A DNA stretch of 64,000 bases from Pirellulales bacterium (GTDB lineage: Bacteria; Planctomycetota; Planctomycetia; Pirellulales; UBA1268), in contig JBAVTF010000085.1 in NCBI GenBank assembly GCA_049695995.1, positions 2,205 through 66,204 of the forward strand, read 5' to 3'. How positions within the stretch are numbered: position 1 is the stretch's first letter; the number at the start of each line of letters is the position of its first letter. This document shows positions 1 through 64,000 of the stretch, piece after piece. The notes below the pieces were generated by a model. That model saw nothing but the letters and a program-made list of their open reading frames with translations, did no database searches and was not told the DNA's origin. Position numbers and translations under genes: made by a program.

Positions 1-1428
1 GGCCCGCACCGTACCGGACGTGGCATCGGAGCCCTTGGCAGGATCGACATGATCGAGTCTCGAGGCGCCCCAGCCCTCCTCGACCTTCTTCGAGGCGTCG
101 GCTGGACGGTCGCTGAACGTCTTCACGGGGCCAGACTCAGTGGCGGAGATGGCCGGAGCTGGGGCCGATGTCGGACGCGACACGGCGGCCGGAGCGGCGG
201 CCGGAGCCGCCGGGATCGGATTGCCACATGAGTCGAGCGGCACCTTCGTGACCACCGTCCGCGGCATCCGCACCGTGTACGTGTAGGGCGTCCGCTTCTC
301 GACGACCCGCGGCACCTGCATCGTCCGCTCCTCGGTGACGTACTTCATCACCTGCACCTGCACCGGCTCGACCTTCTCCTCGGTGACGTACTTCATCACC
401 TGCATCTGCACCTGGCGAACCTGCTCCTCGGGCACCATCCGGCAGACAGTGACGGGAACCTTGTTCTCGACCCTCTCGACCACCTTGCGGACGGTCTGCA
501 CGGGCACCTGACGCGTCGCCGTCTCGGCGACCATCTTCATGGTCTGCACGGGCACCTGCTGGACGACCTGCTCATCGACGTAGCGGACCGTCTGCACTGG
601 CACCTTCTGCGTGACCACACGGTTGACGTAGGTCGTCTCCGGAACCTGCACCGGCGTGTAGGTGGGCTGGTAGACGCGGTTCACCTGATTGACGACCGCA
701 CCGGGATTCATCTGCCACACCCAGCCACCCCGCTGCATCACGGCGAGGCCCGTGTAGGGGTCGATCGCATAGCTCGCGGGAACCCAGCCGAGCGACGTCG
801 TGCCCGGCGTGACGACGGGCGTGACGGTGTCAACAGCCTGACTGCCGACCGAGTAGGCAGTCCGCATCTGCGTGACCGGCTCGGTGACGGTGTAAGCCTG
901 CTCCCGCTCGCTCGTCTCGTAGATCGGCTTGCGGACGGTCGAGACCTGCTGCTGCACCACGGTCTCGTACACCGGCTTCATCACCGTGTACTGCTCCTCG
1001 CGGGTGGCCGTCTCGACCACGTCGCGGGTGACGTCGTAGCTGCGGTCTTGGATCTGCGTTTCGTACACCGGCTTCATCACCGTGGTCCGCTCCTCGCGGG
1101 TCTGGGTCTCCCACACGGGACGCTGCACGGTGTAGCGACGCTCCTGCGTCTGCGTTTCCCAGACCGGCTTTTGCACGGTGTAGGTCTTCGAGTCGTAGAC
1201 GGTCTCCTGGGAGACGCGGTAGGCGGTGACCTGCTGTTCGTCGTAGACGGTCTGGTAGTCCAGCCGGTAGGTCTGCGTGGCGACCGGGGCAGGGGCGACG
1301 ACGGCGTCACCACAGCACTGGGCCCGCGCGATCCGCATGGCGTGATCCTGCGGGGCGACAAGGAGGACAATGCACGCCAGCGACAGCAGGCGGCGGGAGG
1401 CGTTCGAACGGCGGCCGAACGGGGTCAT
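1..1428 (-). CDS. YTV-repeat secreted/cell-envelope protein (partial; 3' end runs off the window; absent from the ORF track)
   Basis: My own minus-strand translation from the ATG at 1428 (AGGAG 7 nt upstream) stays open to base 1. It reads MTPFGRRSNASRRLLSLACIVLLVAP (signal-like), then repeated units KTYTVQKPVWETQTQERRYTVQRPVWETQTREE...QYTVMKPVYET, then VPVQTV units. This matches the planctomycete YTV repeat family. A 48-nt tandem DNA repeat lies at 328-356/376-404. Confidence 0.8.
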   Translation of the reverse strand, partial: MTPFGRRSNASRRLLSLACIVLLVAPQDHAMRIARAQCCGDAVVAPAPVATQTYRLDYQTVYDEQQVTAYRVSQETVYDSKTYTVQKPVWETQTQERRYTVQRPVWETQTREERTTVMKPVYETQIQDRSYDVTRDVVETATREEQYTVMKPVYETVVQQQVSTVRKPIYETSEREQAYTVTEPVTQMRTAYSVGSQAVDTVTPVVTPGTTSLGWVPASYAIDPYTGLAVMQRGGWVWQMNPGAVVNQVNRVYQPTYTPVQVPETTYVNRVVTQKVPVQTVRYVDEQVVQQVPVQTMKMVAETATRQVPVQTVRKVVERVENKVPVTVCRMVPEEQVRQVQMQVMKYVTEEKVEPVQVQVMKYVTEERTMQVPRVVEKRTPYTYTVRMPRTVVTKVPLDSCGNPIPAAPAAAPAAVSRPTSAPAPAISATESGPVKTFSDRPADASKKVEEGWGASRLDHVDPAKGSDATSGTVRA

Positions 1429-1585
1429 GAATTGGCTCCTGAAAAGACCCTTGGAGACTAATCCGATGTACGCAGGCTTCAACCGAAAGGTTGAGAAAAA
1501 AACCGTATTTTTTCCCGAAAAATGGGCCCCCGTTCCTCACGAACGGCGCAACCCGTCCATCTTACGGGGGCAGGGAAGCGGCATC

Positions 1586-1638
1586 CGTAGGCCCGTCACT
1601 CCGTGACGGGCTGCCCGCTGCGGAGCAACGGGCCTACG
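1586..1638. repeat. Double-hairpin REP-like element, family A (copy 1)
   Basis: The sequence is cgtaggcccgtcactccgtgacgggctgcccgctgcggagcaacgggcctacg. It forms two adjacent 8-9 bp hairpins closed by gtagg/cctac. A near-identical inverted copy lies at 8057-8107. This copy sits just downstream of the DUF1854 stop codon. Confidence 0.8.
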
Positions 1639-1647
1639 GGGACCGGC

Positions 1648-2169
1648 CTACCCCTTGCGCTCGAGGAGGCGGCGGCTGCGGGGGTCGAGGGCGGCGATGC
1701 TCGGGATCGCGTATCGCATGCCGTAGCTGTCGGTCACGAATGCGCTGCCGTCGGGCTGCGTGACGAAGTCGTCGGCGTGGGCCACCTTGAACCGATGCGG
1801 GCCGCGGTCAGTGACCACGGTCCACTCGGCGGGCTCTCCATCGGACACCGCCTCGATCCGCTCGATCCGCGGCAGGAACTCCCGCTGGGCAAGCTCCGTT
1901 TCGAGGATGGTGCGAAGCGGGGCGGCGATGGCGGAGAGTGACTCGACCCACGCCAGCTCACCGCCGTTGGCTGCGACGATCGCAGCCGGACCGGCTGGGT
2001 CGGATACGGGAAAGGCGCGGAGCACATCAACGTTGGCGTGCCGCCGGCCCTGGGCATCGACGAAGTCGAGCCGGCCGTGGGCATGCCGCTCCAGCCGCCA
2101 GCCTTCGGGGGATATGCCGGTCTGGGGCGCCGTGTCAGAGGGCGGCGTGTGGGCATTCGCTTGGTGCAT
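1648..2169 (-). CDS. DUF1854-family protein (cyanophycin-locus associated)
   Basis: This is a 173-aa ORF with an ATG at 2169. It lies 32 nt downstream of the ABC exporter in the same orientation. The sequence (LDFVDAQGRRH...LRAFP...LPRIERI...WTVVTDRG...HRFKV...DSYGMRY.IP) fits my recollection of DUF1854, which typically follows this ABC transporter type. Confidence 0.7.
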   Translation of the reverse strand: MHQANAHTPPSDTAPQTGISPEGWRLERHAHGRLDFVDAQGRRHANVDVLRAFPVSDPAGPAAIVAANGGELAWVESLSAIAAPLRTILETELAQREFLPRIERIEAVSDGEPAEWTVVTDRGPHRFKVAHADDFVTQPDGSAFVTDSYGMRYAIPSIAALDPRSRRLLERKG

Positions 2170-2201
2170 GGTGTGTCGGGCTCGGGAACGGTGGTGCGAG
2201 G

Positions 2202-4514
2202 TCAGATGCCCGCCGCCGTCTCGCTCTCTTCCATTTGTGCCCGGTAGAGCCGGGCATAGGCTCCGTCGAGGGCGAGCAACTCGTCGTGCGTGCCCATCTC
2301 GATGATGCGGCCGGCGTCGAGTACCACGAGCCGGTTGGCCCGGCGCAGCGTCGACAATCGATGGGCGATCGCGATCGTGGTGCGGCCTGTCACGAGCCGG
2401 TCGATCGCGGCCTGGATGATCGCCTCGGTTTCGGCATCGACGCTCGACGTGGCCTCGTCGAGGATCAGGATCCGCGGGTCGACGAGCAGGGCGCGGGCGA
2501 TCGAGAGCCGCTGGCGTTCACCCCCGGAGAGCGAGCCACCCCGCTCGCCAACGCGAGAGTCGTAGGCCAGCGGCTGCGCGAGGATGAAGTCGTGGGCGCC
2601 GGCGGCCCGGGCCGCCTCCACGATCTTTTCGCGCGGGGCGTCGGGCCGGCCGTAGGCGATGTTCTCTGCGATCGTGCCGAAGAAGAGAAAGGGCTCCTGG
2701 AGCACGCAGCCGAGGTTGTGGCGATAGTCGGCGATCGCCAGGTCGCGGAGGTCGATGCCGTCCACCTTGATCGAGCCGCTCGACGGGTCATAGAACCGAC
2801 AGACCAGGTTGGCGAGCGTCGACTTGCCGGAGCCGCTCGTGCCGACGAGGCCGATCATCTCGCCCGGCTCGATCACGAGGTCGATGCCGTGGAGCACCTC
2901 CCGTGCGCCGTAGCGGAAGTGCACGCCGGAGATCTGAATCCGGCCCTCGATGCGGCCCTCGCCCCGCCCCGGCTTCACGGGGTGCGCGGCCTCCGCGACG
3001 GACGGCGTGCAGTCGAGGATCTCGAAGATCCGCTGCGCGCCGGCCGCGGCCCGCTGTGTTGCCGGCACCATGCGGATCATCGACTCCACGCGACCGTAGA
3101 ACCGGGCGATATAGGCGAGGAACGCCGTGAGTCCACCCACCGTCACGCCGCCACCGAACACGAGCCAGGCGCCCGCGGCCCACACGCACAAGAGGCCAAG
3201 CTCGTTGAAGAGCGTCACGAGCGGACCGCAGAACGACCAGACCACGTTGACGCGGTCGTTGGCATCGAGCACACGGTCGTTGGCGGCGACGAAACGGTCG
3301 ATCTCCCGCGACTCCTGGGCGAACGCCTTGACCACGCGGATCCCGGGAATCGTGTCGGCCAACACGCTCGTCATGTCGCCCCAGGCCACGCTCGCCCGGC
3401 CGAAGCCGCGCCGAAGCCGCTCACGGACGGCGTAGACGAGCCAGACCACGAACGGGAAGGGCACGAGCGTGAGCAGGGCCAGTCGGGGATTGAGCCAAAT
3501 CAGCACGCCCACGGTGAGCACCATCAGCATCACGTTCGAGGCGAACTCGATCAGGTTGACCGACAGGAAAATATTGATGCGGTCCGTGTCGCTGCCCACG
3601 CGGGAGATCAGGTCGCCGGTGCGGCGGCCCTGGAAGAAATCGAGCGACAGCCGCTGGATATGCGCGTAGGTCTGCACGCGGAGCCCGGCGGCGATCCGCT
3701 CGCTCACCCAGGCGAGTGTCCACGTCTGGGCCCAGGCCAGGAGCCAGGCGATGAGGGCCGCAGCGGTGAGGCCGCCGAGATACCACCACACGGCCGAGAA
3801 CGGCACCTGCTCCCCCGCCTGCTTCGGGATCAGCACCTTGTCGACCAGCGGCATCGTGAGATAGGGGGGCACGAGCGCGGCCGACGTGCTGGCCAGCGAG
3901 AGCGCGATGCCGAGCAGGGCCATGCGCCAGTGCGGCATGGCAAAGCCGATCAGCCGCGCGAGCGCCCGCCATGATGCGAGGCCGCCGCTCGGCAAGGGGC
4001 CGTCGTCGTCGCCGCGGCCACGGGCCGGCGCGACCGCTGCGGATTCGCCGGCGTCGTCGGCCGCGACAGGTGGTGCTGCCGATGGCGCGGTCGCGCCGCC
4101 ACGAGCCTCGAACCGGGCATCGAAGGCATCCTCGAGCGCGTGCACGCCCTTCGCCTTGGCGGGCGTGAACAGCCAGCGGGCGATCACGCGGCCTTGCTCG
4201 GAGAGTTCGATCCGGCCGACTGCCGACCGGAGATAGACGTCGATCCGCGTGCCATCGCCGAGGGGCCACGAACGCGGGCCGGGAGTCTCGAGAGCGGCCA
4301 CGTCCGCGGAGGCGGGGGCATCGGCGACAAGCCGGCGATCCGTGAGGGCGATCCAGCCATCGGCAAATCGCATCCGGCCATCGAGGTCGAACCGGCAGGT
4401 AGCCAGCAGTTGCTCGCCCGGCTGGAGCGGGGCTCGATCGCCCCATGGCAGGCCGGCGTTCCGGCGGGGCGAGTCCCCTGGGGGGGAGTCTGCGGAAAGG
4501 GCTGGGGCTGCCAT
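2202..4514 (-). CDS. ABC exporter, fused TMD-NBD with an N-terminal ~200-aa PH-like extension
   Basis: Walker A is GTSGSGKST, the signature is LSGGERQR and Walker B is ILILDEATS. Six TM segments precede the NBD. The N-terminal domain contains GWIALTDRRLV (bacterial PH-like). The ATG at 4514 is preferred over the TTG at 4535. Confidence 0.85.
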   Translation of the reverse strand: MAAPALSADSPPGDSPRRNAGLPWGDRAPLQPGEQLLATCRFDLDGRMRFADGWIALTDRRLVADAPASADVAALETPGPRSWPLGDGTRIDVYLRSAVGRIELSEQGRVIARWLFTPAKAKGVHALEDAFDARFEARGGATAPSAAPPVAADDAGESAAVAPARGRGDDDGPLPSGGLASWRALARLIGFAMPHWRMALLGIALSLASTSAALVPPYLTMPLVDKVLIPKQAGEQVPFSAVWWYLGGLTAAALIAWLLAWAQTWTLAWVSERIAAGLRVQTYAHIQRLSLDFFQGRRTGDLISRVGSDTDRINIFLSVNLIEFASNVMLMVLTVGVLIWLNPRLALLTLVPFPFVVWLVYAVRERLRRGFGRASVAWGDMTSVLADTIPGIRVVKAFAQESREIDRFVAANDRVLDANDRVNVVWSFCGPLVTLFNELGLLCVWAAGAWLVFGGGVTVGGLTAFLAYIARFYGRVESMIRMVPATQRAAAGAQRIFEILDCTPSVAEAAHPVKPGRGEGRIEGRIQISGVHFRYGAREVLHGIDLVIEPGEMIGLVGTSGSGKSTLANLVCRFYDPSSGSIKVDGIDLRDLAIADYRHNLGCVLQEPFLFFGTIAENIAYGRPDAPREKIVEAARAAGAHDFILAQPLAYDSRVGERGGSLSGGERQRLSIARALLVDPRILILDEATSSVDAETEAIIQAAIDRLVTGRTTIAIAHRLSTLRRANRLVVLDAGRIIEMGTHDELLALDGAYARLYRAQMEESETAAGI

Positions 4515-4575
4515 GAAATCCGTTGTTTCTCGCAAAAAATGGGACTAATGAACCGCGAAGCCCGATTGGAAGGGC

Positions 4576-4687
4576 AGTCAGGCCGCGGGGCACAGAAAGT
4601 TGCGTGGCTTTCCGAAGATACCTAGATTAACGTGGTTCGAACGTTCATCATTCCGCCGGTTCGACTTCCGAGCCACGCGGCCTGACT
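4576..4687. promoter_or_regulatory. 112-nt structured element closed by a 12-bp inverted repeat, in the cphA/ABC divergent leader
   Basis: AGTCAGGCCGCG (4576-4587) pairs with CGCGGCCTGACT (4676-4687). Inner pairs are GTGGCT/AGCCAC. Two mutually exclusive hairpins are possible (TCGAAC/GTTCGA versus AACGT/ACGTT). Local GC is lower than the surroundings. The element lies ~60 nt upstream of the ABC exporter ATG. Confidence 0.25.
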
Positions 4688-5394
4688 TGAAAAAAATTCC
4701 CGCCTTCCGCCCCGCCGTGACCGTCAGGTTCGGCTCGTTGTCAATTCTTCAATGATTTTGGCCCGGCTGTTCCGCGCTGCACCCGTTGCTGCACGCCTTT
4801 CCGACCAACAGGCGGATTCGGCAGGTCCCTGGCACGCGGAATGCATCTCTGCGAGGTCGGCGAAAAAAGTTTCGCTTTCGGCGCACGGAAGCGTAAACTT
4901 TTCGTCAGCCGCTGCGAAGTCGAGCACGCGTAAGCGTGATCGATGGATACAGGGGCACGGTTCGATTCATGGTGCCGCGAGAAACGGGCATCGCAAGCGA
5001 ACGCGCGTCCGTGTGGCGTGCGGCGATGCAATCCGATCCTGCGGTGTAGGAATCCTTTCTTCCCATGGCCACTTTGGCCGGTCGATTGCTCGACGGGAAT
5101 CTCTCCCCCACGTTGTGCTCAAACCTGCTGGCGAACCCTTGCGTCGCCGCAGGACTCCCCCCCGCGGCTCCAGACTGTCAGCCGCCGCCCTGACGCTCGC
5201 CCCCGTCAGGTCAGCACGGCTGTCTGCCCTTGCAGACAGGACTGCGCCGACGACGCGTCGCCGCAGCCCCGCTGTCATACGTGCGACCTCCTTTCCAGAC
5301 ACATCTACCGGAATGTCCGGTGGCTGGTGGAGGTGCACACATCCCGATCCCTGCACGCGTCTGCATGGGAGCGAATAGGCACTCAAATCCTTCC

Positions 5395-8061
5395 ATGGAG
5401 ATTCTTTCGCTCAAGGCTCTGCGCGGTCCGAACCAGTGGGCTTCCTTCCCCTGCCTCGAGGCCTGGGTCGATCTCGGCCGCCTCGAGGATTTTCCGTCGC
5501 ATACCCTGCCCGGATTCAACGACCGCATCATGACGTGGCTGCCCACGATGATCGAGCACCGCTGCTCGATCGGCGAGCGGGGGGGCTTCTTCGAACGGCT
5601 CCGCACCGGCACGTGGATGGGCCACGTGCTCGAGCATGTCACGCTCGAGCTTCAGACGCTCGCCGGGACGCCGGTGGGCTACGGCCGGGCCCGTGAAGCC
5701 AACACCCGCGGCGTCTACAAGGTCGTGATTGAATACAAGGAGGAGTCGTTCGCGATCGAGTGCTTCCACACGGCGCATCGGCTGCTGATGGCCGCGATCG
5801 ACGACACCACGTTCGATGTCACGACAGAGGTGAAGCGGCTGCGCAAGATCCTGCTCGATGTGCAGCTCGGCCCCAGCACGCGGTCGATCGTCGAGGCGGC
5901 GGTGGCGCGGGGGATTCCCGTGCGCAGGCTCAACGAGGGCTCGCTCGTGCGGCTCGGCCACGGCGCGAAGCAGCGGCGGATCATGGCGAGCGAGACCGAT
6001 GCCACCGGCGCCATCGGCGAGTCGATCGCCCAGGACAAGGAGCTGACGCGGGCGCTGCTCGCCGAGTCGGGAATTCCAGTGCCCGAAGGACGGCCGGTGA
6101 ACGATGCGGCCGATGCCTGGCGGGTGGCGGCGGAGATCGGCACGCCCGTCGTCGTGAAGCCGCGGTATGGCAACCAAGGCCGCGGCGTATCGGTGAATCT
6201 CTCCGGGCAGGCCGAGGTCGAGAAGGCCTGGCAGATCGCCCGCGACGAGGATTCATCGGTCGTGGTCGAGCGGTTCGTGGCCGGCGACGATTACCGGTTG
6301 CTCGTGGTCGGCGGCAAGATGGTGGCCGCGGCCCGACGGTATCGCCCGGCGGTCGTCGGCAATGGGGCGTCGACGGTCCGGCAACTCGTCGATGCCGTGA
6401 ACGAGGACCCGCGGCGGTGTGGCGACCACGCCGACGTGCTCTCGCCGATTCCGATCGACGAGGTGGCTCTGGCCGTGCTCGCCGAGCAGGGACTCATGCC
6501 GGAGAGCGTGCCCGCTGCCGAGCGGGTGGTGTTCCTGCGGCAAAATGCGAATCTCAGCACGGGCGGCACGGCGGAAGACGTGACAGATGCCGTACATCCG
6601 GAGGTGGCCGCGCGGGCCGTCGAGGCGGCGCGGATCGTCGGCCTCGACGTGGCCGGCATCGACATCGTGACCACCGACATCTCGCAGACGCTCGAGTCGC
6701 AGCGCGGCGCGGTGATCGAGGTCAACGCAGCCCCCGGCCTGCGGATGCACCTCCAGCCCACTGTGGGCACACCTCGCGAGGTGGGCCGCGCAATCATCGA
6801 CGCGATGTTTCCCGAGGGTGAGACCGGGCGGATTCCCACCGCCGCGGTCACGGGCACGAACGGCAAGACGACCGTGGTACGACTCCTGTCGCACATCTCG
6901 GCCACCGGGGGCGCGACCGTGGGCACGACCTGTACCGAGGGCGTGTGGATCGGTGGCCGCCAGATCGATGCCGGCGACTGTAGTGGACCGCAGAGCGCCC
7001 GCCGCGTGCTCGCCAATCCGACGGTGACAACGGCGGTACTCGAGACCGCACGAGGCGGCATCCTCCGCGAGGGCTGTGGCTTCGATCGCTGCGACGTGGC
7101 GGTGGTCACCAACATCGGCAAGGGAGATCATCTCGGCATCGGTGAGATCGACACGCCGGAGAAGCTGGCCTGGGTGAAGGGGGCGATCGTCGCGGCCGTG
7201 CGGCCCGGCGGCGCCGCCGTGCTCAATGCCGCCGACCCGCTCGTCGTCGACATGAAAAAATGGTGCAAGGGCGAAGTTGTCTACTTCGCGCTCGACCCGG
7301 CCAACCCACTCGTCGTGGAGCATCTCGCCGCAGGCGGCCGCGCGGCCACCATTCGCGAGGGCTGGATCGTGCTCTGCGACGGCCCTCGTGAGACGCGTCT
7401 TGCGCAGCTCGATAAGGTACCGCTGGTGCACAAGGGCCTGGTGCCATTCCAGGTGGAGAACGCGCTGGCGAGCGCCGCCGCCGCCTGGCGGCTCGGTGTG
7501 CCGCTGGAGCTCGTGCGCATCGGTCTGGAGACGTTCGCGAGCAATGCCGACGGTTCGCCCGGCCGGTTCAATCTGCTCGATCTCGAGGGCGTGTCGATCG
7601 TAGTCGACTACGGCCACAACGTGCCCTCGCTCGAGCAGATCTGCCGCGTGATCCGTGGGCTGCCGCACGGCCGCCGGATCGCGGTCTATTCCGCAGCCGG
7701 CGACCGTCGCGACGACGACATGCTCGAACAAGGCCGCCTCCTGGGCTCTGAGTTCGACCGTGTGGTCGTCTACGAGGATGCCTACATCCGTGGCCGTCAG
7801 CCGGGCGACATCACGCGGCTCATCGGGCAGGGCGTCGCCGCTGCGACCACCCCGCGGGCCACGGCCGCCGAATCCGGAGGCAACTGGTGCCAGTCGGTGC
7901 AGCTCGTGCTGGAGGCGGCCCGGCCGGGCGACCTCGTGCTCGTTCAGGCCGATGTCGCCGAGGAGGCGTTGCCGTGGCTCGTGGAGAAGTACGGCAGCCG
8001 GCTGCGGGAAACGACGCTCGACGAGATGGCCGCGACGGTCGTCGCCCGCCGGCTGGCGTAG
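5395..8061 (+). CDS. cphA: Cyanophycin synthetase
   Basis: The N-terminus is MEILSLKALRGPNQWASFP. An ATP-grasp block reads VVVKPRYGNQGRGV and a Mur-ligase-like P-loop reads VTGTNGKTT. Length is 888 aa from the ATG at 5395; the longer ORF-track start at 5230 adds non-homologous residues. Confidence 0.9.
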   Translation: MEILSLKALRGPNQWASFPCLEAWVDLGRLEDFPSHTLPGFNDRIMTWLPTMIEHRCSIGERGGFFERLRTGTWMGHVLEHVTLELQTLAGTPVGYGRAREANTRGVYKVVIEYKEESFAIECFHTAHRLLMAAIDDTTFDVTTEVKRLRKILLDVQLGPSTRSIVEAAVARGIPVRRLNEGSLVRLGHGAKQRRIMASETDATGAIGESIAQDKELTRALLAESGIPVPEGRPVNDAADAWRVAAEIGTPVVVKPRYGNQGRGVSVNLSGQAEVEKAWQIARDEDSSVVVERFVAGDDYRLLVVGGKMVAAARRYRPAVVGNGASTVRQLVDAVNEDPRRCGDHADVLSPIPIDEVALAVLAEQGLMPESVPAAERVVFLRQNANLSTGGTAEDVTDAVHPEVAARAVEAARIVGLDVAGIDIVTTDISQTLESQRGAVIEVNAAPGLRMHLQPTVGTPREVGRAIIDAMFPEGETGRIPTAAVTGTNGKTTVVRLLSHISATGGATVGTTCTEGVWIGGRQIDAGDCSGPQSARRVLANPTVTTAVLETARGGILREGCGFDRCDVAVVTNIGKGDHLGIGEIDTPEKLAWVKGAIVAAVRPGGAAVLNAADPLVVDMKKWCKGEVVYFALDPANPLVVEHLAAGGRAATIREGWIVLCDGPRETRLAQLDKVPLVHKGLVPFQVENALASAAAAWRLGVPLELVRIGLETFASNADGSPGRFNLLDLEGVSIVVDYGHNVPSLEQICRVIRGLPHGRRIAVYSAAGDRRDDDMLEQGRLLGSEFDRVVVYEDAYIRGRQPGDITRLIGQGVAAATTPRATAAESGGNWCQSVQLVLEAARPGDLVLVQADVAEEALPWLVEKYGSRLRETTLDEMAATVVARRLA

Positions 8062-8107
8062 GCCCGTTGCTCCGCAACGGGCTGCCCGTCACCGAGTGAC
8101 GGGCCTA
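8057..8107. repeat. Double-hairpin REP-like element, family A (copy 2, inverted)
   Basis: The sequence is cgtaggcccgttgctccgcaacgggctgcccgtcaccgagtgacgggcctac. Its reverse complement differs from copy 1 at about 3 positions. It fills the gap between convergent cphA and the MCE gene and probably acts as a bidirectional terminator. Confidence 0.8.
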
Positions 8108-8116
8108 CAAGCTGAC

Positions 8117-9184
8117 CTACTTCAGCCCCGGGCGGCGGTCGAGCGCGCCGCGGACGCCGAGCTGCTCGGGATGCCGGGCGATCTTGTCGGTGAACACCCG
8201 GACGTCGTCTACGATCGGCCGGAGTTCCTTCGTGAGGTTGTTCACGTTGGCGGCTGCCTGGGCGAGGTCGTCATAGACCTTCGGGTCGCGGACGAGCTTG
8301 CCGAGCGTGCCCTCCGACTCGTTGAGCGCACGGGTGAAGAAGACGGCCTGCTGGAGCACCTCGTCGAGCCGGCCGATCGTCTTGTCGACCTGGGCCACCA
8401 TCCCCTCGCCCCGCTCGCCGAGCGGGCGGGTGAGCCCCTCGAGGTTCCGCAGGTTGCGATCGGCCGTGTCCACCGTCGTGCCGATGCCCTGCACGGTGGT
8501 GCGGAGGTCATTCATCACCTCCGGCAGACCTTTGAGCGTCTCCTTCAGATTCGCTCGGGCGTTGGCGTCGCCCATCACGTCGTTGATGTTGTCCATCGCC
8601 AGGCTGAAGGCGTCGAGTGCCTTCTCCGTCTTCGCCACCATCTTGGCGAACGTGTCGTCTTCGCCGAGCAGGAGCCGATCGAGGTTGGCCGAGAGCTTCG
8701 TCACCGACTCGCTCGCCTGCGTCAGCGATTCCAGTGCCGAGCCGAGCTTCGGCTCCAGCGTGGCGAAGACCTCGAAGGGATCGCGGGAGACTGCCCCCAC
8801 GAGCACCTCCTCTGGAGCGATCCGCTGCCGCGGCGGCACGACCCGGCCTGGAACGAGTTGGATCTCGGCGTCGCCGAGCAGCGTCGTGGCGATCCGCGGC
8901 TGCTCGTCTTTGTAGATCGGCACGTAGGAGTCGATATCGGCCACGACGCTCACGCCCCCCTTTTCGTCGAGCTCCACGTCGGCCACCCGGCCGACGAGAA
9001 TCCCGTTCTTCCGCACGGGCGTGCCGTTCGACACGCCACGGGCGTCGGCGAAACTCATCTTGAGCGGATAGGTCGCCTGAACGAGCGAAGGCAGGTCGCC
9101 GAAGAGCACGATCAGGATGCCGGCGATGATGGCCGTCGCCAGCACAACCACACCCACGCGAAACTGCATCATGCGGTCGTTCAC
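8117..9184 (-). CDS. mlaD: MCE/MlaD-family substrate-binding protein
   Basis: An N-terminal TM segment (VGVVVLATAIIAGILIVLFG) is followed by an MCE-like domain and a long helical C-terminus. The GTG start overlaps the upstream ATPase stop (GTGA). It is the third gene of a permease-ATPase-MCE operon. Confidence 0.75.
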   Translation of the reverse strand: MNDRMMQFRVGVVVLATAIIAGILIVLFGDLPSLVQATYPLKMSFADARGVSNGTPVRKNGILVGRVADVELDEKGGVSVVADIDSYVPIYKDEQPRIATTLLGDAEIQLVPGRVVPPRQRIAPEEVLVGAVSRDPFEVFATLEPKLGSALESLTQASESVTKLSANLDRLLLGEDDTFAKMVAKTEKALDAFSLAMDNINDVMGDANARANLKETLKGLPEVMNDLRTTVQGIGTTVDTADRNLRNLEGLTRPLGERGEGMVAQVDKTIGRLDEVLQQAVFFTRALNESEGTLGKLVRDPKVYDDLAQAAANVNNLTKELRPIVDDVRVFTDKIARHPEQLGVRGALDRRPGLK

Positions 9185-10101
9185 GTCGTCTCCTCCTCGT
9201 CCTCGGTCGTCTCGTCGTCAGCGGCCGCGGCTGCCGCAGCGGTGCGGCTCCGTTCTGCCAGACCCTGCTCCTCGAGCAATTCGGTCAGCCGGTTGCCGGC
9301 CCGCCCCTCGATGAACTGGCGAACTCGCGGGTCGCGGCTGCGGTCGAGCTCCGCTGGCGTGCCGTCGAACACGACCTGCGGCTCGTCCGGCCGCAGCCGA
9401 AAGAGCGGGTAGAGCATAATGATCCGGTCGGCCACCTTGCGGGCCGTCGACATGTCGTGCGTGACCACCACGCTCGTCACGCGGGGCCGCTCTCGCACCC
9501 GGAGGATCAGCTCGTTGATCACGTCGGTCATGATCGGGTCGAGGCCGGTGGTAGGCTCGTCATAGAGCACGAGCTGGGGATCGAGGGCCAGCGCCCGGGC
9601 GAGGCCGGCCCGCTTCCGCATGCCCCCCGACAGCTGCACCGGCTTCTTCAACAGCACCGTGCGCGGCAGGCCCACCTCGTCGACCAGCGTGCCCACGATC
9701 TCGGTGATCTCCCGCTCGGACAGCCGCGTGTGCTCACGGAGCGGAAAGGCGATGTTGTCGGCGATCGAGTAGCTGTCGAAGAGGGCGGCCCCCTGGAACA
9801 CGAAGCCGTATTTCGTGCGGAGGTGGGCGAGCTGGCGGTCGTTCATTCGCGACAGCGACCGCCCCTCGAAGGCGACATCGCCCGCGGTCGGCCGCACGAG
9901 GCCGATCATCGTCTTGAGAAGCACCGTCTTGCCGCAGCCGCTCTCCCCGAGCACGACGAGCGTCTGCCCGGCATCCAGGTCGAGCGAGATATCGCGGAGC
10001 ACCTCTTGGCTGCCGAACCGCACGCCGAGCCCTTCGACCCGCAGGACGGGCGGGTCGGCCTCGGCACTGGCTCGGGAGGTGGCGGGGGCGGCGGCAGGCA
10101 T
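9181..10101 (-). CDS. mlaF: ABC ATPase, MlaF-like
   Basis: Walker A is GESGCGKT, the signature is LSGGMRKRAGLARAL and Walker B is VLYDEPTTGLDP. The C-terminus has an acidic tail. Confidence 0.85.
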   Translation of the reverse strand: MPAAAPATSRASAEADPPVLRVEGLGVRFGSQEVLRDISLDLDAGQTLVVLGESGCGKTVLLKTMIGLVRPTAGDVAFEGRSLSRMNDRQLAHLRTKYGFVFQGAALFDSYSIADNIAFPLREHTRLSEREITEIVGTLVDEVGLPRTVLLKKPVQLSGGMRKRAGLARALALDPQLVLYDEPTTGLDPIMTDVINELILRVRERPRVTSVVVTHDMSTARKVADRIIMLYPLFRLRPDEPQVVFDGTPAELDRSRDPRVRQFIEGRAGNRLTELLEEQGLAERSRTAAAAAAADDETTEDEEETT

Positions 10102-10119
10102 GGGGTGATGGCTCGCGGG

Positions 10120-10986
10120 TCAGAGCAGCTTGCGGGGACCTTCGGGCCGGAAGAAGTCGTGGAAATTGTTGAGCCCGATCCCGAGGAACAGGTCGAGCAC
10201 GAGGATCAGGACGAACGAATGCACGAAGGCATTGGTGGCTGCCCGTCCCACGCCCTCGGCGCCGGGCGTGCAGTGGAAGCCGTGGTGACAGCTCACCAGG
10301 GCGATGGCCGCGCCGAAGAAAAAGCTTTTGAAGATGCCCATGAGAAAGTCGAAGGCATCGACGTAGGCACGGGAGTTTTCCCAGTAGTGGTGGTAGTCGA
10401 TCCCGAGCAGCACGTGCGAGTAGAGATAGCCGCCGAGCACGCCCATGAAGTCGGCCATCACCGTCAGCGACGGGATGAGCACGAGGCAGCCGAGGAACCG
10501 GGGCACGACGAGATAGTAGATGGGGTTGGCACCCATGCTCTCGAGCGCGTCGATCTGTTCGGTCACCCGCATCGTGCCGAGTTCAGCGGCCATCGCGCTG
10601 CCGACGCGGCCCGCGAGCATCGTCGCCGCGAGCACCGGGCCGAGCTCACGGACGAGCGAGAGGTTGATCACCGAGCCGAGCCGCGTCTGGAGGCCGAGCG
10701 CCTTGAACTGGGCGTAGCTCTGCACGGCGAGCACCATGCCGATGAACAGCCCCGTGAGCGCGACCACCGGCAGCGACATCACGCCGATCTGGTAGAAGCT
10801 CGGCAGAAGCACGTCGCGCCGCTGCCGCCGGGCGAACATCCAGCCGAACGTCTGCAGTGTGAAGATCGCCACGTCGCCGATGCCGGCCACGCTCGACATC
10901 GCGAAGCTGCCAAGGTTGGCGACCATCCGGGCGAGCCAGCCGTTGAGAGCGGGCTGTGGGGTGGCGGGAGTGGGGGAACTGGCCAT
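10120..10986 (-). CDS. mlaE: ABC permease, MlaE-like
   Basis: This is a polytopic membrane protein containing [33 protein letters not shown], the MlaE/YrbE signature region. The ATG at 10986 is preferred; the track start at 11103 adds an Arg/Cys-rich extension. Confidence 0.8.
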
Positions 10987-11118
10987 GGCGAGCGCATCCG
11001 AGAGGGCGTGCGCAGCGGAAGCGCACCACACCCTGCCGGTCGTATCGGCCATGCCGGTCGGGCAGCTTGAGCCGACTGGAACGGCTTTCGGCCACAGCGG
11101 CAATCTGGGCAGGCTGTG

Positions 11119-11988
11119 TCAGGCGGCGCGGCGGTGGGCGATCTCGGGGAAGGCCTCGGTGTGGGCCTGGCCGCCCCGCGACCGGATTCCGAGCGTCGTG
11201 AGCAGCCCACGGCGAACTCTGCGGAAGGGCACCGCGACGCAGCGGTGGGCCCGGATCCACCAGGGCCGCAATCGCTCGAGATCGGCGGCAGTGGTCGAGA
11301 TCTGATCGGGGCGATGCCGCAGCCGGTGCTTGAGCAGGTGGTAGTCATCGCACCGTTGGAGGAGCCGCAGCAGGCCGCCGCAGAGGCCGGCCACGAGGCG
11401 GTTCGACCGCGGCAGGGCGAACGAGATCTGGAAGTCGATCAGGTGCGGCCGTCCGTCGTCGTCGACGAGGATATTCTCGCGCTTATGGAGATCGACGTGG
11501 GCCACGCCGCGGCGATGGGCCTCCGCCAAAAGCGCGGCAAGACGTGGGAAGAACTGGTCATTTACCCGCTCTTCTTCCGCGAGCGCATGCCCTTCGATCC
11601 ACTCGTGGGCCACCGCATTGGTGAGCTGGCGACCCTCCACCTCCACCGCGCCGAGCGACACCGGGATGCCGTCGATGCCCGCGAGCCGCTCCATGAACCG
11701 CTCTTCACGCCGGGCGAGTAGCCGGCCCAGCCAGGCCATCGGGATCACGAGGATCGGCTGGCGGCGGTTGAACTTGCAGATCGCCTTCCGCGTCGCGGAG
11801 GCGTAGACGGCGGATGCGGCCCAGGAATCGTGCTTGAGGGTTTCCAGCCGGTGGAACGACTCCCCCTGCATCCGGATCGTGCCCGGGGGCTCGTGCTTCC
11901 CGAGCGCCCGAAACAGCGCCGGCCGCGGCCGCGCCGCTGCAGGCAGTTCCGCCACGTGGATCCCTAGTCCGCCCGCGTGCATCGCCAT
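11119..11988 (-). CDS. Protein-kinase-like fold protein (LPS/Kdo-kinase or RIO-like)
   Basis: A catalytic-loop-like motif reads HRRGVAHVDLHKRENILVDDDGRPHLIDFQ (HxDLHxxNILV ... DFQ). The ATG at 11988 was chosen and is uncertain. Confidence 0.5.
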   Translation of the reverse strand: MAMHAGGLGIHVAELPAAARPRPALFRALGKHEPPGTIRMQGESFHRLETLKHDSWAASAVYASATRKAICKFNRRQPILVIPMAWLGRLLARREERFMERLAGIDGIPVSLGAVEVEGRQLTNAVAHEWIEGHALAEEERVNDQFFPRLAALLAEAHRRGVAHVDLHKRENILVDDDGRPHLIDFQISFALPRSNRLVAGLCGGLLRLLQRCDDYHLLKHRLRHRPDQISTTAADLERLRPWWIRAHRCVAVPFRRVRRGLLTTLGIRSRGGQAHTEAFPEIAHRRAA

Positions 11989-12105
11989 CCGGTTTCCCTC
12001 CGCCTCGAGGAATGGCGGTAGAGACACCGCCCGGAGGGAGGATCGACGCTCGGGGCCGATTCCTGCGGCACGCACGGAGCAATCGACAGGAATTGCCAGG
12101 ATTGC

Positions 12106-12131
12106 CCGTAGTCCGCACACTCCGTGTGCGG
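12106..12131. repeat. Hairpin repeat family B (copy 1)
   Basis: The sequence is ccgtagtccgcacactccgtgtgcgg. The same unit occurs at 51872-51897 and inverted at 27494-27520. Confidence 0.75.
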
Positions 12132-12209
12132 GTGGAGGTCGAGGGCCCGGCTATTCGTCCGGAGGTCCGCTGACCTGCAGGCAGGTGGTGCGGGTCTTCG
12201 ATTATTTGA

Positions 12210-12242
12210 CCGTAGTCCACATGCGGAGCATGTGGACTACGG
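12210..12242 (-). terminator. Perfect 14-bp hairpin downstream of clpC (family B-related)
   Basis: CCGTAGTCCACATG-cggag-CATGTGGACTACGG lies 13 nt after the clpC stop. It is followed on the minus strand by A/T-rich TCAAATAATCG, with no clean U-tract. Confidence 0.5.
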
Positions 12243-12254
12243 GCGCATGGCGGA

Positions 12255-14783
<2,529 letters not shown>

Positions 14784-15091
14784 GGGCTCTGATTTCCTTC
14801 CCGGCTGTCGGTCCGTTCTGCCTGTCGCTCTACCTGCCTGTCTCTGCGGTAGCGGCGGGTGCCATTTCGGCAGCCCCGCCTCTCTTCCCTTTCCTCTGCA
14901 AACCCTACGCCAACTCGCCGGAAATCGTTCGCCTCCGGCTTCGGTTTGGGGCAGGCCCTCGCAGATGGGACGGCGAATTCTAGGGGGGCACGGCCGGAAT
15001 GTCTGTGGCGGATGTCGCAGCGCGGCGAAAACCGCGGATTCCGCGGCCTCGCGACCGGCCCGAACCGGTGACGGACAGCCGTGACGATCGG

Positions 15092-15697
15092 TCAGGCGGC
15101 GGCCGTGTGGTGGCCGGCGTCGTCGGCTTGAGGCTGCACGGAGAGAATGGTTGGCCCGGCCGTGTCGGTAGCCGCTCGGCTGTCGGCGTCGATGCGGGCC
15201 AGTTCGCGGACAATCGCGGACTGCCAGAGTCGTCCGGAGTCGGCACGGGACAGCTGGTCGAGTGCCGCCCGGGCCTCGTCAAAGCGGCCCACGCGCCGGA
15301 GCAACGTGCCGAGCAGGAGCTGGGCTTCGCCGTCGGTGGAATCCCGCCTCAGGAGCGTGCGCAGCGTCGCTTCGGCGGTGAGCCAGTCGTGGGCGAGATA
15401 GGCGTTGCGGGCCTTCACGTAGAGCGTGTCCGACTCAGCATCGCGTCCGATAGCGAGCGGCGGCGGAAAGGCCGACACGGCCGAGGCGGTGGCGAGCGCC
15501 CAGATCACCGCCGTCGCCACCCAGACCGCGAGCCGTGCAGGCAGTTCGATCAGATCCGACCAGATCCAGGTGGTGAGCACCGCGACGTCGAGCGTGAGTG
15601 CGAACCCGACGGCGACGACGAGCCCGGGCAGACTCCCCCGCAGCCAGAGCCACGGTAGGCCCGGCCAGAGCAGGGTGAGGTAGCGGGCGGCACGCAT
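15092..15697 (-). CDS. Membrane-anchored TPR-like protein
   Basis: Two or three N-terminal TM helices are followed by TPR-like repeats (AYLAHDWLTAEATLRTLLRRDSTDGEAQLLLGTLLRRVGRFDEARAAL). Confidence 0.55.
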   Translation of the reverse strand: MRAARYLTLLWPGLPWLWLRGSLPGLVVAVGFALTLDVAVLTTWIWSDLIELPARLAVWVATAVIWALATASAVSAFPPPLAIGRDAESDTLYVKARNAYLAHDWLTAEATLRTLLRRDSTDGEAQLLLGTLLRRVGRFDEARAALDQLSRADSGRLWQSAIVRELARIDADSRAATDTAGPTILSVQPQADDAGHHTAAA

Positions 15698-15799
15698 AGC
15701 GTCGGCTCACGGGACGGAATCGCGGCGGAGTCTAGGAGCCGAACCTCGTTTCGCAAAGCCATATCTCCGCAGGCTTTATAGTGGCAATCCAGCAAAGGT

Positions 15800-15889
15800 A
15801 GGCGAGGGGGTCGGTGCAAGCTCGAGGAGCATTTGGACCGAGTCTTCGAGGTCCCGCGACGAGACTTGTACCGCCCCTGAGCCGGCGAA
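15800..15889 (+). repeat. ~90-nt near-identical structured repeat, family C (copy 1)
   Basis: AGGCGAGGGGGTCGGTGCAAGCTCGAGGAGCATTTGGACCGAGTCTTCGAGGTCCCGCGACGAGACTTGTACCGCCCCTGAGCCGGCGAA matches 51606-51695 with 2 mismatches, in the same orientation. It lies 50 nt upstream of the thiE ATG. Confidence 0.85.
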
Positions 15890-15939
15890 TCTCTCTCGAG
15901 CCGCTACAAAAAACGTACAAAAGAAGTAGGTAGAAAATC

Positions 15940-17043
15940 ATGCAGACCAGTGAAGGCGGGCAGGGTGGCGTGGCTGGAGTGTGGCGGGCGATCGACGCCT
16001 CGGCCAACCGGGCGGCCGAGGCGATCCGGGTGCTCGAAGACGTGGCCCGGTTCGTGCTCGATGACGTCGCGCTCACGAGCCTTGCCAAACAGCTGCGGCA
16101 CGAATTGGCCGCGGCCCTCGCGCACCGGGCGCTCGAGTCGCGGATCGCGCTGCGCGACGTGACCGGCGACGTCGGCGCGGGTATGGCGAAGCCGGCGGCG
16201 CTGCCGCGGGCTTCGGTCGCCGATCTCGTCGCCGCGAATGCCGCCCGTGGCACGCAGGCCGTGCGCAGCCTCGAGGAATGCGTGGCCGTGATTGTGCCCG
16301 AGGCGGCGGCGGCGTTCGAGCGGATTCGGTATCGCCTCTATGCGCTCGAGCGGGCGGCGGCGGCGGCCGTGCGATCGCGGGATCGGCTGGCAGGCGTCAG
16401 GCTCTGCGTGCTCGTCGATGGCCGCGCCGACCAGGCTGCGTTCGAGCGGCTCGTGGAATCGCTGCTCGAAGCGGGGGTGCGGATGCTGCAGATCCGCGAC
16501 AAGTCGCTGGCCGTGCCGGCGCTGGCGGCTCGTGCCGCCGCGGCCGTGGCGGTCGCTCGTCGGCACGACCGCGAGCGGCCGGCGATCGTGATCGTGAACG
16601 ACCGGGCCGACGTGGCGGCGGCGATCAACGCCGATGGCGTGCATACGGGGGCCGACGACCTCGCGACGCCGCTCGTGCGGCGGGTGATCGGCCCGGATCG
16701 GCTGCTCGGCCGCACGGCCCACGACTTTGCCGAGGCCCGGGCCGCGGTGGACGAGGGGGCCGACTACCTCGGCATCGGCCCCTGCTTCCCGTCGCACACG
16801 AAATCGTTCGGCGAGTTCGCGCCGCGGGAGTTTCTCGCGCGGGTGGCCACGGAGATTGCGATGCCGGCCTTCGCGATCGGGGGCGTAACCCGCGAGCGGC
16901 TCGATGCACTGGCCGCGCTCGGCATCCGCCGCGTGGCGGTGGCGTCGGCGATCACAGCGGCTGCGGACCCCGGGGCCGAGGCCGCGGCCTTCATCGAGCG
17001 GCTGGCGGAACTGGATCGGTCGGCAGCGGATCAGTCGACGTAG
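15940..17043 (+). CDS. thiE: Thiamine-phosphate synthase with an N-terminal helical extension
   Basis: The C-terminal ~210 aa carry the ThiE TIM-barrel blocks (LQIRDK, VNDRADVAAAINADGVHTGADD, GADYLGIGPCFPSHTK, AIGGV). The N-terminal ~150 aa are an extra domain. Confidence 0.8.
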   Translation: MQTSEGGQGGVAGVWRAIDASANRAAEAIRVLEDVARFVLDDVALTSLAKQLRHELAAALAHRALESRIALRDVTGDVGAGMAKPAALPRASVADLVAANAARGTQAVRSLEECVAVIVPEAAAAFERIRYRLYALERAAAAAVRSRDRLAGVRLCVLVDGRADQAAFERLVESLLEAGVRMLQIRDKSLAVPALAARAAAAVAVARRHDRERPAIVIVNDRADVAAAINADGVHTGADDLATPLVRRVIGPDRLLGRTAHDFAEARAAVDEGADYLGIGPCFPSHTKSFGEFAPREFLARVATEIAMPAFAIGGVTRERLDALAALGIRRVAVASAITAAADPGAEAAAFIERLAELDRSAADQST

Positions 17044-17632
17044 CGGCTGGTGCTTCTCCGACTGGCGACGGCTGTTCCTTTAACAGTCGCAGGACGGCCT
17101 GGGCGATGTCGGCCTCGTCTCGGCTCCGATAGCCCACCCAGACCTGCCGCACGCGGGAATCGGGGCCGATGAGAAACGTCGTCGGGAAGGCTTCGAGGCC
17201 GTACGCCGAGGCAAAGAGGCTGCGGGCCGGCGGGTCGGCGAAGCCCCAGGGCCGCAGCGGCAGCTTGTGCTCGACGAGATAGGCGGCGGTCGTGGCGGCG
17301 AGTTCGTCGAGATCATCCATGCCGCACGACACGGCGACGAGTTGAAACCGCGGCTCGTCGGCCAGTTGGGTGGCCAGCCGGACGAGGCCGGGCAGCTCTC
17401 GGCGGCAGGGTGGACACCAGGTGCCCCAGAAGTTGAGGAGCGTCACCTTGCCCGTGAGCGTTGGCGCGGTCGCCCGGGGATCACCGAGCGACACGACGGG
17501 GAGCCGAGCGATGCCGCGGCCGACGGCCGGATGGCCACGGCCCGGAGCCTCGCAGCCGACGACGCCGATCGCCGCGACCGCGATGACGAGCATGAGCCGC
17601 CGCAACGTCTCTCGGCGCATGGTTGCTATCAT
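16991..17632 (-). CDS. TlpA/ResA-like thiol:disulfide oxidoreductase (lipoprotein or secreted)
   Basis: The thioredoxin-fold motif is FWGTWCPPCRRELP. The N-terminal signal has a Cys (AIGVVGC). The 3' end overlaps convergent thiE by ~50 nt. Confidence 0.8.
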   Translation of the reverse strand: MIATMRRETLRRLMLVIAVAAIGVVGCEAPGRGHPAVGRGIARLPVVSLGDPRATAPTLTGKVTLLNFWGTWCPPCRRELPGLVRLATQLADEPRFQLVAVSCGMDDLDELAATTAAYLVEHKLPLRPWGFADPPARSLFASAYGLEAFPTTFLIGPDSRVRQVWVGYRSRDEADIAQAVLRLLKEQPSPVGEAPAATSTDPLPTDPVPPAAR

Positions 17633-17649
17633 CGTCTGACAATCCTCAT

Positions 17650-18249
17650 GTGACCGTGTCAGTGTACGAAGTCGAACTCAAATTCCATGTGGCCGATGCT
17701 GCCGCACTCGAGCGGCGACTCGGTGCGATCGCGGCGCGGTTCGCCTCGGCGCTCGACCAGGTCGATCGCTACTTCGCCCACCCGTGCCGGGATTTCGCGG
17801 CCACGGACGAGGCGTTGCGGCTACGGCGGGTAGGCGAAGATGTGGCGATCACCTGGAAGGGGCCGCGCATCGGAGCCGGCGCGAAGACACGTGAGGAACT
17901 CGAACTCGGGCTGGCGACAGGTGCGACGGCGGGACGAGCGGCCGGGGGTGCCGCCACGATCGACCGCTGGACGCAACTCCTAGAGGCGCTCGGCTTCCGG
18001 CAGGTGAGGGAAGTCGTGAAGCGACGCAGGCTGGCATCCGTGGCCTGGGATGGCGTGGAGATCGAGATCGCCCTCGACGCGGTGGCGGGGCTCGGTGACT
18101 TCGTGGAGCTGGAACTCCTCACCGAGCCGGAGGGCATTCCGCAGGCGGTCGCGCGGCTGGAGTCGCTGGCGGCCACGCTCGGGTGCACGACGCCCGAACG
18201 CCGCAGCTACCTGGAACTGCTGCTTGAAGACGATCGGCGCGGTCCATGA
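17650..18249 (+). CDS. CYTH-domain protein (class IV adenylate cyclase / triphosphatase family)
   Basis: The ExExK motif is YEVELKF, followed by DRYF, LRLRR, EELE and FVELE acidic strands. The start is ambiguous (TTG 17623, or GTG 17650/17656/17662). Confidence 0.75.
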   Translation: MTVSVYEVELKFHVADAAALERRLGAIAARFASALDQVDRYFAHPCRDFAATDEALRLRRVGEDVAITWKGPRIGAGAKTREELELGLATGATAGRAAGGAATIDRWTQLLEALGFRQVREVVKRRRLASVAWDGVEIEIALDAVAGLGDFVELELLTEPEGIPQAVARLESLAATLGCTTPERRSYLELLLEDDRRGP

Positions 18250-19520
18250 ACGAGCCCATCGCACGCGGCCCACGAGAGGTGCGCAACACCCTCTGTCTCG
18301 AGCTCTACCACGTGATCGTCCGCGTCGGCTGGATCTTCAAGACCGAGACGATCATCATGCCGGCCGTGCTCGACGCGGTGGTCGATTCGGGCACGCTCCG
18401 TGGCCTCCTGCCCGTGCTCAATCGGGGCGGCCAGAGCCTGCCGCCGCTCTTCGTCGCAGGGGCCGTCGGCCGCCGGCCGATCAAGAAGTGGCTGCTCGTG
18501 GCTGCGGCGGTCGCCAAGGCGGCCTGCTTCGCGCTCCTCGCCTGCGCCTGGACGCCGCTGCGGTCCCAGCCGGCCCTCCTCGCCGCGGTGTTCCTCGTGC
18601 TCTACGCGACGTTCTCCGGCTGCAATGGTCTCTCGCAGCTCGTCGCCGCGGCCCTGCAAGGCAAGCTCATCGCTCCGGGGCATCGCGGCCGGTCGCTCGT
18701 GATAAACGCCGCCGTGGGCAGCGTGCTCGCTATCGTCGCCGCGATCCTGCTCCTGCGACCCTGGCTCGCCGAGCCCGACGGCTTCACGAAGATCTTCGCG
18801 GTGACCGCCGCGTTCTTCGCTCTGGCGGCGATCGTGCCGGCGTTTCTCGACGAGCCGCCTGATGCGCAGCTTGCGCATGCCACGGCTGCGCGGGAGTCGG
18901 GACTCGCGGCCCGCTTCAGACAGGCCGTCGCCGAATGGCGGTACACGCTCATGGCGGATCGGGCACTCGTGCGGCTGGCGGTCGTCGCTGCCTGCTTCTC
19001 AGGCGTGATCATGCTCTTTCCTCACTATCAGGCGTTCGCCCGCGACCGGCTCGGCACGCCGCTCATGAGCCTGCTCACGTGGGTCGTCGTTCAGAATCTC
19101 TCCACGGGATGCGTGAGCCTCGTCGCCGGTCCGACAGCCGACCGCCGCGGCACCCGCATCGTGCTCATCTGGCTCGTGGCCCTCTCGTCGCTCGTGCCGC
19201 TGGTGGTGACGGGACTGTCGCTCGCCCCCCACGCACTCGCGGCCGACTGGTTCTGGATCGTCTATCTCATGCTCGGGCTCAATCCGATTTCGCTGCAGAT
19301 CTTCACGAACTATGCGCTCGAACTCGCGCCCCGGCCCCGCGATCACGCCCGCTATGTGAGCATCGTCGGCGCGGCCCTCGCGGCCCCGTTCGTGTGCTCG
19401 CCCCTCGTGGGCTGGATGGTCGATGCCGTCGGCTTTCGGCCTGTATTCCTGGCCGGGGCGGCGGTGATCGCGACCGGGGCCGCCGTGGCCACGGGGCTCC
19501 CCGAGCCCCGTCGGCGGTGA
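18246..19520 (+). CDS. MFS-type transporter
   Basis: About 12 hydrophobic segments in 424 aa. The ATGA overlap with the CYTH stop suggests translational coupling. Confidence 0.7.
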   Translation: MNEPIARGPREVRNTLCLELYHVIVRVGWIFKTETIIMPAVLDAVVDSGTLRGLLPVLNRGGQSLPPLFVAGAVGRRPIKKWLLVAAAVAKAACFALLACAWTPLRSQPALLAAVFLVLYATFSGCNGLSQLVAAALQGKLIAPGHRGRSLVINAAVGSVLAIVAAILLLRPWLAEPDGFTKIFAVTAAFFALAAIVPAFLDEPPDAQLAHATAARESGLAARFRQAVAEWRYTLMADRALVRLAVVAACFSGVIMLFPHYQAFARDRLGTPLMSLLTWVVVQNLSTGCVSLVAGPTADRRGTRIVLIWLVALSSLVPLVVTGLSLAPHALAADWFWIVYLMLGLNPISLQIFTNYALELAPRPRDHARYVSIVGAALAAPFVCSPLVGWMVDAVGFRPVFLAGAAVIATGAAVATGLPEPRRR

Positions 19521-19641
19521 CGACCCGGCGGAATCCCGGCCGATTCGCCGATTGCGGCGTCGGCCGTCGCGGGCCTATGCTCTGAAGATCGCCGAGGAAC
19601 CAGGCGGTCATCCGCCCGTCGCTATTTAGGAGTTGAATGCC

Positions 19642-20085
19642 ATGAAGATTCGCCACACACTTCCGTTCGTCGCCCTGGTCGTCGCCCTGGTATCGTCATC
19701 GGTCGCCATGTCGGCCGTGAAGGAGCCGAAGGACGCGAAGTGCCCGGTCTCCGGTGCCAAGTGCAATCCAGAGAAGACCGCCGACTTCGCTGGTGGCAAG
19801 GTCTACTTCTGCTGCGGAAACTGCTCCAGCAAGTTCGTCAAGGATTCGGCGCCGTTCGCGGCCAAGGCTCACCAGCAGATGGTGGCGACCGGCCAGCTCA
19901 AGCAGAAGGGCTGCCCGTTCAGCGGCGGCCCGGTGAAGGCAGGCACGGAACTTACGATCGGCGATGCCGAGGTGGGGTTCTGCTGCAACAACTGCAAGGG
20001 CAAGGTCGAGAAGGCGTCGGACGACGAGAAGGTCACGCTCGTGTTCGGCAGCATCGAGAAGGGCTTCGAGCCGGCCGCGAAATAG
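19642..20085 (+). CDS. Secreted protein with two YHS/TRASH-like Cys motifs (putative metal binding)
   Basis: AGGAG lies 9 nt upstream of the ATG at 19642. The signal peptide is MKIRHTLPFVALVVALVSSSVAMSA. The motif is duplicated: CPVSG...GGKVYFCCGNC..KF and CPFSG...DAEVGFCCNNC.GK. Confidence 0.55.
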   Translation: MKIRHTLPFVALVVALVSSSVAMSAVKEPKDAKCPVSGAKCNPEKTADFAGGKVYFCCGNCSSKFVKDSAPFAAKAHQQMVATGQLKQKGCPFSGGPVKAGTELTIGDAEVGFCCNNCKGKVEKASDDEKVTLVFGSIEKGFEPAAK

Positions 20086-20125
20086 GCCCTGAATTGGCCT
20101 AGGGTCGGTCGCCGAGACTTGAAAT

Positions 20126-20161
20126 ACTCCGCCGGGGCCGACGGGCCCTGCGGAGTTTTTT
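20126..20161 (+). terminator. Intrinsic terminator
   Basis: ACTCCGC...GCGGAGT forms a 7-bp stem, plus an inner GGG/CCC pairing, followed by TTTTTT. It lies 40 nt after the preceding stop and abuts the lpxB ATG. Confidence 0.7.
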
Positions 20162-20162
20162 C

Positions 20163-21401
20163 ATGCGCGTGTTCCTTTCGGCCGGCGAACCTTCGGGCGA
20201 CCACCATGCGGCGCTGCTCGTGGAGTCACTCCGCGCGCAGCGGCCCGATGTCGAGTGCGTCGGGCTGGGGGGGCCGTGCATGGAGGCTGCCGGCTGCCGG
20301 CTCGTGGCGGACCTTACCCGGCTGGCCGTGATGTGGTTCCTCCGTGTGATGCTCAACATCCACCGGTTCGTGGACCTCGCGCGGCGGGCCGAGCGGAGTT
20401 TTCTCGACGCCCGCCCCGACGTCGTCGTGCTCGTCGACTTTCCCGGCTTCCATTGGTGGCTCGCCTGGCGGGCGAAGCGGCATGGTATCCCGGTCGTCTT
20501 CTACTGCCCGCCGCAGATCTGGGCCTGGGCCAGCTGGCGGATCGGCAAGATGCGGCGGCTCATCGACCACGTGCTTTCGGCGCTGCCATTCGAGCACGAC
20601 TGGTTCCTGACCCAGGGAATGCGGAGCACGCTCGTGGGGCATCCGTTCTTCGACGAACTCGACTGCGGCCCGCGCCACGGTGATCGCGTCGATGTGGCAC
20701 GGCCGCTCGTGCTGCTCCTGCCCGGCTCGCGGAGCCAGGAGATCGAAGGCAATTTCGCGTCGATGATCCGGTCAGCGGTCACCGTGCAGGAGCGAGTGCC
20801 CGGTGCACGATTCGTCGTCGGGGCGCTCAACGAGCGGTATGCCCGCATGATCCGGGCCACGCTCGCGGTCGAACGGCAGCCGGTCGAGATCGACGTCGAG
20901 GTCGGCCGTACCCGTGAGCTCATCAGCCAGGCGGCCGTCGCCCTCGCCGTGAGCGGATCGGTCTCGCTCGAGTTGCTCGCGGCCCGCGTGCCGACCGTGA
21001 TCGTCTATCGGGTCAGCGGTCTCGCCTATGTTGTACAGAGCTGGTATCGGCGGGTGAAGTTCATCACGCTCGTGAACCTGCTCGCGGCCGCCGAGCCGAT
21101 CGAGCGGGTGCAGGGTGTTGTGTGGCCGCCGATCGGCGTGCCTCCGGCCGACCCCGACGCGGTCTATCCTGAGTATTTGGCCGTGGCCGATCCGGCCGAT
21201 CGCGCGGCCGGTCATCTCGTGGAGTGGCTTACCGAGCCGGCGTCACGCCGGCGGATCGTCGCCCGGCTCGACGAGCTGGCCGGCGAAGTGGCCCATGGCG
21301 GCTCGGCGGATCGCGCAGCGGCAGCCGTGCTCGCGATCGCAGCGGGTGACGCCGTGCCCACGCTGGCAGGGCGAGCCACGGCGGACCGCGACGCGGCATG
21401 A
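20163..21401 (+). CDS. lpxB: Lipid-A-disaccharide synthase
   Basis: The N-terminus is MRVFLSAGEPSGDHHAA, followed by DFPGF, YCPPQIWAW and LLPGSR blocks typical of LpxB. Confidence 0.88.
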   Translation: MRVFLSAGEPSGDHHAALLVESLRAQRPDVECVGLGGPCMEAAGCRLVADLTRLAVMWFLRVMLNIHRFVDLARRAERSFLDARPDVVVLVDFPGFHWWLAWRAKRHGIPVVFYCPPQIWAWASWRIGKMRRLIDHVLSALPFEHDWFLTQGMRSTLVGHPFFDELDCGPRHGDRVDVARPLVLLLPGSRSQEIEGNFASMIRSAVTVQERVPGARFVVGALNERYARMIRATLAVERQPVEIDVEVGRTRELISQAAVALAVSGSVSLELLAARVPTVIVYRVSGLAYVVQSWYRRVKFITLVNLLAAAEPIERVQGVVWPPIGVPPADPDAVYPEYLAVADPADRAAGHLVEWLTEPASRRRIVARLDELAGEVAHGGSADRAAAAVLAIAAGDAVPTLAGRATADRDAA

Positions 21402-21411
21402 TGCGGCCGCT

Positions 21412-24400
21412 TCAGATCACGCCGGGCACGTAGGTGATGCCCGTGGATGCCGACAGGCTCACGTCGCCCTGCGTATTGCCGGCGATCAAGTTGCGGATCA
21501 CCTGCGTGCGGCTGCACGAGCCCACGGCGAGGAGGCCGTAGCCGACGCTCGTCGCGATCGTGTTGGCCACGCCATCACCGCTGCCCCCCACGAGAAGGTT
21601 CGTCGCGGCATTGAGCAGCAGGCCGTTTGCGCCGCTGCCGGTGATCGTGTTGGACGCGATCACAGTGCCCTTCGCGTTGCCCGACACCTGGATGCCGTTC
21701 ACGCCGTTCGACACGATCGCGTTACCGCTGCCCGCACCACCGATCGCGTTCGATTGAGCCCCGGCAATCACGATCCCGCTGCCGAGGTTGGCCCGGATCT
21801 CGTTGCCCAGGATCTGATTGCCCTTCGACCCGGACACCGTGATCCCCGCACCGCCGTTGAAGAGGACGCGGTTGGCCAGGACGGGGGTCGAGCCGCCGAT
21901 GACGGTGCCGCGGGTGCCCGATCCGAGGAAGATGCCGCCGAGCGCGTTGGGGAGCGGGTCGATCGCCTCGAAGCCGGCCCCGATCACGGAGTTGAAGATC
22001 GTGTTGTTGCGGGCATTGCCCGTGATTTCGATCCCATAACGGTAGTTGCCCGAGAGGTGCACCTTCGTCTCGACCGAGGGTTGGAAGCCGCCGATCGCGT
22101 TGCCGTGGGCGTTGCCCGTGATGAGGATGCCGCTGCCGTAGTTGGGGATGGCCTCCTCGATCTTTGAGTTCGTGCCGGTCGCGGTGTCCTCCACGGTGAC
22201 GCCCGTGGCCTTTCCGGCGATCACGATCCCGTTGCCAAAGTTGCCCGCCACGAGGCAGGTGCGGATCGTGTTGTTGCCGCCGGTCGCCGTGATGTGGATG
22301 CCGTCGAGCCGGTTGGGGGCGGTCCCGCCGAAGGCCACGATGCCCACGAAGCTGTTGAAGGCGACGAAGCCGGTGGCTTTGCCGGCGACCTCGATGCCAT
22401 AGCGGTTGTTGCCGGAGTTGACGTTGCCGAGCGGGATCGGGCCGCCCACGGTCGTGCGGGCCGAGGAGCCGTTGACGAGGATGCCGCTCAGCGTGTTGGC
22501 CACGACGGTGGCGTTGTCGGCGCCCACGCCCGTGAAGTTGGCCTGGACGATCGTGTCGTTGGAGTTCGTGATCCGCAGGCCGTTGCCGCCGTTGCCGGAG
22601 AGCACGTTGTAGAACACGAACGGGCTCTGCTGGAACGTGGTGCCCAAGAGCGATGTGCCGTTGGCGCCGACGATCGCCACGCCGTCGGCCGCATTGCCGA
22701 GAGCCGTGTTGCCCGACGCCGTCGTGCCGATGAAATTGCCCGAGAGTGTGGTGGCCGTGGCGCCCCCCGTGATGAGCACGCCGTTGGCCCGGTTGCCCGA
22801 GATCAGGTTGCCCTGCGGCGGCCGCACGAACACGCCGTTCGTCGGGTCATTGCCGCCGGTCATCGTGCCGCCGATCAGGTTGCCGCTGGCCCGGCTCGTG
22901 ACACGGATGCCGTTGTTGCCGTTGGGCACGGCAAACCGGCCGGTGACGTCGGTGCCGATCAGGTTCCGCTCGACCACGTTGTCGGTGCCGAGGATCCGCA
23001 CGCCATCGGCGCCGTTGCCGCTGATCAGGTTGCCGCCCGGTACGATCGTGGCCTGGTAGGCGCCAACACCGCCACTGCTCGGGTCGATGCCCACCACGGC
23101 ATTGCCATACACCGAGTCGGCGAAAGGAGTGCCCGAGTCGGACGGCTCGAGATCGGTCCACTGCATCTCGCCGAACGAGCCGTCGGGATTCCGTGTGACG
23201 CTGGCGAAGCCGGCGACCGGCACGCCATCGGCGAGGGCCGTTCCCGCGAGCGTGTAGATGCCTGGCTGGACGCCGCTGATGCCTTCGAAGTGCGTGATGA
23301 CCGACGTGGCCCCGGCAGGTGGCACGTAGGAGAACGACTTCCAGTTGGAGAAGAGGCCGGTGGCCGAGTCGTAATCGACGAGCAGAGCCTCCGAGAGCGG
23401 CACCCCCGGGTTGAGAATGTTGTTGATCGGGCTGTTCGACCAGCCGCCGGCGATCGTGTAGCTCGTGCCGCCGTTGTGCCAGATGCCGTAGGCGGTGTTG
23501 GCCGCGGAGCCGGGGTAGATCAGTTCGCGATACTGCTCCGTGGCGACGTCATAGACGTAGGCCCGCCCGCCGCCGAGCGGATTGCCATCCGGGCCCGACG
23601 CATCGTAGTTGCCCACGACCAGGCCGCCGGCCGTGCTGTGCGGGATGTTCCAGACGGTTCCCGTTGGCGCCGACGGCAGGGGTGACGGCATCGCCACGTA
23701 ATTTGCCGGATTGGCCACGTCGTCCACCGTGCCTTCGAAAATGAATCCGAATTCAGTCGCAGAGCCCGCATTCGAGTAGGTGCCCACGATCCGCAGCTCG
23801 CCGTCGCCGAGGTTGTCGGCCGAGTAGGAGGTGGTGCCGTCGGTCGTCTCACCGGGCTGATTCGGCATGACCATCACATAGCCCGCGCCCCCCTGGGCCG
23901 TGATCGGGCCGACGTAGAGCAGGCCTGCCGTTTCGCTCGTGGCACTTGGATTCGCGGTCGTGCCAGTGATCAGATACTGTCCCGGCGAGCCGGCCGTCGT
24001 CAGCCCCTGCCAGCCGTTGACGGGGAGCGTGCCGCCGCCCGCGGCAGCCACGGTCGCCGTGTTTGCAGAATAGGAAATCGCCGGGTTCGTGCCGATCTGA
24101 TTCCCGGATCCCCGCGCCGTGATGAGCACGCCGGAGCCCGTGTTGCCGGCGGCCGTGGTGCCGTCAGGCAGCACGCCGATGAAGTTGCCCGCGAGCGTGA
24201 TGTCCGAGGCATCGAGCGTCACGCCGGCCCAACTGGCCCGCACGAGCGACAGGCTCGTGAGTGAAGAGCCGTCGCTGCCGGGGGCGAACCGCAGGCCGGT
24301 CTGGCCGCGGAAGTTGACGGTGACTGCGGGTGCGCCGGTGAACCCTGGCGCCGTGAAGCCGTTGATCGCGACCGTGTCGGTGATGGCCGGGAGGGCGGAG

Positions 24401-24633
24401 CTCAGCGAGATCTCGCCGGGCACAGCGAAGGCGATGTCGTCGGCCCCGGAATTGGCGTTGGCCTGATTGATCGCCCACCGCAGCGAACCGTCACCCGCGT
24501 TCAGCAAATTCGAAACCGTGAAGGTGGCGAGCAGCGCCCGCGGCTCGAGATGCTCTGCGCGGAGCGACGCGGCGCGGCGACGGCGGCCATGGCGAGACAG
24601 GCGAGTGCGGAACAGGCTGGCGAGCGCGGTCAT
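21412..24633 (-). CDS. Giant secreted right-handed beta-helix (PbH1) repeat protein
   Basis: Dozens of ~22-24 aa units read N(L/F)IG...GN..(N/D)G(I/V).(I/V), for example ISGNGADGVRILG, NGNNGIRVTS, SGNRANGVLITG and SGNGGNGLRITN. The N-terminus reads MTALASLFRTRLSRHGRRRRAASLRAEHLEPRALLA. The ATG at 24633 is preferred; the alternative is 24693. Confidence 0.8.
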   Translation of the reverse strand: MTALASLFRTRLSRHGRRRRAASLRAEHLEPRALLATFTVSNLLNAGDGSLRWAINQANANSGADDIAFAVPGEISLSSALPAITDTVAINGFTAPGFTGAPAVTVNFRGQTGLRFAPGSDGSSLTSLSLVRASWAGVTLDASDITLAGNFIGVLPDGTTAAGNTGSGVLITARGSGNQIGTNPAISYSANTATVAAAGGGTLPVNGWQGLTTAGSPGQYLITGTTANPSATSETAGLLYVGPITAQGGAGYVMVMPNQPGETTDGTTSYSADNLGDGELRIVGTYSNAGSATEFGFIFEGTVDDVANPANYVAMPSPLPSAPTGTVWNIPHSTAGGLVVGNYDASGPDGNPLGGGRAYVYDVATEQYRELIYPGSAANTAYGIWHNGGTSYTIAGGWSNSPINNILNPGVPLSEALLVDYDSATGLFSNWKSFSYVPPAGATSVITHFEGISGVQPGIYTLAGTALADGVPVAGFASVTRNPDGSFGEMQWTDLEPSDSGTPFADSVYGNAVVGIDPSSGGVGAYQATIVPGGNLISGNGADGVRILGTDNVVERNLIGTDVTGRFAVPNGNNGIRVTSRASGNLIGGTMTGGNDPTNGVFVRPPQGNLISGNRANGVLITGGATATTLSGNFIGTTASGNTALGNAADGVAIVGANGTSLLGTTFQQSPFVFYNVLSGNGGNGLRITNSNDTIVQANFTGVGADNATVVANTLSGILVNGSSARTTVGGPIPLGNVNSGNNRYGIEVAGKATGFVAFNSFVGIVAFGGTAPNRLDGIHITATGGNNTIRTCLVAGNFGNGIVIAGKATGVTVEDTATGTNSKIEEAIPNYGSGILITGNAHGNAIGGFQPSVETKVHLSGNYRYGIEITGNARNNTIFNSVIGAGFEAIDPLPNALGGIFLGSGTRGTVIGGSTPVLANRVLFNGGAGITVSGSKGNQILGNEIRANLGSGIVIAGAQSNAIGGAGSGNAIVSNGVNGIQVSGNAKGTVIASNTITGSGANGLLLNAATNLLVGGSGDGVANTIATSVGYGLLAVGSCSRTQVIRNLIAGNTQGDVSLSASTGITYVPGVI

Positions 24634-24790
24634 GCGAGAGATTCCAGCGAGGGCGGCCCGCGATGGCCGCGGGAGTTCAATAAGATGTACCACCGCCCCT
24701 AGAGCGACTCAAATGATGGGCCTGAACCCGTTATCGGGGCGGTTCATCGACTCTGAACTACACCGGATGTTTCAAGTTGGCCCCGGCCGT

Positions 24791-25207
24791 TTAGTCGCCG
24801 GTCGGCCCATGCGGCTCAACTGCGGCCACTGTTGTGCGGGCGATCTCACGGGCGGCGGCGGCGTCGTCCCGCGTGTAGAAACCGGACGGCGTGAGATCCT
24901 CCGCGCCGTAAAAGGCCAGCTCGCGATCGCGGCGGAGCGTGCGGGATCCGGTGGCGAGCGTTTCGACGTGCCGCTGTACAGCCTGCGGGAGCCGCGACTT
25001 CTCGGCCATGAGCACTTCCGACACGTCATGAATCCGCGGCGGCTCGATGCCGGCGACACGCAACAGACCCTTGAGCGCCAACTCGACCACTTCCTGCGAC
25101 TCCCGCACGACATCGGCCCAGCTCTGTGCGGCAAAGAGCGCGTCCACCGCGGCTAGCCGGGCCCGCGCGCGGCGGATGTAGTCGGCTCCCAGTTCAGGGC
25201 TGCGCAT
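24791..25207 (-). CDS. HEPN-domain protein (partner of the upstream nucleotidyltransferase)
   Basis: The 139-aa product starts at the ATG at 25207, overlapping the NTase stop by 14 nt. A helical HEPN-like pattern is present (A..W.DVVRESQEVVELALKGLL...PRIHDV...LRRDRELAFYG). No canonical Rx4-6H motif was found. Confidence 0.65.
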   Translation of the reverse strand: MRSPELGADYIRRARARLAAVDALFAAQSWADVVRESQEVVELALKGLLRVAGIEPPRIHDVSEVLMAEKSRLPQAVQRHVETLATGSRTLRRDRELAFYGAEDLTPSGFYTRDDAAAAREIARTTVAAVEPHGPTGD

Positions 25208-25820
25208 CGCGATCCTTGTGAATCCAGTAGGGCTGGCCCTGGGCCATCTTCCGCACCAGTTCGCCCGCGGCGATCCGCTCCCTGATCGCGATGAGCCGCC
25301 GCGACAAGGTGAGGTCACGGTCGTAGAGCACGATGCCGCAGACGGCAGCCTCCGCCCAACTCCCGGAGACTCTGTCGGCCGGGGCCGGCAGATGCACGAA
25401 ATGCAGGTCGATCTCACGGCCATTCCACGAGGGCACCGCTCCCTCCCACTCTCGGTAGAGAGAGCGAGTGATCGGCACGCCGGCTGCGAGCACCACGAGC
25501 AGATCGACGTCGGATCCGGCAGCGAGTTCGCCCCGCGCGAACGACCCGTAGATGACCACTCCGTCCAGATCGCTGCCGAGCCGCGCGCGGATTGGCAGGA
25601 CAGCGTTCGCGGCGTCATCGAGCCCTCCCGCCCCCGGGGCGGTCAGCGTGCGGCCGCACCAGTCGTTGAGCGATACGCCCGCCGCATGGGCGTCCTCTCG
25701 CAGGAGGCTGTGCAGGCGGGGATCAAGACGGAGCACGAACTTTCCGGAGGCCCGCGCTCGGCTTGTTGATCGGCGCCCGCCTCGGGAACCCGCTCCGTTG
25801 GGAGTGATACTGTTGACCAT
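25194..25820 (-). CDS. Minimal nucleotidyltransferase (MNT-like) fused to an N-terminal RHH/HicB-like DNA-binding module
   Basis: The NTase motif is YGSFARGELAAGSDVDLLVV (GS...DxD). The N-terminal FVLRLDPRLHSLLREDAHAAGVSLNDWCGRTL resembles ribbon-helix-helix antitoxins. Confidence 0.75.
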   Translation of the reverse strand: MVNSITPNGAGSRGGRRSTSRARASGKFVLRLDPRLHSLLREDAHAAGVSLNDWCGRTLTAPGAGGLDDAANAVLPIRARLGSDLDGVVIYGSFARGELAAGSDVDLLVVLAAGVPITRSLYREWEGAVPSWNGREIDLHFVHLPAPADRVSGSWAEAAVCGIVLYDRDLTLSRRLIAIRERIAAGELVRKMAQGQPYWIHKDRDAQP

Positions 25821-25888
25821 GATGTCATGATATCACGCGGGCCTGGGGGCTGCCCGCCGGCCGCCTGCTCTGGGGCGGTTCGTGCCAT

Positions 25889-26704
25889 GTGCGGCAGCGG
25901 CGTGCGGGAATGCGGCATACTGTGGCGATGCTCGCCGAGCCGCAGGACACCGCCGTCGATCTTACCTTCTCACTCGCGGGCGTCCGCGTGCGGGTGTCGG
26001 CCTGGTTCTGGCTCGCTGCGGCACTCATCGGCTGGAACGTCTGCCAGGCGTATTCCCGGGGTGATCAGCGGGCGCTGATCCAGTTTCTCATCCTCTGGGT
26101 GGGGGCCGTGTTCGTGTCGCTCCTCGTCCATGAGTTCGGCCACGCCCTTGCCTATCGGTTCTTCGGGCAGTCGGCCCACGTCGTGCTCTATCACTTCGGC
26201 GGCCTCGCGGTGCCCGAGACCTGGGGACGCCGCGGATACCTGCGGCCGTTCCAGCGGCTGGTCGTCTCGGCGGCCGGACCGCTCGCGCAGTTTGCCTTCG
26301 CGGCGGCGATCGTGGCAGCCCTCAAGGCCACCAGAACCATGGCACCGTTTCCACTGGAATCGATCGGCAGGCCGCTCGGCCTCTATGAGGGGCGTGAGTT
26401 TGCGTCGCCATTCACCTATGCGCTCGCCGACTTCCTGCTCTACGTGAACGTGTTCTGGCCGCTCATCAACCTCGTGCCGGTGCCGCCGCTTGACGGCGGG
26501 CAGATTGTCCGTGAGGGACTGCTCACGGCCGGGGTGTCCGATGCCCACCGCATCGCGGGCATCATCGGCGTGGTGGCAGGCGGTGCCGTGGCCTGGTGGG
26601 GCTATACGCACGGCGAGCCGTTCCTCGGCATCATGTTCGCGATGCTCGCGGCCTCGTGCTTTCAAAGCCTCTCGGCGGGCACGCCCTGGCAGCGGTGGAA
26701 CTGA
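25889..26704 (+). CDS. M50-family (site-2 protease-like) membrane metalloprotease
   Basis: The HExxH motif is HEFGHAL within a TM helix, and the second motif is NLVPVPPLDGG. There are multiple TM segments. The start could be the internal ATG at 25928. Confidence 0.75.
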   Translation: MRQRRAGMRHTVAMLAEPQDTAVDLTFSLAGVRVRVSAWFWLAAALIGWNVCQAYSRGDQRALIQFLILWVGAVFVSLLVHEFGHALAYRFFGQSAHVVLYHFGGLAVPETWGRRGYLRPFQRLVVSAAGPLAQFAFAAAIVAALKATRTMAPFPLESIGRPLGLYEGREFASPFTYALADFLLYVNVFWPLINLVPVPPLDGGQIVREGLLTAGVSDAHRIAGIIGVVAGGAVAWWGYTHGEPFLGIMFAMLAASCFQSLSAGTPWQRWN

Positions 26705-27492
26705 CTGCCGTGAAGGGCGATCGGCAGACAGTGATCGTGCTCGGGGCCAGCAATGTGTCGCGGGGCCTCGCCCGGCTCGTCGCGACGGTGCGGTCGCGGG
26801 CCGTGGCCCCCGCGGATCTCTTCGTCGCCGCCGGTCATGGCCGTGCGTATGGTGTGAATAGCCGCGTGTGGATGCGGCGACTGCCGTCGATTCTCGCCTG
26901 CGGCCTGTGGCAATCGATCGCCGAGAACGCATCCGAAAACATCACCCCGCCGGTCGCCATCATGACCGACGTCGGCAACGAACTCCTCTACGGCCTCGGC
27001 GTAACGCAGGTGGCGGGGGCCGTCCGTGAGGCCGTGCGGCGACTCGCCGACCGCGGCGTCATGATCGCGATCACCGGGCTGCCCCTGGCCAGTATCGCCT
27101 CGGTGGGGCCGGTCCGGTATCAGGCGTTGCGGACTGCCTTCGTGCCGGGCTGCCAGCTGCCGCTCCCCATGCTCAAGCAGGCGGCGGTCTGGCTCGACGA
27201 CGAGTTGCGGGCCATTGCCGCCGCAGTCGGCGGCACGTTCATCGAGCAGCCACGAGACTGGTACGGACTCGATGCGATCCACCTGCGGCGGCGGTGTATC
27301 GACCGGCTCTGGCGTGAGGTGGCCGACGCCTGGAACTGGCCGACGGCCGCGCGGCCGTCACGTGCATCGGTGCGGGAATGGACCGCGATCGCCTCCCGCG
27401 CCGCGGAAACGCGATCCCTCGCCCGGGTCATGCTCCACACGCCCCAGCCCGCCTGGCGATCCCACGACGGCCTGCGGCTGTGGCTCTACTAA
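26695..27492 (+). CDS. SGNH/GDSL-like hydrolase (tentative)
   Basis: Blocks resemble SGNH: VIVLGASNV (block I), DVGNEL (block III) and DAIHL (block V). The GTG start at 26695 overlaps the M50 stop and is uncertain. Confidence 0.4.
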   Translation: MELTAVKGDRQTVIVLGASNVSRGLARLVATVRSRAVAPADLFVAAGHGRAYGVNSRVWMRRLPSILACGLWQSIAENASENITPPVAIMTDVGNELLYGLGVTQVAGAVREAVRRLADRGVMIAITGLPLASIASVGPVRYQALRTAFVPGCQLPLPMLKQAAVWLDDELRAIAAAVGGTFIEQPRDWYGLDAIHLRRRCIDRLWREVADAWNWPTAARPSRASVREWTAIASRAAETRSLARVMLHTPQPAWRSHDGLRLWLY

Positions 27493-27493
27493 A

Positions 27494-27520
27494 CCGCACA
27501 CGGAATGTGCGGACTACGGG
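27494..27520. repeat. Hairpin repeat family B (copy 2, inverted)
   Basis: ccgcacacggaatgtgcggactacggg lies between the convergent SGNH-like and mrp-like stops and is a probable bidirectional terminator hairpin. Confidence 0.7.
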
Positions 27521-28606
27521 TTAGAGGACAGGCAGCGAGGGGAGCGGCGGACGGGCGGCGGCTGCGGCGGCGATGCCGCCGACGAGGCGTGAGCAGATCG
27601 CCTCAAGATAGGGGCGGCTCGCCGGGTCGTCGTAGTTGGCGGCTGTCCTGCCGGCGTCGCCGTGCTCGCGGATCGGGATCTGGATCGGCACCTCGCCCAG
27701 GAACGGAATGTCGAGCTCCTTGGCCGTGCGCTTCGCGCCGCCGGTGCCGAAGATGTCGTATCGCTTCTGCGTGTCTGGGCAGACGAAGAAGCTCATGTTC
27801 TCCACCATACCCAAAAGCGGAATGTTCACCTTGCGGAACATCGCGATCGCCTTCGTGGCGTCGAGCAGGGCCACGTCCTGCGGCGTGCAGACGACGACGG
27901 CGCCGGTGAGCGGCAGCACCTGCGAGAGTGTGAGGGCGATGTCGCCCGTGCCCGGCGGCATGTCGATGATGAGATAGTCGAGCGGGCCCCAGAGCGTATC
28001 GCGGAGCATCTGCGTGATCGCGCCGTGGAGCATCGGCCCCCGCCACACGACCGCCTCGCCCGGCGGCACGAGGAATCCCATCGACATCACTGGCATCGAA
28101 TGCGGACCGCAGGCGGCGAGCATCGGCAGGATCTTGCCATTGTCTACCTGCGGCCGGCCGGAGAGGCCGAGCAAATGGGGCACGCTGGGGCCATAGACGT
28201 CGGCGTCGAGCAGGCCCACGCGGCTACCCGCCCGCGCCAGGCCGAGCGCGATGCTGGCCGCGATCGTGCTCTTGCCCACGCCCCCCTTGCCGCTACCGAC
28301 GGCGATCACGCTCTTGGCCTCGAGCCCGATCTGGCCGAGCTTCGTGGGGGGCCGATCGTGGGGCACGACCGTGACCGCGACGTTCTTGATCTCGGGAAAC
28401 CGCGTCCGCAGGAGCTCCTCGATCCGGGCCGCCGTCGGCTTCCACAGGATCGCGGAATGGGTCGTGAGGCCGACGGTCACGGCGATCGCGTCGGCCGAAG
28501 CCGAGATGCTCTGCACCTGCCCCATCTCGGTGAGCGGCCGGCCCGACTCGGGGTCGGCCACGGAGGCGAGAACGGACGTGACAGCGGACTGGTCGGGGGT
28601 CGGCAT
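27521..28606 (-). CDS. mrp: Mrp/ApbC/NBP35-family P-loop ATPase with an N-terminal DUF59-like domain and a degenerate CxxC
   Basis: The deviant Walker A is GSGKGGVGKST, followed by DADVYGPS. An N-terminal MIP18/DUF59-like segment is present. The usual CPxC cluster-ligand motif reads CPDT here (FFVCPDTQKRYDIFG). The ATG at 28606 lies 37 nt after the nuoN stop. Confidence 0.85.
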   Translation of the reverse strand: MPTPDQSAVTSVLASVADPESGRPLTEMGQVQSISASADAIAVTVGLTTHSAILWKPTAARIEELLRTRFPEIKNVAVTVVPHDRPPTKLGQIGLEAKSVIAVGSGKGGVGKSTIAASIALGLARAGSRVGLLDADVYGPSVPHLLGLSGRPQVDNGKILPMLAACGPHSMPVMSMGFLVPPGEAVVWRGPMLHGAITQMLRDTLWGPLDYLIIDMPPGTGDIALTLSQVLPLTGAVVVCTPQDVALLDATKAIAMFRKVNIPLLGMVENMSFFVCPDTQKRYDIFGTGGAKRTAKELDIPFLGEVPIQIPIREHGDAGRTAANYDDPASRPYLEAICSRLVGGIAAAAAARPPLPSLPVL

Positions 28607-28643
28607 GAAGCGAAGCTTTCTGGGCCGCGTGGGGGCCGCGGGA

Positions 28644-30389
28644 TCAACGACCCGGAATCGTAGGCCGGGCGTCGGCCACGGCCACGGGCAGCGTGCCCGA
28701 CACGGCATCACCGGCCCGCGAGGCGGCCATGAATAGCCGTCGCGGCTGCACCGTCACCGCGGCCACGAGCACGAGGCAGGCGAGCATGGCCAGGCCGGCC
28801 GCGATGCCGCCGTCGGCCTGCACGCCCCGCTTCGTCGTCTTGAAGTACATCGCCGAGATGATCCGCAGGTAGTAGGCGGCAGCGATCGCGGCATTGAGCA
28901 CGAGCACGACGGCCAGGCCCACGAACCAGCCGCGGCGGCTGTCGAGCGAGATGGCGGCGTTCCAGTCCACCTGCAGGGCCGAGGCGGCCAGCGAGAGCTT
29001 GCCCCAGAAGCCTGGTAGCGGCGGGATGCCGGCGAGCGAGAGCAGGAAGGCGGCGATCGCAAAGGCGGCCACCGGATTGGTGGAGGCGAGGCCGTCGAGA
29101 TCATCGACCGTCGCGATTTCCTCGCGCGGAGGCCGCGGGCCGCTGCCGGCGGTCCACTCGGGCCAGCGGTGGCCGAGGTAGGCAACCGCCCCGAAGATCC
29201 CGATCGTGGCGAGCGCGTAGGTGGCCAGATAGAAGAGGGACGACGTCATGCCGCCGAGCACCATCGTCCAGCCGGTGTCGAGCGCCGCGGTGTCGCCCAG
29301 CGGCTGGCCGGCCTGCGTCGCTCCGGCAGCCGCGGCGACGGCCACACCCACGAGCAGGTAGCCGGCGTGGGCGATCGACGAGCAGCCGAGCAGGCGGCGG
29401 AGGTTCCGCTGCCAGAGGGCCATGACGTTGCCGACCGTCATCGTGACCGCGGCCAGCACGACGGCCAGCTTCCAGAGCAGATCAAGGCTGGCCTGCGCCG
29501 CAGGCCCAACCTGGGCCGCGGCGGTGGCATCGGGGGCGATCGCCAGGCCGAGCAGCCGGGCCAGCACGACGACGCCCGCCACCTTCGGTAGCGTGGAGAG
29601 CAGGGCGGCGTTGCCGGGGCTCGTCCCCTCGTAGACGTCGGGGGCGTAGAAGTGCATCGGTACGGCGGCGAGTCGGAACGCGGCGCCGACCATCGCCATG
29701 CCGAGCGCGGCCGGCAGTAGGATCGTGGCCATGCCCGAGATGGTGGCGTCGGTGGACTGGAGCCGCGCCGCGATCGCCTGCAGATCGGTGGAGCCACCGA
29801 TCCCGTACAGACAGACGGCCGCGTAGAGGAAGAGAGACGACGACACGAGTGAGAGGAAGAAATACTTCAGGCTTGCCTCCTGGCCGTGGGCGTCGATCCG
29901 CTTGAGTGCCAGGAGGATGTAGGTGGGGATCGACACGAGCTCGAGGCCCACGAAGAGGAGTACGAGGTCGCCTGCCACGCCCACGAGCGAAAGGCCGGCG
30001 AGCAGGAGCAGGAACGTCCCCGCCTCCTCGCAGGTGCCGCCGCGGCGGACGCCCGGGCCGCGGCTTACGGCCGTCGCAAAGAGATCGCCCGACTGCACGA
30101 GCGCGAGTAGTGCCCCGAGGCCGAGCACGAGCCACCGAATGAACGTCGAGAACCCGTCCACTCGCACGCCCCCGGAGGTGATCGTGGCGGTGTCGGCCGG
30201 CTGGCCACCGGCCAAGGCCCAGGCGGCGGCAATCCCGAGCAGCGCGACGACCCAGCCGCTACGGAGGCCGAAGAAGGCCCCGCCCAGAAAGGCGACGAGG
30301 GCCGCGACGACGAGTGCGATCTCCGGCGCGATAAGCGAGAACGATTCGAGTGACGTCGGCAGCGACGTGACGGCGGCGAGTGTGGTCAT
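28644..30389 (-). CDS. nuoN: NADH-quinone oxidoreductase subunit N
   Basis: This is an antiporter-like polytopic protein. The ATG at 30389 forms an ATGA overlap with the nuoM stop. It is the last gene of the nuo operon. Confidence 0.85.
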   Translation of the reverse strand: MTTLAAVTSLPTSLESFSLIAPEIALVVAALVAFLGGAFFGLRSGWVVALLGIAAAWALAGGQPADTATITSGGVRVDGFSTFIRWLVLGLGALLALVQSGDLFATAVSRGPGVRRGGTCEEAGTFLLLLAGLSLVGVAGDLVLLFVGLELVSIPTYILLALKRIDAHGQEASLKYFFLSLVSSSLFLYAAVCLYGIGGSTDLQAIAARLQSTDATISGMATILLPAALGMAMVGAAFRLAAVPMHFYAPDVYEGTSPGNAALLSTLPKVAGVVVLARLLGLAIAPDATAAAQVGPAAQASLDLLWKLAVVLAAVTMTVGNVMALWQRNLRRLLGCSSIAHAGYLLVGVAVAAAAGATQAGQPLGDTAALDTGWTMVLGGMTSSLFYLATYALATIGIFGAVAYLGHRWPEWTAGSGPRPPREEIATVDDLDGLASTNPVAAFAIAAFLLSLAGIPPLPGFWGKLSLAASALQVDWNAAISLDSRRGWFVGLAVVLVLNAAIAAAYYLRIISAMYFKTTKRGVQADGGIAAGLAMLACLVLVAAVTVQPRRLFMAASRAGDAVSGTLPVAVADARPTIPGR

Positions 30390-32137
30390 GGCAGCTGGGC
30401 GGTCCGGGCAATGGGCTGGGCGGTGGGCGTGGCGTCGCGCATCCGGGCGGCGAAGGCATCGGCCGAGGCCTGCGTAGCCGCACGAATGGCGGGGGCCGCG
30501 GGGCGGAGGAACGTGGCCGGCGTGAGGCCGATCCAAAGCACGAAGACGGCGAGCGGTGCGAGAGCGACGAATTCGTGCCACTTCAGGTCGCAGCGGTCGG
30601 CCGGAGCGTGGCTGCCGTGGCCATGACCGTGACCACCATGGCCATGCGTTGCATGACCGTGGTCGGCATGTCCGTGATCATCGTGGCCACCATGAGCGCC
30701 GTGACTGCCGCGGGGGGGTTCGCGGGAGGCCCCGAAGAACACCCGTTCCACGGCCCACAGCATGTACCAGGCACCGAGCACGACGCCGACGACGGCTGTG
30801 ACGGCCATCAGCAGATAGGCGAACGAGAACCCCGGGGCGACGCCCGACCAGGCCCGCTGGAACGAGCCGGCGAGGATCATGAACTCGCCCACGAACCCGT
30901 TGAGTCCGGGCAGACCGATGCTCGAGAACGTGAACAGCATGAAGAACACGGTCAGCCACGGGGCCCGGCTGGCGATGCCGCCGAGGCTGGCGATGTTGCG
31001 AGTGTGGAACCGCTCGTAGATCATGCCCACGAGTGCGAACAGTCCCGCCGACGACAGGCCGTGGTTGATGAGCTGGAGGTTCGCGCCTTCCGTGGCCACC
31101 GGCGTCAGCGCGAAGAGCCCCATCACGATGTAGCCCATGTGGCTCACCGACGAGTAGGCGATGAGCCGCTTGAGGTCGGTCTGCACGAGGGCCACGAGAG
31201 CCCCATAGATGATGCCCACCACGCCGAGCCCGAAGAGCCAGGGGGCCGCCAGGGCGGAGGCCTCGGGGAGCATCGGCAGGGAGAACCTGAGGAAGCCGTA
31301 GATGCCGATCTTGAGCAGCACGCCGGCGAGGTCCACCGAGCCGCCCGTCGGCGCCTCCACGTGGGCCAGCGGCAGCCAGGTGTGGAGGGGCACGATCGGC
31401 ACCTTGACCGCGAAGCCTGCCAGGAGCGCGAGGAACACGATCAGCTGCAGCCAGCCCCCCGTCGCATCCATCGGCATCGGATGCGCCTTCATGGACGCGG
31501 TGAGGGCCGCGATGTCGAACGTGACGGTGCCGGTGTGGGAGGCGTTCCAGAGGATGATCGCAAGGAGCCCGAGAAACGTGAGCACGCTCCCGGCCAGCGT
31601 GTAGATGAAAAACTTCACGGCCGCCTTCCGCCGCTCGTCGTGCCCCCAGATGCCGATCAGGAAGAAGAGCGGCACGAGCGTGAACTCGAAGAACACGTAG
31701 AAGAGGATCACGTCGCGGGCCGCGAACACGCCCAGCATCGCCGCCTCGAGCACGAGGAGCAGCACGTAGAAGCCGGCCGGGCGATCGCGGATCGCATCCC
31801 AACTGACGAACACGGCCGTGAGCGAGAGCAGGGCTGAGAGCGCGAACATCCAGATCGAGAGGCCGTCGAGGCCGAGCGACAGCTTCACGTCGAAGATCCC
31901 GCCGACGAGCCACGGAAACTCGACGAGGCCGTAGGGTTCTCCCGCCATGGCGGCCGGATCGCCCAGAAACCGGACGACGAGCCAGCCCGCCAGCACGAGC
32001 GTGACGATCGCCGTGTTGGCCGCGCTCTGCCGCACGGCGGCCAGGCCCCACGACCGGAACAGCCAGGCCACGATCGCGCCGATGAGCGGCGCGGCGATGA
32101 CGAGCAGCAGGTGGGTCGAAGGGCTCAGAGCGTTCAT
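30386..32137 (-). CDS. nuoM: NADH-quinone oxidoreductase subunit M (with a His-rich insertion)
   Basis: This is an antiporter-like subunit with the conserved HVEAPT block (LAHVEAPTGGSV). A 36-aa His/Gly insertion lies near the C-terminus. Confidence 0.88.
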   Translation of the reverse strand: MNALSPSTHLLLVIAAPLIGAIVAWLFRSWGLAAVRQSAANTAIVTLVLAGWLVVRFLGDPAAMAGEPYGLVEFPWLVGGIFDVKLSLGLDGLSIWMFALSALLSLTAVFVSWDAIRDRPAGFYVLLLVLEAAMLGVFAARDVILFYVFFEFTLVPLFFLIGIWGHDERRKAAVKFFIYTLAGSVLTFLGLLAIILWNASHTGTVTFDIAALTASMKAHPMPMDATGGWLQLIVFLALLAGFAVKVPIVPLHTWLPLAHVEAPTGGSVDLAGVLLKIGIYGFLRFSLPMLPEASALAAPWLFGLGVVGIIYGALVALVQTDLKRLIAYSSVSHMGYIVMGLFALTPVATEGANLQLINHGLSSAGLFALVGMIYERFHTRNIASLGGIASRAPWLTVFFMLFTFSSIGLPGLNGFVGEFMILAGSFQRAWSGVAPGFSFAYLLMAVTAVVGVVLGAWYMLWAVERVFFGASREPPRGSHGAHGGHDDHGHADHGHATHGHGGHGHGHGSHAPADRCDLKWHEFVALAPLAVFVLWIGLTPATFLRPAAPAIRAATQASADAFAARMRDATPTAQPIARTAQLP

Positions 32138-32177
32138 GCGACGGATGGTGTTCGGGGAGGAATGCCGGGCGTGTGGC

Positions 32178-34424
32178 TCACCGCAGCCGCGCGGCGAGGG
32201 CGAGCATGATCAGGAGCGTGCCCAGCACACCCACGAGGGCGTACCGCTGGACGAGGCCCGACTGGAGGTGTCGCACCCAGGCGCCCAGGGCGAGCGGGAT
32301 GCGGGCGATGCCGTCCACAAGGCCGTCGATCACGAAGCGGTCGAACGCAGCGGCGACCAGCGACACGCCTTCCAGCGGCTTTACGATCAGGCCCTTGTAG
32401 AGTTGGTCGATGAAGAACCGGTTGGCGAACAGCGTGCCGATGGGGCCGAGGAGCCGCTCGATCTGCGGCCCGTCGCTGCGGCGGCCGAGGTGGCCGACCG
32501 CGGCGATCGCGATGCCCAGTGCCGCGGCCAGCGTGCCCTGCAGGGCGAGGTCGAAGTGGAAGGCGGGGGGCGTGGCGGTGGCCGTGACCGCCGGCGCCGT
32601 AAGTGACGGTGTGGCGGCCAGGAACGTGGAGAGGGCATGGCTGCTGAAGAGCCACCAGCCACTGATCGCGGAGGCGACCGCGAGGATCACGAGAGGGACC
32701 GTCATCACCGGCGGTGATTCGTGTGCGTGGTGGCCAGCCTCGTCGGGCACGCGGAGCGGGCCGGTGAACGTCATGAACACGGCGCGGAACGTATAGAAGG
32801 CGGTGAGGCCGGCCGTGATGAGCGACATCCAGAAGAGCGTCTGCCAGGTGCGGGGCTGATCGAGGAGGGGGGCGTCGGCGGCGGCCGCGGTCTTCATCGA
32901 GGCGAAGTGCATCGTGGAGGCGGGGGCCGCGTCGTGGCCGCTGCCCGCTGAGGGAAGGCGCACAGCAGCATGGCCGCTGGCGGGAGCGGCGTCGTGATGC
33001 TCGCCGTGGGCGTCCGGCCAGCCCTTCGAGTGGAGGGCAGCGAGGATCTCGTCCTTGCTGAAGAAGCCGGCGAAGGGGGCCACGCCGGCGAGAGCCAGCG
33101 ATCCGATCAGAAACGTGGCCGCCGTGATCGGCATCAGCCGCCGCAGGCCGCCGAATCGCCGCATGTCGATCACGCCCCCCATCGAGTGCATCACGGAGCC
33201 CGCACCAAGGAAGAGCAGGGCCTTGAAGAAGGCATGGGTCACGAGGTGGAAGATCGCGGCCGTGAACCCGAGCATCGTGCCCGTGCCGAGGCTCGCGAAC
33301 ATGTAGCCGAGCTGGCTGATCGTCGAATAGGCGAGCACCCGCTTGAGGTCGTTTTGCACCGTGCCGATCAAGGCGGCGACGAGGGCCGTCGTGGCACCCA
33401 CGATCGACACCATCGTGAGGGCGTCGGGACAGACCACGAATAGCGGCGCGCAGCGGGTCACGAGGTAGATGCCGGCCGTGACCATCGTGGCGGCGTGGAT
33501 CAGGGCGCTGGCGGGCGTGGGGCCTTCCATCGCGTCAGGCAGCCAGACGTGGAGCGGCAGCTGGGCACTCTTGCCGCAGGCGGCGAGCAGGAGCAAGAGA
33601 CAGATCGCGGTGCCCACGGCGCCGCCGACGTAGCCAGCCGCGTCGGCGATCCGGCTCTGGCCGAGAATGCCCGGCAGGATCGTGCCGTCGGCGGAGAGCG
33701 TGTCGTGGAAGTTGAGCGTGCCGTAGGTCATCCAGAGGAGGAACGTGGCGACGGCCAGGCCGAAGTCGCCCACGCGGTTGACGAGAAACGCCTTCTTCGC
33801 GGCCCGCGCCGCCTCGGGCTTCGTGAACCAAAAGCCGATCAGCAGATAGCTGCACGCCCCCACCGCCTCCCAGAACACGTAGACGAGCAGGAAGTTGCTC
33901 GCCGCCACGAGCATCGACATCGAGAACACGAACATCGCGAGCAGGGCGAAGAACCGCGGATAGCCCTGGTCGCCGTGCATGTAGCCGATCGAATAGATAG
34001 CCACGAGCAGGCCGACGCAGGTGATGATGGCCAGGAGCGTGGACGTGAGCGGGTCGAGCCGGAGGGCGACCGGGATCGAAAAGCTGCGTAGATCAGTCGC
34101 GCCATCGGCCCGGGCTGTGTCGGCAGCGGCGGGGCTGCCCGCGGGGGGCGAGTAGGCGGCATCGACGCCGGCCCATTCCCAGAGCGTGGTGATCATCTCG
34201 ACCGGCCGGGCGGTCGGCGCGTGGGCGGCATCGCCGATGCCGACCTCCCGGCCGAGCCCGAGCAGGAGCGACACGGCGACGACGGCCGCGGCGGCGATGC
34301 CGGCGATCGCCGGTAGGTGAGCGCGGGAGCCGAGCCGCCGGCCGAGGGCGACCGTAAGGATCGCGCCCACGAGCGGCAGGAGCGGTACGAGAACGAGGAG
34401 CGTGGCGGGCGACATGGCTTGCAT
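32178..34424 (-). CDS. nuoL: NADH-quinone oxidoreductase subunit L
   Basis: This is an antiporter-like subunit with WLPDAMEGPTPASALIHAATMVTAG and a long C-terminal lateral-helix region. The ATG at 34424 (or 34415) is preferred over the track start. Confidence 0.88.
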   Translation of the reverse strand: MQAMSPATLLVLVPLLPLVGAILTVALGRRLGSRAHLPAIAGIAAAAVVAVSLLLGLGREVGIGDAAHAPTARPVEMITTLWEWAGVDAAYSPPAGSPAAADTARADGATDLRSFSIPVALRLDPLTSTLLAIITCVGLLVAIYSIGYMHGDQGYPRFFALLAMFVFSMSMLVAASNFLLVYVFWEAVGACSYLLIGFWFTKPEAARAAKKAFLVNRVGDFGLAVATFLLWMTYGTLNFHDTLSADGTILPGILGQSRIADAAGYVGGAVGTAICLLLLLAACGKSAQLPLHVWLPDAMEGPTPASALIHAATMVTAGIYLVTRCAPLFVVCPDALTMVSIVGATTALVAALIGTVQNDLKRVLAYSTISQLGYMFASLGTGTMLGFTAAIFHLVTHAFFKALLFLGAGSVMHSMGGVIDMRRFGGLRRLMPITAATFLIGSLALAGVAPFAGFFSKDEILAALHSKGWPDAHGEHHDAAPASGHAAVRLPSAGSGHDAAPASTMHFASMKTAAAADAPLLDQPRTWQTLFWMSLITAGLTAFYTFRAVFMTFTGPLRVPDEAGHHAHESPPVMTVPLVILAVASAISGWWLFSSHALSTFLAATPSLTAPAVTATATPPAFHFDLALQGTLAAALGIAIAAVGHLGRRSDGPQIERLLGPIGTLFANRFFIDQLYKGLIVKPLEGVSLVAAAFDRFVIDGLVDGIARIPLALGAWVRHLQSGLVQRYALVGVLGTLLIMLALAARLR

Positions 34425-34446
34425 GGTGATCGGTGGAGCGGTGCGG

Positions 34447-34890
34447 TCAGACGTGCTCGCGCTGGAGCAGATCGTTCTCGTCGGCGGCAGGCAGCACACC
34501 GGCGGGCGTGAGCCGCGGGAACGTGGGGGGCACGGTGTCGACGGCCGGCAGTTCGTGATCGACCCGCCGCGGCAGATTGGATTCGCGGAGCGACTGCCAG
34601 GCTGCGGAGTCGAGCCGGCCCGTGCGGGCAAAGGCCTGGAGCACGAACACGAGGGCCACGGCCGCCTCGCAGGCCGCCACGGTGAGCACGAAGATCACGA
34701 GCACCTGCCCGCCGAAGTCGCCGTGATAGCGGCTCCAGGCCACGAGGCTCACGGAGATCCCCTGCAGCATCAACTCGGCTGAGAGGAACATCACGATCAG
34801 ATTCCGCCGCGTGAGGATGCCCACGAGTCCGAGGGAGAACAGGATCGCGCCGACGACGAGCGCGTTTTGCAGGAGTGCCAGCTGGTTCAT
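34447..34890 (-). CDS. nuoK: NADH-quinone oxidoreductase subunit K (with a ~47-aa C-terminal extension)
   Basis: The three-TM NuoK core is MNQLALLQNALVVGAILFSLGLVGILTRRNLIVMFLSAELMLQG...EAAVALV. It forms an ATGA overlap with the nuoJ stop. Confidence 0.85.
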   Translation of the reverse strand: MNQLALLQNALVVGAILFSLGLVGILTRRNLIVMFLSAELMLQGISVSLVAWSRYHGDFGGQVLVIFVLTVAACEAAVALVFVLQAFARTGRLDSAAWQSLRESNLPRRVDHELPAVDTVPPTFPRLTPAGVLPAADENDLLQREHV

Positions 34891-35705
34891 GATGCGGCCC
34901 TCCGGGCCGAAGCCAGTTCGCCGGACGGGTCGCCATGGCGGCTCACCACGGCGATCGAGCCGACGAGGGCCACGAGCAGGAGCACGCCGGCAGCCTCCAC
35001 CGCGAGCAGGTGCCGGCCGAAGAGCTCGCCGCCGAGCCGGGCGACCTGATCAGCCGCGAGGGGATCGGTCGCAATCGCCGCATCGATCGCATCACCTGTG
35101 TTCACATCGTCACCGCTCTTTCCGGCCGTGCCCGCGGCCATCGCGGCGGCCTTCGACGGCATCTGACAGCACGACGGATCGGCCGACAGCCGGCCGATCG
35201 AGAGCGTGAGCAGTCCGAGCAACGTGGCACCGGCGATCGCCGAGAGCAGGGGCTCGTTGGAGACGCGGTCATACGGGGCGAGGCCGGCCGGCTGGGCGAG
35301 CATGAGCACGAACAGGAACATCACGAGGATCGCCCCGGCGTAGACCACGATCGTGGCCACCCCGAGAAACTGCGCACCGAGCACGAGCAGCACGCCCGAC
35401 ACGCCGGCGAGTGCCAGCGCAAACCAGATGGCCGAGTAGACCGGCGACCGCGACACGATCGTGGCCGCGGCCGAGATTACGGCCACCAGCGACACGATCA
35501 GGAACACGGCCTCCTCGCCGAGCCCTCCCAGGCGGCGGCCGGTGAGCACGAAGCCAGCGAGTGCGGCGGCACCGAGCAGGCTGCCGAGCCAGCGGACGGG
35601 GCGGCTGTCGCGGCCGCGCGGCAGGAGCAGCCAGAGGCTCACGGCGGCGGCGGTGACGGCGCCGGCGAGCATGACGCCCGGCGAAGGAAGCGAGACGGCG
35701 ATCAC
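34887..35705 (-). CDS. nuoJ: NADH-quinone oxidoreductase subunit J
   Basis: This hydrophobic subunit sits in the conserved operon position. The GTG start overlaps the nuoI stop (GTGA). At 272 aa it is longer than typical. Confidence 0.8.
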   Translation of the reverse strand: MIAVSLPSPGVMLAGAVTAAAVSLWLLLPRGRDSRPVRWLGSLLGAAALAGFVLTGRRLGGLGEEAVFLIVSLVAVISAAATIVSRSPVYSAIWFALALAGVSGVLLVLGAQFLGVATIVVYAGAILVMFLFVLMLAQPAGLAPYDRVSNEPLLSAIAGATLLGLLTLSIGRLSADPSCCQMPSKAAAMAAGTAGKSGDDVNTGDAIDAAIATDPLAADQVARLGGELFGRHLLAVEAAGVLLLVALVGSIAVVSRHGDPSGELASARRAAS

Positions 35706-36235
35706 AGCGTGCCTCCGAGGGCGGCCGACTTCATCGGCTCCGCATCCTTCGTCATGTCGTACACGCTCAAGAGCTTCTCCTTATCGAAGATCATCTCCTC
35801 GCGGCTCTTACCCGTGAGGTCGAGCAGGCTCGTGAGCTCGATCGCATCGACCGGGCAGGCCTCTTCGCACATGCCGCAGAAGATGCAACGCAGTTCGTCG
35901 ATCTGGAAGCTCTCGGGATACTTTTCGCGGTCGGGCCAGGGGCTCTCGGTGGCCACGATGTCGATGCAGTGGGCGGGGCAGGCGGTGGCGCAGAGGAAGC
36001 AGGCCACGCACTTCACGCGGCCCTCCTCGTCGCGGTTGAGCCGATGCACGCCGCGGTAGATGAGCGGGTTGCCCACCGTGGGCCGCTGCTCGGGGAAGCT
36101 CACCGTGACCTTGGGGCTTACGAGGTGCCTGGCGGTCGTCGCCAGACCGCCCACGAAGAGCGGCAGATAGAGCCGTTCGGCGAGACCAAGCGGCTTCTCT
36201 TCGAGCCAGGTGATCGCGGGATCGGTGGGCTTCAT
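35702..36235 (-). CDS. nuoI: NADH-quinone oxidoreductase subunit I
   Basis: It carries two 4Fe-4S ferredoxin motifs, CVACFLCATACP and CIFCGMCEEACP. Confidence 0.9.
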   Translation of the reverse strand: MKPTDPAITWLEEKPLGLAERLYLPLFVGGLATTARHLVSPKVTVSFPEQRPTVGNPLIYRGVHRLNRDEEGRVKCVACFLCATACPAHCIDIVATESPWPDREKYPESFQIDELRCIFCGMCEEACPVDAIELTSLLDLTGKSREEMIFDKEKLLSVYDMTKDAEPMKSAALGGTL

Positions 36236-36236
36236 G

Positions 36237-37490
36237 TCAGACCTCCACCAGTTCGTGTTCGATGTCGAGCGGGCCGCGGGTACGGATCGGTGTGTTGTCG
36301 GTGCCCGATGGCGTGAGCATCCCGGCCGCGATCCAGCCCACGAAGAAGACCAGCCACGGGATGGCGATTGCGGCCGTCTTCGCGGCCCCCTCGCCGACCG
36401 CCGCCATCAGCTGCGGCCGGAACTCCTCGATGGCCGCCACCGTGATGAGATTCACGAGGCCCAGCGGCAGCATCACCTTCCAGGCGAGGTTCATGAGTTG
36501 GTCGAACCGGAACCGTGGCCAGCTCCAGCGGACGAGCATGAAGAACAGGATCACGCCGAGGATCTTGGCGGAGAGCACGCCGAACCGGAGCAGGGCCACG
36601 GTCCACGTCTCGACCGGGCCGGAGCCGGTGACGCCCCAGAGGTGCCAGCCACCCAGGAACATGATCACGATCAGGAAGGCCGCCGTGACCATGTGAAGGA
36701 ACTCGGCCACGAGGAAGAGCAAGAGCTTGATGCCCGAATACTCGGTGTGATAGCCGCCGACGAGCTCCTGCTCGGCCTCCGGGAGATCGAAGGGCAGCCG
36801 CGCCGCCTCGGCGAAGGCAGCCACGAGAAACACGATAAAGCCGAGCGGCTGGGCGAACGCATACCAGACGCCGGTCGATGCCTGGGCGTTCATGATCGTG
36901 TCGAGCTTGAGCGAGCCGGCCGCGAGCACGACGCCCAAGAGGCCGAGGCCGAGCGGGATCTCGTAGGCCACGAGCTGGGCGCTGCTCCGCAGGCCGCCGA
37001 GGAAGCCGTACTTGTTGTTGCTTGCCCAGCCGCCGAGGAGCACGCCGTAGACCGCGATACTGGACAGCGCGAACACCCAGAGCACGCCCACGTCGAGGCC
37101 TGGCGCCACGAGCAGCGGCTCCTCGCCGGTGAGGCCGAGGGCGGGGATCGGTGGCAGCGAGCTGCCGAAGGGGATCGCGGCGAAGATCGCCAGCGACGCG
37201 GCCAGGATCACGAGCGGCGCCGCCGTGTAGAGCACCTTGTCGACGTGCTTGGGCGTGAAGTCTTCCTTGAGGATGATCTTCAGACCGTCGGCGAGCGGCT
37301 GACCGAGGCCAAAAAGCCGCACCTTCGTGAGCGGAATGCCGACGCGGTTTGGGCCCTTGCGGTCCTGCACCCAGGCGGCCATCCACCGCTCAACGAGCAC
37401 GAGGTAGGCGGCCGCCGTCATCAGGCCACCGATGAGCAGGCCGATCTTCACGAGCGCGATGATCGTGGGGAGCGAAGGCAGAAGGTTCAT
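36237..37490 (-). CDS. nuoH: NADH-quinone oxidoreductase subunit H
   Basis: Polytopic; contains RKGPNRVG, AFAEAARLPFDLPEAEQELV and YHTEYSG blocks. Confidence 0.9.
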   Translation of the reverse strand: MNLLPSLPTIIALVKIGLLIGGLMTAAAYLVLVERWMAAWVQDRKGPNRVGIPLTKVRLFGLGQPLADGLKIILKEDFTPKHVDKVLYTAAPLVILAASLAIFAAIPFGSSLPPIPALGLTGEEPLLVAPGLDVGVLWVFALSSIAVYGVLLGGWASNNKYGFLGGLRSSAQLVAYEIPLGLGLLGVVLAAGSLKLDTIMNAQASTGVWYAFAQPLGFIVFLVAAFAEAARLPFDLPEAEQELVGGYHTEYSGIKLLLFLVAEFLHMVTAAFLIVIMFLGGWHLWGVTGSGPVETWTVALLRFGVLSAKILGVILFFMLVRWSWPRFRFDQLMNLAWKVMLPLGLVNLITVAAIEEFRPQLMAAVGEGAAKTAAIAIPWLVFFVGWIAAGMLTPSGTDNTPIRTRGPLDIEHELVEV

Positions 37491-39124
37491 GCAAGCTGCC
37501 TCACGCGGAGGTCCACACCGGTGGCCGGCACGTCGCCGGCGAGTGCGGCGAAGGGGGCGGCCGAGCCGGCGATCTGCTGCCGCACGCCGACCGGGTCATA
37601 GAGGCCACGGCGGCCGAGCATGTTCCAGAACAGCCGACCTTCGGGCCAGACGCCGGCCGGCGGCTTGATCGCCTGGCCGAAGCTCTGGGCGTGGTGGGCC
37701 ACGTTCACCCAGGTGCCGGCCCGCTCTGCGAAGCCCGCTGCGGGCAGTCGCCAGGTGGCGAGCTTCATGAGCGGCGACTCGAAGAGGTCCTGCACCACAA
37801 GGCAGTTCAGGTCGGCGAAGGTGGCGGCGGTCGCGTCGTCGACCCAGGGCGTGGGGTAGCCGCCGGTCACCCAGGCGGCGTCGGCCTTGCCGGCGGCGAC
37901 ATGGGCCACGAGGTCATCCCACGAGCGGCCACCAGCGCCGTAGAGGGCGAGCACTTCCTCGACGCCCTTGCGGTTGGGGCACTTCTCGGCGCGAATCGTG
38001 AAGCCGCCGGGGAAGGTTTCGTCGGCGCCGATGACGGGCACGTGGCCGAGGGCCAGGAACGCCTCCGGATCGATCGAGCGGGCGATCGCACAGAGCATCC
38101 AGGACTCTTCGACCGTGAGCATCGGCGAGACGGCCACCGCGAGCCGGCCCGCGGTCTTGAGGTCGTCGCGGAGCCGCGTCACGACGTCGGCCCACTCGAC
38201 CGTCTCGAAGGCATCGCCCGGCGTGCCGTGCCCGTTGCCACGGAGATCGCGCCGGCGGCCGGCGGCGAGCACCCGCGACTGATCATGGAGATGATGCCAG
38301 CCGTAGCGGCCGTCGTCGCACATCCACCAGGTGTTGACGTGCGGGTTCTCGCGGGGCTTGAGCCGGTAGACCGTGTCTTGGTTGTGTTCGGTGTGGATCG
38401 AGCAGCCGGCCGAGCAGCCGCCGCAGACGTTCGCCTCCCGCTTCAGGAACCAGACCCGTTGCTGATACAGAAAATCCTTGTCACCGAGCGCGCCGACCGG
38501 GCAGAGATCGACCACGTTGCCGGCGAGCTTGTTGTCGAGCGGGAATCCGGGGAAGACGTCGATTTCTTCCTTTGCACCACGGGACGTGACCATCAACTCA
38601 GATGTGCCGGAGACCTCGCGGGTGAACCGCACGCACCGCGTGCACATGATGCAGCGATCGACGAACAGCGTGACCGTCGGGCCGACGTCCCGCTTGCGGC
38701 TCGTGAACGGATGGAGATCGGCTCGCCGCTCGGCCTGACCGTGCTCGAAGTGGTAGTCCTGGAGCAGGCACTCACCTGCCTTGTCGCAGATCGGGCAGTC
38801 GATTGGGTGGTCGATGAGGAGCGCCTCTTCGACCCGGGCGCGGCTGTCCTTTACGAGCTGGCTCTCGGTGACGATCACCGTGCCGTCCTTGACCGGCGTC
38901 TGGCAGCCAGGCACGAGCTTCGGCACCATCGTGACCTTGCCGGTGGCGGCGTCGCGCTGACCCGTCTCGATCAGGCACATCCGGCAGCTGGCCACGACGG
39001 AGAGCCCGGGATGCCAGCAGTAGTGCGGAATCTCCTTGCCCGCCCGCCGCGCAGCCTCGATGCAGTTGAGCCGCTCGTCGGCTCCGATCTCGATCTCTTG
39101 TCCATCGACGATGACGACCGGCAT
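37487..39124 (-). CDS. nuoG: NADH-quinone oxidoreductase subunit G (short form, 546 aa)
   Basis: The N-terminal 2Fe-2S region is CWHPGLSVVASCRMC. An HPIDCPICDKAGEC block and a CIMCTRCVRF block follow. The ATG at 39124 overlaps the nuoF stop (TGATG). Confidence 0.85.
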   Translation of the reverse strand: MPVVIVDGQEIEIGADERLNCIEAARRAGKEIPHYCWHPGLSVVASCRMCLIETGQRDAATGKVTMVPKLVPGCQTPVKDGTVIVTESQLVKDSRARVEEALLIDHPIDCPICDKAGECLLQDYHFEHGQAERRADLHPFTSRKRDVGPTVTLFVDRCIMCTRCVRFTREVSGTSELMVTSRGAKEEIDVFPGFPLDNKLAGNVVDLCPVGALGDKDFLYQQRVWFLKREANVCGGCSAGCSIHTEHNQDTVYRLKPRENPHVNTWWMCDDGRYGWHHLHDQSRVLAAGRRRDLRGNGHGTPGDAFETVEWADVVTRLRDDLKTAGRLAVAVSPMLTVEESWMLCAIARSIDPEAFLALGHVPVIGADETFPGGFTIRAEKCPNRKGVEEVLALYGAGGRSWDDLVAHVAAGKADAAWVTGGYPTPWVDDATAATFADLNCLVVQDLFESPLMKLATWRLPAAGFAERAGTWVNVAHHAQSFGQAIKPPAGVWPEGRLFWNMLGRRGLYDPVGVRQQIAGSAAPFAALAGDVPATGVDLRVRQLA

Positions 39125-40479
39125 CAGTGGGCTCCCACGATCTGCAGGGCGGGCACGGGGTCGGTGACCATCCAGCCCGAAGGGTTGGTCCGCTTGATGT
39201 AGTCTTCGAACTCGCCGCGGAACTTCTTGATCGCGTTCTTGATCGGCCAAGCGGCGCCGTCGGCCAGACCGCAGATCGTGCTGCCCGGCATCATGCCCAT
39301 CGTGTTGCCGATCTCGAGCAAGAGATCGAGATCCCGGAGGCGGCCTTGGCCGGCCTTGATCCGCTCGAGCATTCGCAGGCTCCAGCTCGTGCCCTCGCGG
39401 CAGGGCGTGCACTGGCCGCACGACTCGTGGGCGAAGAATCGGCAGGAGTTGTGGAGGAAATCCACGATGCTGGTCTCATCGTCGATCACGACGACGGCCG
39501 CGGTGCCGAGGCCGAGGCAGCCCACCTTGCCGGGTCCGGCGAAGTCGAGCGGCGTATCGAGTTCGCTCTCCGTCATCAGGCCCATCGAGATGCCGCCGGG
39601 GATCACGGCCTTCGCCTTACGCCCCTTCCACACGCCGCCACCGAACTGGTTGATGAGCTGCCGCGCGGTGATGCCGAGCGGCGCCTCATAGCAGCCGGGC
39701 TTCTCGACATGGCCCGAGAGGCAGTAGAGCTTCGGGCCATAGGAGCCGGGGTCGCGGGGATTGGCAGGGTCGGCCGGCACGCCGATCGACTTGAACCAGT
39801 CGATGCCGCGGCGGGCGATCTGGGCCACGCAGGCCATCGTCTCGATGTTGTTGACGACCGTCGGCTTGCGAAACAGTCCTTCGATCGCCGGGAACGGCGG
39901 CTTGATTCGCGGCCAGGCCCGCTTCCCTTCGAGACTCTCGATGAGGCCGGTCTCCTCGCCGCAGATGTAGGCGGCCGCGCCGCGATGCAGGTAGATGTCG
40001 AGCGAGAAGGTTGTGCCGCGAATGTTCTTGCCGAGATAGCCGGCCGCATACGCCTCGTCGATCGCGGCCTGGAGGCGATGCCAGCTCTGTGGATACTCGT
40101 ATCGCAGGTAGATGTAGGCCGTGGAGGCCCGCGTGGCATACGAGGAGAGGATGATGCCCTCGATCACCTGATGCGGGTCGTCCTCCATCAAGATGCGATT
40201 GTTGAACGTGCCCGGCTCGCTCTCGTCGGCGTTGACGCAGAGATAGATCGGCCCGGGATGATCCTTGGGGAGGAACGTCCACTTGAGTCCGGTCGAGAAG
40301 CCGGCGCCGCCGCGGCCGCGCAGCCCCGACGACTTCACCATCTCGACCACGTCCACCGGTTGCTTCTCCGCGAGCACCTTCTCGAGCGGGGCGTAGCCGC
40401 CGCGGCTCTTGTAGCTCGCGATGGAGTGGCCATCGGGCACGCCGACGGCTTCGAGCAGGACGGGCTTGAACGGGGTCAT
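39124..40479 (-). CDS. nuoF: NADH-quinone oxidoreductase subunit F
   Basis: Motifs are GRGGAGFSTG, the CNADESEPGTF-type block (VNADESEPGTF) and ESCGQCTPCREG. Confidence 0.92.
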   Translation of the reverse strand: MTPFKPVLLEAVGVPDGHSIASYKSRGGYAPLEKVLAEKQPVDVVEMVKSSGLRGRGGAGFSTGLKWTFLPKDHPGPIYLCVNADESEPGTFNNRILMEDDPHQVIEGIILSSYATRASTAYIYLRYEYPQSWHRLQAAIDEAYAAGYLGKNIRGTTFSLDIYLHRGAAAYICGEETGLIESLEGKRAWPRIKPPFPAIEGLFRKPTVVNNIETMACVAQIARRGIDWFKSIGVPADPANPRDPGSYGPKLYCLSGHVEKPGCYEAPLGITARQLINQFGGGVWKGRKAKAVIPGGISMGLMTESELDTPLDFAGPGKVGCLGLGTAAVVVIDDETSIVDFLHNSCRFFAHESCGQCTPCREGTSWSLRMLERIKAGQGRLRDLDLLLEIGNTMGMMPGSTICGLADGAAWPIKNAIKKFRGEFEDYIKRTNPSGWMVTDPVPALQIVGAH

Positions 40480-40480
40480 G

Positions 40481-40978
40481 TCAGGTGGCCCTCGCGCGGG
40501 GCTTCTTGAGCTCGGCCTCGGCGGCCTCGGGCGTCATGTTCTTGAGGAGATCGTCGTTGGCGAGGATGCAGGGGGCGAAGTCGCAGGCCCCGAGGCACTC
40601 GGCCGGCTCGATCGTCAGTTCGCCGTCGGGCGTCGTGCCGTACGGCTCGACCCCGTTCTTCTTGCAGAGATGCTCGAGCAGGTGGTCGCCGCCACGAAGG
40701 GCGCAGGACACCGAGCGGCAGACGAAGGCCCGCACCTTGCCGTGCGGCTTCTCCTGGTGGAAGAACTGATAGAAGGTGAGCGTGTCCTGTACCTCGGCCG
40801 GCGCGAGCCCCAGCACCTGGGCGATCTCGACCACCGCCTCCATGGGCACGTGCCGCAATTCAGCATTCACGATGTGCAGGGCCGGGAGCGTGAGGGCGCG
40901 GCGGTTCGGATACCGCGGCGCGAGCGCCTCGATCTTCGCCACCATCTCGTCGGTGAGCACGCGTCTGGGGGCGATCAT
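40481..40978 (-). CDS. nuoE: NADH-quinone oxidoreductase subunit E
   Basis: The 2Fe-2S ligands are CRSVSC...CLGACDFAPC. The ATG at 40978 forms an ATGA overlap with the nuoD stop. Confidence 0.88.
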   Translation of the reverse strand: MIAPRRVLTDEMVAKIEALAPRYPNRRALTLPALHIVNAELRHVPMEAVVEIAQVLGLAPAEVQDTLTFYQFFHQEKPHGKVRAFVCRSVSCALRGGDHLLEHLCKKNGVEPYGTTPDGELTIEPAECLGACDFAPCILANDDLLKNMTPEAAEAELKKPRARAT

Positions 40979-42213
40979 CGGTCGAGCTCCGCGGCGATGA
41001 TGTTGAGGCTGCCGAGTACGGCCACGACGTCGGAGAGCGTGTGGCCGCGGATCAGAAACGGAAACAGCGCGAAGTGCAGCACCGATGGGGGCCGGCAGCG
41101 GGCGCGGTAGGCCGTGTCGTCGCCGTCGCCCACGATGTAAAAGCCGAGTTCGCCGTTCGGAGCCTCGATCGCGGCGTACGACTCCTCGAACGGCACCTCG
41201 AAGCCGCGATTGGCCATCGACAGCTCGAAGTGGGAGATCGTGCCCTCGATCGTCGAATAGACCTGCTTCTTCGTCGGCAGGGCCGTCCGCTGGTCGATGC
41301 CCACGTTCACCGGGCCACTGGGCAGGTTTTCGAGCGCCTGGGCGACGATCTTCAGGCTCTCCCGCATCTCCTGCATCCGCACGAGATAACGGGCGTAGCA
41401 ATCGCCGGCGCTCGCGCAGGCTACCTTGAAGTCGAGATCGGCGTAGGCCAGGTAGGGCTCGTCCTTGCGGAGGTCGCGGGTCACGCCGCTGGCCCGGGCC
41501 ACGGGGCCGGTGGCGCTGCGATTGATCGCCTCTTCCTTCGTGAGCACGCCCACGCCCTTCGTGCGATCGACGAAGATGCGGTTCCGCGTGAGCAGCCGCT
41601 CCATGTCGTCGAGCGTCTTCGGGAAGGTCTTGATGAACGCCCGGATCTTCTCGATCACCAGCGGCGTGAAGTCCTGCGACACGCCGCCGACGCGGGTGTA
41701 GGAGTTGGTGAACCGCGCCCCGCAGAGCGTCTCGAAGATGTCGTAGATCACCTCACGCTGGTAGAAGGCGTAGAGGAAAAACGTAAACGCACCCGTATCG
41801 AGCCCCACTGCGCCGTTCGAGAGCAGGTGGTCACTGATCCGGGCCAGTTCGGCGACGATCGTGCGGATATAGCGGCACCGCGGGGTGAGCTCGATGCCGA
41901 GCAGGGCCTCGACGGCGTGGTGCCAGGCCACGTTATTGGCGATGGGCGAGATGTAGTTCATCCGGTCAGTCACCGTCACGTATTGGTTGAACGTGAGGTG
42001 CTCGCCGATCTTCTCGAAGCCCGAGTGCAGATAGCCCATCTCCGGCATTGCATCGACCACCCGCTCCCCCTCGAGCTTGAGCACGAGGCGGAGCGTCGTG
42101 TGGGTGGCGGGGTGCTGCGGGCCGAAGTTGAGCGTCCAGAGGTAGTCCTCGCTCCGCGCGCCCGCCTCGGGGCCGCGGCTCGTGACGTCGAATTCGGCAG
42201 GGGCGATCGACAT
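40975..42213 (-). CDS. nuoD: NADH-quinone oxidoreductase subunit D
   Basis: Contains NFGPQHPATHTTLRL and HSGFEK, and ends in GSLNIIAAELDR. Length is 412 aa. Confidence 0.92.
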   Translation of the reverse strand: MSIAPAEFDVTSRGPEAGARSEDYLWTLNFGPQHPATHTTLRLVLKLEGERVVDAMPEMGYLHSGFEKIGEHLTFNQYVTVTDRMNYISPIANNVAWHHAVEALLGIELTPRCRYIRTIVAELARISDHLLSNGAVGLDTGAFTFFLYAFYQREVIYDIFETLCGARFTNSYTRVGGVSQDFTPLVIEKIRAFIKTFPKTLDDMERLLTRNRIFVDRTKGVGVLTKEEAINRSATGPVARASGVTRDLRKDEPYLAYADLDFKVACASAGDCYARYLVRMQEMRESLKIVAQALENLPSGPVNVGIDQRTALPTKKQVYSTIEGTISHFELSMANRGFEVPFEESYAAIEAPNGELGFYIVGDGDDTAYRARCRPPSVLHFALFPFLIRGHTLSDVVAVLGSLNIIAAELDR

Positions 42214-42216
42214 GGG

Positions 42217-42726
42217 CTAGCTATGGTCCCGGGTGATGACGGGGAAGTTGTGGCGTTCGCCGCGGCCCTGGAGCGGGTAGTCTTTTCGCAGCGGGTGGGC
42301 GGTGAACTCTTCGGGCATCACGAGGCGGCGGAGGTCGGGGTGCCCTTCGAAGCGGATGCCGAACAGGTCCCAGACTTCGCGCTCCAGCCAGTTCGCGCCC
42401 TCCCAGAGTGGCACGACGCTCGGCACGGTGGGCTCGGGGTCGTCGGCGAAGACGCGGACGGTGAGCCGCTGATTGGTGGCCGTGTTGGCGAGCAGATAGA
42501 CCAGACCGTAGCGGTGCTTCGCCCCCTTGTACTCCAGGTAGTCGACGCACGTGACGTCGACGAGCAGATCGAAGCCTCGGTCCTTTAACAGCCGAAAGGC
42601 ATCGAAGGCGACGGCAGCCTGGAGCACCACGCGGGTCTGGCCGCGATAGACCGACGGGTCGATAGGCCCAAAACGCTCGGCGAGCGCGGCGACCACGTCG
42701 TCAACGGCGGGGGGCGTGTGCGGCAT
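42217..42726 (-). CDS. nuoC: NADH-quinone oxidoreductase subunit C
   Basis: Contains WLEREVWDLFGIRFEGHPDLRRL and HPLRKDYP. Confidence 0.88.
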   Translation of the reverse strand: MPHTPPAVDDVVAALAERFGPIDPSVYRGQTRVVLQAAVAFDAFRLLKDRGFDLLVDVTCVDYLEYKGAKHRYGLVYLLANTATNQRLTVRVFADDPEPTVPSVVPLWEGANWLEREVWDLFGIRFEGHPDLRRLVMPEEFTAHPLRKDYPLQGRGERHNFPVITRDHS

Positions 42727-42783
42727 GAAGGGGTGGTTGCGTGATCGAGGAGCGGAGATGGGAACGTGAGGCAGGGAGGTTGT

Positions 42784-43413
42784 TCAGGTACGGGGGCCGA
42801 TCGCTTCGGCGGCCGCGGCGAGTTCGCGCTGGAGAACGGGGTTGCGGGAGGCATCGATCGAGAGCGGTGACGTGATCTCGACCAGGGCCCGCTTGCGGGC
42901 CTGCCGGCCGGCCGTGTCGAACTCGCGACCGGTGATCGTGCCCTCCCGCTGGATCTTGTCCTGCAGGTCGATGATCGCCTGGATGAGCTGCTCGGGCCGC
43001 GGCGGGCAGCCGGGCACGTACATGTCGACCGGGATGAAGCGGTCGATGCCCTGCACGACGGCGTAGGTGTCGAACACGCCGCCGGTGCTCGCGCAGGCGC
43101 CCATCGAGATGCACCACTTGGGCTCGTGCATCTGCTGCCAGATCCGCTGGAGCACCGGCAGCATCTTCATCACCACGCGGCCGGCGACGATCATGAGATC
43201 GCACTGCCGCGGGCTGAACCGGAACACTTCGGCGCCGAATCGGGCGAGGTCGTGCTTGCTCGCGCCCGTGGCCATCAGCTCGATGCCGCAGCAGGCCGTG
43301 GCGAAGGGCATCGGCCAGAGACTGTTTTTCCGGCACCAGCTGGCCAGCTCGTCGAGCTTGCTGACGAACACGTTCTCAGGCAGTTCGAGCTTGGGCGAAT
43401 CGTTTACCGCCAT
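42784..43413 (-). CDS. nuoB: NADH-quinone oxidoreductase subunit B
   Basis: Contains ATACCGIE, MGACASTGG and VPGCPPRPE. Confidence 0.92.
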   Translation of the reverse strand: MAVNDSPKLELPENVFVSKLDELASWCRKNSLWPMPFATACCGIELMATGASKHDLARFGAEVFRFSPRQCDLMIVAGRVVMKMLPVLQRIWQQMHEPKWCISMGACASTGGVFDTYAVVQGIDRFIPVDMYVPGCPPRPEQLIQAIIDLQDKIQREGTITGREFDTAGRQARKRALVEITSPLSIDASRNPVLQRELAAAAEAIGPRT

Positions 43414-43799
43414 CGGAACACCCCCTTGCGCCAGTCATAGGCGAAGCCCACGATCACCAATGCGATGAACAGCATCGCACCGCCGAACACGAGCCCGCGG
43501 GACGAGACCAGGCCGCCGGCCACCGCCGCATCGACGCCGGCCTGCGATCTGCTGGCGACGGCCCATGGATAGAGGAACAAGAGCTCGACGTCGAACACCA
43601 GGAACGTGATCGCCACGAGGTGGAAGCGGACGTCGAACCGCCGCCGCGTGTCGTGGATCGGATCCATGCCGCTCTCGTACGGCATTTCCTTCACGGCCCC
43701 CGACCGCTTTGGGCCGACAAGTTGCGCGAAAACCACCAGCCCTACGGAAACGGCGGCCGCGATCGCGACGAACAGCAGGACCGGAAGGATGGCGTCCAT
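43404..43799 (-). CDS. nuoA: NADH-quinone oxidoreductase subunit A
   Basis: Three-TM protein with YESGM and DVELLFLYPWAV. The ATG at 43799 is preferred over the track start at 43961. Confidence 0.85.
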   Translation of the reverse strand: MDAILPVLLFVAIAAAVSVGLVVFAQLVGPKRSGAVKEMPYESGMDPIHDTRRRFDVRFHLVAITFLVFDVELLFLYPWAVASRSQAGVDAAVAGGLVSSRGLVFGGAMLFIALVIVGFAYDWRKGVFRWR

Positions 43800-43880
43800 G
43801 GCGGGCTCGAATGTGGTCAGCGGGCTCCGGCCGAAGCCCGGCCGAACCCCGGAAGTGGGAAAATCGGCCGTAGGAAGCCA

Positions 43881-43902
43881 CTTCGTGAAATCTGTCACGA
43901 AG
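43881..43902. promoter_or_regulatory. CRP/FNR-type palindrome upstream of nuoA
   Basis: CTTCGTGA-AATCTG-TCACGAAG is a perfect 8-6-8 palindrome containing GTGA-N6-TCAC. It lies 82-103 nt upstream of the nuoA ATG and downstream of the preceding terminator. Confidence 0.3.
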
Positions 43903-43910
43903 TAGCGGCC

Positions 43911-43941
43911 TAAAAAAGCCGGGGGCTCTGGCCCGCCGGCT
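43911..43941 (-). terminator. Intrinsic terminator after the GT2 gene
   Basis: On the minus strand, an AGCCGG...CCGGCT stem (6 bp plus 3 inner GC pairs) is followed by TTTTTTA. It lies ~50 nt after the GT2 stop and separates that operon from nuo. Confidence 0.65.
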
Positions 43942-43992
43942 CTTACCGATTCAACCGTCAAAGTTATACAGACCCGACCCGTGGCCGACGAG

Positions 43993-44979
43993 TCAGACCG
44001 TTTTTGCCCGGTCGGTAACCGCCTGCCAGCGGTGGCGAACCCGGTTCACCCGGGGGTCGCCCGCTGCCATATCCACGAGCGTCGCCGCATGGGCGAGCGT
44101 GTCCCGGGCCCCCGCGGCATCGCCCGCCTCGAGCCGCCGCTCCGCACTGCGAAGAGCCGAGGCGGCATGCCAGCGGGCACTGGCGGCGGTGAGGCGTCCG
44201 CACACTTGCCCCGGGAGTGACTTTGCGTTGATCTCGATCGTGCGGATCACGTCGGGCCACACGTCCCCCTTGGCAAGCAGCCGGGCCGACTCGTTGGCCT
44301 CGTGGCGACGGTAGGCGGCCAGCACCCGCGGCTCGTACCAGACGCGGCACTGAGCGGCGATCCGCACCCACATCTCCCAGTCGAGTGCCTGGCAGAGGTC
44401 GTCGCGATAGCCGCCGAACTGCTCGTACGTGGCGCGGCGGACGACCACGGCCGGCGTCTGGAGCCGCTGGCGTTCCGCGATCACCGCCAACCAGTCGCGA
44501 AGCGGGCCGGCGAACCAGGCCAGCCGCGAACTGTTCTTGAGGAACCGATCGGCGCCATCCACGAGCCGCGTGCGGCAGAAGGCCATGCCTGCGTCCGGCG
44601 CCCGGCGCAGCCCCCGCTCCAGTCGGGCGTAGAAGCCGGGGAGTACATAGTCGTCTTGATGCAGCAGATGGACGAGTGTGCCCCGAGCGAGATCGATCGC
44701 GCGATTCCAGTTCCCGGCCAGCCCGAGCCGCTCGTCGTGCCGGACGATCTCCACGCGACCGGCCGGATCGACCGATCGCACGATGTCTTCCACGAGCCCA
44801 GCGGGAGAGCCGTCGTCGACGACCGTGATCTGCATCTCAGCGGCGGGCGGTGCCTGCGTGAGCACGGATGCGAGTGCGACGGCGAGCGTGTCGGTGGGCC
44901 TGTACGTCGGCAGCATCACCGAGACTCGCGGCCGGGCAGCTCCGTCAATGGGCGGTGCAATGCGCGGCGGCTGCGACAT
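43993..44979 (-). CDS. Family 2 glycosyltransferase
   Basis: The sequence VSVMLPTYRP...VVDDGS...HQDDY shows the GT-A DxD context. The ATG at 44979 lies 11 nt after the upstream stop. Confidence 0.8.
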   Translation of the reverse strand: MSQPPRIAPPIDGAARPRVSVMLPTYRPTDTLAVALASVLTQAPPAAEMQITVVDDGSPAGLVEDIVRSVDPAGRVEIVRHDERLGLAGNWNRAIDLARGTLVHLLHQDDYVLPGFYARLERGLRRAPDAGMAFCRTRLVDGADRFLKNSSRLAWFAGPLRDWLAVIAERQRLQTPAVVVRRATYEQFGGYRDDLCQALDWEMWVRIAAQCRVWYEPRVLAAYRRHEANESARLLAKGDVWPDVIRTIEINAKSLPGQVCGRLTAASARWHAASALRSAERRLEAGDAAGARDTLAHAATLVDMAAGDPRVNRVRHRWQAVTDRAKTV

Positions 44980-44989
44980 CGTGACGGGA

Positions 44990-45808
44990 CTACCAGATGC
45001 CCATGCCGAAGCCGAACCCGAAGCCCATGCCGCCGAAGATGCCGGCATCGGCGCCGGTGCGGACGTCGGAGAACGGCGTCTTGCCCGGGCCTTGATTGCG
45101 GTAGGGCGAGAAGGAGGCACGGGCTTCTGCCAGGCCGGCGGCCGAGGCGGCTGCTGTCTCCCGCCGGGCCTCGTCGGCCCGCTGCACGAGCAGATTCCGC
45201 CCTTGCTCGAAGTCGGCCTGCCGCTGCCGCAGCGACGTCCGCTTCTCTTCGATGGTCTTGATCTCCATTTGGAGTTGGCCGGCCGACATCGTCACGACGT
45301 TCGGCACATCCTTGAGTTCCTGGGCTCGCCGCTCGTCCGACATCGCCGAGAGGTACTGCCCCACCCAGGCTCGCACGTCCTGGGCCTCGGGCGTGTCGAG
45401 CACCTTGAACTTCTTCTCGAGGTCTTCGAGCAGGTATTCGAGTTCGAACGACGACATCCCGGCGACCCGCCGGTTGAAATCGACCTTGATCCGTCGCACC
45501 TGCTCGGGCGTGTAAATCTTCGTGGACGACAGCCACTCGCCGAGTTCGAAAATGGCCCGCCGCCATTCGGCACTGTTCATGATCTCAGCCTTGCGGGCGA
45601 GATCGTCGGCGTCACCAGCATCCGCCGCCTGGGGCTCGGGCGTGGAGTGCGTGGCGGCGGTCGAGTCGGTCGCCGACGCCGTCGTGCTCGGCTCCGCAGC
45701 GCGGATCGACGGCAGTGCCGAGAGAAGGATCATGAGTCCGGCGGCGGTGCACCAGCCGGTGATCCGCGCCGCGGGGATCGATCCGGGTCTCATGTTCGCG
45801 AGCGTCAT
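44990..45808 (-). CDS. Secreted coiled-coil protein with a Gly/aromatic C-terminal tail
   Basis: A signal-like N-terminus (WCTAAGLMILLSALPSIRAAEP) is followed by charged heptad-like helices. The C-terminus is GIFGGMGFGFGFGMGIW. It forms an ATGA overlap with the upstream gene. Confidence 0.55.
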   Translation of the reverse strand: MTLANMRPGSIPAARITGWCTAAGLMILLSALPSIRAAEPSTTASATDSTAATHSTPEPQAADAGDADDLARKAEIMNSAEWRRAIFELGEWLSSTKIYTPEQVRRIKVDFNRRVAGMSSFELEYLLEDLEKKFKVLDTPEAQDVRAWVGQYLSAMSDERRAQELKDVPNVVTMSAGQLQMEIKTIEEKRTSLRQRQADFEQGRNLLVQRADEARRETAAASAAGLAEARASFSPYRNQGPGKTPFSDVRTGADAGIFGGMGFGFGFGMGIW

Positions 45809-46776
45809 TTCGTGCCCTCCGCGACGCGGACCAGCGTGAGTGCGACCGGGGGCATGTGCTCGCCTCCGACATGCGTGTGGAGCGACCGCATCGTGCAGCG
45901 ATCCTTCCCGTCGAATGTGTAGACGTTGATGGCGGATGTCTGACTTCCGTCGGGCTTCACCGTGGCGGTGCGGGCCACCCATGAGCCGCCGTCCCGTAGC
46001 CAGGTGGCCTCGCTGTGACTGCCGTCGGAGCCGAACGCCCACGAGCGGACCCGACGGGCGAGTGGATCCCAGCCGATCCGCTGAGAGATGTCGAGCCCGA
46101 CGCCGTTCGCTGCCGCTCCGTTTGTCGGCCGGATCCGCATCTCGCGAAGGAGGAAGGTGTGCGTGTCGTTCCAGCGGACGCGCATCGTCAGTTCGGCTGC
46201 CGGCTTCGCGTCCGCCGCTTCGGTACCGTGGGTCGTCTCGTCGATGACCTTCCAATCGCCCACCATCCAATCGAGCTCGCGGAGCGTGTCGGGACCGGAT
46301 GGCTCAGGGGCACGGGCCTCGCGCAGGGCCGCGAGCTTCCACCCGCCGGCCTCGCGGACCCACGTGGCTGAGAAGCGACCCTCGAGCGGCATTCCGCCCC
46401 CGGGCAGCGTCACCTCCACCTTTCCATCTTCGATCGCGACATCAGGCGTCACGAAGCGGAGGCTGGTTTCCGTGATCTGGAATTCGGGCTGCGGGCCAGA
46501 TGGCTCACCGGCCGTCGTCGCGGCGACGGTCTCCCGCCCCTGCAGCACCTGACCGGCGTCGTCGATGATGTCGCCGTCCGCCGTCCAGAGATCGGTGAGC
46601 GTCTTTGACTCACCCTTCTGGAGCGCCTCCGTATAGACCTTGGCAGCCGCGCGGATGGCCGCGGCGTCGGCTTCCCGGCTCTGCGATTCAGCGGCCAGCA
46701 GGCAGCCCGTCATCAGGCCGATGAGGGTGACGAGCACGGCGCACAGGGCGACGGCACTGCGATGGAATCGGGGCAT
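45805..46776 (-). CDS. Lipoprotein with tandem SnoaL/DUF4440-like domains
   Basis: A lipobox-like LMTGC follows the signal peptide. Two NTF2-like halves are present (IRAAAKVYTEAL..., WVREAGGWKLAALRE; LDWMVGDWKV...WLRDGGSWVART). Confidence 0.55.
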   Translation of the reverse strand: MPRFHRSAVALCAVLVTLIGLMTGCLLAAESQSREADAAAIRAAAKVYTEALQKGESKTLTDLWTADGDIIDDAGQVLQGRETVAATTAGEPSGPQPEFQITETSLRFVTPDVAIEDGKVEVTLPGGGMPLEGRFSATWVREAGGWKLAALREARAPEPSGPDTLRELDWMVGDWKVIDETTHGTEAADAKPAAELTMRVRWNDTHTFLLREMRIRPTNGAAANGVGLDISQRIGWDPLARRVRSWAFGSDGSHSEATWLRDGGSWVARTATVKPDGSQTSAINVYTFDGKDRCTMRSLHTHVGGEHMPPVALTLVRVAEGTK

Positions 46777-46900
46777 GGGACAGAGGGCCTCGGCCGCAGG
46801 ACATACGCGGGGAATCTCGACAAATCGTACCACGCGACCCAACCCGCCGAAAACGCTCTGGCCCGAGTGGCCGCGGCGGCCTTTTGGTAGGGTGACGGTC

Positions 46901-48109
46901 ATGTCCAGTCATGCCGCCACGCTTGCCGATCTCGTCAGGCGCCCCAGCGTCAATCCGATGGGCCGCGATGTCTCCGGGCCCGAGTACCTCGAGGCCAGGG
47001 TGGGCGAATATCTCGTGCAACGGTTCACTGCCGCCGGCCTGCCCTGGGCACGACAGCCGGTGGCCCCTGGTCGCGACAACGTGATCGTGCGGCTGGAGGC
47101 GACCGTCCCGGGATCGCCCGTGCTCCTGTGGGATGCCCATCAAGATACGGTGCCGGCCGAGGGGATGACGATCGAGCCTTTCGCGCCGCTCGTGCGTGAC
47201 GGCCGCCTCTATGGCCGCGGCGCCTGCGACGTGAAGGGTGGTATGGCCGCGATGCTCGTGGCACTCGACCGGCTGGCGGCCCTGGATGCCCCGCGTAAGG
47301 CGACGGTCGTCTTCGCGGCAACGGTGAACGAAGAGTTCGGGTTTACCGGGGCCAAGGCCTTGGCACGCTTGTGGAGCGACGCGCCGGAGCCCGTTGATGC
47401 CGCAGCGCGGGGGCTGCTTTCCGTTCGGCCGACGGCAGCGATCGTGGCTGAGCCCACCGGGCTTGATCTCGTCACGCAGCACAAGGGCGCCGTCCGCTGG
47501 CGGGTCCGCATCCACGGCCGCGCCTGCCACAGTGCGTTTCCTGAGCGCGGCGAGAATGCGATCTACCATGCGGGCCGCGCCATTCTCGCCTTGGAATCAC
47601 TGGCTACAGAGCTGCTCACGCGGCATCCCGACCATCCCTGCGGGCCGCCGACACTCAACCTGGGAACCGTGCGCGGTGGCAGCGGCGTGAATCTCGTCCC
47701 GGAACTCGCCGTGCTCGAGATCGACCGTCGGCTCATTCCCGGCGAGTCGCCGCAGGCGGCCCGTGACGAGGTGATCGCCCGGGTCGCAGCGGCATGCGTC
47801 GGGGCTCGGGTCGAGCACGATCCGCCGTTCCTCGAGAGTGCTGGCCTGCCCGATGACACCCGCGCGGGAGCCGCGAAGCCCTGGATGGATCGGCTCGAAT
47901 CCGCTGCCCGGGCACGGGGATACCACGGCTATCGCACGGCGGCCCGCTACGGCACCAACGCGAGCATCTACGCTGCGGCGGGCGTGCCTGCGGCCGTGTT
48001 CGGACCGGGCTCGATCGAGCAGGCGCACACCGCCGACGAGTGGATCGAACTCGCGCAGGTCGATGCCGCGGCCGACGCGCTGGCCAGCGTCGTGAACGGG
48101 GCGGCATGA
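46901..48109 (+). CDS. M20-family peptidase/deacylase (ArgE/DapE-like)
   Basis: Contains WDAHQDTVP, GRGACDVKGG and NEEFGFTG blocks. The ATG is at 46901. Confidence 0.8.
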   Translation: MSSHAATLADLVRRPSVNPMGRDVSGPEYLEARVGEYLVQRFTAAGLPWARQPVAPGRDNVIVRLEATVPGSPVLLWDAHQDTVPAEGMTIEPFAPLVRDGRLYGRGACDVKGGMAAMLVALDRLAALDAPRKATVVFAATVNEEFGFTGAKALARLWSDAPEPVDAAARGLLSVRPTAAIVAEPTGLDLVTQHKGAVRWRVRIHGRACHSAFPERGENAIYHAGRAILALESLATELLTRHPDHPCGPPTLNLGTVRGGSGVNLVPELAVLEIDRRLIPGESPQAARDEVIARVAAACVGARVEHDPPFLESAGLPDDTRAGAAKPWMDRLESAARARGYHGYRTAARYGTNASIYAAAGVPAAVFGPGSIEQAHTADEWIELAQVDAAADALASVVNGAA

Positions 48110-48203
48110 CCGGCGTTTTCGTCAAGGTCTGACGCTCAGGACGCCGATACCACGATTGGGGTTCGGTATCAGGCGGCAAGAGACCGCGCGGCGGGGGCCA
48201 GCG

Positions 48204-48812
48204 ATGATCTGCCATCGCCAGCGCATTGTGTTCGTCCATCTCCGCCGGACGGCCGGGAATTCGATCGAAGCGGCGCTCGGCGGAATCGTGCTCTTCGACC
48301 GGTGGTTTCGCCGGACCGATGTCTGGGACAACCAACTCCACCGCGGTCGGTCGTGGCACAAGCGCGATCGTCGCGGGCATCGCATTCACGCGACGGCCGC
48401 CGAGATCCAGACGCTCTACCCACGGGAGTTCACTCGCTACTTCCGGTTTGCGTTCGTGCGGAACCCGTGGGAGCAGATGGCCTCGCTTTACCTCAGGCTC
48501 CACCCGGGCGACCCGCGCGGTGCTGGATTCGGCGCGTGGCTCAAGCGTTTTGATCTGGAACGAGGCACGGTGCCGCAGGCTAGCCTGTTCGCCGCCGACG
48601 GCAGCTGCCTCGTCGATTTCATCGGCCGCTTCGAGCAGCTGCAGCATGACTTCGATGCCGCCTGCGATCTCGCCGGCATCCCCCGCCGGCAGCTGCCCCG
48701 CACCAACGCTGCGGCCGGGTCGGCGGTAACCGAGATCTACGACCCCGCCTCGATCCGCATCGTCGAGCGGCTCTATGCCGACGACATCCAGCGGTTCGGC
48801 TATGCCGCGTGA
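48204..48812 (+). CDS. Sulfotransferase-family protein
   Basis: FVHLRRTAGNSI is a PAPS 5'-phosphosulfate loop-like motif. It also contains FAFVRNPWEQMASLY and the C-terminal YADDIQRFGY. Confidence 0.6.
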   Translation: MICHRQRIVFVHLRRTAGNSIEAALGGIVLFDRWFRRTDVWDNQLHRGRSWHKRDRRGHRIHATAAEIQTLYPREFTRYFRFAFVRNPWEQMASLYLRLHPGDPRGAGFGAWLKRFDLERGTVPQASLFAADGSCLVDFIGRFEQLQHDFDAACDLAGIPRRQLPRTNAAAGSAVTEIYDPASIRIVERLYADDIQRFGYAA

Positions 48813-48913
48813 CCGAACGAGCAGCCCGCCGTTCGGCGGCTGGACGCCGGCGTTGATCGCCCGATAATGCGGCGGCGGATGCACGACCGCCACACCCACG
48901 AGGAGCGCAGCAC

Positions 48914-50134
48914 ATGGCAGGCAAGATCAAGGTCAAGGGCCCGGTCGTCGACCTCGACGGCGACGAGATGACGCGGATCATCTGGCAGTTCATCAAGGAC
49001 AAGCTGATCCTGCCCTACCTCGATCTCGACATCCGCTATTACGACCTCTCGATCCAGAACCGCGACGCCACCGCCGACCAGGTGACCGTCGACGCGGCCA
49101 ACGCGATCAAGCAGTTCGGCGTGGGCGTGAAGTGCGCCACGATCACGCCCGACGAGGCGCGGGTGCAGGAGTTCGGGCTCAAGCAGATGTGGAAGAGCCC
49201 CAACGGCACGATCCGCAACATCCTCGGCGGTGTGATCTTCCGCGAGCCGATCATCATCAAGAACATCCCGCGGCTCGTGCCCGGCTGGACGAAGCCGATC
49301 GTCGTCGGCCGCCATGCGTTCGGTGATCAGTACCGCGCGACCGACACCCGGATCCCGGGGAAGGGTACGCTCACGCTCACGTTCACGCCGGCCGACGGTT
49401 CGAAGCCGATGGAGTTCAAGGTCTTCGAGTTCCCCGGTCCCGGTGTGGCCATGGCGATGTACAACCTCGACGACTCGATCCGCGACTTCGCCCGGGCGAG
49501 CTTCCGCTACGGCCTCGCACGCAACTACCCGGTCTATCTCTCCACCAAGAACACGATCCTCAAGGCCTATGACGGCCGGTTCAAGGACATCTTCCAGGAG
49601 ATCTTCGACGCCGAGTTCAAGGCGGAGTTCGCCGCGAAGGGCATCACCTACGAGCACCGCCTGATCGACGACATGGTGGCCAGCGCCCTCAAATGGGAAG
49701 GGGGTTACGTCTGGGCCTGCAAGAACTATGACGGCGATGTGCAGAGCGACATCGTGGCCCAGGGCTTCGGCTCGCTCGGCCTGATGACGAGCGTGCTGAT
49801 GACGCCCGACGGCAAGACCGTGGAGGCCGAGGCGGCCCACGGCACGGTGACGCGGCATTATCGCCAGCACCAGCAAGGCAAGCCGACGAGCACCAACCCG
49901 ATCGCGTCGATCTTCGCCTGGACCCGCGGCCTCGCCCATCGTGGCAAGCTCGACGGCACGCCGGAGGTGACCCGGTTCGCGGAGACGCTCGAACGGGTCT
50001 GTGTCGAGACGGTGGAGGAAGGCAAGATGACGAAGGATCTCGCAATCCTCGTCGGCCCGAGCCAGCCGCACCTCGCGACGGAAGCGTTCCTCGCGGCGAT
50101 CGACGCCAATCTGAAAAAGGCAATGGCCGGCTGA
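48914..50134 (+). CDS. icd: NADP-dependent isocitrate dehydrogenase (eukaryote-like IDH1/2 type)
   Basis: Contains [42 protein letters not shown] and NYDGDVQSD. Length is 406 aa. Confidence 0.93.
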
Positions 50135-50158
50135 GCGGTTCACAGAGGGGGGCAGATC

Positions 50159-51058
50159 ATGTCGCATGAATCCGCGGCCCGCAGGGGCATCATCCTCGCC
50201 GGCGGCTCCGGCACGCGGCTGCATCCCGCGACACTCGCCGTGTCGAAGCAACTGCTGCCGGTCTACGACAAGCCGATGATCTACTATCCGCTCAGCGTGC
50301 TCATGCTGGCGGGCGTGCGGGAGATCCTCGTCATCTCCACGCCACAGGACACGCCGAGGTTCAGCGGCCTGCTCGGCGACGGCAGCCAGTGGGGCATGAG
50401 CCTCTCCTATGCGGTGCAGCCGAAGCCGGAGGGCCTCGCCCAGGCCTTCCTCATCGGCGCTGACTTCGTGAGCGGCCGACCGTCGGTGCTCGTGCTCGGC
50501 GACAACATCTTCTACGGCCACGGCCTGGTGGAGCGGCTCGCGGCGGCGCGGGCCCGCACCCGCGGGGCAAGCGTGTTCGCCTATCCCGTCGCCGACCCGG
50601 AACGGTACGGCGTGGTCGAGTTCGACCGCGAGGGACGGGCGAAGAGCATCGAGGAGAAGCCGAAGGCGCCTCGGAGCCGCTACGCCGTGACCGGCCTCTA
50701 CTTCTACGACGAGCAGGTGGTCGACATCGCCCGCGCGGTGAAGCCGTCGCACCGCGGCGAACTCGAGATCACCGACGTGAATCGCACCTATCTGGAGCGG
50801 GGCGAACTGACGGTGGAGCTCCTCGGCCGTGGCGACGCCTGGCTCGACACCGGCACGCACGACAGCCTGATCGAGGCGGGGCAGTTCATCCAGTCGCTCG
50901 AAAAACGGCAGGGCCTCAAGATCTGCTGCCCCGAGGAGATCGCCTGGCGAAACGGCTGGATCGACTCGGCCCGCCTGGCTGCCCTCGCCGAACCGTTCCG
51001 CAAGAGCGGCTACGGCGAATACCTGCTCGCCATCATGCAGGACAGCGTGTTCTCGTGA
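50159..51058 (+). CDS. rfbA: Glucose-1-phosphate thymidylyltransferase
   Basis: Contains [33 protein letters not shown] and EITDVN. Confidence 0.93.
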
Positions 51059-51591
51059 TCGTCACCACGACCGACATCGACGGCGTGCTGATCCTGGCCC
51101 CCAAGGTCTTCGGTGATTCCCGCGGCTTTTTTTTCGAGAGCTTCAATCAGCGGGTGTTCGACGAGGCGGTCGGCAGGCCGGTGGCGTTCGTGCAGGACAA
51201 CCACAGCCGCAGCGGTCGCAACGTGCTCCGCGGTCTGCACTACCAGGTGGAGCGGCCGCAGGGAAAGCTCGTGCGGGTGGTGTCGGGCAGCGTGTTCGAC
51301 GTGGCCGTCGACATCCGCCGTGAGTCGCCCACCTTCGGCCGCTGGGTGGGCGTGGAGTTGTCGGCCGAGAACAAGCGGCAGCTCTGGATTCCGCCCGGCC
51401 TCGCCCACGGCTTCGTGGTCCGCAGCGAATCGGCCGACTTCCTCTACAAGACCACCGACTACTGGTTCCCGGAACACGAGCGGTGCATCCGCTGGGACGA
51501 CCCCGACCTCGCCATCGACTGGGGCCTCACCGAACCCCCGCTCGTCTCCACCAAAGACGCCGCCGGCACCCCGTTCGCTTCGCTCTCGTAG
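51055..51591 (+). CDS. rfbC: dTDP-4-dehydrorhamnose 3,5-epimerase
   Basis: Contains [32 protein letters not shown] and AHGF. Its start overlaps the rfbA stop. Confidence 0.92.
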
Positions 51592-51605
51592 CTCGAGTCA
51601 CAGGG

Positions 51606-51695
51606 AGGCGAGGGGGTCGGTGCAAGCTCGAGGAGCATTTGGACCGAGTCTTCGAGGTCCCGCGACGAGACTTGTACCGCCCCCGAGCCGGCGAG
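51606..51695 (+). repeat. ~90-nt structured repeat, family C (copy 2)
   Basis: Matches 15800-15889 with 2 mismatches and starts 15 nt after the rfbC stop. The core (51602-51691) is flanked by the 8-nt direct repeat CGAGTCAC (51594-51601 and 51692-51699). Confidence 0.85.
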
Positions 51696-51717
51696 TCACC
51701 CGCTGTGGCGTGGGTTC

Positions 51718-51851
51718 GGGGCTGGCCATGCCCCGAGAGCCGGACGCTCGCTTCGGGCATCCCTGCCCTTCGCTCGCTCGATGGCGGCTGCGGTCTCGGC
51801 ATCCTGCCTTCGCTTGCCGCCAACGCCGGCTTCGGGGCAGTGGCCAGCCCC
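51718..51851 (+). repeat. 134-nt element with ~18-nt terminal inverted repeats, family E (copy 1; MITE-like or structured RNA)
   Basis: The ends are GGGGCTGGCCATGCCCCG...CGGGGCAGTGGCCAGCCCC. Internal blocks (GCCGGACGCTCGCT, CTTCGCTCGCTCGATGGCGGC, CATCCTGCC) are shared with the reverse complement of 59207-59339. Confidence 0.8.
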
Positions 51852-51871
51852 TCACGGCGTTTTGGTTCGCG

Positions 51872-51897
51872 CCGTAGTCCGCACACTCCGTGTGCGG
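51872..51897. repeat. Hairpin repeat family B (copy 3)
   Basis: The sequence ccgtagtccgcacactccgtgtgcgg is identical to 12106-12131. Confidence 0.75.
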
Positions 51898-51968
51898 CCC
51901 ACAGTCTGAATGCCGCAGGCCCGTCTACTCCGCCGCGGGTCGGTCTCCTGTGGCGTGGGTTTGGGTCT

Positions 51969-53831
51969 TCAGTTCGTCAGAAGCTTGCCTATTTCAGTGG
52001 CGAGGATGATGCCCACGCCCATGAGTGATTCGCCTGCAATCAGGCCGCTTGAAACGGGCACGGTGTAATCCTCGGCGGCTTTGGGGGCGGCTTTCGCTGC
52101 CAGCCAGGCGAGAAGGGCGCCGGCGAACATCGAGATGGCGTTGAATGCCGGGATCACGCCGGCGATGCCCAGGCCCGTCGTCGAGGGGAGCCAGGGTTTC
52201 CAGTGGGCGGGGCTGAACTCTTCCAGGAGCGTGAGCACGACACCGAGCAAGGCGCCGACCCCGATCGCCTCCATGGCCCCGGCCGGGAGCGCGTCGAATC
52301 CCTTGGCGAGCAGCAGGGCCACGCTTTCCCAGACCTTGGCCGAGGGGGCCGGCAGCGACTCGGAGCCGAGTCGTGACGGGTCGGACTGCACGACGAACAG
52401 GTAGGCGGGCACGGAGACGAGCGTGCCGGCGATGACGCCGAAGAACTGTGAGATCGTCTGCTTGCGCGGGTTGCCGCCGAGCAGATAGCCGCTCTTGAGA
52501 TCGGTGAGGAGATCGGCGGCGTGGGAGGCGGCGCCGGCGGTGATCGAGGCGGTCATCAGGTTCGTGGTGATGTTGCCGGGAGCAATGCCGCCGTAGATGA
52601 GTTGGGTGATTTTCCCCATGGCGCCGATCGGCGTGATGTCGGTCTCGCCAGTGGCCCGGGCGGCCACGATCGAGAGCAGGAACGTGACCAGCACGGCGAG
52701 GATGCCCATCCACCACGAGATGCCGAAGAGCCAGTGGCCGAGCACAACGCATGCGGTGCCGAAGACGAGCGAGCCCGCGATGAACCAGGAGGCTGGCACT
52801 TCGACGCGAGCCAACGGGTCGTCGGCCGCGGGGCGTGGGCCGCCGATGATCGCCGACAGCCCGCCGAAGGCCCGCAGGATCGTCCGCCACTTGAGGGCGA
52901 AGGAGAGCAGGCCCGACGTGACCATCATCGCCGTGGCCGGCCAGAGCACCCACGACACGATCCCGCGGTAGCCGGGGCCGACGATGCCCTGGGCGACGAG
53001 CGTCGGGCCGATGATGCCGTAGCAGATGAGCGAGCCGACGAGCATCGAGGCAGCCACCCGCATCCCCATGATCGCGCCGGCCGCCACCATGATCAGCGAG
53101 CCCTCGAAGCCGATGGTGTATTTCGTGAGCCAGTCGCGGGCTGCGGCCACTGGCAGCAGCGGGATCTCTGCGGGAAAGGCCCAGGCGGCGAGCCGTGTGA
53201 ACTGGGGCACGAGGTCGCGCCACAGGGCGACGAGACCGCCGCCGATGGCTGCCAGGAAGAGCGATCGGCCCTTGGCTGCCGCAGCGGCGGAGCCGGCGTG
53301 AAGGCTGCGGAGCGTCTCGGCGGTCGCGATGCCGGAGGGGAAGGGAAGCTGGTCGATGTTGATGAGCTGCCGTTTGAGCGGGATGGCGAGGCACACTCCG
53401 AGCAGGGACACGGCGCCGATCCAGAGCCCGACTTCCCAGCCGGTGAGCAGCCGGCCGGTGGTGAGCGTGAGCGCGGGGATCGCCGACACGAGGCCCGCGC
53501 TCGACATGTAGCCGGCGGCGCTGGCGGCGCTCGACATCGTGTAGTTTTCGAGCAGGCTGAACGGCCGGTCACGCCAGCCGGGCACGACCTGTTCGAGAAA
53601 CTTGAAGACGGCGTAGGCGATGATGCAGGCGGTGATCGTGACGCCGAGGCCCCAGCCGGTCTTGAGGCCGACGTAGAGATTCGAGATCGACATCACGCCG
53701 CCGATCACCATGCCGGTGATCACGGCCCGCGGCGTGAGCTGCACGGCGTGATCGCCGGCGTAGACGTTGTCGAGCCACCACCGCGCCGCCTCGCGGTCGT
53801 CGGTGAACGGCGGATGCTCGTGGGCATGCAT
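51969..53831 (-). CDS. OPT-family oligopeptide transporter
   Basis: This 620-aa polytopic protein has an N-terminal block LTPRAVITGMVIGGVMSISNLYVGLKTGWG that is characteristic of OPT-superfamily transporters. Confidence 0.8.
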   Translation of the reverse strand: MHAHEHPPFTDDREAARWWLDNVYAGDHAVQLTPRAVITGMVIGGVMSISNLYVGLKTGWGLGVTITACIIAYAVFKFLEQVVPGWRDRPFSLLENYTMSSAASAAGYMSSAGLVSAIPALTLTTGRLLTGWEVGLWIGAVSLLGVCLAIPLKRQLINIDQLPFPSGIATAETLRSLHAGSAAAAAKGRSLFLAAIGGGLVALWRDLVPQFTRLAAWAFPAEIPLLPVAAARDWLTKYTIGFEGSLIMVAAGAIMGMRVAASMLVGSLICYGIIGPTLVAQGIVGPGYRGIVSWVLWPATAMMVTSGLLSFALKWRTILRAFGGLSAIIGGPRPAADDPLARVEVPASWFIAGSLVFGTACVVLGHWLFGISWWMGILAVLVTFLLSIVAARATGETDITPIGAMGKITQLIYGGIAPGNITTNLMTASITAGAASHAADLLTDLKSGYLLGGNPRKQTISQFFGVIAGTLVSVPAYLFVVQSDPSRLGSESLPAPSAKVWESVALLLAKGFDALPAGAMEAIGVGALLGVVLTLLEEFSPAHWKPWLPSTTGLGIAGVIPAFNAISMFAGALLAWLAAKAAPKAAEDYTVPVSSGLIAGESLMGVGIILATEIGKLLTN

Positions 53832-53886
53832 GCCGCGGATTGTAGCCGGCTGTCGCGTCGGCCGGTCACTCCCCCGTAGCCCACAT

Positions 53887-54040
53887 ACAAGCCCTGAGCG
53901 CGAGCGAGGGGATCACGCGGCGGAAGCCGCGGAGGCATTGCCACAACTCCGGCGCCGCCGACGCTTCCGCATCGGGATCCCCCGGCTTGTGCCTGGGGGC
54001 TTTGATGAGAAAGGATCCCCCGGCTTGCGCCTGGGGGCTT
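53887..54040. repeat. Repeat family D cluster (one right-arm unit plus two tandem left-arm units)
   Basis: ACAAGCCCTGAGCGCGAGCGAGGGGATC lies at 53887-53914. GGATCCCCCGGCTTG(T/C)GCCTGGGGGCTT lies at 53975-54003 and 54013-54040. The same arms form a palindrome at 61701-61772. Confidence 0.75.
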
Positions 54041-54071
54041 GGATCAAGGTGCCCCCTGGGGGGCGGCGTCC

Positions 54072-54407
54072 TTAAAACACGTCGAGGTGGAAGTGGTGGC
54101 CGTGGTGGTACCGCCGCGACTTCGGGTAGTCGTTTTGCCACTGCCGGTTGTAGACCGGAATCCGCATCTCTTGCGGATAGCGGTAGTACAGATCATTCGC
54201 CGACTGCATGTAGCCGTCGGCGTAAAAGTTCTGCGGATACCACACGTATGGATAGTGGTAGAGCCGGTTCCAGTCGCTCTTGTTGTACGAATTGCCCCAC
54301 TGGTAGCCGTAGGCGTTTTGGCCCACGCCCTGCTGGGCAGCCGCATCGGCGGCAGAAAACAGGGCCACGGCGCACACAGCCACCGCGGCAACGAGATGCC
54401 GAGTCAT
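54072..54407 (-). CDS. Small secreted Tyr/Trp/His-rich protein
   Basis: The signal peptide is MTRHLVAAVAVCAVALFSAADAAAQ. The mature part reads YGYQWGNSYNKSDWNRLYHYPYVWYPQNFYADGY...RRYHHGHHFHLDVF. Confidence 0.55.
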   Translation of the reverse strand: MTRHLVAAVAVCAVALFSAADAAAQQGVGQNAYGYQWGNSYNKSDWNRLYHYPYVWYPQNFYADGYMQSANDLYYRYPQEMRIPVYNRQWQNDYPKSRRYHHGHHFHLDVF

Positions 54408-54514
54408 CGGATAGTCCCCCCTCGAGAAAACCGACAGTCGAGGGAATCATCGACGTCCGGCACGACCCGACTTGACGGAAAAACCGTCAGGACCGTCGCG
54501 GCGCGGCATCGGGC

Positions 54515-55315
54515 TCACGCCGGCTGGGGCTTCTGGCCAGGGAACCGGCCCTCAGCGAGTTCGCGGTCCCATTCTTCGATGAGCGGCCAGTGGGGGGCGC
54601 AGGTGCCGAAGTCGGCCAGCGTAAGATAGCCTTCAAGCCGGGCGATCGTGGCGTCGAGCAGCCGCCGGTCGTTGCGGAAGATCGGGCCGTGGCTGGGCAG
54701 GAGCCATTCCACGTCGCTCGCGGCAATTCGCCGCAGCGATGCGATGAACGCAGGAATGTCACTCCCATGATGGGCATCGATTGCGCCCACGGAGCCGTCG
54801 CGATAGATGTTGTCGCCGGAGAGCAGCAGGTTGCCAAGGCGGAAGGCGAGCTGGCTGTCGGTGTGGCCGGGCGTGTGCCAGACCTCGAGTCGCCGTGTGC
54901 CGATCTCGATCACGTCGCCATTGGCAACCATACGGTCGACCTTCACCGTCGGCATGTCCATGTGGACGTTTTGGGCCGCGATCTCGGCAAACGTTTTCAC
55001 GCGATCGCCTGACTCGAGCGACTCGACTGCCTTCGCATGGGCGAGCACCGGCGCCTTGAGGATCGATTTGGCCTTGGCGAGCCCCTGGATGTGATCGACG
55101 TCGGCGTGTGTCGCGACGAGCGCCCGGCACTGCGAGAGCGGAAAGTCCATCTGGCGGATCATTTCGACGATCTCGTCCACGCTCTCCTCGTAGCCGATGT
55201 CGATGAGCGCCCAGTCGCGGTCGTCGTAGACGAGATAGACGTTGCAGCCGATCCGCCAGCCGGCCTGGTGATTCATTTCGATCACACCGGGGAACACGGG
55301 GCGACGTTCGAGCAT
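54515..55315 (-). CDS. MBL-fold metallo-hydrolase
   Basis: [10 protein letters not shown] is an HxHxDH-type motif. Later HTPGHT and a DAHH-region His/Asp are present. The ATG is at 55315. Confidence 0.8.
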
Positions 55316-55445
55316 GGCTGGCGGTCCAGAAGCAGATAATTTGCGGGGAAATCGACCGGAAGCCACACTTGCCGAGGTTGGCGTGGCGTCGGCACTGACA
55401 CTCTGGGAAGTGTAAGCCGTCGGTCACACACCGGCAACGAACGCC

Positions 55446-57323
55446 GTGCGGACGGCGTGGCAGTGGAGGTGGCGTGTGCGGCAGACGGGTGAACCAGCGA
55501 CGAGTCAGTCGTCCTATGCCTCGTGGGCGGGCGCGGTGGAGGAGCTCTGCGAGCTCTTCGAGTCGCTGGGGCCGCTCGCCGCCGCGCTCGGCACGCCTGA
55601 CCCGACGCCCACGGACTGGCATGGCGCCCTCTTCGGCAAGCTGCGGGGAGAGGTGTCGCGCGGACCGTTCGTGGTGGCGGCGGTCTGTGGTGGCACCAAC
55701 ACCGGCAAGAGCCTGATCGCCAACACGCTCGCTGGGGCCGAGATCAGTGCGTCCGTGCCTGAGGCGGCGCGGACTCGCCATCCGGTCGCGAGTCTCCCGC
55801 GCGGTTCGGCCGGCAGCATCGACCTCGCCGTGGTCTTTCCCGGCTTCGAGCCGCGGCCGTGGACGAGCGACGACGACGCCCTCGCACCGGTCGACGACGA
55901 TCGCCTGGTGTGGCGGGAGGATCCGAGTGGCCGCCAGCCGGCGCGGCTCGTGCTCCTCGACACGCCCGACATCGACGGCACACTCCGCGAGAATTGGCGG
56001 CGGGCCGAACTGGTCCGCAACGCCGCCGACGTGATCGTGGCGGTGCTCACTCAGCAGAAATACAACGATGCGGCGGTCCGCGATTTTTTCACGTCGGCGG
56101 CTGCTGCCGGCAAGACGGTGCTCGTGGTGTTCAACATGGTCGACTGGCCGCGGCAACGGGAGCGGATCGCCGGGTGGCTGGCCACGTTCACGGCGGAGAC
56201 CGGCGTGACGCCCCTCGCCGTGTATGCCGCTCCGCACGACTTCGCCGCTGCCGAGGCGGGGCGGATCACGTTTCACCCGCTGCCCGAACTGACGCCCGAC
56301 GGCGGCACGGCCGGCCCCGGTGAGCGACTTGCCGACTGCGACTTCGATCGCATCAAGCAGCAGGCGATGGCAGGCGCCCTGCGCGTGGTGGCTGATCCGC
56401 GCAGCGGGGCTGCCTCGTGGCTCGACGCCTTCGATGCCGCGGCGGGCCGATGGCGCGATGCGAGGGAGCTGCTCGCGCGGGAGAGCCGCGTGCGGGTCGA
56501 GCTGCCGACGGCGCCTCGCGAGCTCGTGTGGAACGAGATCTGGGACTGGCTCGAACCGCGGCGGTCGGGCTTCGACCTCACCGTGAGCCGCGTCTATCGA
56601 GTGGCGGGGCAGGGCGTGATGTGGGCTGCCCGGCGGGTCGGGCTGGCGCGGACGACCGAGCAGAAGCGGGAGGATTTCTCAGCGGTCGAGCTCGCGGCGC
56701 TCAAGCAGGCCCTCACCGAATTCATCGAACGGCTCGACGATGCCTGTCGCCGCGATTCGCTGCTCGGCGAGATGCTGGGGGCTCGGCTCGCCACCGCCGA
56801 CCGCGTTATCTGGTATGCCGATCTCGAGCGGCGACATGCCGCGCTGCCGCTGGTGTCGGAGGATTATCGTGGCTTCGTGCGGGCGGAACTCGACCGTTTC
56901 GCCCGGGAGAATCCGCAGCTCGTCGGCTGGATCGTGACGGCGCTCAATGCCGGCGCGGTGGCCCGCCCGGCCATCACCGTGGGGCTCGGCCTCGCCGGCG
57001 CGGCCGTTGTGCCTGCCGCGGCCGCCACGGCTGGCGGGCTCACCACGCTCGTGCACCATGTCGGCGACGTGGTGGTAGGCACGGCGGCGACGCTCGCCGG
57101 CGAAGGCGCGCTCGGACTCACGGCGGTGGGACTCAAGCCGCTTCTGGAGCGGCTCTTCGCCGGCTGGTCGGCGGAGCGCGGGCGGGTCCTCGCTGAAACG
57201 CTCCATGACGTCGTGCTCGGTGATCGGCTCGACGAGATCGATCGGCTCGCGAACGCTGCGGCGCGGCCGGAAGTGGCGCGGGCCCGCGACCTGCTCGCCC
57301 AATGCAGTCGGGAGTGTGCCTGA
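55446..57323 (+). CDS. Membrane-associated P-loop GTPase, dynamin-like (paralog 1)
   Basis: G1 is GGTNTGKS (55689-55712). The G3-like motif is LLDTPDIDG and the G4-like motif is LTQQKY. A long helical middle region is followed by a Gly/Ala-rich hydrophobic segment (PAITVGLGLAGAAVVPAAAATAGGLTTLV...). The GTG start is uncertain. Confidence 0.7.
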   Translation: MRTAWQWRWRVRQTGEPATSQSSYASWAGAVEELCELFESLGPLAAALGTPDPTPTDWHGALFGKLRGEVSRGPFVVAAVCGGTNTGKSLIANTLAGAEISASVPEAARTRHPVASLPRGSAGSIDLAVVFPGFEPRPWTSDDDALAPVDDDRLVWREDPSGRQPARLVLLDTPDIDGTLRENWRRAELVRNAADVIVAVLTQQKYNDAAVRDFFTSAAAAGKTVLVVFNMVDWPRQRERIAGWLATFTAETGVTPLAVYAAPHDFAAAEAGRITFHPLPELTPDGGTAGPGERLADCDFDRIKQQAMAGALRVVADPRSGAASWLDAFDAAAGRWRDARELLARESRVRVELPTAPRELVWNEIWDWLEPRRSGFDLTVSRVYRVAGQGVMWAARRVGLARTTEQKREDFSAVELAALKQALTEFIERLDDACRRDSLLGEMLGARLATADRVIWYADLERRHAALPLVSEDYRGFVRAELDRFARENPQLVGWIVTALNAGAVARPAITVGLGLAGAAVVPAAAATAGGLTTLVHHVGDVVVGTAATLAGEGALGLTAVGLKPLLERLFAGWSAERGRVLAETLHDVVLGDRLDEIDRLANAAARPEVARARDLLAQCSRECA

Positions 57324-57324
57324 G

Positions 57325-59193
57325 ATGACGGATCACGAATCCATGACTGCAGCAGCCGCGGGTGTCGCGAGTGAGCCCGACTTCGGCGGCTTCGACCACA
57401 TGGTCGAGTCGCTCGCCCGCTGGAGCGGGTCGCTGCCGCAGTGGCCGCCGGCCGGCCGCGTGCAGGCCGAGTGGCAGGCGATTGAGCCGCGGCTTGACCG
57501 GGCCCGACGCGAGCTGTCGCGGGTGCTCGTGGTGGGCGTGGTGGGCGGCACGGGCACGGGCAAGAGCACGCTCGTGAACGCGCTGGCAGGGCAGGTGGTG
57601 ACCGACGCGGGCGACGTGGCGAGGCCGACCACGACGAGCCCGATCGTCGTGGCGGCACCGGATGTCGATCTCTCCTGGCTGCCGGTGGAGGCGATGGGGG
57701 CGCGGGTCGTCCGCAGCGATGCGCCGGCCGTCGCCAACATCGTGCTGGTCGACTGCCCAGATCCCGACACGCAGGCCGAGCCTGATGCCGCCGCTGTATC
57801 GGTTGCCGCGCCGGCTCGGCCGAGCGACACCAATCGCAACCGCGATCTCCTGGAGGCCGTGCTGCCCGCCTGCGACGTGCTCCTGCTCGTCGCCACCGCC
57901 CAGAAATACCGGTCGTGGATCGTGGCCCGCGAGGTGGCCGCGTTCGCGCCGGGACGGCCGCTGTTCTTTGTGCAGACGCATGCGGCGCGGGATCCCGACA
58001 TCCGGGGCGATTGGCAGCGGGAGCTCGAGTCGCAGGGCTTCAGTGTGCCGCGGATCTTTCGGCTCGACGGCGTCGAGGCGGCGCGGCGCGCCGCAGCCGG
58101 CCTCGAGCCTGAGCCCGGCTTTCGCGACCTCGTGGCGGCGATCGACGAGGAGCTGGTCGGCCGTGCCGCCCGCCGCGTGCGCCGCACCGGCGCCGTCGAT
58201 CTCACGGCCTGGTTCACGCAGCAGTGCCGTGGGCAACTCGGGCCCCTGCGCGGCCCAGTGGAACAGCTGGCCGCGGGCGTGCGAACCGAGCGGTCGCGGC
58301 TCGAGGGGCTGCTCGCCACGTCGATCTCCGCGCAGCTGCGCGGCCAGCGTCACGGCTGGCAGCGGCTCGTCACCGACGAGATCGTGCACCGCTGGCACGG
58401 CGGTCCCTTCGCCACGTTTCTGCACGCGGTCTCGGCGGTCGCCGCGCTCTGGCAGCGGGTGCGGCCGGCGCCCGGCGTGATTGGGCGGCTCGTCACGGGT
58501 GGCTCCGCCGCGGTGACGACACACGACACCGCCGGCTGGCAGTCGGTGGCGGAGCTGGGCCTCTCCGAAGCCGAGGTTGAGCAGTCGCGGACGGTGCTCG
58601 CGGGGCTGGCGGCGCGGGCGCGGATCGGTGAGCCGCTCGTGAGCCGCCCGCGACTGGAGACCACGCGAGTGCAGTCGCTCGCTGCAGCCGTGCTCGACCG
58701 CACAGGGCAGTGGCTCGGCGGCTCCATCGGCCGCCTGGTCGCCGACCGGCGGGGCCGGGTGGCAGGCCCGCTCGTGCACTGGGCGTTCGAGCTGCTCTTC
58801 ACGGGCCTGTTCGTGGCCGTGCTCGCGCGTGCCGGCTGGAGCTTCTTCTACGGCCACCTCTGGATGGGGCGGCCTGTGAGTGGCACCGGCTTTCTCCAGG
58901 AAGCGCTCGTGTGGCTCATGCTCTGGGGACTATGCCTCCGCTGGGCCGTCTTCGGGCTGGTGCGACGCGGGCTCGACCGCGACATCGCGACGGTCGTGGA
59001 TGGTGTGCCGGCGGCGCGGCTCGTCGATCCACTGCTGGCTGACTTCGCCGAGGCGGCCGCGCAGGTGACTGAGTTTCTCGATGGTGGCGATCGGCTGGCG
59101 GCTGAGGCGGAGCAGATGGCGGCGGCTCTCGGCGAGCCGGTTGGCGGCCTCGGCCGGCTACGGGCGATCTCCGACCGCCGCCCCTCTTGCTGA
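57325..59193 (+). CDS. Membrane-anchored P-loop GTPase, dynamin-like (paralog 2)
   Basis: The ATG lies 1 nt after the upstream stop. G1 is GGTGTGKS (57544-57567). The G3-like motif is LVDCPDPDT and the G4-like motif is ATAQKY. A helical stalk-like region is followed by a two-helix hydrophobic hairpin (LVHWAFELLFTGLFVAVLARAGW...ALVWLMLWGLCLRWAVFGLV). Confidence 0.75.
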   Translation: MTDHESMTAAAAGVASEPDFGGFDHMVESLARWSGSLPQWPPAGRVQAEWQAIEPRLDRARRELSRVLVVGVVGGTGTGKSTLVNALAGQVVTDAGDVARPTTTSPIVVAAPDVDLSWLPVEAMGARVVRSDAPAVANIVLVDCPDPDTQAEPDAAAVSVAAPARPSDTNRNRDLLEAVLPACDVLLLVATAQKYRSWIVAREVAAFAPGRPLFFVQTHAARDPDIRGDWQRELESQGFSVPRIFRLDGVEAARRAAAGLEPEPGFRDLVAAIDEELVGRAARRVRRTGAVDLTAWFTQQCRGQLGPLRGPVEQLAAGVRTERSRLEGLLATSISAQLRGQRHGWQRLVTDEIVHRWHGGPFATFLHAVSAVAALWQRVRPAPGVIGRLVTGGSAAVTTHDTAGWQSVAELGLSEAEVEQSRTVLAGLAARARIGEPLVSRPRLETTRVQSLAAAVLDRTGQWLGGSIGRLVADRRGRVAGPLVHWAFELLFTGLFVAVLARAGWSFFYGHLWMGRPVSGTGFLQEALVWLMLWGLCLRWAVFGLVRRGLDRDIATVVDGVPAARLVDPLLADFAEAAAQVTEFLDGGDRLAAEAEQMAAALGEPVGGLGRLRAISDRRPSC

Positions 59194-59206
59194 CAATACG
59201 CCGTGA

Positions 59207-59339
59207 GGGGCTGCCCGTGCCCCGGGAGCCGGTGTATGCCGCCGAGCGCAGCCAGGATGGCGGAGCGAAGGCGGCATCCGAGCGAGCGAAGAACAAGATG
59301 TTTGTAGCGAGCGTCCGGCGACGGGGCATGGGCAGCCCC
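59207..59339 (-). repeat. 133-nt TIR element, family E (copy 2, inverted relative to copy 1)
   Basis: The ends are GGGGCTGCCCGTGCCCCG...CGGGGCATGGGCAGCCCC. It begins 14 nt after the GTPase-2 stop. Homology to 51718-51851 was read block by block. Confidence 0.8.
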
Positions 59340-59439
59340 GAACTTTCACCAACTGGGTGAACCACCAGTCGGGGGCACAGGCTCGTGGTGGTATCATCCG
59401 TGCTTGTGCGGTCATCGTGCCGCCGGGCGGTCTCGCAGG

Positions 59440-60966
59440 ATGCTCGTTCACCGCATGATCAACATGTCGCCTCGAGCAGTTGCCCCGTGGGGCGTGTGTG
59501 CGCTGGCGCTGGTCGCGGGAGTTGCGACTGCCGGGGCCGCCGAGCTCGATGAGGTGCGGCGGCAGGGCGAGCTCGTGTGGGCTGCCGATCAGGAAGGGGG
59601 CGGGCCGCATGTGTTTCCCGCCGCCGACGATCCGACGAGGCTCACCGGCTTCGAGGTCGACTTCGCCGAGCTGCTCGCGGCCGAGCTGGGTGTGAAGGCC
59701 CGGTTTCAGCAGGGGCAGTGGGATCGGCTGCCACTGCTTCTGGGGCGTTCGGCCGACTGCGTGATCAACGGGATCGAGCTCACGCCGGAGCGGCAGCGTG
59801 ACTACCGCTGCTCGCGGCCTTACTTCTCCTATGCGCTCCAGCTCCTCGGCCGCCGCGAGGGGCCGCTCGACGCATTCGAGCGGCTCTCCGGTCCTGGGCC
59901 GCACGGGCCTTGGAAGGTGGGCGTGCTCACCGGATCGGCGGCCGAGACGGTGATGCGTGGCCGCACCGACCTCGACATCGATGTGGTGGGCTACGACGGC
60001 ACGCTCGATTCCCTGGAGCAGGTGCGAACGCGGGTGCTCGACGCGGCGGTGATGGACGACTGCATCTTCGCCTTCTACGCCGACCGGTTCGCCGACTTGC
60101 GCACCGTGGGGCGGCCGTTTGCCGGCGGCCTCTATACGGTGCTCACTGCCCGCGACACGCCCGAGCTCGCGGCCGCGATCGACACGGCGATCGGGCGGCT
60201 GATCGCCGACGGTCGGCTCAAGGCGCTCTATGACCGTTGGGATCTCGCCGGTCGGCAGCAGATGCTGCTCTTGCGCGATGCTGCCGAGATTCCTCCGGCA
60301 CCGTCCCGCAGCACCTGGGACCTCGTCTGCGAGACGCTGCCGCTGCTCGTGCGGTCGGCCGGCATGACGGTGCTGCTGTCGTGCGTCTCATTTCCGCTCG
60401 CGATCCTGATCGGCCTGGCCGTGGCCGTCGGGCGGCTCTACGGTCCGCCGTTCCTGCGGCCGCTGCTCACTGGGTATGTCGAGGTGCTCCGCGGCACGCC
60501 GCTCATGCTTCAGCTCTATGCGATCTTCTTCCTGCTGCCGAAGGTGGGGCTGGCCCTGCCGGCGGTGGTGGCGGCCGTCGCCGGCCTTGCGCTCAACTAC
60601 TCGGCCTACGAATCGGAGATCTACCGGGCCGGACTCAAGGCCGTGCCCATCGGGCAGTTCGAGGCCGCGCTGGCACTTGGGCTCACGAAGTGGCAGGCCC
60701 TGCGGCACGTGCTCGTGCCCCAGGCGGTGCGGATCGTGATGCCGCCGGTGACGAGCGACTTCATCGCGCTCTTCAAGGACACGAGCGTCTGCTCGGCGAT
60801 CACGGTCATCGAGCTGACGAAGCGGTACAGCGTGCTCGCGCTGTCGACAGGGCGAATCGTCGAACTCGCCGTCGTCACGGCGCTGCTCTATCTGGCGATG
60901 AGCTGGCCCCTCGCGCTGCTCTCGCGCTGGTTCGAGCGGCGGCTCGAGTCGGGAGGGCAGCGATGA
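59440..60966 (+). CDS. Amino-acid ABC transporter, fused periplasmic binding domain plus permease
   Basis: A signal peptide and family-3 SBP blocks (GFEVDFAELLAAELG, QWDRL) are followed by a polar-amino-acid permease with the EAA loop YESEIYRAGLKAVPIGQFEAALALGLT. Start is ATG 59440, 59455 or 59464. Confidence 0.8.
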   Translation: MLVHRMINMSPRAVAPWGVCALALVAGVATAGAAELDEVRRQGELVWAADQEGGGPHVFPAADDPTRLTGFEVDFAELLAAELGVKARFQQGQWDRLPLLLGRSADCVINGIELTPERQRDYRCSRPYFSYALQLLGRREGPLDAFERLSGPGPHGPWKVGVLTGSAAETVMRGRTDLDIDVVGYDGTLDSLEQVRTRVLDAAVMDDCIFAFYADRFADLRTVGRPFAGGLYTVLTARDTPELAAAIDTAIGRLIADGRLKALYDRWDLAGRQQMLLLRDAAEIPPAPSRSTWDLVCETLPLLVRSAGMTVLLSCVSFPLAILIGLAVAVGRLYGPPFLRPLLTGYVEVLRGTPLMLQLYAIFFLLPKVGLALPAVVAAVAGLALNYSAYESEIYRAGLKAVPIGQFEAALALGLTKWQALRHVLVPQAVRIVMPPVTSDFIALFKDTSVCSAITVIELTKRYSVLALSTGRIVELAVVTALLYLAMSWPLALLSRWFERRLESGGQR

Positions 60967-61652
60967 TCGCAATCGACTCCCTCTCGAAATCCCGCGGCAG
61001 TCTGCGGGTGCTCCGCGAGGTGAGCCTGGCGGGGGCCGAGGGGGGCGTGACGGCGCTGGTGGGGGCATCGGGCAGCGGCAAGACGACGCTCCTGCGGTGC
61101 CTCAACGGCCTGGAGACGTTCGACGCCGGTGGCCTCACGGTGGCCGGCCATCGCCTGGAGCCGGGGCCGCATTCACCCGCGACGCTCGAGCGGCTGCGTC
61201 GGGACGTCGGCATGGTGTTCCAGCAGTTCAACCTCTTTCCCCACCTCTCTGTGATCGACAACGTGACGCTCGCTCCGAGGACGGTGCTGCGGATGGCGGC
61301 CGAGGAGACGCGGATGGCGGGGCTTGCCTTGCTCGATCGCGTGGGCCTCGCATCGTTCGCCGCGGCCCGGCCGGCGATGCTCTCGGGGGGCCAGCAGCAG
61401 CGCGTGGCCATCGCCCGGGCGCTGGCGATGCGGCCACGGGTGATGTTGTTCGACGAACCGACGAGCGCCCTCGATCCGACGATGACGGCGGAGGTGCTCG
61501 ACGTGATCGTCGACCTGGCCCGGGGTGGTCAGACGATGGTGGTCGTGACGCACGACCACGCGTTCGCGAAGCGGGCAGCCACGTGGGTCGTCGAGCTTGC
61601 CGCCGGTCGCGTCGCCCGCCAAGGAACGGCGGAAAAAATCTTGGGCGGTTGA
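60963..61652 (+). CDS. Amino-acid ABC transporter ATPase (GlnQ-like)
   Basis: The start forms an ATGA overlap with the permease stop. Walker A is GASGSGKTT, the signature is LSGGQQQRVAIARAL and Walker B is MLFDEPTSALDP. Confidence 0.9.
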   Translation: MIAIDSLSKSRGSLRVLREVSLAGAEGGVTALVGASGSGKTTLLRCLNGLETFDAGGLTVAGHRLEPGPHSPATLERLRRDVGMVFQQFNLFPHLSVIDNVTLAPRTVLRMAAEETRMAGLALLDRVGLASFAAARPAMLSGGQQQRVAIARALAMRPRVMLFDEPTSALDPTMTAEVLDVIVDLARGGQTMVVVTHDHAFAKRAATWVVELAAGRVARQGTAEKILGG

Positions 61653-61700
61653 TGCGTCGTGGGCGGTTGGAGGGTCGGCCCTGCTGCCGCTTCCGCGGCA

Positions 61701-61772
61701 GGATCCCCCGGCTCGCGCCTGGGGGCTTGTATGAGACACTCACACAAGCCCTGAGCGCCAGCGAGGGGATCC
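61701..61772. repeat. Repeat family D, complete imperfect palindrome
   Basis: The sequence is GGATCCCCCGGCTCGCGCCTGGGGGCTTGT-atgagacactcac-ACAAGCCCTGAGCGCCAGCGAGGGGATCC. The arms are about three-quarters complementary. Confidence 0.75.
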
Positions 61773-61795
61773 CTCGCGAACGGCACTGAAGGCGC

Positions 61796-61834
61796 AAAAA
61801 ATAACTCCGCCCGGGAGTTTCCTCCCGGGCGGAG
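61796..61834 (-). terminator. Strong intrinsic terminator for the Cys-rich gene (hairpin may also stop the convergent ABC operon)
   Basis: A perfect 13-bp stem CTCCGCCCGGGAG/CTCCCGGGCGGAG with a 4-nt loop is followed on the minus strand by TTATTTTTT. Confidence 0.8.
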
Positions 61835-61886
61835 CTCACTGGCCGAAGTCGGGCAACAGATCTCCGTTCGACCTATCGTCCGAGAC

Positions 61887-62669
61887 TTACTTGACCGAAA
61901 CCGTCCGGCTCACCGCCACGACCGCCTTGCTGTCGACCTTCTTCGAGGCCGAGGCATCGGGCGTCGGGGCAGCCGGCTCGACCGTCGCACCGCAGGCCGG
62001 CTCGCAGCCACACGCGGGCTCCGCACCGCAGCCGGGCTCGCAGCCAGCGCTGCAGTCGGGCTCGCAGCAGCTGGTGCAGCTCTTGCGGCACTTCTTCGCG
62101 TTGTGGATAGCGCGGAGAAGGTCACGGATCGGGGTCGCACACTTCTTCACACCGCAGCAGCCAGCGGCAGCACCGCAGCTCGGCTCGCAGCAGCCAGCAC
62201 CGGCGTCGCAGGCCGGCTCCGCACAGCCGTTGCCGGCGTCGCAGGCGGGCTCAGCGCAACCGTTGCCAGCACCGCAGGCCGGCTCGCAGCAGCTATCGCC
62301 GCAGCAGCCATGGTGCTTCCGCTTGCACTTCTCGAACAGGCCCTTCAGCCCGCCGAAAAGGTCATGCTTCTTCCGCAGACCGCAGCAGCTCGCGCCACCG
62401 CAGCATCCAGCACCGGCGTCGCAGGCCGGCTCGCAGCAGCCGTTGCCGGCGTCGCAAGCGGGTTCTGCACAGCCGTTACCAGCACAGGCATTGCCAGCAC
62501 CGGCATCGCAGCCGGGCTCGCAGCAGCCAGCACCGGCATCGCAGCCGGGCTCACAGCACGAGGTGCAGCCCTTATGGCCGAGCATCTTGTTCAGGAGCTC
62601 GAAACCGAAGGACTGGCTACAAACGGTGACGCCCAGAACCAGCGCACCGAGAAACATCATACGCTTCAT
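61887..62669 (-). CDS. Secreted cysteine-rich repeat protein (CCEP(A/G)CDAG(A/N)G units)
   Basis: AAGGAG lies upstream of the ATG at 62669. The signal peptide is MKRMMFLGALVLGVTVCSQSFG. About a quarter of the mature residues are Cys, in repeats such as CCEPGCDAGAGCCEPGCDAGAGNACAGNGCAEPACDAGNGCCEPACDAGAGCC. Basic spacers (RKKHDLFGGLKGLFEKCKRKHHGCC) separate the repeat blocks. Confidence 0.7.
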   Translation of the reverse strand: MKRMMFLGALVLGVTVCSQSFGFELLNKMLGHKGCTSCCEPGCDAGAGCCEPGCDAGAGNACAGNGCAEPACDAGNGCCEPACDAGAGCCGGASCCGLRKKHDLFGGLKGLFEKCKRKHHGCCGDSCCEPACGAGNGCAEPACDAGNGCAEPACDAGAGCCEPSCGAAAGCCGVKKCATPIRDLLRAIHNAKKCRKSCTSCCEPDCSAGCEPGCGAEPACGCEPACGATVEPAAPTPDASASKKVDSKAVVAVSRTVSVK

Positions 62670-63102
62670 CGAGCCACATCTCCTTTGCTTGCGGATCACG
62701 CGAGAATCGTCTGGTCCCGTTCTTGAGGTGCCGTCACCCCGAGGTTGTGATCCACGAACTTTTCCGCGACAGGCCTGTCGAGCCATTCCGTGACTCGAGG
62801 AATCGCAGGTTGCTGTCGCCCCCTGGTTGCCCGACGGGCACAGTGATGCCCCGGGGGACAGAGTGGGCTATCGGCGACTCCGTCAAAGCGGCTTGAGGCT
62901 CGTCGAAGGTTTTTTTTCACGGTGTTTCAGCGGTGCGCGTTGCGTGAAGACTGCCGTGCTGCGCGCGTGCGCAAGGGCTGCGGGCGACCGTCATACGACC
63001 GTCACACCTTCGCGCGAAACGCCCGTTCAACCCGCACAGCTTCACACGCGGACCAGCCGCGGTGGTAAACCCTGCGGCCTGTCGTGGAGGTTGCGGGGAA
63101 TG

Positions 63103-63130
63103 TTGACATCCCCATCGCAACCGTTAAACT
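63103..63130 (+). promoter_or_regulatory. Sigma-70-like promoter for the riboswitch transcript
   Basis: TTGACA (63103-63108), a 16-nt spacer and TAAACT (63125-63130) place the predicted TSS just before the riboswitch 5' end. Confidence 0.35.
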
Positions 63131-63139
63131 CTGCCGACG

Positions 63140-63330
63140 ACTCTGGTGGCCGGGAGGAAGCATCTGCTTTCGTCAGGCAAACAGGGAACTCCGGTGTGAA
63201 TCCGGGACGGCCCCGCCGCTGTGACCAGGCGCCGAGGTCGGCTGTGTCGAGCCATTGCGGTGCCTGTGTGGCCCGCGAGAAGGCATGCAGCCGGCTGAGC
63301 CTGGGAGTCAGAAGACCTACCAGGTGTCAG
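63140..63330 (+). promoter_or_regulatory. Cobalamin (B12) riboswitch
   Basis: The conserved core is readable: AACAGGGAACUCCGGUGUGAAUCCGGGACGGCCCCGCCGCUGUGACC (63180-63226), GCCAUUG...GAGAAGGC (63251-63284) and the B12 box GGGAGUCAGAAGACCUACC (63303-63321). This parallels the E. coli btuB leader blocks AGGGAAUCCAGUGCGAAUCUGG...CGCAGCGGUAAGG, GCCAUUCGGUGGGAAG and AGCCCGAAGACCUGCC. Confidence 0.85.
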
Positions 63331-63494
63331 GAGTCTGCCGGACCGCGAGGGCGGAATGGTGGGCACGGTCGAGTGATCGACCGGTCGCAAGGCACTCAGG
63401 ATCCGCTCCTGCAAGCTCCCGCTTCGCCGACGGTCGCGCCTGCGCCTGCATGCGCGTGCCCGGGCTGGGCGTGCGCGTGCAGGTCGGCAGTGGC

Positions 63495-64000
63495 ATGGAC
63501 TCGCTCTCTCCGGGTCGACGCGTCGGCATGACGCTCGTCGAGCTGCTCGTGGTCGTGGCGATCGTGGCCGCACTCGTCGCGCTCCTGCTGCCCGCGGTTC
63601 AGTCGGCCCGCGAGGCCGCGAGGCGGACGAGCTGCATGAACAACCTCCGGGGCATCGGCTGTGCGATCTACGGCTACGAGTCCGCCCGTCGGGCCTTCCC
63701 CGTCGGCTGCCTTGAATGCACCACGAAGGCTCCCCGCAAGCAGATCGCCTGGAATGCCTTCATTCTGCCTTTCGCCGAGGAGCCGGGGGCTGCGGCGGCC
63801 TTTGACTTCACGTTCTCGTATCGGAGCTCCCAAAATCGTATCGCCGCTGGCCATGTCGTCCCGCTCTTCCTCTGCCCGAGCACCTCGCGGACGAACCGCA
63901 CCGGCCCTACGACGGGTGACCGTAACAGGAACGGTCGCTGGGACGCAGGCGACGATCTCGCCTACACGGACTACGGCGGGATGTACGGTGTGGGCTATTC
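63495..64000 (+). CDS. DUF1559-family protein with a prepilin-type N-terminal cleavage/methylation signal (partial; runs off the window; absent from the ORF track)
   Basis: My own translation reads [11 protein letters not shown]|[52 protein letters not shown]...FLCPS. The class III signal has G at -1 and E at +5. The LLPAVQ.AREAARR..C.NNL block is typical of planctomycete DUF1559. Confidence 0.85.

Follow-up and report, generated by a model that had tools for sequence, protein, structure and literature searches.

The cyanophycin synthetase gene cphA of a freshwater Pirellulales planctomycete (Planctomycetota) is preceded by a long spacer that, judged from its conservation, is a regulatory unit, made up of a sigma-54-type promoter and a folded RNA leader carrying a conserved 42-codon mini-gene (uORF). 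This control region is what is new in the 64-kb stretch of DNA analysed here (the window), and it had been missed in an earlier reading made from the letters alone (the sequence-only reading). The genes on its two sides, cphA and an ABC exporter gene followed by a DUF1854 gene, are real and lie where that reading had placed and named them, as ORF and family searches confirm, and they form an ordinary trio whose association is already curated. The family identities and the pairing show that the locus is the Pirellulales version of a known three-gene module, a complete CphA1 with a divergent ABC exporter and its DUF1854 partner. The best explanation of the whole, to which we give a probability of about one half, is that the module exports the product of cphA, and that cphA is under the control of the sigma-54-type promoter and of attenuation or an arrest peptide encoded by the uORF.

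The spacer (4515–5394) is 880 nt long and has a GC content of 0.56–0.66, as against 0.68–0.73 in its flanks. Its earlier description as a region of about 880 nt, lower in GC and with several hairpins, is correct, and the hairpins covary, but it is not ORF-free as had been stated, since it contains an open frame of 208 aa as well as the frame-conserved uORF. We distinguish the following elements.

4597–4632, plus strand: conserved block reading as a sigma-70-type promoter directed towards cphA (TTGCGT-17 nt-TAGATT), candidate (conservation)
4831–4845, plus strand: sigma-54-type -24/-12 element, GGCACG-CGGA-ATGCA, with GG at 4831–4832 and GC at 4843–4844 (conservation)
4846–5394, plus strand: structured RNA leader of cphA, about 550 nt, divided into a 5' and a 3' domain (covariation)
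5065–5193, plus strand: uORF or leader peptide of 42 aa, MATLAGRLLDGNLSPTLCSNLLANPCVAAGLPPAAPDCQPPP, stop codon UGA (frame conservation)

The sequence cTGGCACGcggaATGCA at 4830–4845 has a single mismatch to TGGCACG-N4-TTGCW and keeps GG and GC at the exact 10-nt spacing, and transcription from this element is predicted to start at about 4856. The pattern GGCA[CT][GA]N4NTGC[ATC] occurs exactly once, at the aligned position, in 59/59 orthologous spacers, and it is also present in four loci where another operon takes the place of cphA (see below). Conservation within the element is asymmetric, with the 5' half and the GG/GC invariant and the bases ahead of TGC variable. This asymmetry bears on a different interpretation, which we regard as unlikely, namely that a dimeric transcription factor uses the conserved GGCACG-N4-xTGCA as a palindromic operator (GCACG-N3-CGTGC) and that cphA is transcribed from the sigma-70-like block. 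Many orthologues do contain GCACG-NNA-CGTGC, a perfect inverted repeat, and the sigma-70-like block, about 220 nt further upstream on the same strand, is well kept (about 80% identity over the 59 spacers, best in TTG...TAnnnT), although a consensus promoter scanner made no call on it. However, the two bases ahead of TGC vary (AA, AC, CC, GA, TA) in at least 11 lineages including that of the window, so that the dyad is broken while GG-N10-GC is kept. Moreover, in two loci (L080 and L083) in which the leader is deleted the element lies 74 nt from the ATG, as a promoter would, and unrelated cphA leaders (L086 and L090) have elements resembling TGGCAC-N5-TTGCA that are close to consensus. The conservation of the sigma-54-type element is thus evident, and we infer that cphA is transcribed from it, some 540 nt upstream of the gene. 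Neither rpoN nor a gene for an enhancer-binding protein was seen in the 64-kb window, where the lone Sigma54_activat match was rejected as the AAA module of a Clp ATPase.

Downstream of this promoter the transcript would fold extensively. When scored on the same alignments that yielded it, the composite leader structure (125 pairs, 42 sequences) is 88% paired, compared with 38–44% when slid, and has 359 compensatory cells against 97–131, a value reached by 0/500 shuffles; on the same footing the 3' domain reaches 88.8% pairing over 115 unique sequences, compared with 37–49%, and has 368 compensatory cells against 55–162. In a metagenome scan the leader occurs once at a locus, invariably upstream of cphA or of the substitute operon and nowhere else. 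It matches no Rfam 15 family, a search of 4450–5450 at E<=5 giving two chance-level matches to eukaryotic families only; the sole Rfam 15 match in the window at gathering thresholds is a cobalamin riboswitch at 63127–63338. We regard it as a regulatory leader not described before.

The uORF starts within an invariant CCATGGC and stops within an invariant GCCGCCCTGAC. Among 110 unique leaders its length falls into 12 classes (123–402 nt), all 12 of them multiples of three, in-frame stops are absent in 109, and the stop codon is invariably UGA following Pro-Pro. The peptide is conserved at both ends and variable in its middle, with no 3-periodic conservation there, so that frame, start and stop are kept independently of the middle of the peptide, as in leader peptides; the uORF is also retained ahead of the substitute operon. 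From this maintenance of frame it is probable that the uORF is translated. The longer frame (4752–5378) invites the suggestion that the spacer encodes a real protein of 208 aa and that this protein accounts for the conservation, which we find barely credible. Nothing interrupts the frame in the window, and a gene caller annotated a 208-aa gene at the corresponding position of a related contig (L001), but with that start it is open in only 17/59 orthologues, and the lengths vary. Its codon-position GC (0.62/0.66/0.61) is unlike that of cphA (0.72/0.48/0.86), it has no Pfam or NCBIfam match, and the region covaries as RNA helices; across the 59 loci neither 3-periodic conservation of this frame nor codon periodicity in the leader was found.

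The genes flanking this control region are as follows.

1648–2169, minus strand: DUF1854 protein of 173 aa, by prediction an accessory subunit on the cytoplasmic side of the ABC exporter (Pfam PF08909, AF2)
2202–4514, minus strand: exporter-type ABC half-transporter (TMD-NBD) of 770 aa, belonging to the 'cyanophycin metabolism-associated' family (NCBIfam, Pfam)
4095–4427, minus strand: cytoplasmic PH-like domain at the N-terminus of the ABC protein, aa ~30–140 (AF2 model, Foldseek)
5395–8061, plus strand: cphA, cyanophycin synthetase of the CphA1 type, 888 aa (NCBIfam, Pfam, structure alignment)

The mechanical ORF of cphA begins at 5230, but the family match begins at aa 56, which places the start at the ATG at 5395. 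The product passes both TIGR02068 (1075.3 bits, equivalog cutoff 850) and PRK14016 (1200.9 bits, cutoff 877) in NCBIfam, and Pfam finds, in order, PF18921 (the Cyanophycin_syn N domain), RimK/ATP-grasp, PF08245 (Mur_ligase_M) and PF02875 (Mur_ligase_C), which is the three-domain architecture of CphA1 (N, ATP-grasp G and Mur-ligase-like M). It aligns with the solved CphA1 structures 7wac (residues 1–815, E 4e-218) and 7lg5 (residues 1–816, E 6e-211), and is about 50% identical to the solved cyanobacterial enzymes. By sequence, then, cphA encodes a full-length CphA1.

The ABC gene, whose mechanical ORF extends to 4535 (777 aa), scores 1008 bits against NF052233 (equivalog cutoff 880) over residues 35–773 of that ORF, the N-terminal extension included, and the neighbourhood by which this family is defined, with cphA adjoining and DUF1854 after the ABC gene, is the one seen in the window. 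Its runner-up NCBIfam matches (MsbA, HlyB and bacteriocin exporters) are each under their own cutoff, and the nearest families include bacteriocin, TAP and multidrug exporters. Pfam recognises ABC_membrane and ABC_tran with about 190 aa ahead of them; no Pfam family, and hence no PH or bacterial-PH match, is found in residues 1–200 at E<=0.01, and a sequence search of solved structures found nothing for this domain. The AF2 model, built on an alignment of only 17 sequences, has pLDDT above 90 over aa 30–140 and consists of seven strands (36–116) and a C-terminal helix (118–139), behind which lies a disordered linker of some 40 aa. Foldseek matches in the PDB are exclusively PH/GRAM domains (Brag2, Lam6, FARP2, Exo84, Slm1, AKT and MTMR2), with probabilities of 0.9–1.0 (top ~1.0) and modest E values of 2e-3 to 5e-2. 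The PH-like N-terminal domain proposed earlier is thus recovered at the level of the fold, as a cytoplasmic domain.

The 173-aa protein matches PF08909 over profile positions 1–129 of 130 (E 1.8e-34, 118.9 bits, gathering 26.8), and the identification as DUF1854, on which the sequence-only reading had made its association claim depend, stands. It scores 140.8 bits against NF052234 (CphA_assoc_prot), under the equivalog cutoff of 150, as does a homologue from one of the related loci (L077, 138.7 bits), and planctomycete members are named merely 'DUF1854 domain-containing protein' in the sources. The AF2 model (pLDDT 92) has two beta-rich modules, each closed by a helix; Foldseek gives no PDB match, and there is no solved relative, no enzymatic signature and, on inspection of the sequence, no hydrophobic N-terminus. 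In other organisms (P0154, P0216 and P0197) DUF1854 is fused C-terminally to the TMD-NBD, and because it is sometimes joined to the C-terminus of the NBD it is expected to act on the cytoplasmic face.

The recurrence of the ABC-DUF1854 pair beside cphA, stated in the sequence-only reading, is now documented. Among the 62 related loci with enough sequence to be informative, 58 have the pair opposite cphA, and the remaining four (L070, L074, L077 and L078) have in its place a four-gene operon of two ATP-grasp ligases (G1 and G4) and two paralogues of unknown family (U2 and U3). The promoter, ABC and DUF1854 are kept in all four, the leader in L074, L077 and L078 but not in L070, and the L077 ABC gene passes NF052233 (1004.7 bits) though it faces the ligase operon. 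Such replacement of cphA with retention of the transporter fits a transporter serving ligase-made peptides. Further afield, the pair adjoins cphA in 8/10 look-ups of distant DUF1854 proteins (35–48% identical), Ideonella and Hydrogenophaga included. In the other two cphA is missing nearby: L088 has the ABC gene and no cphA, and L197 has DUF1854 alone, beside two-component regulators and with no ABC gene. The association itself is not new, being already recorded by NCBIfam, which names both families (NF052233 and NF052234) after the cyanophycin link, and by Price et al. (10.1101/072470); the Ideonella protein is named in its source 'cyanophycin metabolism-associated DUF1854 family protein'. An activated-sludge cluster has likewise two cphA genes and an ABC gene and lacks cphB (PMC10687191). 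The only functional data that we found for the pair come from Acidovorax 3H11 and Cupriavidus basilensis 4G11, where DUF1854 and the ABC gene show cofitness with cphA and cphA', and efflux of the polymer was proposed (10.1101/072470).

A transport function for the pair is the reading that we favour. In the cytoplasm CphA would synthesise its Asp/Arg polymer or something shorter. This product would be recognised by the PH-like domain and DUF1854, or they would gate the transporter, and export by the ABC dimer would carry the product to the envelope, rather than its being stored for CphB-type recycling. Counting against export, cyanophycin is classically an insoluble granule in the cytoplasm. 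The homologues CphA/CphA' of Cupriavidus necator formed no cyanophycin according to work cited by Price et al. (10.1101/072470). A Pfam-A scan of 46 further ORFs of the 64-kb window (all large coding-like ORFs and selected gap ORFs, the trio excluded) found no Peptidase_S51 (CphB/CphE), Asparaginase_2 (IaaA) or AstE_AspA (CphZ), and the earlier statement that no cyanophycinase or isoaspartyl dipeptidase lies downstream holds within this window. An OPT oligopeptide transporter and an M20 peptidase are also present in the window, not adjacent to the trio.

PH-like domains are typical membrane- or ligand-tethering modules, and the pair might instead be a regulator or scaffold in which this domain and DUF1854 tether or sense CphA or nascent cyanophycin, with ATP hydrolysis serving signalling or granule organisation. 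The absence of an enzymatic signature or solved relative for DUF1854, and its occurrence next to two-component regulators without an ABC gene, would suit such a role, but we think it quite improbable, as the TMD and NBD are complete and score like those of working exporters, the DUF1854-NBD fusions speak for DUF1854 as part of a transport machine, and we know of no precedent for an ABCB-type exporter acting solely as a scaffold. Rather unlikely, in our judgement, is that the pair exports small molecules (beta-Asp-Arg dipeptide, arginine or short primers) and not the polymer, as an overflow valve or to feed neighbouring cells. Small amphipathic compounds and peptides are common substrates of ABCB-type half-transporters, which agrees with the nearest families; being a standard CphA1, the enzyme of the window would be expected to yield insoluble polymer; and the OPT transporter and M20 peptidase could be counted on the same side. 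Against this, no cyanophycinase that would generate the dipeptide was found in the window, a simple small-molecule pump would not usually have two dedicated recognition domains in the cytoplasm, and Price et al. preferred polymer export on the grounds of the cofitness with both synthetases and of pleiotropic effects on envelope and motility (10.1101/072470).

Returning to the control of cphA in our preferred reading, its transcript would start at the sigma-54-type promoter and run through the structured leader with a translated uORF ending in Pro-Pro-UGA. The first hairpin of the 3' domain overlaps the uORF stop codon. Translation or stalling at the uORF would most likely remodel this domain, with the outcome determining whether transcription runs on through cphA or whether cphA is translated, a control of the attenuation or arrest-peptide type.

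The closest known system is the beta-proteobacterial cphA/cphA'-ABC-DUF1854 cluster found in Acidovorax sp. 3H11 and in Cupriavidus basilensis 4G11 (10.1101/072470), which shares with the window the ABC and DUF1854 families and their order, ABC then DUF1854, divergent from the synthetase, and in neither is a cyanophycinase adjacent. The arrangement of the window is seen directly in Hydrogenophaga (L087), Ideonella (L085) and one further locus (L198). The window differs in having one cphA, closest to the cyanobacterial CphA1 structures, where the beta-proteobacterial cluster has the cphA and cphA' pair, in a DUF1854 protein just under the NF052234 cutoff, and in its 880-nt spacer with sigma-54-type promoter, leader and uORF, the beta-proteobacterial spacers being 157–166 nt and without these. 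With the cyanobacterial cphA1-cphB clusters it has the domain architecture of CphA1 in common, but unlike those storage and recycling clusters it has no cphB/cphE, iaaA or cphZ within 64 kb, and the partner is an exporter and not a hydrolase. To our knowledge cyanobacteria lack sigma-54. The tandem glnAp1/glnAp2 promoters of enterobacteria, sigma-70 upstream of sigma-54, offer an analogy for a sigma-70-like block with a sigma-54-like element downstream of it on the same strand, ahead of a nitrogen-metabolism gene, although the promoters of the window are predicted ones, with no NtrC-type sites identified and no enhancer-binding protein gene nearby. Like TnaC-tnaAB, SpeFL-speF and the fungal arginine attenuator peptide, the window would have a short translated uORF in a long leader, and as with arrest and leader peptides its C-terminal end and stop codon are conserved and the downstream gene product uses amino acids as substrates. 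TnaC, too, ends in proline followed by UGA. The uORF has no sequence similarity to TnaC, SpeFL or the arginine attenuator peptide, and differs from all three systems in lying within a far larger covarying RNA (about 550 nt) behind a sigma-54-type promoter.

The window is GC-rich (about 68%), and the three genes of the divergent cluster all have normal coding bias:

1648-2169, minus strand: DUF1854 protein of 173 aa, matching the whole Pfam DUF1854 profile (E 1.8e-34)
2202-4514, minus strand: ABC protein of 770 aa, with ABC_membrane and ABC_tran domains following an N-terminal extension of about 190 aa
5395-8061, plus strand: cphA product of 888 aa, with N, ATP-grasp and Mur-ligase domains

The CphA protein passes the equivalog model for cyanophycin synthetase, TIGR02068 (1075 bits, cutoff 850), and can be aligned to the solved CphA1 structures 7wac and 7lg5 across about 815 residues. 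The ABC protein passes NCBIfam NF052233, 'cyanophycin metabolism-associated ABC transporter' (1008 bits, cutoff 880), the runner-up families being MsbA, HlyB and bacteriocin-type exporters, for each of which it scores under the family's own cutoff. The smaller protein reaches 140.8 bits against NF052234, 'cyanophycin metabolism-associated DUF1854 family protein', slightly short of the cutoff of 150, and its assignment to DUF1854 in the sequence-only reading is borne out by the Pfam match. The trio is a new planctomycete member of an already curated module.

That ABC-DUF1854 pairs recur beside cphA had been stated in the same reading, and this is correct but not new. Both partners are already modelled and named by NCBIfam, the names occur in source annotations, and our own locus counts agree. 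Price et al. (10.1101/072470) reported cofitness of the DUF1854 and ABC genes with both cphA and cphA' in the beta-proteobacteria Cupriavidus basilensis 4G11 and Acidovorax 3H11, for which mutants are available, and a cluster from activated sludge has two cphA genes and the ABC gene without cphB (PMC10687191). The locus adds little to this known association.

Our neighbourhood counts are a small sample, not a census, and cover 80 planctomycete loci from a genome scan and four from contig look-up. Where enough upstream sequence is available, cphA is divergent from ABC-DUF1854 at 58 of 62 loci, and a substitute operon described below occupies the other four. Because the scan based on DUF1854 alignment A3 yielded Planctomycetota only, and the broader alignments A1 (66 sequences) and A2 (17) were insufficiently conserved, the cross-phylum check consists of ten single look-ups of DUF1854 proteins 35-48% identical to that of the window; cphA, or cphA with cphA', adjoins ABC-DUF1854 in eight, Ideonella and Hydrogenophaga among them. 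At one distant locus (L088), on a fragmented contig, the ABC gene is present and cphA is absent within 10 kb. An exception to the association is L197:8001-8492, a lone DUF1854 gene (product 41% identical to the window's) lying between epimerase and phosphodiesterase genes and downstream of PAS/GAF two-component regulators, with neither ABC gene nor cphA in the 8 kb upstream or the remaining 4.7 kb of contig downstream. A 2984-aa protein with 12 'DUF1854' stretches (P0194) was rejected as a false match, being really a Calx-beta autotransporter.

Structural models provide further insight into the two accessory parts of the transporter. Residues 30-140 of the ABC protein are modelled by alignment-based AlphaFold with pLDDT above 90 as seven strands and a long helix, followed by a disordered linker of about 40 residues and the first transmembrane helix; this model rests on a shallow alignment, as a homologue search with the N-domain gave just 16 fragments. 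Its sequence matches no Pfam family, and the top Foldseek matches in the PDB are all PH or GRAM domains (probability about 1.0, E 2e-3 and weaker), so that the PH-like domain proposed from sequence is supported at the level of fold. The DUF1854 model (pLDDT 92, 62-sequence alignment) is built of two beta-rich modules, both capped by a helix, and has no significant Foldseek neighbour in the PDB. Sequence searches of the PDB gave no matches for either domain, and profile-profile comparison found no homology between the two (probability 0.3%), a W-x-[VL]-TDR motif being the only thing they have in common. DUF1854 lacks a signal peptide and any hydrophobic segment and in other organisms continues the nucleotide-binding domain as a C-terminal fusion (P0154, P0216, P0197), while the N-domain precedes the first transmembrane helix. 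Both therefore lie on the cytoplasmic side, where CphA acts.

A plausible explanation, to which we give a probability of about 0.45, is that the transporter exports the product of CphA, and that the PH-like domain and DUF1854 would serve in recognising it or in gating. Literature searches found nothing on the mechanism of the ABC-DUF1854 transporter. Efflux of a small molecule by the pair is an unlikely alternative, and a role for it as a scaffold or regulator a very unlikely one.

At four related loci (L070, L074, L077 and L078) the position of cphA is taken by a four-gene operon (L077:1671-6523, minus strand), encoding:

an ATP-grasp protein of 479 aa
two paralogous proteins of 418 and 410 aa, with 33% identity between them
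a glutathione-synthetase-like (GshB/RimK-like) ATP-grasp protein of 307 aa

The two paralogues have no match in Pfam, NCBIfam or the PDB and no similarity to CphA or to the adjacent ATP-grasp proteins; they may resemble glutathionylspermidine-synthase-type ligases. The flanks are kept, with MlaD on one side and ABC-DUF1854 on the other, as is the sigma-54-type element described below (4/4). Three of the loci also keep the leader, including a uORF of 41 codons ending ...GPP-UGA, and in the fourth (L070) the first gene begins only about 240 nt after the element, with no match to the leader profile. The ABC protein of a swapped locus still scores 1004.7 bits, above the 'cyanophycin-associated' cutoff. 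The transporter module, with the leader at three of four loci, can thus serve another ligase system, and its retention beside other ligases weakens a strict tie of the transporter to the Asp/Arg polymer and speaks for the export of a peptide made by ligases as what these loci have in common. We found no description of such a swap.

For most non-cyanobacterial cphA genes a cyanophycinase partner is missing. The sequence-only reading had seen neither cyanophycinase nor isoaspartyl dipeptidase here, and for the window this holds: in a Pfam-A scan of 46 ORFs besides the trio (all large coding-like ORFs and selected ORFs in gaps), none matched Peptidase_S51, Asparaginase_2 or AstE_AspA. The scan recovered a YTV-repeat protein, an Mla-like ABC system, a Clp ATPase, thiamine, LpxB and nuo genes, an M20 peptidase, an OPT transporter and DUF1559. 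YTV and DUF1559 are domains typical of planctomycetes, and the close relatives are all metagenome-assembled genomes of freshwater Pirellulales/Planctomycetota, from Lake Mendota and similar waters. In one of the nearest (JAPOJV01 'bin72'), contig L005 carries CphA, ABC and DUF1854 proteins with 91-97% identity to those of the window. The YTV-repeat gene (1-1536, minus strand) lies about 110 nt past DUF1854 on the same strand, a position kept in most related loci and lost in a subgroup (L029, L047, L049, L054, L056 and others) where it is found elsewhere; it is probably outside the module. The MlaD/MlaF/MlaE-like system (8117-11103, minus strand) is convergent with cphA, and in one subgroup of relatives its three genes stand on the opposite side, after DUF1854; the neighbourhood is retained in rearranged form. 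A cobalamin riboswitch (Rfam RF00174, 80.6 bits; 63127-63338, plus strand) precedes a DUF1559/SBP_bac_10 gene at the window's end.

The 880-nt spacer between cphA and the ABC gene has a counterpart of similar length (764-1194 nt) in 56 of 58 orthologous loci, and parts of it match coding DNA in degree of conservation. A mechanical 208-aa ORF of the spacer, called as a gene in one relative, was rejected for want of coding bias and periodicity, and is open from that start in just 17 of 59 orthologues. The features of the spacer are:

4597-4632, plus strand: TTGCGT-17 nt-TAGATT block, about 80% conserved over 59 loci, about 220 nt upstream of the sigma-54-type element
4830-4845: sigma-54-type element, cTGGCACG-cgga-ATGCA
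4846-5394: leader
5065-5193: uORF

The element at 4830-4845 fits the sigma-54 -24/-12 consensus with exact GG-N10-GC spacing, and the pattern GGCA[CT][GA]N4NTGC[ATC] occurs once per spacer, at the aligned position, in 59 of 59. In many orthologues it also reads as a palindrome, as would be expected of an operator; its two halves are conserved unequally, in the pattern of the sigma-54 core, for which reason we prefer a promoter and regard the operator as quite unlikely. On the promoter reading cphA would be transcribed by sigma-54 RNA polymerase. Near-consensus elements also occur at distant cphA loci with unrelated spacers (L086, L090), and none is present in the short beta-proteobacterial spacers. 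Two loci with cphA-ABC spacers of 417-432 nt (L080, L083) lack the whole leader and uORF, the element lying 74 nt from the cphA ATG, and are natural leader-less controls. In the block at 4597-4632 the TTG and TAnnnT positions are kept best, in the fashion of a sigma-70 promoter pointing to cphA, and a sigma-70 consensus scanner called no promoter over 4400-5500; to judge from its conservation, the block may be a further promoter of cphA, a site for an activator or the point where a short transcript begins. No promoter was identified for the ABC operon. In one clade (L031, L032, L033, L035, L040, L064) cphA begins with two or three tandem copies of its opening codons (MEITSL...), with CTG at the codon aligned with the usual ATG in L032 and L033, and the real start may be one repeat upstream.

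The leader has no match in Rfam. Its helices were derived by block-wise RNAalifold and pair counting, an all-against-all helix finder on the leader alignment (A4) having been dropped as too noisy. Scored on the alignments that yielded it, the composite structure of 125 pairs is 88% paired over 42 non-redundant leaders, against 38-44% with partners slid, and shows compensatory changes in 64 pairs (32-45 when slid) and 359 cells (97-131 when slid), values reached by 0 of 500 shuffles. The 3' domain, scored likewise on 115 unique sequences, is 88.8% paired against 37-49%, with 368 compensatory cells against 55-162. In a subgroup with leaders of about 495 nt (L028, L038, L042, L046, L048, L050, L051, L059) the variable 5' domain (A4 columns about 93-200) is gone and the next helix differs in sequence; as uORF and 3' domain are kept, the leader is modular. 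The leader profile gives a single hit at each locus, with no further hit in the rest of the window or across about 1 Mb of related contigs. In metagenomes the 3'-domain pattern matched 105 stretches, of which 95 are true leaders by profile and 10 chance matches, and cphA lies directly 3' in 93 of the 95, the other two being too short to tell. From the single copy and the constant downstream gene, the leader is a cis-regulatory element of cphA, not a mobile or general RNA.

Within the leader, a 42-codon frame runs from an invariant CCATGGC (ATG at 5065) to an invariant GCCGCCCTGAC (TGA at 5191-5193). In the 110 unique leaders that contain both anchors, 12 different spacings between them occur, from 123 to 402 nt, all multiples of three (roughly (1/3)^11 by chance under unconstrained indels), and 109 of the 110 have no in-frame stop. 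The peptide keeps its start, MAT[SL]AG[RS]L, and its end, [ILV]SPAAPDC[QW]PP(P), followed by the invariant UGA, with a freely variable middle. The stop codon is part of the hairpin that opens the 3' domain (CCUGACG...CGUCAGG, 5188-5210), in its 5' arm. The self-complementary CCAUGG common to the initiation regions of uORF and cphA is paired by RNAalifold, and as both hexamers are invariant no covariation backs this pairing.

Translation of the uORF, or arrest at its PP-UGA end, would remodel the 3' domain, which in turn would control read-through or initiation at the cphA ATG. We suggest, tentatively and with some doubt, that a composite sensor, made of a sigma-54-driven covarying RNA and an arrest peptide (MAT..PP-UGA), gates the polymerase, while ABC-DUF1854 is a general exporter of peptides made by ATP-grasp ligases. 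The signal sensed by the peptide would concern amino acids or nitrogen, the supply of arginine or aspartate being the obvious candidates, and a general exporter would account for the swap of cphA with promoter, transporter and, at three of four loci, leader kept.

The locus makes the role of the polymer in non-cyanobacterial organisms with cphA more testable, as the two cytoplasmic domains expected to contact the substrate are now defined at fold level and the natural swaps of cphA for a ligase operon, with the same promoter and transporter, hint at a shared export of ligase-made peptides. It also reveals, in abundant freshwater planctomycetes, a cphA-specific regulatory leader that could expose the signal switching cyanophycin synthesis on. 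In Rfam and the searchable literature we found no account of the leader RNA, its uORF or its sigma-54-type promoter; if the proposal is true, the coupling of an arrest peptide to an amino-acid polymerase in bacteria would add a new instance of such control logic.

Follow-up and report, generated by a model that had tools for sequence, protein, structure and literature searches.

The window analysed here, a 64,000-nt stretch of a contig from a Pirellulales bacterium, contains two copies of a non-coding repeat of about 90 nt, located in two intergenic spacers (Table 1). A repeat search returned them as a 99-nt direct repeat (family D6; 15793–15891 and 51599–51697) with 96% identity, and pairwise alignment disclosed a shared core bordered on either side by unrelated DNA. 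A core 42-mer occurs exactly twice in the window, against zero occurrences expected from shuffles. Comparison with about 90 other copies of the family fixed the boundaries listed in Table 1, within which copies 1 and 2 differ at two positions, 15799 (T/G) and 15878 (T/C). The original prediction, made from the letters of this stretch, had described a near-identical repeat of ~ 90 nt in the same orientation with dissimilar flanks; this description was confirmed, including the two differences and the location of both copies on the + strand. Fifty-two nt lie between the end of copy 1 and the ATG of the ThiD2-ThiE fusion gene at 15940, and 11 nt between the rfbC stop at 51591 and the start of copy 2, so that the distances proposed earlier (50 nt and 15 nt) were about right.

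Table 1. Positions of the repeat, its structural parts, neighbouring genes and other elements in the window
Feature	Position	Strand	Remarks
TPR gene beside copy 1	15092–15697	−	
TATAGT box	15777–15782		kept in locus L025
5' extension of copy 1	15783–15796	+	weakly conserved, A-rich; GGCAAUCCAGCAAA, compare GGCAAACCAAAC in other copies
Copy 1 of the repeat	15797–15887	+	divergent spacer between the TPR gene and the thiD2-thiE fusion gene
5' arm, copy 1	15801–15823	+	pairs with 15863–15883; covarying pairs
Conserved upper part and tip, copy 1	15824–15862	+	from fold and covariation
Tandem G.A steps, upper part of copy 1	15824–25/15861–62, 15827–28/15858–59, 15840–41/15848–49		
Tip helix, copy 1	15835–39/15850–54		GGACC/GGUCC
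Tip loop, copy 1	15843–46		UCUU
3' arm, copy 1	15863–15883	+	GA CUUGUACCG CCCCU GA GCC; pairs with 15801–15823
ThiD2-ThiE fusion gene beside copy 1	15940–17043	+	no TPP riboswitch detected upstream
rfbC beside copy 2	51055–51591	+	
Copy 2 of the repeat	51603–51693	+	convergent spacer between rfbC and the OPT transporter gene
OPT transporter gene beside copy 2	51969–53831	−	
GTAG-tagged REP-type palindrome CCGTAGTCCGCACACTCCGTGTGCGG	12105–12131, 27494–27520, 51872–51897		96% complementary between copies (I15, I21); one shares the spacer with copy 2
REP hairpins of GTAGGCCCGT type	1579–1647, 8048–8108		61-nt inverted repeat, 89% complementary (D18/I1)
Long-hairpin repeat of ~165 nt	51700–51865, 59184–59351 (inverted)		also in at least 8 related loci
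Short repeat GGATCCCCCGGCTTGYGCCTGGGGGCTT, three copies	53950–54048 and 61676–61736		D5
Tandem repeats with a 33-nt period (GCAGCCGGGCTCGCAGCAGCC...)	61986–62572		D1, D4, D8; probably encode a low-complexity protein segment
Cobalamin riboswitch (Rfam RF00174)	63127–63338	+	80.6 bits, full length; sole Rfam match in the window

Position counts across copies indicate that sequence conservation fades ~ 4 nt beyond the hairpin on either side. Outside this limit, A is weakly enriched at −13 to −6 (about 35–40% A), and a weak YAC motif follows the 3' end at +6 to +8. Eighty-one distinct copies were used to build a covariance model (R1), which in the window matched only copy 1 (107.7 bits, E = 6e-21) and copy 2 (110.4 bits), the next match reaching 18 bits. 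No Rfam match to the element was obtained at gathering score throughout the window or at E ≤ 10 in the segment 15700–15960, which bears out the initial view that it is not a TPP riboswitch. Exact-protein look-ups for ThiE and RfbC of the window found no record; relatives of the window loci were reached via homologue search.

Family size and host genomes

To estimate how widespread the repeat is, we used the 22-mer of its tip (GGAGCATTTGGACCGAGTCTTC) in an exact search that covered one genome per bacterial and archaeal species. At least 95 stretches were found; among the matches listed, all belong to about 10 MAGs with the labels Pirellulales, Planctomycetia or Planctomycetaceae, and to one further MAG labelled Ca. 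Kuenenia. The 22-mer is often located at contig ends among the matches listed, and the repeat accounts for contig breaks of this clade's MAGs at these sites. It was also present in 90 stretches of JGI metagenome contigs. Viral contigs, phages and plasmids gave no match to the 22-mer, which rules out that the element is part of a repeat known from phages or plasmids.

Across related loci, model R1 detected 120 copies (729 kb searched) and an HMM 233 copies (1.34 Mb searched), genome and metagenome loci being partly redundant. About 25 copies not picked via the 22-mer were found in 658 kb, and the window itself holds two per 64 kb. A density of about one copy per 25–30 kb would, by extrapolation, correspond to some hundreds per genome. 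The repeat is a high-copy family and not the two-copy motif that was noticed at first.

Host genomes fall into two clades, with 85–94% identity inside each and, for shared genes, about 68–82% between them. The clade of the window comprises MAGs with contig prefixes CAMDDA, JBJTIE, and JAPOJV. The CAMDDA01 MAG (L025 and other loci) is labelled 'Candidatus Kuenenia stuttgartiensis' (MiE-22jul19-122), and it shares 89% DNA identity over 8 kb with the planctomycete window, which is high in GC, the copies themselves having 65–74% G+C. The label looks wrong.

Secondary structure across the family

The + strand folds into one long imperfect hairpin, hereafter the rod, with a minimum free energy of −49.8 kcal/mol (z = −3.6), while the − strand folds worse (−38.5 kcal/mol, z = −1.65). 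The 5' arm is composed of GGC, a G.A/A.G step (15804–05), GGGGG, the bulged U15811, CGGUGCAAG, the bulged C15821, and UC. At four places in the rod CGAG lies opposite CGAG, giving the succession C-G, G.A, A.G, and G-C. Three of these four become Watson-Crick in some copies, by a change of GAG to CTC on either arm; other conversions of this kind are CGAGA to CUCGA, CGCGA or CGUGA. The whole element is palindromic, and terminal inverted repeats are present (arms AGGCGAGGGGGTCGG... / ...CCGCCCCCGAGCCGG). The conserved unit is 86–91 nt long, or 107–118 nt in the ~ 20% of family members which carry a 23-nt insert in, or just 5' of, the 3' arm. Subfamilies retain the arms and have, in place of the tip, other hairpins that are unrelated and measure 15 to about 60 nt. 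The GAGC...GCGA step below the tip (15827–30/15856–59) is invariant in essentially all copies; of the pairs of alignment A2, G34-C64 is invariant in 110 of 110 copies and C35-G63 in 109 of 110.

Pairing is kept by compensatory changes. In the 81-copy alignment, changes on both sides were observed at 14 of 29 pairs. In the 110 distinct copies, which were aligned to the model in a manner that favours structure somewhat, 92% of cells are paired and 21 of 29 pairs show compensatory changes. None of 500 shuffles reached the observed values, and slid controls gave 33–49% pairing. Typical stem variants are GGTGCAAG/CTTGTACC, GGCGGAAG/CTTCTGCC, and GGCGACTG/CAGTYGCC. A single unbranched hairpin that has an exchangeable tip and four tandem G.A motifs (CGAG/CGAG) agrees with these data.

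The fold proposed originally had three parts, of which the 14-bp closing helix was recovered in the minimum-free-energy fold and is strongly supported by covariation, the long stem being compensated as described above. The inner hairpin CUCGAGG/CUUCGAG and the GGAC/GUCC pseudoknot can both be drawn, yet neither belongs to the predicted fold or is backed by comparative data. Substitutions on the CUCGAGG side of the inner hairpin are not matched in CUUCGAG, with 8 and 2 breaks in A2 columns 30 and 29, respectively. They are matched in the 3' arm instead (CGAGA to CGCGA, CUCGA or CGUGA; G31-C67 to C-G), as expected for one continuous rod. When the inner hairpin was enforced, the best energy was −44.2 kcal/mol, compared with −49.8 kcal/mol for the rod. 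The segments GGACC and GGUCC, assigned to an H-type pseudoknot, form the nested tip helix of the rod; the pseudoknot would leave 0 nt between its two 3' strands (a third loop of zero length) and appears sterically implausible.

We have also addressed the question of strand asymmetry. The wobble G15816.U15869 is G.U in 83 of 110 distinct copies and G-C in 15 of 110. Overall, G.U exceeds A.C by 109 to 10, and by 26 to 10 if the conserved wobble is left out, indicating that one strand is under constraint. Such features might be those of a structured host RNA, an sRNA or a cis-acting element, encoded by the + strand, read via the GAGC/GCGA step, the wobble and the tip, and functional at many sites. 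This reading draws on the strong covariation, on the better fold of the + strand, and on the wobble, which is retained in several stem backgrounds and accompanied by the excess of G.U over A.C on the + strand. The identity of the tip 22-mer in clades whose genes are only about 68–82% identical is in line with it as well, as is the higher conservation of orthologous copies relative to their flanks. However, covarying helices are equally expected for a DNA hairpin and for a structured RNA family, and since transposases acting on single-stranded DNA also read strand-specific mismatched hairpins, strand asymmetry does not single out RNA. The tip can be replaced in subfamilies, Rfam holds no match, and conservation ends within ~ 4 nt of the hairpin, with no conserved flank resembling a promoter or a terminator. 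Together with the arrangement and turnover of copies described in the following section, these observations make a host RNA very unlikely.

Genomic context and turnover of copies

Neighbouring genes were assigned by a simple and crude GC3-based gene caller, which reproduces the Pfam-supported genes of the window. For 107 copies, a gene was called on each side at a distance of up to 400 nt. Genes around the copy are convergent in 38 cases, tandem with the element in sense in 31, tandem with the element in antisense in 27, and divergent in 11. About 90% of these copies face at least one gene 3' end, and median distances to the facing stop codon are 33 and 51 nt. Surviving copies adjoin mostly gene 3' ends, in either orientation. 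The neighbours are unrelated housekeeping genes (e.g. moaC, nrdR, tsaD, miaB, fmt, guaB), and no fixed position or orientation relative to a coherent gene set was found, as all four arrangements occur. The orientation agreement of copies on the same contig, used as a proxy for replication direction, was mixed.

Head-to-head pairs of copies, 10–40 nt apart, are frequent, and copies often adjoin GTAG-type REPs or other repeat families. The rfbC-OPT spacer of the window is a mosaic of several unrelated repeat families, and the same was observed in many related loci. Among the other repeats, REPs of GTAGGCCCGT type adjoin family copies in other genomes. Within 30–40 nt on both sides of the element, CTAC is three to four times commoner than GTAG on the element's + strand, which places neighbouring GTAG-type REPs mostly on the opposite strand.

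A preference for gene ends could mean that the repeat is a domesticated two-way transcript-end element, that is, a terminator or a barrier to 3' exonucleases that works whichever way it is transcribed and is kept for this reason; a mobile origin is compatible with such a role. The proportion of copies facing a gene 3' end, the over-representation of convergent and depletion of divergent spacers, the tight spacing to the facing stop codon and the very stable hairpin all point in this direction, and the weak upstream A-rich stretch corresponds to a U-rich one after the hairpin on the − strand. REP elements act as such transcript-end elements in E. coli. On the other hand, selection against insertions into promoters predicts the same distribution, and the A-rich stretch is weak, at the A content given above. 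No U tract follows the + strand hairpin in either window copy, and the divergent promoter spacer in which copy 1 is located contains no gene end. In addition, close relatives have no copy, or have another hairpin, at the same site. A domesticated transcript-end element is possible, though we regard it as doubtful.

Comparison of orthologous spacers disclosed that copies are gained, lost, inverted, and homogenised between close relatives. Copy 2 is missing from metagenome contigs whose RfbC is 93–97% identical to that of the window. Its site in these relatives is taken, from the rfbC stop on, by a different rod-like hairpin element of 117 nt, right after which homology resumes. The 117-nt element (L097 2605–2722, also in L096 and L098) gave no R1 match. 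Downstream of rfbC, the long-hairpin repeat of ~ 165 nt occurs in both the window and L097, and is absent in L096. In L099, with 85% RfbC identity, a family member is located between rfbA and rfbC instead. Upstream of thiE, the CAMDDA MAG (L025, 89% DNA identity) carries a copy in the same orientation that is 98.9% identical to copy 1, while in the JBJTIE MAG (L087, 86–92% identity) the copy is inverted and its flanks are different. A second orthologous spacer with copies in opposite orientation, and with a REP adjacent, was found in L039 and L043.

Three filled and empty sites were recognized between genomes with flanks 86–96% identical. Their boundaries were taken from BLAST coordinates and read by eye, MAFFT alignments being poor. 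Filled sites are 120–160 nt longer than empty ones, exceeding the conserved unit of 90 nt, and clean insertion junctions were accordingly not obtained; deletion of whole spacers is an alternative cause of the difference. Presence/absence polymorphism at orthologous sites was observed, with junctions that are not clean. Orthologous copies are 90% identical overall, and 92–100% identical if they have the same insert state, compared with 72–76% in their 70-nt flanks. The 23-nt insert of the family differs within three orthologous pairs. Copies more alike than their flanks and differing in insert state point to conversion or replacement among copies.

These results add to the case against a host RNA. 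Tandem copies show no orientation preference (the 31 in sense are set against the 27 in antisense), all four arrangements occur, orthologous copies are inverted in sister genomes, and the presence of copies varies among close relatives. Occurrence in both orientations, the diversity of contexts, and the polymorphism make a regulatory RNA specific to one gene unlikely. A specific regulator of thiE or rfbC is unlikely as well. Of the possibilities raised originally, a small mobile element is the one favoured, whereas a gene-specific sRNA or cis-regulatory motif is not supported. For annotation, a false lead is removed in this way, as the window has no dedicated new RNA switch at thiE or rfbC.

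Probable mobility and relation to known repeats

The element encodes nothing and is non-autonomous. No target-site duplication was detected: the longest words shared by left and right flanks equal those of the shuffled-pair control. A few 6–8-mers are shared between flanks in inconsistent registers, among them the 8-mer CGAGTCAC flanking copy 2, which was considered as a target-site duplication and rejected because it is not reproduced in register at other copies. An autonomous form or parent insertion sequence, with arms enclosing a gene, was not found in 1.34 Mb.

Features that define REPs and REPINs were inspected as well. A conserved GTAG tag is absent: the sequence at the 5' end is G-N-A-G, and among 94 copies the base N in front of AGGC is G (60 copies), T (22), A (10) or C (2). 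The unit of 86–91 nt is outside the range of REPs, which are imperfect palindromes of 20–40 nt. According to sequence inspection and folds, the arms pair mutually and are not palindromic individually, as would be required of the REPs in a REPIN. RAYT genes were searched for with E. coli YafM and IS608 TnpA, employed as probes only, and then by tblastn with a verified planctomycete RAYT. In 1.34 Mb around 233 copies, no RAYT gene flanked by or adjoining copies was found, and the sole RAYT is one orthologous pair, in L084 and L068. This gene (L084 3670–4596, − strand) matches Pfam Y1_Tnp and NCBIfam REP_Tyr_transpos (77 bits, with a cut-off of 80). Its flanks carry an inverted repeat of its own, 30 nt long and different (AAAAAGGTGCCAGCCACCAAATCTGGGCAA), and a copy of the family lies 2.2 kb away.

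A classical REP/REPIN family mobilised by its cognate RAYT (Y1 HUH) transposase would agree with a high-copy intergenic palindrome that often forms inverted pairs and mosaics with GTAG-type REPs, with the missing target-site duplication and with the strand-asymmetric hairpin, and RAYT genes do exist in these genomes. It is nevertheless unlikely, given the unconserved GTAG tag, a unit of ~ 90 nt whose arms are not themselves palindromes, and the only RAYT being associated with a different flanking repeat and adjoining none of the 233 copies.

The repeat is best supported as a REPIN/MITE-like interspersed palindromic repeat, even though it does not pass the tests that define REPs and REPINs or, as regards target-site duplications, MITEs. 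With a probability of roughly 0.75, we interpret it as a high-copy palindromic family of ~ 90 nt that occupies non-coding spacers in a clade of freshwater Pirellulales-type planctomycetes, and that is moved and homogenised. The family would spread, or would have spread, as hairpin-forming DNA, the mobilising enzyme being encoded at another place in the genome. Mobility would probably proceed via a single-stranded hairpin intermediate; a single-strand-DNA mechanism of the HUH/Y1 type seems to fit best because target-site duplications are missing and the G.T wobble is strand-specific. Gene conversion may keep the copies similar to one another. If transcribed, whichever the direction, the hairpin (~ −50 kcal/mol) would probably act as a REP-like barrier or stabiliser at 3' ends. 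A secondary function at the 3' ends of transcripts, independent of orientation, would be plausible.

A host function could account just as well for the high conservation of the tip across the two clades, for the invariance of the GAGC/GCGA step and for the conserved wobble. Extending this, the repeat might be a host-retained, orientation-independent structured element and not merely a selfish one, with the GAGC/GCGA step, the wobble and the bulges read by a dedicated planctomycete protein. Such a protein could be a new, non-RAYT enzyme mobilising single-stranded DNA, or an RNA-binding factor defining transcript ends. We consider this proposal quite unlikely; if true, it would explain the identity of the tip across clades whose genes are about 68–82% identical.

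Small repeats have barely been catalogued in the phylum, and the interspersed palindromic repeat described here contributes a well-defined family together with its covariance model. Its architecture is unusually regular: it combines tandem G.A steps at four CGAG/CGAG sites with a conserved wobble and a tip that can be exchanged. Long metagenome time series exist for the source lakes, in which gain, loss, and conversion of repeats could be watched in nature, and the same series can be used in the search for the mobilising enzyme.

Among known systems, the family was compared with structured cis-acting RNAs of the type of the TPP riboswitch, which would be expected before thiE. Copy 1 resembles them in that it probably lies in the 5' leader of a thiamine gene, and in its covarying helices. 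It differs in having no Rfam match even at E ≤ 10, in the unrelated neighbours of the family in every arrangement, and in being inverted before thiE in a sister genome.

Similarity to the ERIC/IRU, Correia (NEMIS), and BOX/RUP elements of proteobacteria and streptococci extends to the size (about 90–150 nt) and to an imperfect palindrome that spans the whole element and is predicted to form a long RNA or DNA hairpin. These elements are likewise scattered between genes and co-transcribed with their neighbours, and they also have subfamilies with internal insertions and deletions. Sequence similarity to the planctomycete repeat is absent. Terminal inverted repeats are defined in Correia and other MITE-type elements, which also have target-site duplications (TA for Correia); in contrast, no target-site duplication was detected in the planctomycete repeat. 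BIMEs are comparable in that unrelated repeat families stand side by side, as in the rfbC-OPT spacer and many related loci, although the component families differ. BIMEs are bound by IHF and gyrase.

Close parallels are offered by the REP/REPIN and RAYT systems of E. coli and Pseudomonas (Bertels & Rainey 2011, PMC3116915; Di Nocera et al. 2013, PMC3733652). Both they and the planctomycete family consist of high-copy, non-coding, hairpin-forming sequences confined to spacers, mostly after genes, in either orientation and often as inverted pairs or mosaics. Largely vertical inheritance, conserved 'master' sequences, and insertion without target-site duplications are common to both as well. Unlike them, the planctomycete repeat does not conserve a GTAG or CGTC tag, is a single rod of 90 nt instead of two short palindromic REPs with a spacer, and has no RAYT gene flanked by its copies. 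With no description in the literature searched and no Rfam match, the family is apparently undescribed; the kind of repeat to which it belongs is a familiar one in bacteria.

Follow-up and report, generated by a model that had tools for sequence, protein, structure and literature searches.

The window analysed here is a 64,000-nucleotide stretch of a contig from a Pirellulales bacterium. It carries two copies of an intergenic element bounded by inverted repeats, at 51718-51851 (copy 1) and 59207-59339 (copy 2), which lie in inverted relative orientation as the initial annotation had described. Copy 1 is placed between two convergent genes, encoding a dTDP-sugar isomerase (rfbC-like, stop at 51591) and an OPT transporter (stop at 51969), while copy 2 follows a dynamin-like GTPase gene (stop codon 59191-59193) and precedes an SBP_bac_3/BPD_transp_1 transporter gene. 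The gene setting of both copies was checked through the precomputed annotation of syntenic contigs, which supports the convergent arrangement reported earlier for copy 1. The distance from the GTPase stop to the start of copy 2, previously given as 14 nt, is 13 nt. No transposase was found nearby in the window, in agreement with the earlier reading, and nhmmer --max and sensitive profile searches detected no third copy within the 64 kb.

The two copies can be aligned end to end with a mean column identity of 85%, or 71% when gaps are counted, and their likeness therefore extends over the full length of the element rather than being confined to its GC-rich ends. Both contain the inner blocks GCCGGACGCTCGCT, CTTCGCTCGCTCG and CATCCTG noted at the outset, and both begin and end with inverted repeats of ~18 nt. 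The exact 18-nt arm GGGGCTGSCCRTGCCCCG occurs three times in the window, at element ends only, the fourth arm being the right arm of copy 1 with its 1-nt bulge. At three or fewer mismatches this arm finds six matches in the window against 1.19 expected, a number reached by none of 100 shuffles. Both are much more stable than dinucleotide shuffles, the two copies folding at -88.8 kcal/mol (z = -6.5) and -74.9 kcal/mol (z = -5.9). The paired structure extends 4 nt beyond the bounds given above on each side, to 51714-51855 and 59203-59343, and the features within these wider limits are listed in Table 1. A direct repeat of 14 nt, CTGTGGCGTGGGTT, starts at 51703 and again at 51949; its interpretation as a long target-site duplication (TSD) was rejected, as the same motif adjoins copies in other genomes.

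Table 1. Features of the two window copies. F is the favoured folding strand; MFE, minimum free energy; a point in the strand column marks a feature listed with neither strand.
Feature	Position	Strand	Evidence and remarks
Copy 1, full structured element, folded F strand on -	51714..51855	-	nhmmer E = 1.5e-26; MFE -95.7 kcal/mol on F strand vs -90.2 on opposite strand
Copy 1, closing-stem arm GGGGCTGGCCATGCCCCG	51718..51735	.	Site-specific G/C swap, compensated in partner arm; variant also at orthologous site in L120 and L123
Copy 1, hairpin A, loop 51758-51765 = CAGGGATG on F strand	51743..51779	-	Fold
Copy 1, hairpin B, loop 51800-51806 = CAGGATG on F strand	51781..51822	-	Fold
Copy 1, partner arm CGGGGCAGTGGCCAGCCCC, 1-nt bulge	51833..51851	.	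Alignment and fold
Copy 2, full structured element, folded F strand on +	59203..59343	+	nhmmer E = 1.8e-35; start 9 nt after GTPase stop; MFE -90.7 kcal/mol on F strand vs -76.3 on opposite strand
Copy 2, closing stem, 5' arm GGGGCTGCCCGTGCCCCG, preceded by GTGA at 59203-59206	59207..59224	+	Arm scan and pair statistics
Copy 2, hairpin B, loop CAGGATG at 59253-59259	59236..59277	+	Fold; family covariation
Copy 2, hairpin A, loop CAAGATG at 59294-59300	59280..59315	+	Fold; GGA motif lost here
Copy 2, closing stem, 3' arm CGGGGCATGGGCAGCCCC, followed by GAAC at 59340-59343	59322..59339	+	Arm scan and fold; G.U pair with 5' arm on + strand

A repeat family of freshwater Planctomycetota

The two window copies belong to a much larger family, with many further loci in other Planctomycetota genomes. 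A scan of species-representative genomes with the pattern arm...90-120 nt...CAGCCCC returned at least 119 loci in ~50 species-level Planctomycetota metagenome-assembled genomes (MAGs). Among the matches listed, the carrier MAGs are nearly all from freshwater lakes and are labelled Pirellulales, Planctomycetaceae, Planctomycetia and in some cases "Kuenenia", with up to 11 loci in a single MAG. From the same listed matches come 128 distinct full copies, 129-134 nt long, and the asymmetric interior allows every one of them to be oriented. A second scan, run on metagenome contigs with the internal blocks only and the arm sequence ignored, matched at least 120 contigs and yields a set that is independent of the ends. 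The family also includes truncated copies and arms that stand alone, as well as arrays in which the arm unit is repeated in tandem and chimeras of the element with other repeats. Together these data support the earlier description of a multi-copy, non-coding, intergenic repeat with inverted-repeat ends. Neither of the two outcomes that the initial annotation named as weakening its reading applies, since copies number far more than two and the similarity reaches beyond the ends. GTAG-type REPs coexist in the same genomes as the element.

No Rfam 15 covariance model matched at its gathering score over the whole window, and at E <= 10 the region around copy 1 (51560-52000) returned noise only. 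Plasmid and phage collections, searched in distant mode, gave no match. In the literature the arm sequence, as DNA or RNA, occurred in no paper found, and searches combining Planctomycetes with RAYT, MITE or palindromic repeats brought up nothing beyond a general survey of REPs (PMC3733652). The element represents a previously undescribed ~140-nt structured interspersed repeat family of freshwater Pirellulales and related Planctomycetota.

A conserved fold with a favoured strand

All copies share one fold, in which the terminal inverted repeats (TIRs) of the initial annotation form a long closing stem, followed by a GCCGG/CCGGC helix and a three-way junction with two hairpins. An alignment of 129 sequences gives an 18-bp closing stem, a 5-bp GCCGG/CCGGC helix, hairpin A and a longer, interrupted hairpin B. 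On the F strand, defined below, a helix of ~27 pairs closed by G-C, Y-R and tandem G.A leads into the junction. With this model 93.7% of cells form pairs, a share that falls to 35-47% once the partners are shifted by 1-3 columns. Two-sided change is found in 20 of the 49 pairs, and the pair types at individual positions include GC 50, CG 49 and AU 15 (pair 40/50), GC 70 and CG 57 (pair 86/95), UA 57 and CG 54 (pair 71/108), and AU 42, CG 35 and GC 27 (pair 73/106). Compensatory cells number 435 against 152 +/- 16 in column shuffles, none of 500 of which reach the observed value, these statistics being shuffle-based and the 129-sequence alignment being built from pattern-ascertained copies. In the end-independent metagenome set, the arms of 39 of the 114 copies depart from the consensus at several positions and are still complementary, as with GAGGCACCCCCGTACCCTC and GAGGGTACGGGGGTGCCTC. 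In the arms, pairing is conserved and the sequence is free to covary; the junction, loops and GCCGG helix are conserved in sequence.

Conservation continues outside the bounds first proposed, where the F strand reads G-Y-G-A, element, G-A-R-C. In 127 copies, flank positions -1/+1 are A.G in 96 and Watson-Crick in 29, positions -2/+2 are G.A in 94 and Watson-Crick in 26, positions -3/+3 are C-G in 57 and U-A in 35, and positions -4/+4 are G-C in 117. Taken as dinucleotides, the flanks are GA/GA in 89 of the 127 copies and complementary, as GA/TC or TC/GA, in 22, and the non-pairing combination UC...UC has zero instances. Because pairing swaps replace GA/GA and UC/UC never does, the flanks are four added helix positions with a tandem G.A, not a TSD. 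Direct repeats of variable sequence were found at the flanks of none of the 127 copies, and the flanks further out carry no conserved motif. One subfamily has a constant, fully paired extension, GGCTTC...GAAGCC (6-7 nt), which recurs at unrelated loci and is therefore part of the element, not of the target. This longer constant complementary 'flank' also disfavours a reading of the GY...RC flanks as palindromic GYRC insertion targets.

These features bear directly on the model put forward initially, a classical MITE that arose as a deletion derivative of an insertion sequence (IS) and whose 18-nt TIRs would be bound by a DDE transposase that makes TSDs. Terminal inverted repeats, small size, many copies and the absence of coding capacity agree with such an origin, as do the truncated copies and an occupancy that differs among relatives. 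The Correia (NEMIS) elements and other bacterial TIR-MITEs are similar in their ~100-150 bp length, terminal inverted repeats and many intergenic copies. In Correia elements the TIRs are conserved in sequence and a TA target is duplicated, and intergenic copies of Correia and other TIR-MITEs are co-transcribed with neighbouring genes. Unlike Correia, the present element has no TSD, its flanks being either GA/GA or a complementary pair with two more complementary positions, and its arms covary instead of remaining constant. The internal hairpins are kept by compensatory change, the constant extension at unrelated loci belongs to the element, the strand asymmetry set out below is unexplained by a double-stranded DNA mechanism, and no transposase with these ends was found in the 1.75 Mb of element-bearing loci searched. 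The classical TIR and TSD model is thus not supported and we regard it as highly improbable.

The two strands of the element are not equivalent. Read in the sense of the copy 1 (+) strand, the non-canonical cells of the alignment comprise 177 A.C against 64 G.U, or 85 to 13 in the outer stem, and the A.C:G.U ratio at single pairs is as high as 29:1 and 23:1. Since an A.C mismatch becomes a G.U wobble when the opposite strand is read, it is on the reverse complement, F, that these substitutions are tolerated. The independent set read on F has 188 G.U against 65 A.C. Folding energies give F the greater stability in 120 of 129 copies with RNA parameters, by a mean of -7.9 kcal/mol, in 125 of 129 with DNA parameters, and in 111 of 113 copies of the second set. 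Wobble-versus-mismatch counts and folding energies together identify F as the folded strand. Its hairpin loops usually read C-AGGAU-G or C-AUGGAU-G, and GGA is present in loop B of 118 of the 129 copies, in loop A of 107 and in both loops of 98.

A structure conserved over sequence and a favoured strand are also properties of integron attC sites, which are recombined as a folded single strand in a strand-selective manner, conserve structure more than sequence and span 57-141 nt, a range that includes the element. If the element were a site of this general kind (attC, XerCD/dif or oriT), recombined as a folded single strand by a site-specific recombinase or relaxase, this would account for the conservation of structure rather than arm sequence, for the strand and for the size. 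Unlike attC, the element has no R''/R' boxes (RYYYAAC...GTTRRRY), with GTT/AAC in only ~1/3 of copies. Its copies are scattered in both orientations beside core housekeeping genes, not in same-orientation cassette arrays, and no integrase lies nearby, which makes this explanation extremely improbable.

Gene context, turnover and the search for an enzyme

Placement relative to genes was determined with a codon-model gene finder whose output matches the database gene calls for the syntenic contigs. In each data set, 148-150 of ~150 full copies are intergenic. Counting only copies with both neighbours called, 49 copies in the genome set and 37 in the metagenome set lie between convergent genes, 29 and 27 between tandem genes with F co-directional, 27 and 27 between tandem genes with F antisense, and 5 and 2 between divergent genes. 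With both sets pooled, this corresponds to 86 convergent, 110 tandem and 7 divergent positions. Gene pairs in the same loci provide a background of 68% tandem, 16% convergent and 16% divergent; convergent spacers show a ~2.6-fold enrichment of copies, and of the 203 copies whose two neighbours are both called, 196 face the 3' end of one gene or more. Measured against this background, the copies thus face the 3' ends of genes and are scarce in divergent promoter regions. Orientation relative to transcription shows no preference (56 to 54 in tandem positions), and F is therefore antisense to both neighbours in ~1/4 of all copies. A T-run after the stem is absent on either strand, and neither window copy has a terminator-like site or a sigma-70-like promoter.

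Comparison of related contigs reveals both persistence and change at the window sites. Contigs L120, L121 and L123 (GTPase 87-93% identical) share both copies, with site and orientation unchanged. In L122 (GTPase 90% identical) and the P0019 contig (71%), the GTPase and transporter genes overlap by 4 nt with no intergenic region. In L125 and L126 (77% identical), an element is present between these two genes; compared with that of the window, it points the other way and its distance from the stop differs, and its surroundings cannot be aligned. A clean empty site with intact flanks was not found among these relatives, and insertion boundaries are not readable directly because relatives share the insertion, lack the spacer or have unalignable surroundings. 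The comparison of occupied and empty sites suggested by the initial annotation thus shows that occupancy and orientation differ among relatives at the level of whole intergenic regions, without providing an empty site at base resolution.

A second view of site history comes from ruvB, upstream of which the element lies at a distance of 8-102 nt, co-oriented with the gene, in four species. In pairs at this site that include L008 or L064, RuvB is 86-88% identical and third codon positions 59-70%; the elements are 75-90% identical and the flanking intergenic DNA is unalignable. Between L062 and L071, RuvB is 99% identical and the elements at the ruvB site are 76% identical, with whole-stem swaps. 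Stem-B variants have also been exchanged between the window and L120 copies. Retention at sites combined with these variant swaps therefore indicates a family that is long-lived at its sites yet replaced or gene-converted among copies. Copies turn over and are exchanged between variants.

The preference for gene ends invites an explanation in terms of transcription or mRNA stability, in which a bidirectional terminator lacking a U-tract, an exonuclease barrier or an insulator would be selected by the host and repeated through gene conversion. A very stable GC-rich hairpin on both strands, the facing of gene 3' ends, the convergent enrichment and the lack of orientation bias all agree with this, and the GTPase and transporter genes, which overlap in relatives, are separated in the lineage of the window by the element together with a new spacer. 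The explanation is very unlikely to be the primary one. No T-run follows the stem on either strand, some copies lie upstream of ruvB, and terminators need no conserved three-way junction, loops or favoured strand; the same 140-nt sequence at unrelated sites in ~50 species would also be unexplained. The initial annotation had offered a long-stem structured RNA or terminator as its alternative to a MITE. Of these, a structured single-stranded element fits the anatomy better than the MITE, and a canonical Rho-independent terminator is excluded because there is no T-run.

The main rival to the reading favoured below is a host-selected RNA module, in which the F transcript would be under selection and its two GGA loops would bind an RNA-binding protein, CsrA being the candidate. 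The CsrA site is A(N)GGA in a hairpin, with Planctomycetes among the CsrA-bearing phyla (PMC10729762), and FliW-type control of CsrA has been linked to Planctomycetes (PMC4682653). Such a module would putatively regulate the adjacent mRNA or titrate the protein, and its multiplication in the genome would be incidental. The GGA loop pair is the best argument for it, and the G.U tolerance and greater stability of F together with the co-oriented, orthologous retention upstream of ruvB point in the same direction. A fliW-csrA pair is present on the element-bearing contig L172 (4660-5426), where the CsrA shares 52% identity with its E. coli and B. subtilis counterparts over 54-61 aa; the pair documents csrA for this contig of the metagenome set rather than for the window's own genome, and csrA was found only in the metagenome set and not in the first, genome-set loci. 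The main weakness is orientation-blind placement, as tandem copies are randomly oriented and copies within 40 nt of a stop are in the non-F orientation to that gene in 37 cases against 16 in the F orientation. There is also no conserved promoter or terminator around the element, window copy 2 is without GGA in one loop, and the putative match to a CsrA site was noticed post hoc. On balance we consider a host-selected RNA module possible though unlikely.

The element is similar to CsrB/RsmZ and to CsrA target hairpins in having GGA in hairpin loops, with two loops ~40 nt apart. Unlike CsrB/RsmZ, it is dispersed in both directions, offers two sites per unit and has no dedicated sRNA gene with promoter and terminator. 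We know of no CsrA-antagonist RNA in Planctomycetota. An extended proposal, in which the F transcript would be a portable, self-propagating 140-nt CsrA-binding cassette with two canonical GGA hairpin loops that inserts into untranslated regions of many operons and either wires them into the FliW-CsrA regulon or serves as a distributed CsrB-like sponge, is quite unlikely.

A mobilising enzyme was sought in the neighbourhoods of the copies. Six-frame translations of the element-bearing loci contain no HUH...Y (Y1) motif, and tblastn with IS200 TnpA and E. coli RAYT found no match in 1.75 Mb of ~8-kb element neighbourhoods. The only HUH-like match, DSVHMLLELAP, proved to come from a different repeat, D8, read in the wrong frame. 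Where copies lie close together, the genes between them are ordinary housekeeping genes, as are the protein clusters that recur most often next to copies; these genes comprise DUF1015, S49 peptidase, RuvB, FabG/FabD/ACP, CarA, ABC transporters and DUF1559, with no transposase among them. An autonomous IS with matching ends, for which the initial annotation had proposed to look, was found neither in the window nor in these loci. As the enzyme search covered ~8-kb neighbourhoods, it leaves room for a single trans-acting gene elsewhere in each genome.

Mode of spread and relation to known repeats

With moderate confidence, we favour a REP/BIME/ERIC-like non-autonomous repeat family that spreads via a folded single strand. 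In this model an F-strand folded single-stranded intermediate, most likely ssDNA and less likely an RNA copy, would allow the family to spread and be homogenised as a non-autonomous element, and an enzyme encoded elsewhere in the genome would act on it in trans, as in REP/REPIN-RAYT or other hairpin-recognising systems. A mode of spread in which a DDE transposase binds the TIRs and duplicates the target would be improbable. F is favoured whatever the direction of neighbouring transcription, and the constraint is therefore more likely to lie on a propagation intermediate than on a role in host mRNA. Copies may survive where they are harmless, downstream of genes, and be excluded from divergent promoter regions. 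If transcribed in either direction, a hairpin of roughly -75 to -95 kcal/mol would probably form a 3'-end barrier or operon insulator as a secondary effect, and on these predicted energies it is plausible that the transcribed hairpin blocks 3' exonucleases or insulates neighbouring units.

Some observations weigh against spread via a folded single strand. No mobilising enzyme was found in the loci searched and the neighbours are housekeeping genes. The relatives compared also yielded no precise empty site at which insertion could be seen at base resolution. A host-selected RNA would account just as well for the conserved GGA loops and for retention at orthologous sites in species whose neutral sites are near-saturated. 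Both orientations of the element occur within single loci, which argues against a strict IS200/IS605-type bias to one replication strand.

To our knowledge, REP, BIME, ERIC and Correia elements have been studied almost entirely in Proteobacteria, and how palindromic repeats spread without a known transposase is a long-standing question. The family described here is a clean and very large comparative set, with hundreds of copies, ~50 species and decades of lake time-series metagenomes. Its conserved determinant is a single-strand fold with a defined strand, junction and loops, not its ends, and this renders the recognition problem testable. The family is a candidate covariance-model entry for structured elements and should be of use in the annotation of Planctomycetota MAGs, in which such repeats break assemblies and mislead ORF calling. 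Should the GGA loops bind CsrA, the element would connect mobile DNA with global control at the post-transcriptional level. The family is new and its general kind, structured interspersed palindromic repeats, is known; the evidence for a strand-specific fold is unusually clear.

Like REP, BIME and REPIN elements, the element is a high-copy extragenic palindrome in which two inverted arms yield one long hairpin. It likewise shows solo units, clusters and mosaics with other repeats, and a folded single strand is implied. REPs lie between same-direction and convergent genes, their dimers fold into large hairpins and some REP families have no dedicated transposase (PMC3733652); the position of the element downstream of genes, between convergent or same-direction genes, is in keeping with this. 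Unlike REP/REPIN, its arm GGGGCTGCCCRTGCCCC has only a 5-bp self-stem and no GTAG tag. A CGTC string overlaps the inner end of the arm on one strand, with stem and loop sizes unlike those of the CGTC families (PMC3733652). Also unlike REP/REPIN, the ~95-nt interior with its junction, two hairpins and conserved loops is the best-conserved part and not a loose spacer. Unlike REPIN-RAYT systems, no RAYT was found beside any copy among the loci searched (~8-kb neighbourhoods). Membership of a GTAG or CGTC REP family is not supported, there being no tag and the interior being both conserved and branched.

ERIC or IRU sequences of Enterobacteriaceae are ~127-bp imperfect palindromes that are intergenic, lie within or next to transcription units in either orientation and are conserved across species; we know of no transposase for them. 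The element is of similar size and is also a whole-length imperfect palindrome, intergenic, in either orientation, shared across species and without a known transposase. It is unlike ERIC in its unrelated sequence, its phylum and its branched three-way fold with covariation and strand preference, and membership of ERIC, judged by the very different GC content and the other phylum, is unlikely. By analogy of architecture and placement, the element would stand functionally next to REP/REPIN-type elements and, more loosely, ERIC.

Sequences around the transporter gene

The second copy of the 140-nt structured element in the window stands between the dynamin-like GTPase gene and the SBP_bac_3/BPD_transp_1 transporter gene, and the transporter gene is preceded by a leader, GGTGGTATCATG...CGCAGGATGCTCGTTC, that is kept across relatives (Table). 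The leader is missing in locus L122 and in the P0019 contig, a relative with a related GTPase; in both, the GTPase gene overlaps the transporter gene. The GTPase-transporter operon appears to have been split within the element-bearing lineage. Further along the window, a DUF1559/SBP_bac_10-type gene has a cobalamin riboswitch (RF00174, 80.6 bits) upstream of it. A fliW-csrA gene pair is found on a metagenome contig, separated from a copy of the 140-nt element by ~670 nt.

Table. Coordinates of the leader, repeats and neighbouring features in the window and at element-bearing loci (L-numbers) of other Planctomycetota MAGs or metagenome contigs
Feature	Window	Other loci
Transporter leader	59344-59480	aligned with L120, L121, L123, L125
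Cobalamin riboswitch	63127-63338	
fliW-csrA gene pair		L172 4660-5426
D8 repeat	15793-15891; 51599-51697	L040 7550-7640; L073 6837-6927; L084 3848-3938; L074 3168-3258
Arm-unit arrays/truncated-end composites		L090 4850-4950; L016 3554-3594; L034 853-893
GGATCCCCCGGCTYGYGCCTGGGGGCTT, short GC hairpin	53950-54048 (two tandem copies); 61676-61736	L038, L047, L066, L072, L106, L124, L125
Coding-region repeat, 33-nt period, GCAGC/CCGGC-rich	62023-62572	
Coding-region repeat, periods ~66-100 nt	21525-24172	
GTAGCACAGGTTTTCAACCTGTG, GTAG-tagged hairpin		L011-L030 and others, e.g. L014 1065-1087, 1257-1279; L023 4996-5018, 5189-5211
~55-nt palindromic doublet	1587-1647; 8048-8108 (mutually inverted)	L033, L053, L122

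The D8 repeat and arm-unit arrays

The window holds a second conserved repeat of ~91-99 nt, here called D8, which is distinct from the 140-nt element, matches nothing in Rfam and folds as a long hairpin (-50 kcal/mol). Identity is 96% between the two window copies and 91-98% for copies in other MAGs. The 140-nt element is found no more than ~20-30 nt away in three of the six well-matched D8 copies, and the copy at 15793-15891 precedes by ~50 nt a gene that starts at 15941.

Tandem arrays of the 140-nt element's arm unit, the sequence of its closing-stem arms, are also present (GAACTCAGCGA + GGGGCTGCCCATGCCCCG). One MAG has, at two separate loci, a full element copy immediately preceded by a left end truncated to ~35 nt; since this arrangement recurs, the composite may have been duplicated as one.

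Short hairpins and GTAG-tagged repeats

The intergenic hairpin GGATCCCCCGGCTYGYGCCTGGGGGCTT, present in several genomes, is a possible REP-like or terminator-like unit. The long imperfect tandem or periodic repeats lie in coding regions, where they are likely to specify repetitive protein domains. A GTAG tag is carried by a third, small hairpin repeat, GTAGCACAGGTTTTCAACCTGTG, which occurs 55 times in 16 loci, often on both sides of the 140-nt element and within 60 nt of it. GTAG also opens the ~55-nt doublet, which ends in CTAC and is laid out as GTAGGCCCGTCAC..GTGACGGGC.GCCCGTTGC..GCAACGGGCCTAC. In form the doublet resembles a GTAG REP dimer of the classical kind, or REPIN, and this suggests that the genomes carrying it may also encode a RAYT, the Y1 transposase linked to such repeats.

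Follow-up and report, generated by a model that had tools for sequence, protein, structure and literature searches.

An unannotated cysteine-repeat protein family of Pirellulales with a sigma-28/FliA-type promoter and a covarying leader RNA: a probable surface or envelope protein of the swimming stage

The envelopes of planctomycetes have long been reported to be rich in cystine-linked protein, and to our knowledge only the YTV proteins have so far been tied to this cysteine-rich envelope. Within the same PVC superphylum, chlamydiae export the cysteine-rich proteins OmcA and OmcB, which are made late, for the dispersal form of the cell, and carry disulfide cross-links. The bacterial metallothioneins characterised so far are short proteins of the cytoplasm. 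The YTV proteins are a known cysteine-rich wall family of the Planctomycetales (PMC8567305). As for the control of late flagellar genes, sigma-28 of Pseudomonas aeruginosa uses a -35 element TCTAAAG and a -10 element of consensus GCCGATAA (PMC12784957), and Planctomycetes are listed among the phyla with CsrA and FliW (PMC4682653).

The locus studied here lies in a 64,000-nt stretch of DNA from a Pirellulales bacterium (hereafter, the window) and forms one transcription unit, made up of a sigma-28/FliA-type promoter, a structured 5' UTR of about 190 nt, a Shine-Dalgarno sequence, a CDS for 260 aa and an intrinsic terminator (Table 1). That the gene has a Shine-Dalgarno of its own and a textbook terminator had been proposed in a previous, sequence-only reading of this DNA, and this is confirmed here; the Shine-Dalgarno AAAGGAGA shows no variation in the close clade, and 98 diverse leaders conserve it to at least 95%. 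The frame is kept in 75 orthologues, dN/dS being 0.19 for the sense frame and 1.8 for the antisense frame, and the variation sits at third positions (minor-allele fractions of 0.082, 0.079 and 0.235 at sense codon positions 1, 2 and 3). The ORF is a real, conserved gene under purifying selection, and the ORF on the opposite strand (61891-62793) is a shadow ORF. Loss of the frame, a dN/dS near 1 or conservation of the antisense ORF instead, any of which the sequence-only reading had named as telling against the gene, did not appear.

Table 1. Features of the cysteine-repeat locus and of the adjoining riboswitch, in positions of the window
Feature	Position	Strand	Remarks
Intrinsic terminator	61803..61836	(-)	15-bp stem with 11 GC pairs, then ATTTTTTG (T-run)
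CDS of cysteine-repeat protein	61887..62669	(-)	260 aa; stop TAA, included in the coordinates
Conserved C-terminal tail	61890..61982	(-)	..PTPDASAS..VVAVSRTVSVK; P237, D238 and A241 invariant
Cys-repeat block 3, aa 197-229	61983..62081	(-)	Degenerate CEPxC units
Linker 2, aa 177-196	62082..62141	(-)	TPIRDLLRAIHNAKK; family-conserved; modelled helix 180-196
Cys-repeat block 2, aa 121-173	62151..62309	(-)	Sequence repeats
Linker 1, aa 100-120	62310..62372	(-)	KKHDLFGGLKGLFEKCKRKHH; amphipathic helix, near-invariant in family; modelled helix 106-118
Cys-repeat block 1, aa 35-96	62382..62567	(-)	AlphaFold pLDDT ~40
Signal peptide, aa 1-22	62604..62669	(-)	Predicted cleavage SFG|FE; n/h/c layout read from sequence
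Structured 5' UTR	62670..62860	(-)	~190 nt; start site ~62860 predicted
Shine-Dalgarno AAGGAG	62680..62685	(-)	10 nt before ATG; holds second GGA site
Leader domain C	62693..62755	(-)	Helix GUGGAUCAC (62747-62755) with GUGAUCC (62693-62699) around variable insert
Leader domain B	62766..62819	(-)	Outer helix GCGACAG/CUGUCGC, inner helix CCUG/CAGG, distal hairpin
Distal hairpin, invariant	62778..62798	(-)	UCGAGUC-ACGGAAU-GGCUCGA, GGA loop; one match in window; stem never covaries
Leader domain A	62819..62857	(-)	Outer helix CCCCC/GGGGG around hairpin UGCCC-GUC-GGGCA
-10 element GCCGATAG	62868..62875	(-)	7/8 bases of sigma-28 consensus GCCGATAA
-35 element TCAAG	62892..62896	(-)	Invariant in 72-sequence alignment
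Sigma-70-like promoter of riboswitch	63103-63130	riboswitch strand	Precedes DUF1559 operon
Cobalamin riboswitch	63127-63338	opposite to Cys-repeat gene	80.6 bits

The promoter, which had been overlooked in the sequence-only reading, occupies positions 62868-62896 and has the form TCAAG-N16-GCCGATAG. A TCAAG-N16-GCCGATA-type promoter precedes all 145 leaders compared: the -35 element is [CT]TCAAG in 145/145 (a 4/5 match to TAAAG, with one leader carrying CTAAAG), the -10 element is GCCGATA[GCT] in 141 and GTCGATA in the other four, and the spacer measures exactly 16 nt in every one although its sequence varies. As in late flagellar genes of the sigma-28/FliA-FlgM and CsrA-FliW type (e.g. B. subtilis hag), there is a GCCGATA[GCT] -10 element with a TAAAG-like -35 element, and the same motif is found before flgM, since TCAAG-N15-GCCGATAA (GTCGATA in L107) lies upstream of that gene in the related contigs L106, L107 and L199, with FlgM (PF04316) confirmed by Pfam for L106 and L199 (39-42 bits, cutoff 25). 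The differences from the P. aeruginosa consensus are a spacer of 16 nt instead of the 14 of fliC and a C in the -35 element where the consensus has A. Unlike late flagellar genes, however, the window gene codes for a product with a Sec signal peptide and not for a flagellar type III substrate, and its leader is much longer (~190 nt) and has three covarying domains; sigma-28 and CsrA control are putative.

The motif occurs four times in the window, as against 0.02 copies expected, an enrichment that led us not to take the extra copies for chance; the other three lie upstream of MlaE, of a sulfotransferase and of a secreted Tyr-rich protein. The first two are not the usual kind of sigma-28 target. 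No match to flagellin, CsrA, FliW or FliA was obtained by tblastn in the 1.5 Mb of DNA examined, and a literature search on FliA/FlgM in planctomycetes found nothing relevant. We believe that transcription would depend on a FliA-like sigma factor restrained by FlgM, which would place the gene in the programme of the motile (swarmer) stage, alongside other envelope genes with the same promoter. The motif TCAAG-N16-GCCGATA, validated on flgM, offers a concrete alternative-sigma promoter for Planctomycetes that can be used to define the regulon genome-wide.

The protein begins with what reads as a signal peptide, in agreement with the previous reading. Its layout, MKR / MMFLGALVLGVTV / CSQSFG|FE, combines a basic n-region, a hydrophobic h-region and small residues at -3 and -1, as expected of a protein secreted by the Sec route (SPase I), and is conserved throughout the family, with Q19, S20 and G22 invariant or nearly so. 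Lipoprotein (SPase II) identity was rejected because the canonical lipobox [LVI][ASTVI][GAS]C is absent from family members, where the sequence reads V-T-V-C or V-G-L-C and Val or Leu occupies -1, and because Cys17 of the signal region gives way to Ala or Ser in several of them. The repeats of about 11 residues described earlier were found again, in eight strict copies of C[CA]EPxC[DG]A[GA]xG (starting at aa 38, 49, 67, 78, 127, 138, 149 and 160) followed by degenerate CEPxC units at aa 202-228, and so were the Lys/His-rich linkers between the three low-complexity Cys blocks; both linkers are conserved, basic and modelled as helices of amphipathic character. What did not hold is the estimate of one Cys in every four residues: Cys amounts to 44/260 (17%) in the precursor and 43/238 (18%) in the mature form, and only within a single repeat unit does it reach 3/11 (27%). 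Aromatic residues make up about 2%. Proline contributes only 6%, a poor fit to the classical Cys/Pro-rich wall composition and a point against an envelope protein. AlphaFold2, run on a 56-sequence alignment, gave a mean pLDDT of 50, with no fold for the repeats, a modelled helix at residues 4-29 and a 10-residue block of mean pLDDT 82 in linker 2. The C-terminal tail has the family-wide form PPAPxxDPSAS..RRVIQAS..R and, in a search of 1.5 Mb of DNA for further proteins that might use it for sorting, occurred in family genes only.

A first search gave 123 homologous proteins and the profile search proposed in the sequence-only reading gave 703. The family comprises at least 445 clusters at 50% identity in the Pirellulales, with end-to-end matches and no domain fusions. 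The gene is present in 223 species genomes, and the family includes the cultured Rosistilla, Novipirellula and Rubripirellula, with the homologues CA51_05110 of R. oblonga, Poly41_12050 of N. artificiosorum and K227x_06970 of R. lacrimiformis; for R. baltica there was no homologue among the matches listed. Orthologues are 190-292 aa long and vary in repeat number. The family medians are 17.5% Cys and 1.8% aromatics, CC and CxxxC spacings dominate over CxC or CxxC, and the helices and the tail persist in members where Cys falls to 6-8% and the spacers are Gly/Lys-rich. CGC and CxxxC motifs appear in distant members, and P0118 has a GHGHGHGHGNGHGNGHG His-run. The composition also fits a metal-thiolate protein (these medians, the His beside the helices and the His-run of P0118), which counts against an envelope role.

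By sequence comparison, the protein is the founding member of a Pirellulales-wide family that has no annotation and keeps one architecture throughout. It had no match at E <= 10 in Pfam and NCBIfam and none in a PDB sequence search, in line with the earlier remark that the repeat has no counterpart among characterised metallothioneins, which can be extended to the other families curated there. The sole resemblance in a Pfam scan of 56 members was to the keratin high-sulfur B2 models (PF13885 in 4/56, best E = 5e-7; PF01500 in 3/56, via CCxPxC composition). Keratin-associated high-sulfur proteins (Keratin_B2, Keratin_B2_2) have in common with the family short CCxPxC-type repeats, high Cys, lack of a globular fold and a presumed role in disulfide cross-linking, but they are eukaryotic and intracellular; membership was rejected since the window protein did not match either model, and the resemblance is one of composition and not of homology. 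YTV-domain proteins are likewise Cys-rich, planctomycete-specific candidate envelope proteins, but their repeat and architecture differ, and membership of PF07639 was rejected since neither the window protein (E <= 10) nor the 56 members matched it. With chlamydial OmcA and OmcB the family shares the superphylum and the character of (predicted) exported, Cys-rich proteins, but not sequence similarity or a Pfam match at E <= 10, so that the parallel is a functional analogy only. Apart from the YTV work, a literature search on Cys-rich or metallothionein-like proteins of planctomycetes offered nothing of relevance. The family would thus be a second Cys-rich exported one in planctomycetes, phylogenetically broad and wholly unannotated, and its homologues in cultured, genetically tractable Pirellulaceae, together with the promoter and the leader, open a way to test directly whether the motility programme is tied to remodelling of the envelope in this phylum.

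The sequence-only reading had left two roles side by side, a metal sponge and a disulfide-cross-linked envelope protein. The evidence tilts towards the envelope or surface, because Cys parity in the family is random (103 odd versus 91 even), members low in Cys exist, the repeats resemble the keratin CCxPxC type, the promoter type also precedes other envelope genes and metal context is lacking; in the contexts examined we saw no metal-related neighbours, metal transporters, metal-sensing regulators or known metal riboswitches. Considering also that a flagellar-type promoter acts through a structured leader, the protein probably belongs to the cell surface or envelope of the swimming stage, and is not a B12-linked or classical metal-storage one. 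Once exported by the Sec route and cleaved at SFG|FE, the disordered, thiol-rich protein could become, outside the cytoplasm, a cross-linkable component of an envelope or surface matrix through inter- and intramolecular disulfides, with the conserved helices and the C-terminal tail as possible attachment points. As an explanation of the whole locus, we favour a FliA-type promoter, CsrA-type gating at the leader and an exported, cross-linkable, thiol-rich protein that serves the motile stage in the envelope or at the surface, and we give this full combination about even chances.

The weaker rival to this envelope reading is that of an exported, disordered, metallothionein-like sponge in the periplasm or at the surface, whose reduced thiols would bind Cu(I), Zn, Cd or Co in thiolate clusters, assisted by His and Asp/Glu, so that metal is buffered or stored outside the cytoplasm. 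Like metallothioneins (the bacterial SmtA/BmtA type and others), the protein is high in Cys, almost devoid of aromatics and apparently unstructured in the apo-form. The family medians, the repeats for which the model predicts no fold, the random Cys parity, the His residues flanking the conserved helices and the His-run, the acidic residues beside Cys in the CEP and CDA motifs and the CGC and CxxxC motifs of distant members could all be accommodated by such a function. However, no metallothionein family was matched in Pfam, NCBIfam or PDB by the window protein, nor in Pfam by any of the 56 members scanned; the mature protein has 238 aa as against roughly 50-80, is predicted to be exported and not cytoplasmic, and spaces its Cys as CC and CxxxC in place of CxC/CxxC. 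Moreover, the members with 6-8% Cys keep the remaining architecture, metal transporters, regulators and riboswitches are missing from the contexts examined, and a sigma-28-type promoter would be unexpected for metal homeostasis. On balance we hold the metal sponge to be unlikely.

The promoter and the leader RNA are the only direct evidence here on the regulation of the gene. The leader, also overlooked previously, forms a block that is near-invariant across 73 species and more conserved than the CDS. Its strand and structure were taken from covariation in place of single-sequence folding, which was uninformative on either strand (z about -1.4 and -0.8). Of 30 pairs, 20 vary on both sides, the share of paired cells is 83-87% versus 29-41% in slid controls, and the covariation score of 0.19-0.20 (0.03-0.09 for the slid controls) was reached by none of 500 shuffles; the covariance model matches the window at 62748-62862 with 73.7 bits. 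In domain A, both sides change in each of the 11 pairs that form helices 1 and 2, helix 2 being paired in 78-86%. A hairpin GGGCAU/GUGCCC from the minimum free energy (MFE) fold of the window was replaced there by the homologous UGCCC/GGGCA after comparison of diverse leaders. Helix 3, in domain B, is paired in 92-94%, one of its pairs varying as UG32/UA25/CG12/GC4/AU3, and the G-U intermediates of this domain are compatible only with the gene strand. Compensatory changes are found in domain C as well (GUAGAUCAC with GUGAUCUAC; GUGAAUCAC with GUGAUUCAC). The exact pattern of the distal hairpin was followed in metagenomes by a family gene 41-239 nt downstream in 98 of 120 cases, 8-9 more being cut by the contig end, and judging from this distribution the hairpin is specific to the Cys-repeat gene family. 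In Rfam 15 the leader matches no family, the only match being Cobalamin on the other strand, and a permissive scan of 62600-63130 gave only a chance match (E = 7.6). The leader is therefore a previously undescribed, covariation-supported cis-regulatory RNA motif of the 5' UTR, absent from Rfam.

With regard to how it works, a GGA in the hairpin loop CA[C/A/U]GGA[N]U plus a second GGA in the Shine-Dalgarno AAAGGAGA make up a CsrA-type layout, as in late flagellar genes such as B. subtilis hag. The leader would gate translation, most likely by means of a CsrA-type protein bridging the two GGA sites, and gating may be aided by an alternative pairing in which the region of the start codon, GUGGCUCGAUG, takes up CCUCGAGUCAC from the 5' side of the hairpin. 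This alternative has -17.4 kcal/mol in the window and is present in the MFE fold; outside the close clade, support for this start-sequestering pairing is weak (z = -1.65). An anti-Shine-Dalgarno helix CCGAUAGCC:GGAGAUGUGG, proposed by RNAalifold in the close clade, was rejected because all its positions are invariant, pairing is lost in diverse leaders, and CCGATA belongs to the -10 promoter element with its fixed 16-nt spacer.

Alternatively, the leader could be a true riboswitch that senses a small molecule or ion (e.g. a thiol, a sulfur compound or a metal) without protein, the ligand choosing between the GGA hairpin and the start-sequestering pairing; as the motif is not in Rfam, it would then represent a new class. 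A structure backed by covariation with an extremely conserved core, two mutually exclusive pairings in the window clade and a long 5' UTR in every family member (upstream intergenic gaps of 576-727 nt) are what such a device would call for. Nevertheless, the conserved nucleotides are found in one hairpin stem and loop and in the Shine-Dalgarno/start region, not in junctions or internal loops, the hairpins stand in tandem without a multi-helix junction, and the presence of the motif ahead of a single gene family gives no metabolic clue to a ligand. The cultured Pirellulaceae homologues, furthermore, have a different (type-2) leader that the covariance model does not match, which tells against the reading favoured here as well, and one MAG (L035) is devoid of domains B and C. 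We consider a riboswitch distinctly unlikely.

A bolder extension of the envelope reading, to which we assign an equally slender chance, is that a FliA-FlgM (possibly CsrA-FliW) checkpoint times the making of a set of exported envelope and surface proteins dedicated to the motile dispersal cell, the Cys-repeat family being its main disulfide-cross-linked 'armour' or adhesive, with translation gated by the new class of leader RNA. Should it be true, this would be a planctomycete counterpart of the late Cys-rich outer-membrane complex of chlamydial elementary bodies, and would also supply a candidate, at the molecular level, for the Cys-rich and SDS-resistant envelope classically described in planctomycetes.

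It is also conceivable that the product is an adhesive or holdfast-type protein of the swarmer stage which, with the secreted Tyr/His-rich protein encoded at 54075-54407, forms a cross-linked glue or coat during settlement of the motile cells. Both secreted proteins stand behind the same promoter type (conserved before the Tyr-rich gene in L023, L027, L036 and L054), both are of low complexity with signal peptides, and biological adhesives typically have a chemistry rich in Cys, Tyr and His. Yet the case consists wholly of composition and a common promoter type, with no physical link between the two proteins, and the window clade is made up of freshwater lake MAGs, for which the present data document no attachment stage; we therefore regard an adhesive as improbable.

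The sequence-only reading had also set the gene divergent from a B12-riboswitch promoter region at 430 nt. The opposite orientation stands, but the ATG and the riboswitch are 457 nt apart, and the adjoining riboswitch is unrelated to the Cys-repeat gene. A B12- or cobalt-linked function, co-regulated with the divergent riboswitch, could appeal to the adjacency (~450 nt upstream in 5/5 close-clade loci tested), but the riboswitch, which belongs to the opposite strand, is served by a sigma-70-like promoter of its own and drives the divergent DUF1559 operon, and the adjacency is absent in all five distant relatives tested, where the family gene has Cupin_2 and PQQ beta-propeller genes as neighbours. 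This leaves a B12 link highly improbable.

Finally, there is virtually no chance that the true gene is the antisense Pro/Gln/Ser-rich ORF, even if it stays open in 70/75 orthologues, or a 299-aa sense ORF from 62786 with the 'signal peptide' internal, even if some gene callers extend upstream (P0021, P0026 and P0057), because the dN/dS contrast and the third-position variation favour the sense frame, an upstream NUG (an in-frame ATG in the window) keeps the frame in no more than 31/71 orthologues, the upstream stretch shows RNA covariation together with conservation at each of the three codon positions, and the invariant AAGGAG lies 10 nt ahead of the ATG at 62669. Extension of the ORF into the leader, frequent among gene callers, is hence an annotation error, as is the name 'Stigma-specific protein' given to a homologue in one database.

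The cysteine-repeat ORF (see Table) is a genuine protein gene. In 75 orthologous CDSs, variation per codon position was 0.082, 0.079 and 0.235, and was thus concentrated at third positions, and the medians against the window gene were 0.10 for dN, 0.49 for dS and 0.19 for dN/dS. The conservation as coding on which the sequence-only reading had made its claim depend is borne out by these values, and the opposite-strand ORF, which it had named as the alternative conserved frame, gave a dN/dS of 1.8 when measured in the exact antisense frame; this ORF is open in 70/75 orthologues because the codons in use have no stop complements. The ribosome-binding site and terminator that had been credited to the gene are its own. 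A 299-aa sense ORF from 62786 was considered as coding and rejected, its start being in frame with the true ATG in only 31/71 orthologues. Gene callers frequently run the ORF upstream into the leader RNA (62670-62786 (-) in the window; also family proteins P0021, P0026, P0057 and P0100), and the resulting false N-terminal extensions of 40-180 aa bury the signal peptide.

Features of the cysteine-repeat locus and of genes behind the same promoter motif (window coordinates unless a contig is named)
Feature	Position	Strand	Details
Cys-repeat CDS	61887-62669	-	260 aa
Shine-Dalgarno	10 nt 5' of ATG	-	AAGGAG
Terminator	61836-61803	-	15-bp stem + T-run
Leader, covariance-model match	62748-62862	-	73.7 bits
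Cobalamin riboswitch	63127-63338	+ (opposite gene)	RF00174, 80.6 bits
Riboswitch with own promoter	63103-63338	+	sigma-70-like, TTGACA-16-TAAACT
DUF1559/SBP_bac_10 pseudopilin-like gene	63528-64000	+	PF07596, 98 bits
Secreted Tyr/His/Trp-rich protein	54075-54407	-	111 aa; promoter 54448-54475 (-)
Sulfotransfer_2 gene	48204-48812	+	PF03567, 54.8 bits; motif directly 5', 48122-48149 (+)
MlaE permease gene	10120-10986	-	PF02405, 276 bits; motif upstream, 11043-11070 (-)
flgM promoter	L106 ~3582; L199 ~9030; also L107	+ (L106, L199)	flgM = 93 aa

The product is a real, disordered protein that looks exported. Its N-terminus, MKR-MMFLGALVLGVTV-CSQSFG/FELL, is built like a Sec signal peptide, in line with the signal peptide noted earlier, and the units of about 11 residues described then were counted as eight strict copies of C[CA]EPxC[DG]A[GA]xG starting at residues 38, 49, 67, 78, 127, 138, 149 and 160, followed by a degenerate CEPxC block at 202-228. 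One residue in four had been put down as Cys, which was too high: Cys makes up 17% of the protein and 18% of the mature form, and 27% only inside the repeat unit. Two Lys/His-rich linkers set the repeat blocks apart, and the family alignment disclosed one fixed architecture from signal peptide to C-terminal tail, namely signal peptide, FELLDRMLG, Cys-repeat block 1, KKHDLFGGLKGLF, block 2, TPIxDLLRAIHxAKK, block 3 and PTPDASAS..VVAVSRTVxAK, with repeat number free to vary (orthologues of 190-292 aa). The AlphaFold2 model had a mean pLDDT of 50 (about 40 for the repeats), with helices only in the two linkers and over the signal peptide together with FELL. Mature family proteins (n=194) contained a median of 17.5% Cys (range 6-25%) and 1.8% aromatics, with a median pI of 6.1, prevailing spacings CC, CxxxC and Cx5C, and an odd Cys number in 103 and an even one in 91. 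The low-Cys members (6-8% Cys, Gly/Lys-rich spacers) retain helices, tail and CGNGC pairs. In contigs L104, L194, L196 and L200, most Cys-rich repeats are swapped for Gly/Lys/Asp/Gln-rich ones (DGKGGCGNGCSQKG), down to 6-8% Cys, and the N-terminal motif, linkers and tail are kept.

The family is without annotation, and its leader RNA motif is new. A first search returned 123 relatives (about 95 strong, 45-80% identity), all named 'hypothetical' and none with a Pfam domain, and a scan with one genome per species found the gene in 223 genomes, chiefly freshwater-lake Pirellulales MAGs. Distant relatives (31-46% identity) share this architecture, but their Cys motifs differ (CEPAC, CGCE) and their tail reads PPAPxxDPSAS..RRVIQAS..R; a profile search seeded with them gave at least 703 proteins, and cultured hosts include Rosistilla oblonga, Novipirellula artificiosorum, Rubripirellula lacrimiformis and Allorhodopirellula solitaria, besides Ca. 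Laterigemmans. When 1.84 billion cluster representatives were searched exhaustively with HMMER, 445 clusters passed E <= 1e-3 and 240 passed E <= 1e-10; each is roughly 200-300 aa long, aligns over its full length and carries no fused domain. The window protein had no match in Pfam or NCBIfam (E <= 10) or in the PDB, and the only Pfam matches among 56 family members were to keratin high-sulfur B2 models (in 4 and 3 of them). Membership by sequence failed for the keratin-associated, chlamydial Cys-rich complex, YTV and metallothionein families, which upholds the earlier remark that the repeat lacks an obvious counterpart among characterised bacterial metallothioneins. The UniRef title of P0345 (R. 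lacrimiformis K227x_06970), 'Stigma-specific protein', comes from a plant Cys-rich family and looks like a composition-driven annotation artefact. Several contigs whose orthologues are 68-91% identical (among L003, L005, L007, L025, L027 and others) bear the titles 'Candidatus Kuenenia' or 'Planctomicrobium piriforme', and contigs of similar identity elsewhere are titled Pirellulales; the former labels look like taxonomic misassignments.

When the 500 nt before the gene were aligned across 73 species, we found a block conserved above the level of the CDS. Its 5' part reads TCAAG, 16 variable bases, GCCGATA, with a spacer of exactly 16 nt in 145/145 leaders and flanks [CT]TCAAG and GCCGATA[GCT]. 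Since the spacing is fixed while the spacer sequence is free, we take this element for a promoter, and its sequence points to the sigma-28 type. In the P. aeruginosa sigma-28 open complex the -35 (TCTAAAG) and -10 (GCCGATAA) elements lie 14 nt apart, and neither sequence nor length of the sigma-28 spacer is conserved (PMC12784957). The assignment is backed independently by flgM, by further Pirellulales DNA and by the motif count in the window. The same motif, as TCAAG-N15-GCCGATAA, precedes flgM, the gene of the anti-sigma-28 factor, in contigs L106, L107 and L199 (Pfam FlgM confirmed in L106 and L199, scoring 39-42 bits where the cutoff is 25), and a CACAAGGAG..AAGGAGG stretch also lies 5' of flgM. 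In some Pirellulales contigs flgM is divergent from the Cys-repeat gene promoter, about 1.4-1.7 kb away. Across 1.5 Mb of Pirellulales DNA, the motif was always followed by flgM, by a member of the Cys-repeat family or by the gene of one secreted Tyr-rich protein. The window holds four copies against 0.02 expected (0/100 shuffles gave four), the other three preceding the secreted Tyr/His-rich protein, a sulfotransferase and an MlaE permease. The first of these (promoter TCAAG-N16-GTCGATG; L036 orthologue, YGYQWGSSYNTHDWNRLYHYPYVWYPQNFY...) had no Pfam match; its gene is kept in L023, L027, L031, L036, L038, L049, L054, L056, L081 and L083, with the motif before it in L023, L027, L036 and L054. 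As the motif falls inside the mechanically called 327-aa ORF of MlaE, translation probably begins at Met 10986.

The transcription start predicted from the P. aeruginosa promoter by analogy, at about 62860, coincides with the beginning of a structured RNA that matched no Rfam family, even in a permissive scan. Its fold comprises three domains followed by the Shine-Dalgarno: A (stem, internal loop and hairpin), B (outer stem, inner stem and distal hairpin) and C, in which one helix encloses a variable insert and stops about 10 nt 5' of the Shine-Dalgarno. Close-clade leaders showed compensatory changes, with G-U intermediates consistent with the gene strand only. For diversity, we scanned metagenomes with the distal hairpin pattern TCGRGTCAWGGANYGGCTCGA, written to exclude the close clade, and obtained at least 120 stretches; among the 120 matches listed, the family N-terminus lay 41-239 nt downstream in 98, 8-9 more were cut by a contig end, and the rest were chance matches of the hairpin only. 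In 53 diverse leaders the five-helix structure paired 83% of cells against 31-41% with partners slid, 20/30 pairs had changes on both sides, and the covariation score was 0.203 against 0.05-0.09 in slid controls (0/500 shuffles reached any observed value). The covariance model recovered 84 full-length leaders (53-113 bits), with helix 3 94% paired and one of its pairs varying as UG32/UA25/CG12/GC4/AU3. The structured leader is specific to the Cys-repeat family.

The distal hairpin of domain B (UCGAGUC-A[N]GGA[N]U-GGCUCGA) never showed covariation, and its GGCUCGA is repeated around the start codon in the form GUGGCUCGAUG (GCUCRAUG conserved in 98 diverse leaders). In the full-UTR MFE fold of the window the 5' strand of the hairpin pairs with the start region (duplex of -17.4 kcal/mol), and a need to pair with either of two partners would account for the stem's lack of covariation; beyond the close clade this pairing is weaker (mean -9.6 vs -6.3 kcal/mol in shuffles, z = -1.65). 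CsrA-repressed leaders carry GGA, the CsrA consensus, in a loop and at the Shine-Dalgarno, and here GGA occurs in both the hairpin loop (CA[C/A/U]GGA) and the Shine-Dalgarno (AAAGGAGA). The phyla carrying CsrA and FliW include Planctomycetes (PMC4682653). Cultured Pirellulaceae homologues keep the promoter and have a different, longer leader: this type-2 leader, of about 370-400 nt, was found some 400 nt 5' of the gene in Rosistilla, Novipirellula and one metagenome (L208, L209, L210, L086), includes the long-range helix AACGAAGUCGGCGG / CGCCGGCGACUUCGUU, and was not detected by our covariance model R1 in those contigs. In one MAG (L035:708-953), domains B and C are cleanly deleted and the promoter and domain A are fused to the Shine-Dalgarno region, either as a natural variant or as an assembly artefact.

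We propose that the gene would be expressed in a FliA-controlled motile-stage programme and that the leader may gate translation, most simply via a CsrA-type protein. Such wiring resembles that of late flagellar genes (sigma-28 plus CsrA-FliW), but the Cys-repeat product is a Sec substrate and its leader is far more elaborate. We tentatively favour, at somewhat under even chances, a cross-linkable envelope or surface component, because the protein is exported, random Cys parity and free repeat number suit a matrix over a fixed fold, the CCxPxC keratin-associated proteins are similar, low-Cys members retain helices and tail, other envelope genes lie behind the same promoter type, and no metal-related neighbours were found around the family loci examined. 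A metal-thiolate sponge is a less likely reading, which a composition like that of metallothioneins and the presence of His would fit; the probability left goes to unforeseen roles. By analogy, the closest in working to such an envelope component are the high-sulfur keratin-associated proteins and the chlamydial Cys-rich outer-membrane complex.

Close-clade loci have the gene between a convergent amino-acid ABC transporter and a divergent operon headed by a cobalamin riboswitch. The sequence-only reading was right about this riboswitch and its opposite strand, but its distance from the ATG is 457 nt rather than 430. As the riboswitch was near the gene in 0/5 distant relatives, where Cupin_2 and two PQQ-type beta-propeller genes are the neighbours instead, the B12 adjacency is clade synteny and not a family trait. 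The divergent operon comprises DUF1559/SBP_bac_10, an unknown gene of 231-236 aa (in related contigs), SAM methyltransferase, ABM, GATase and MoeA, and a DUF1559 operon under B12 control is unusual.
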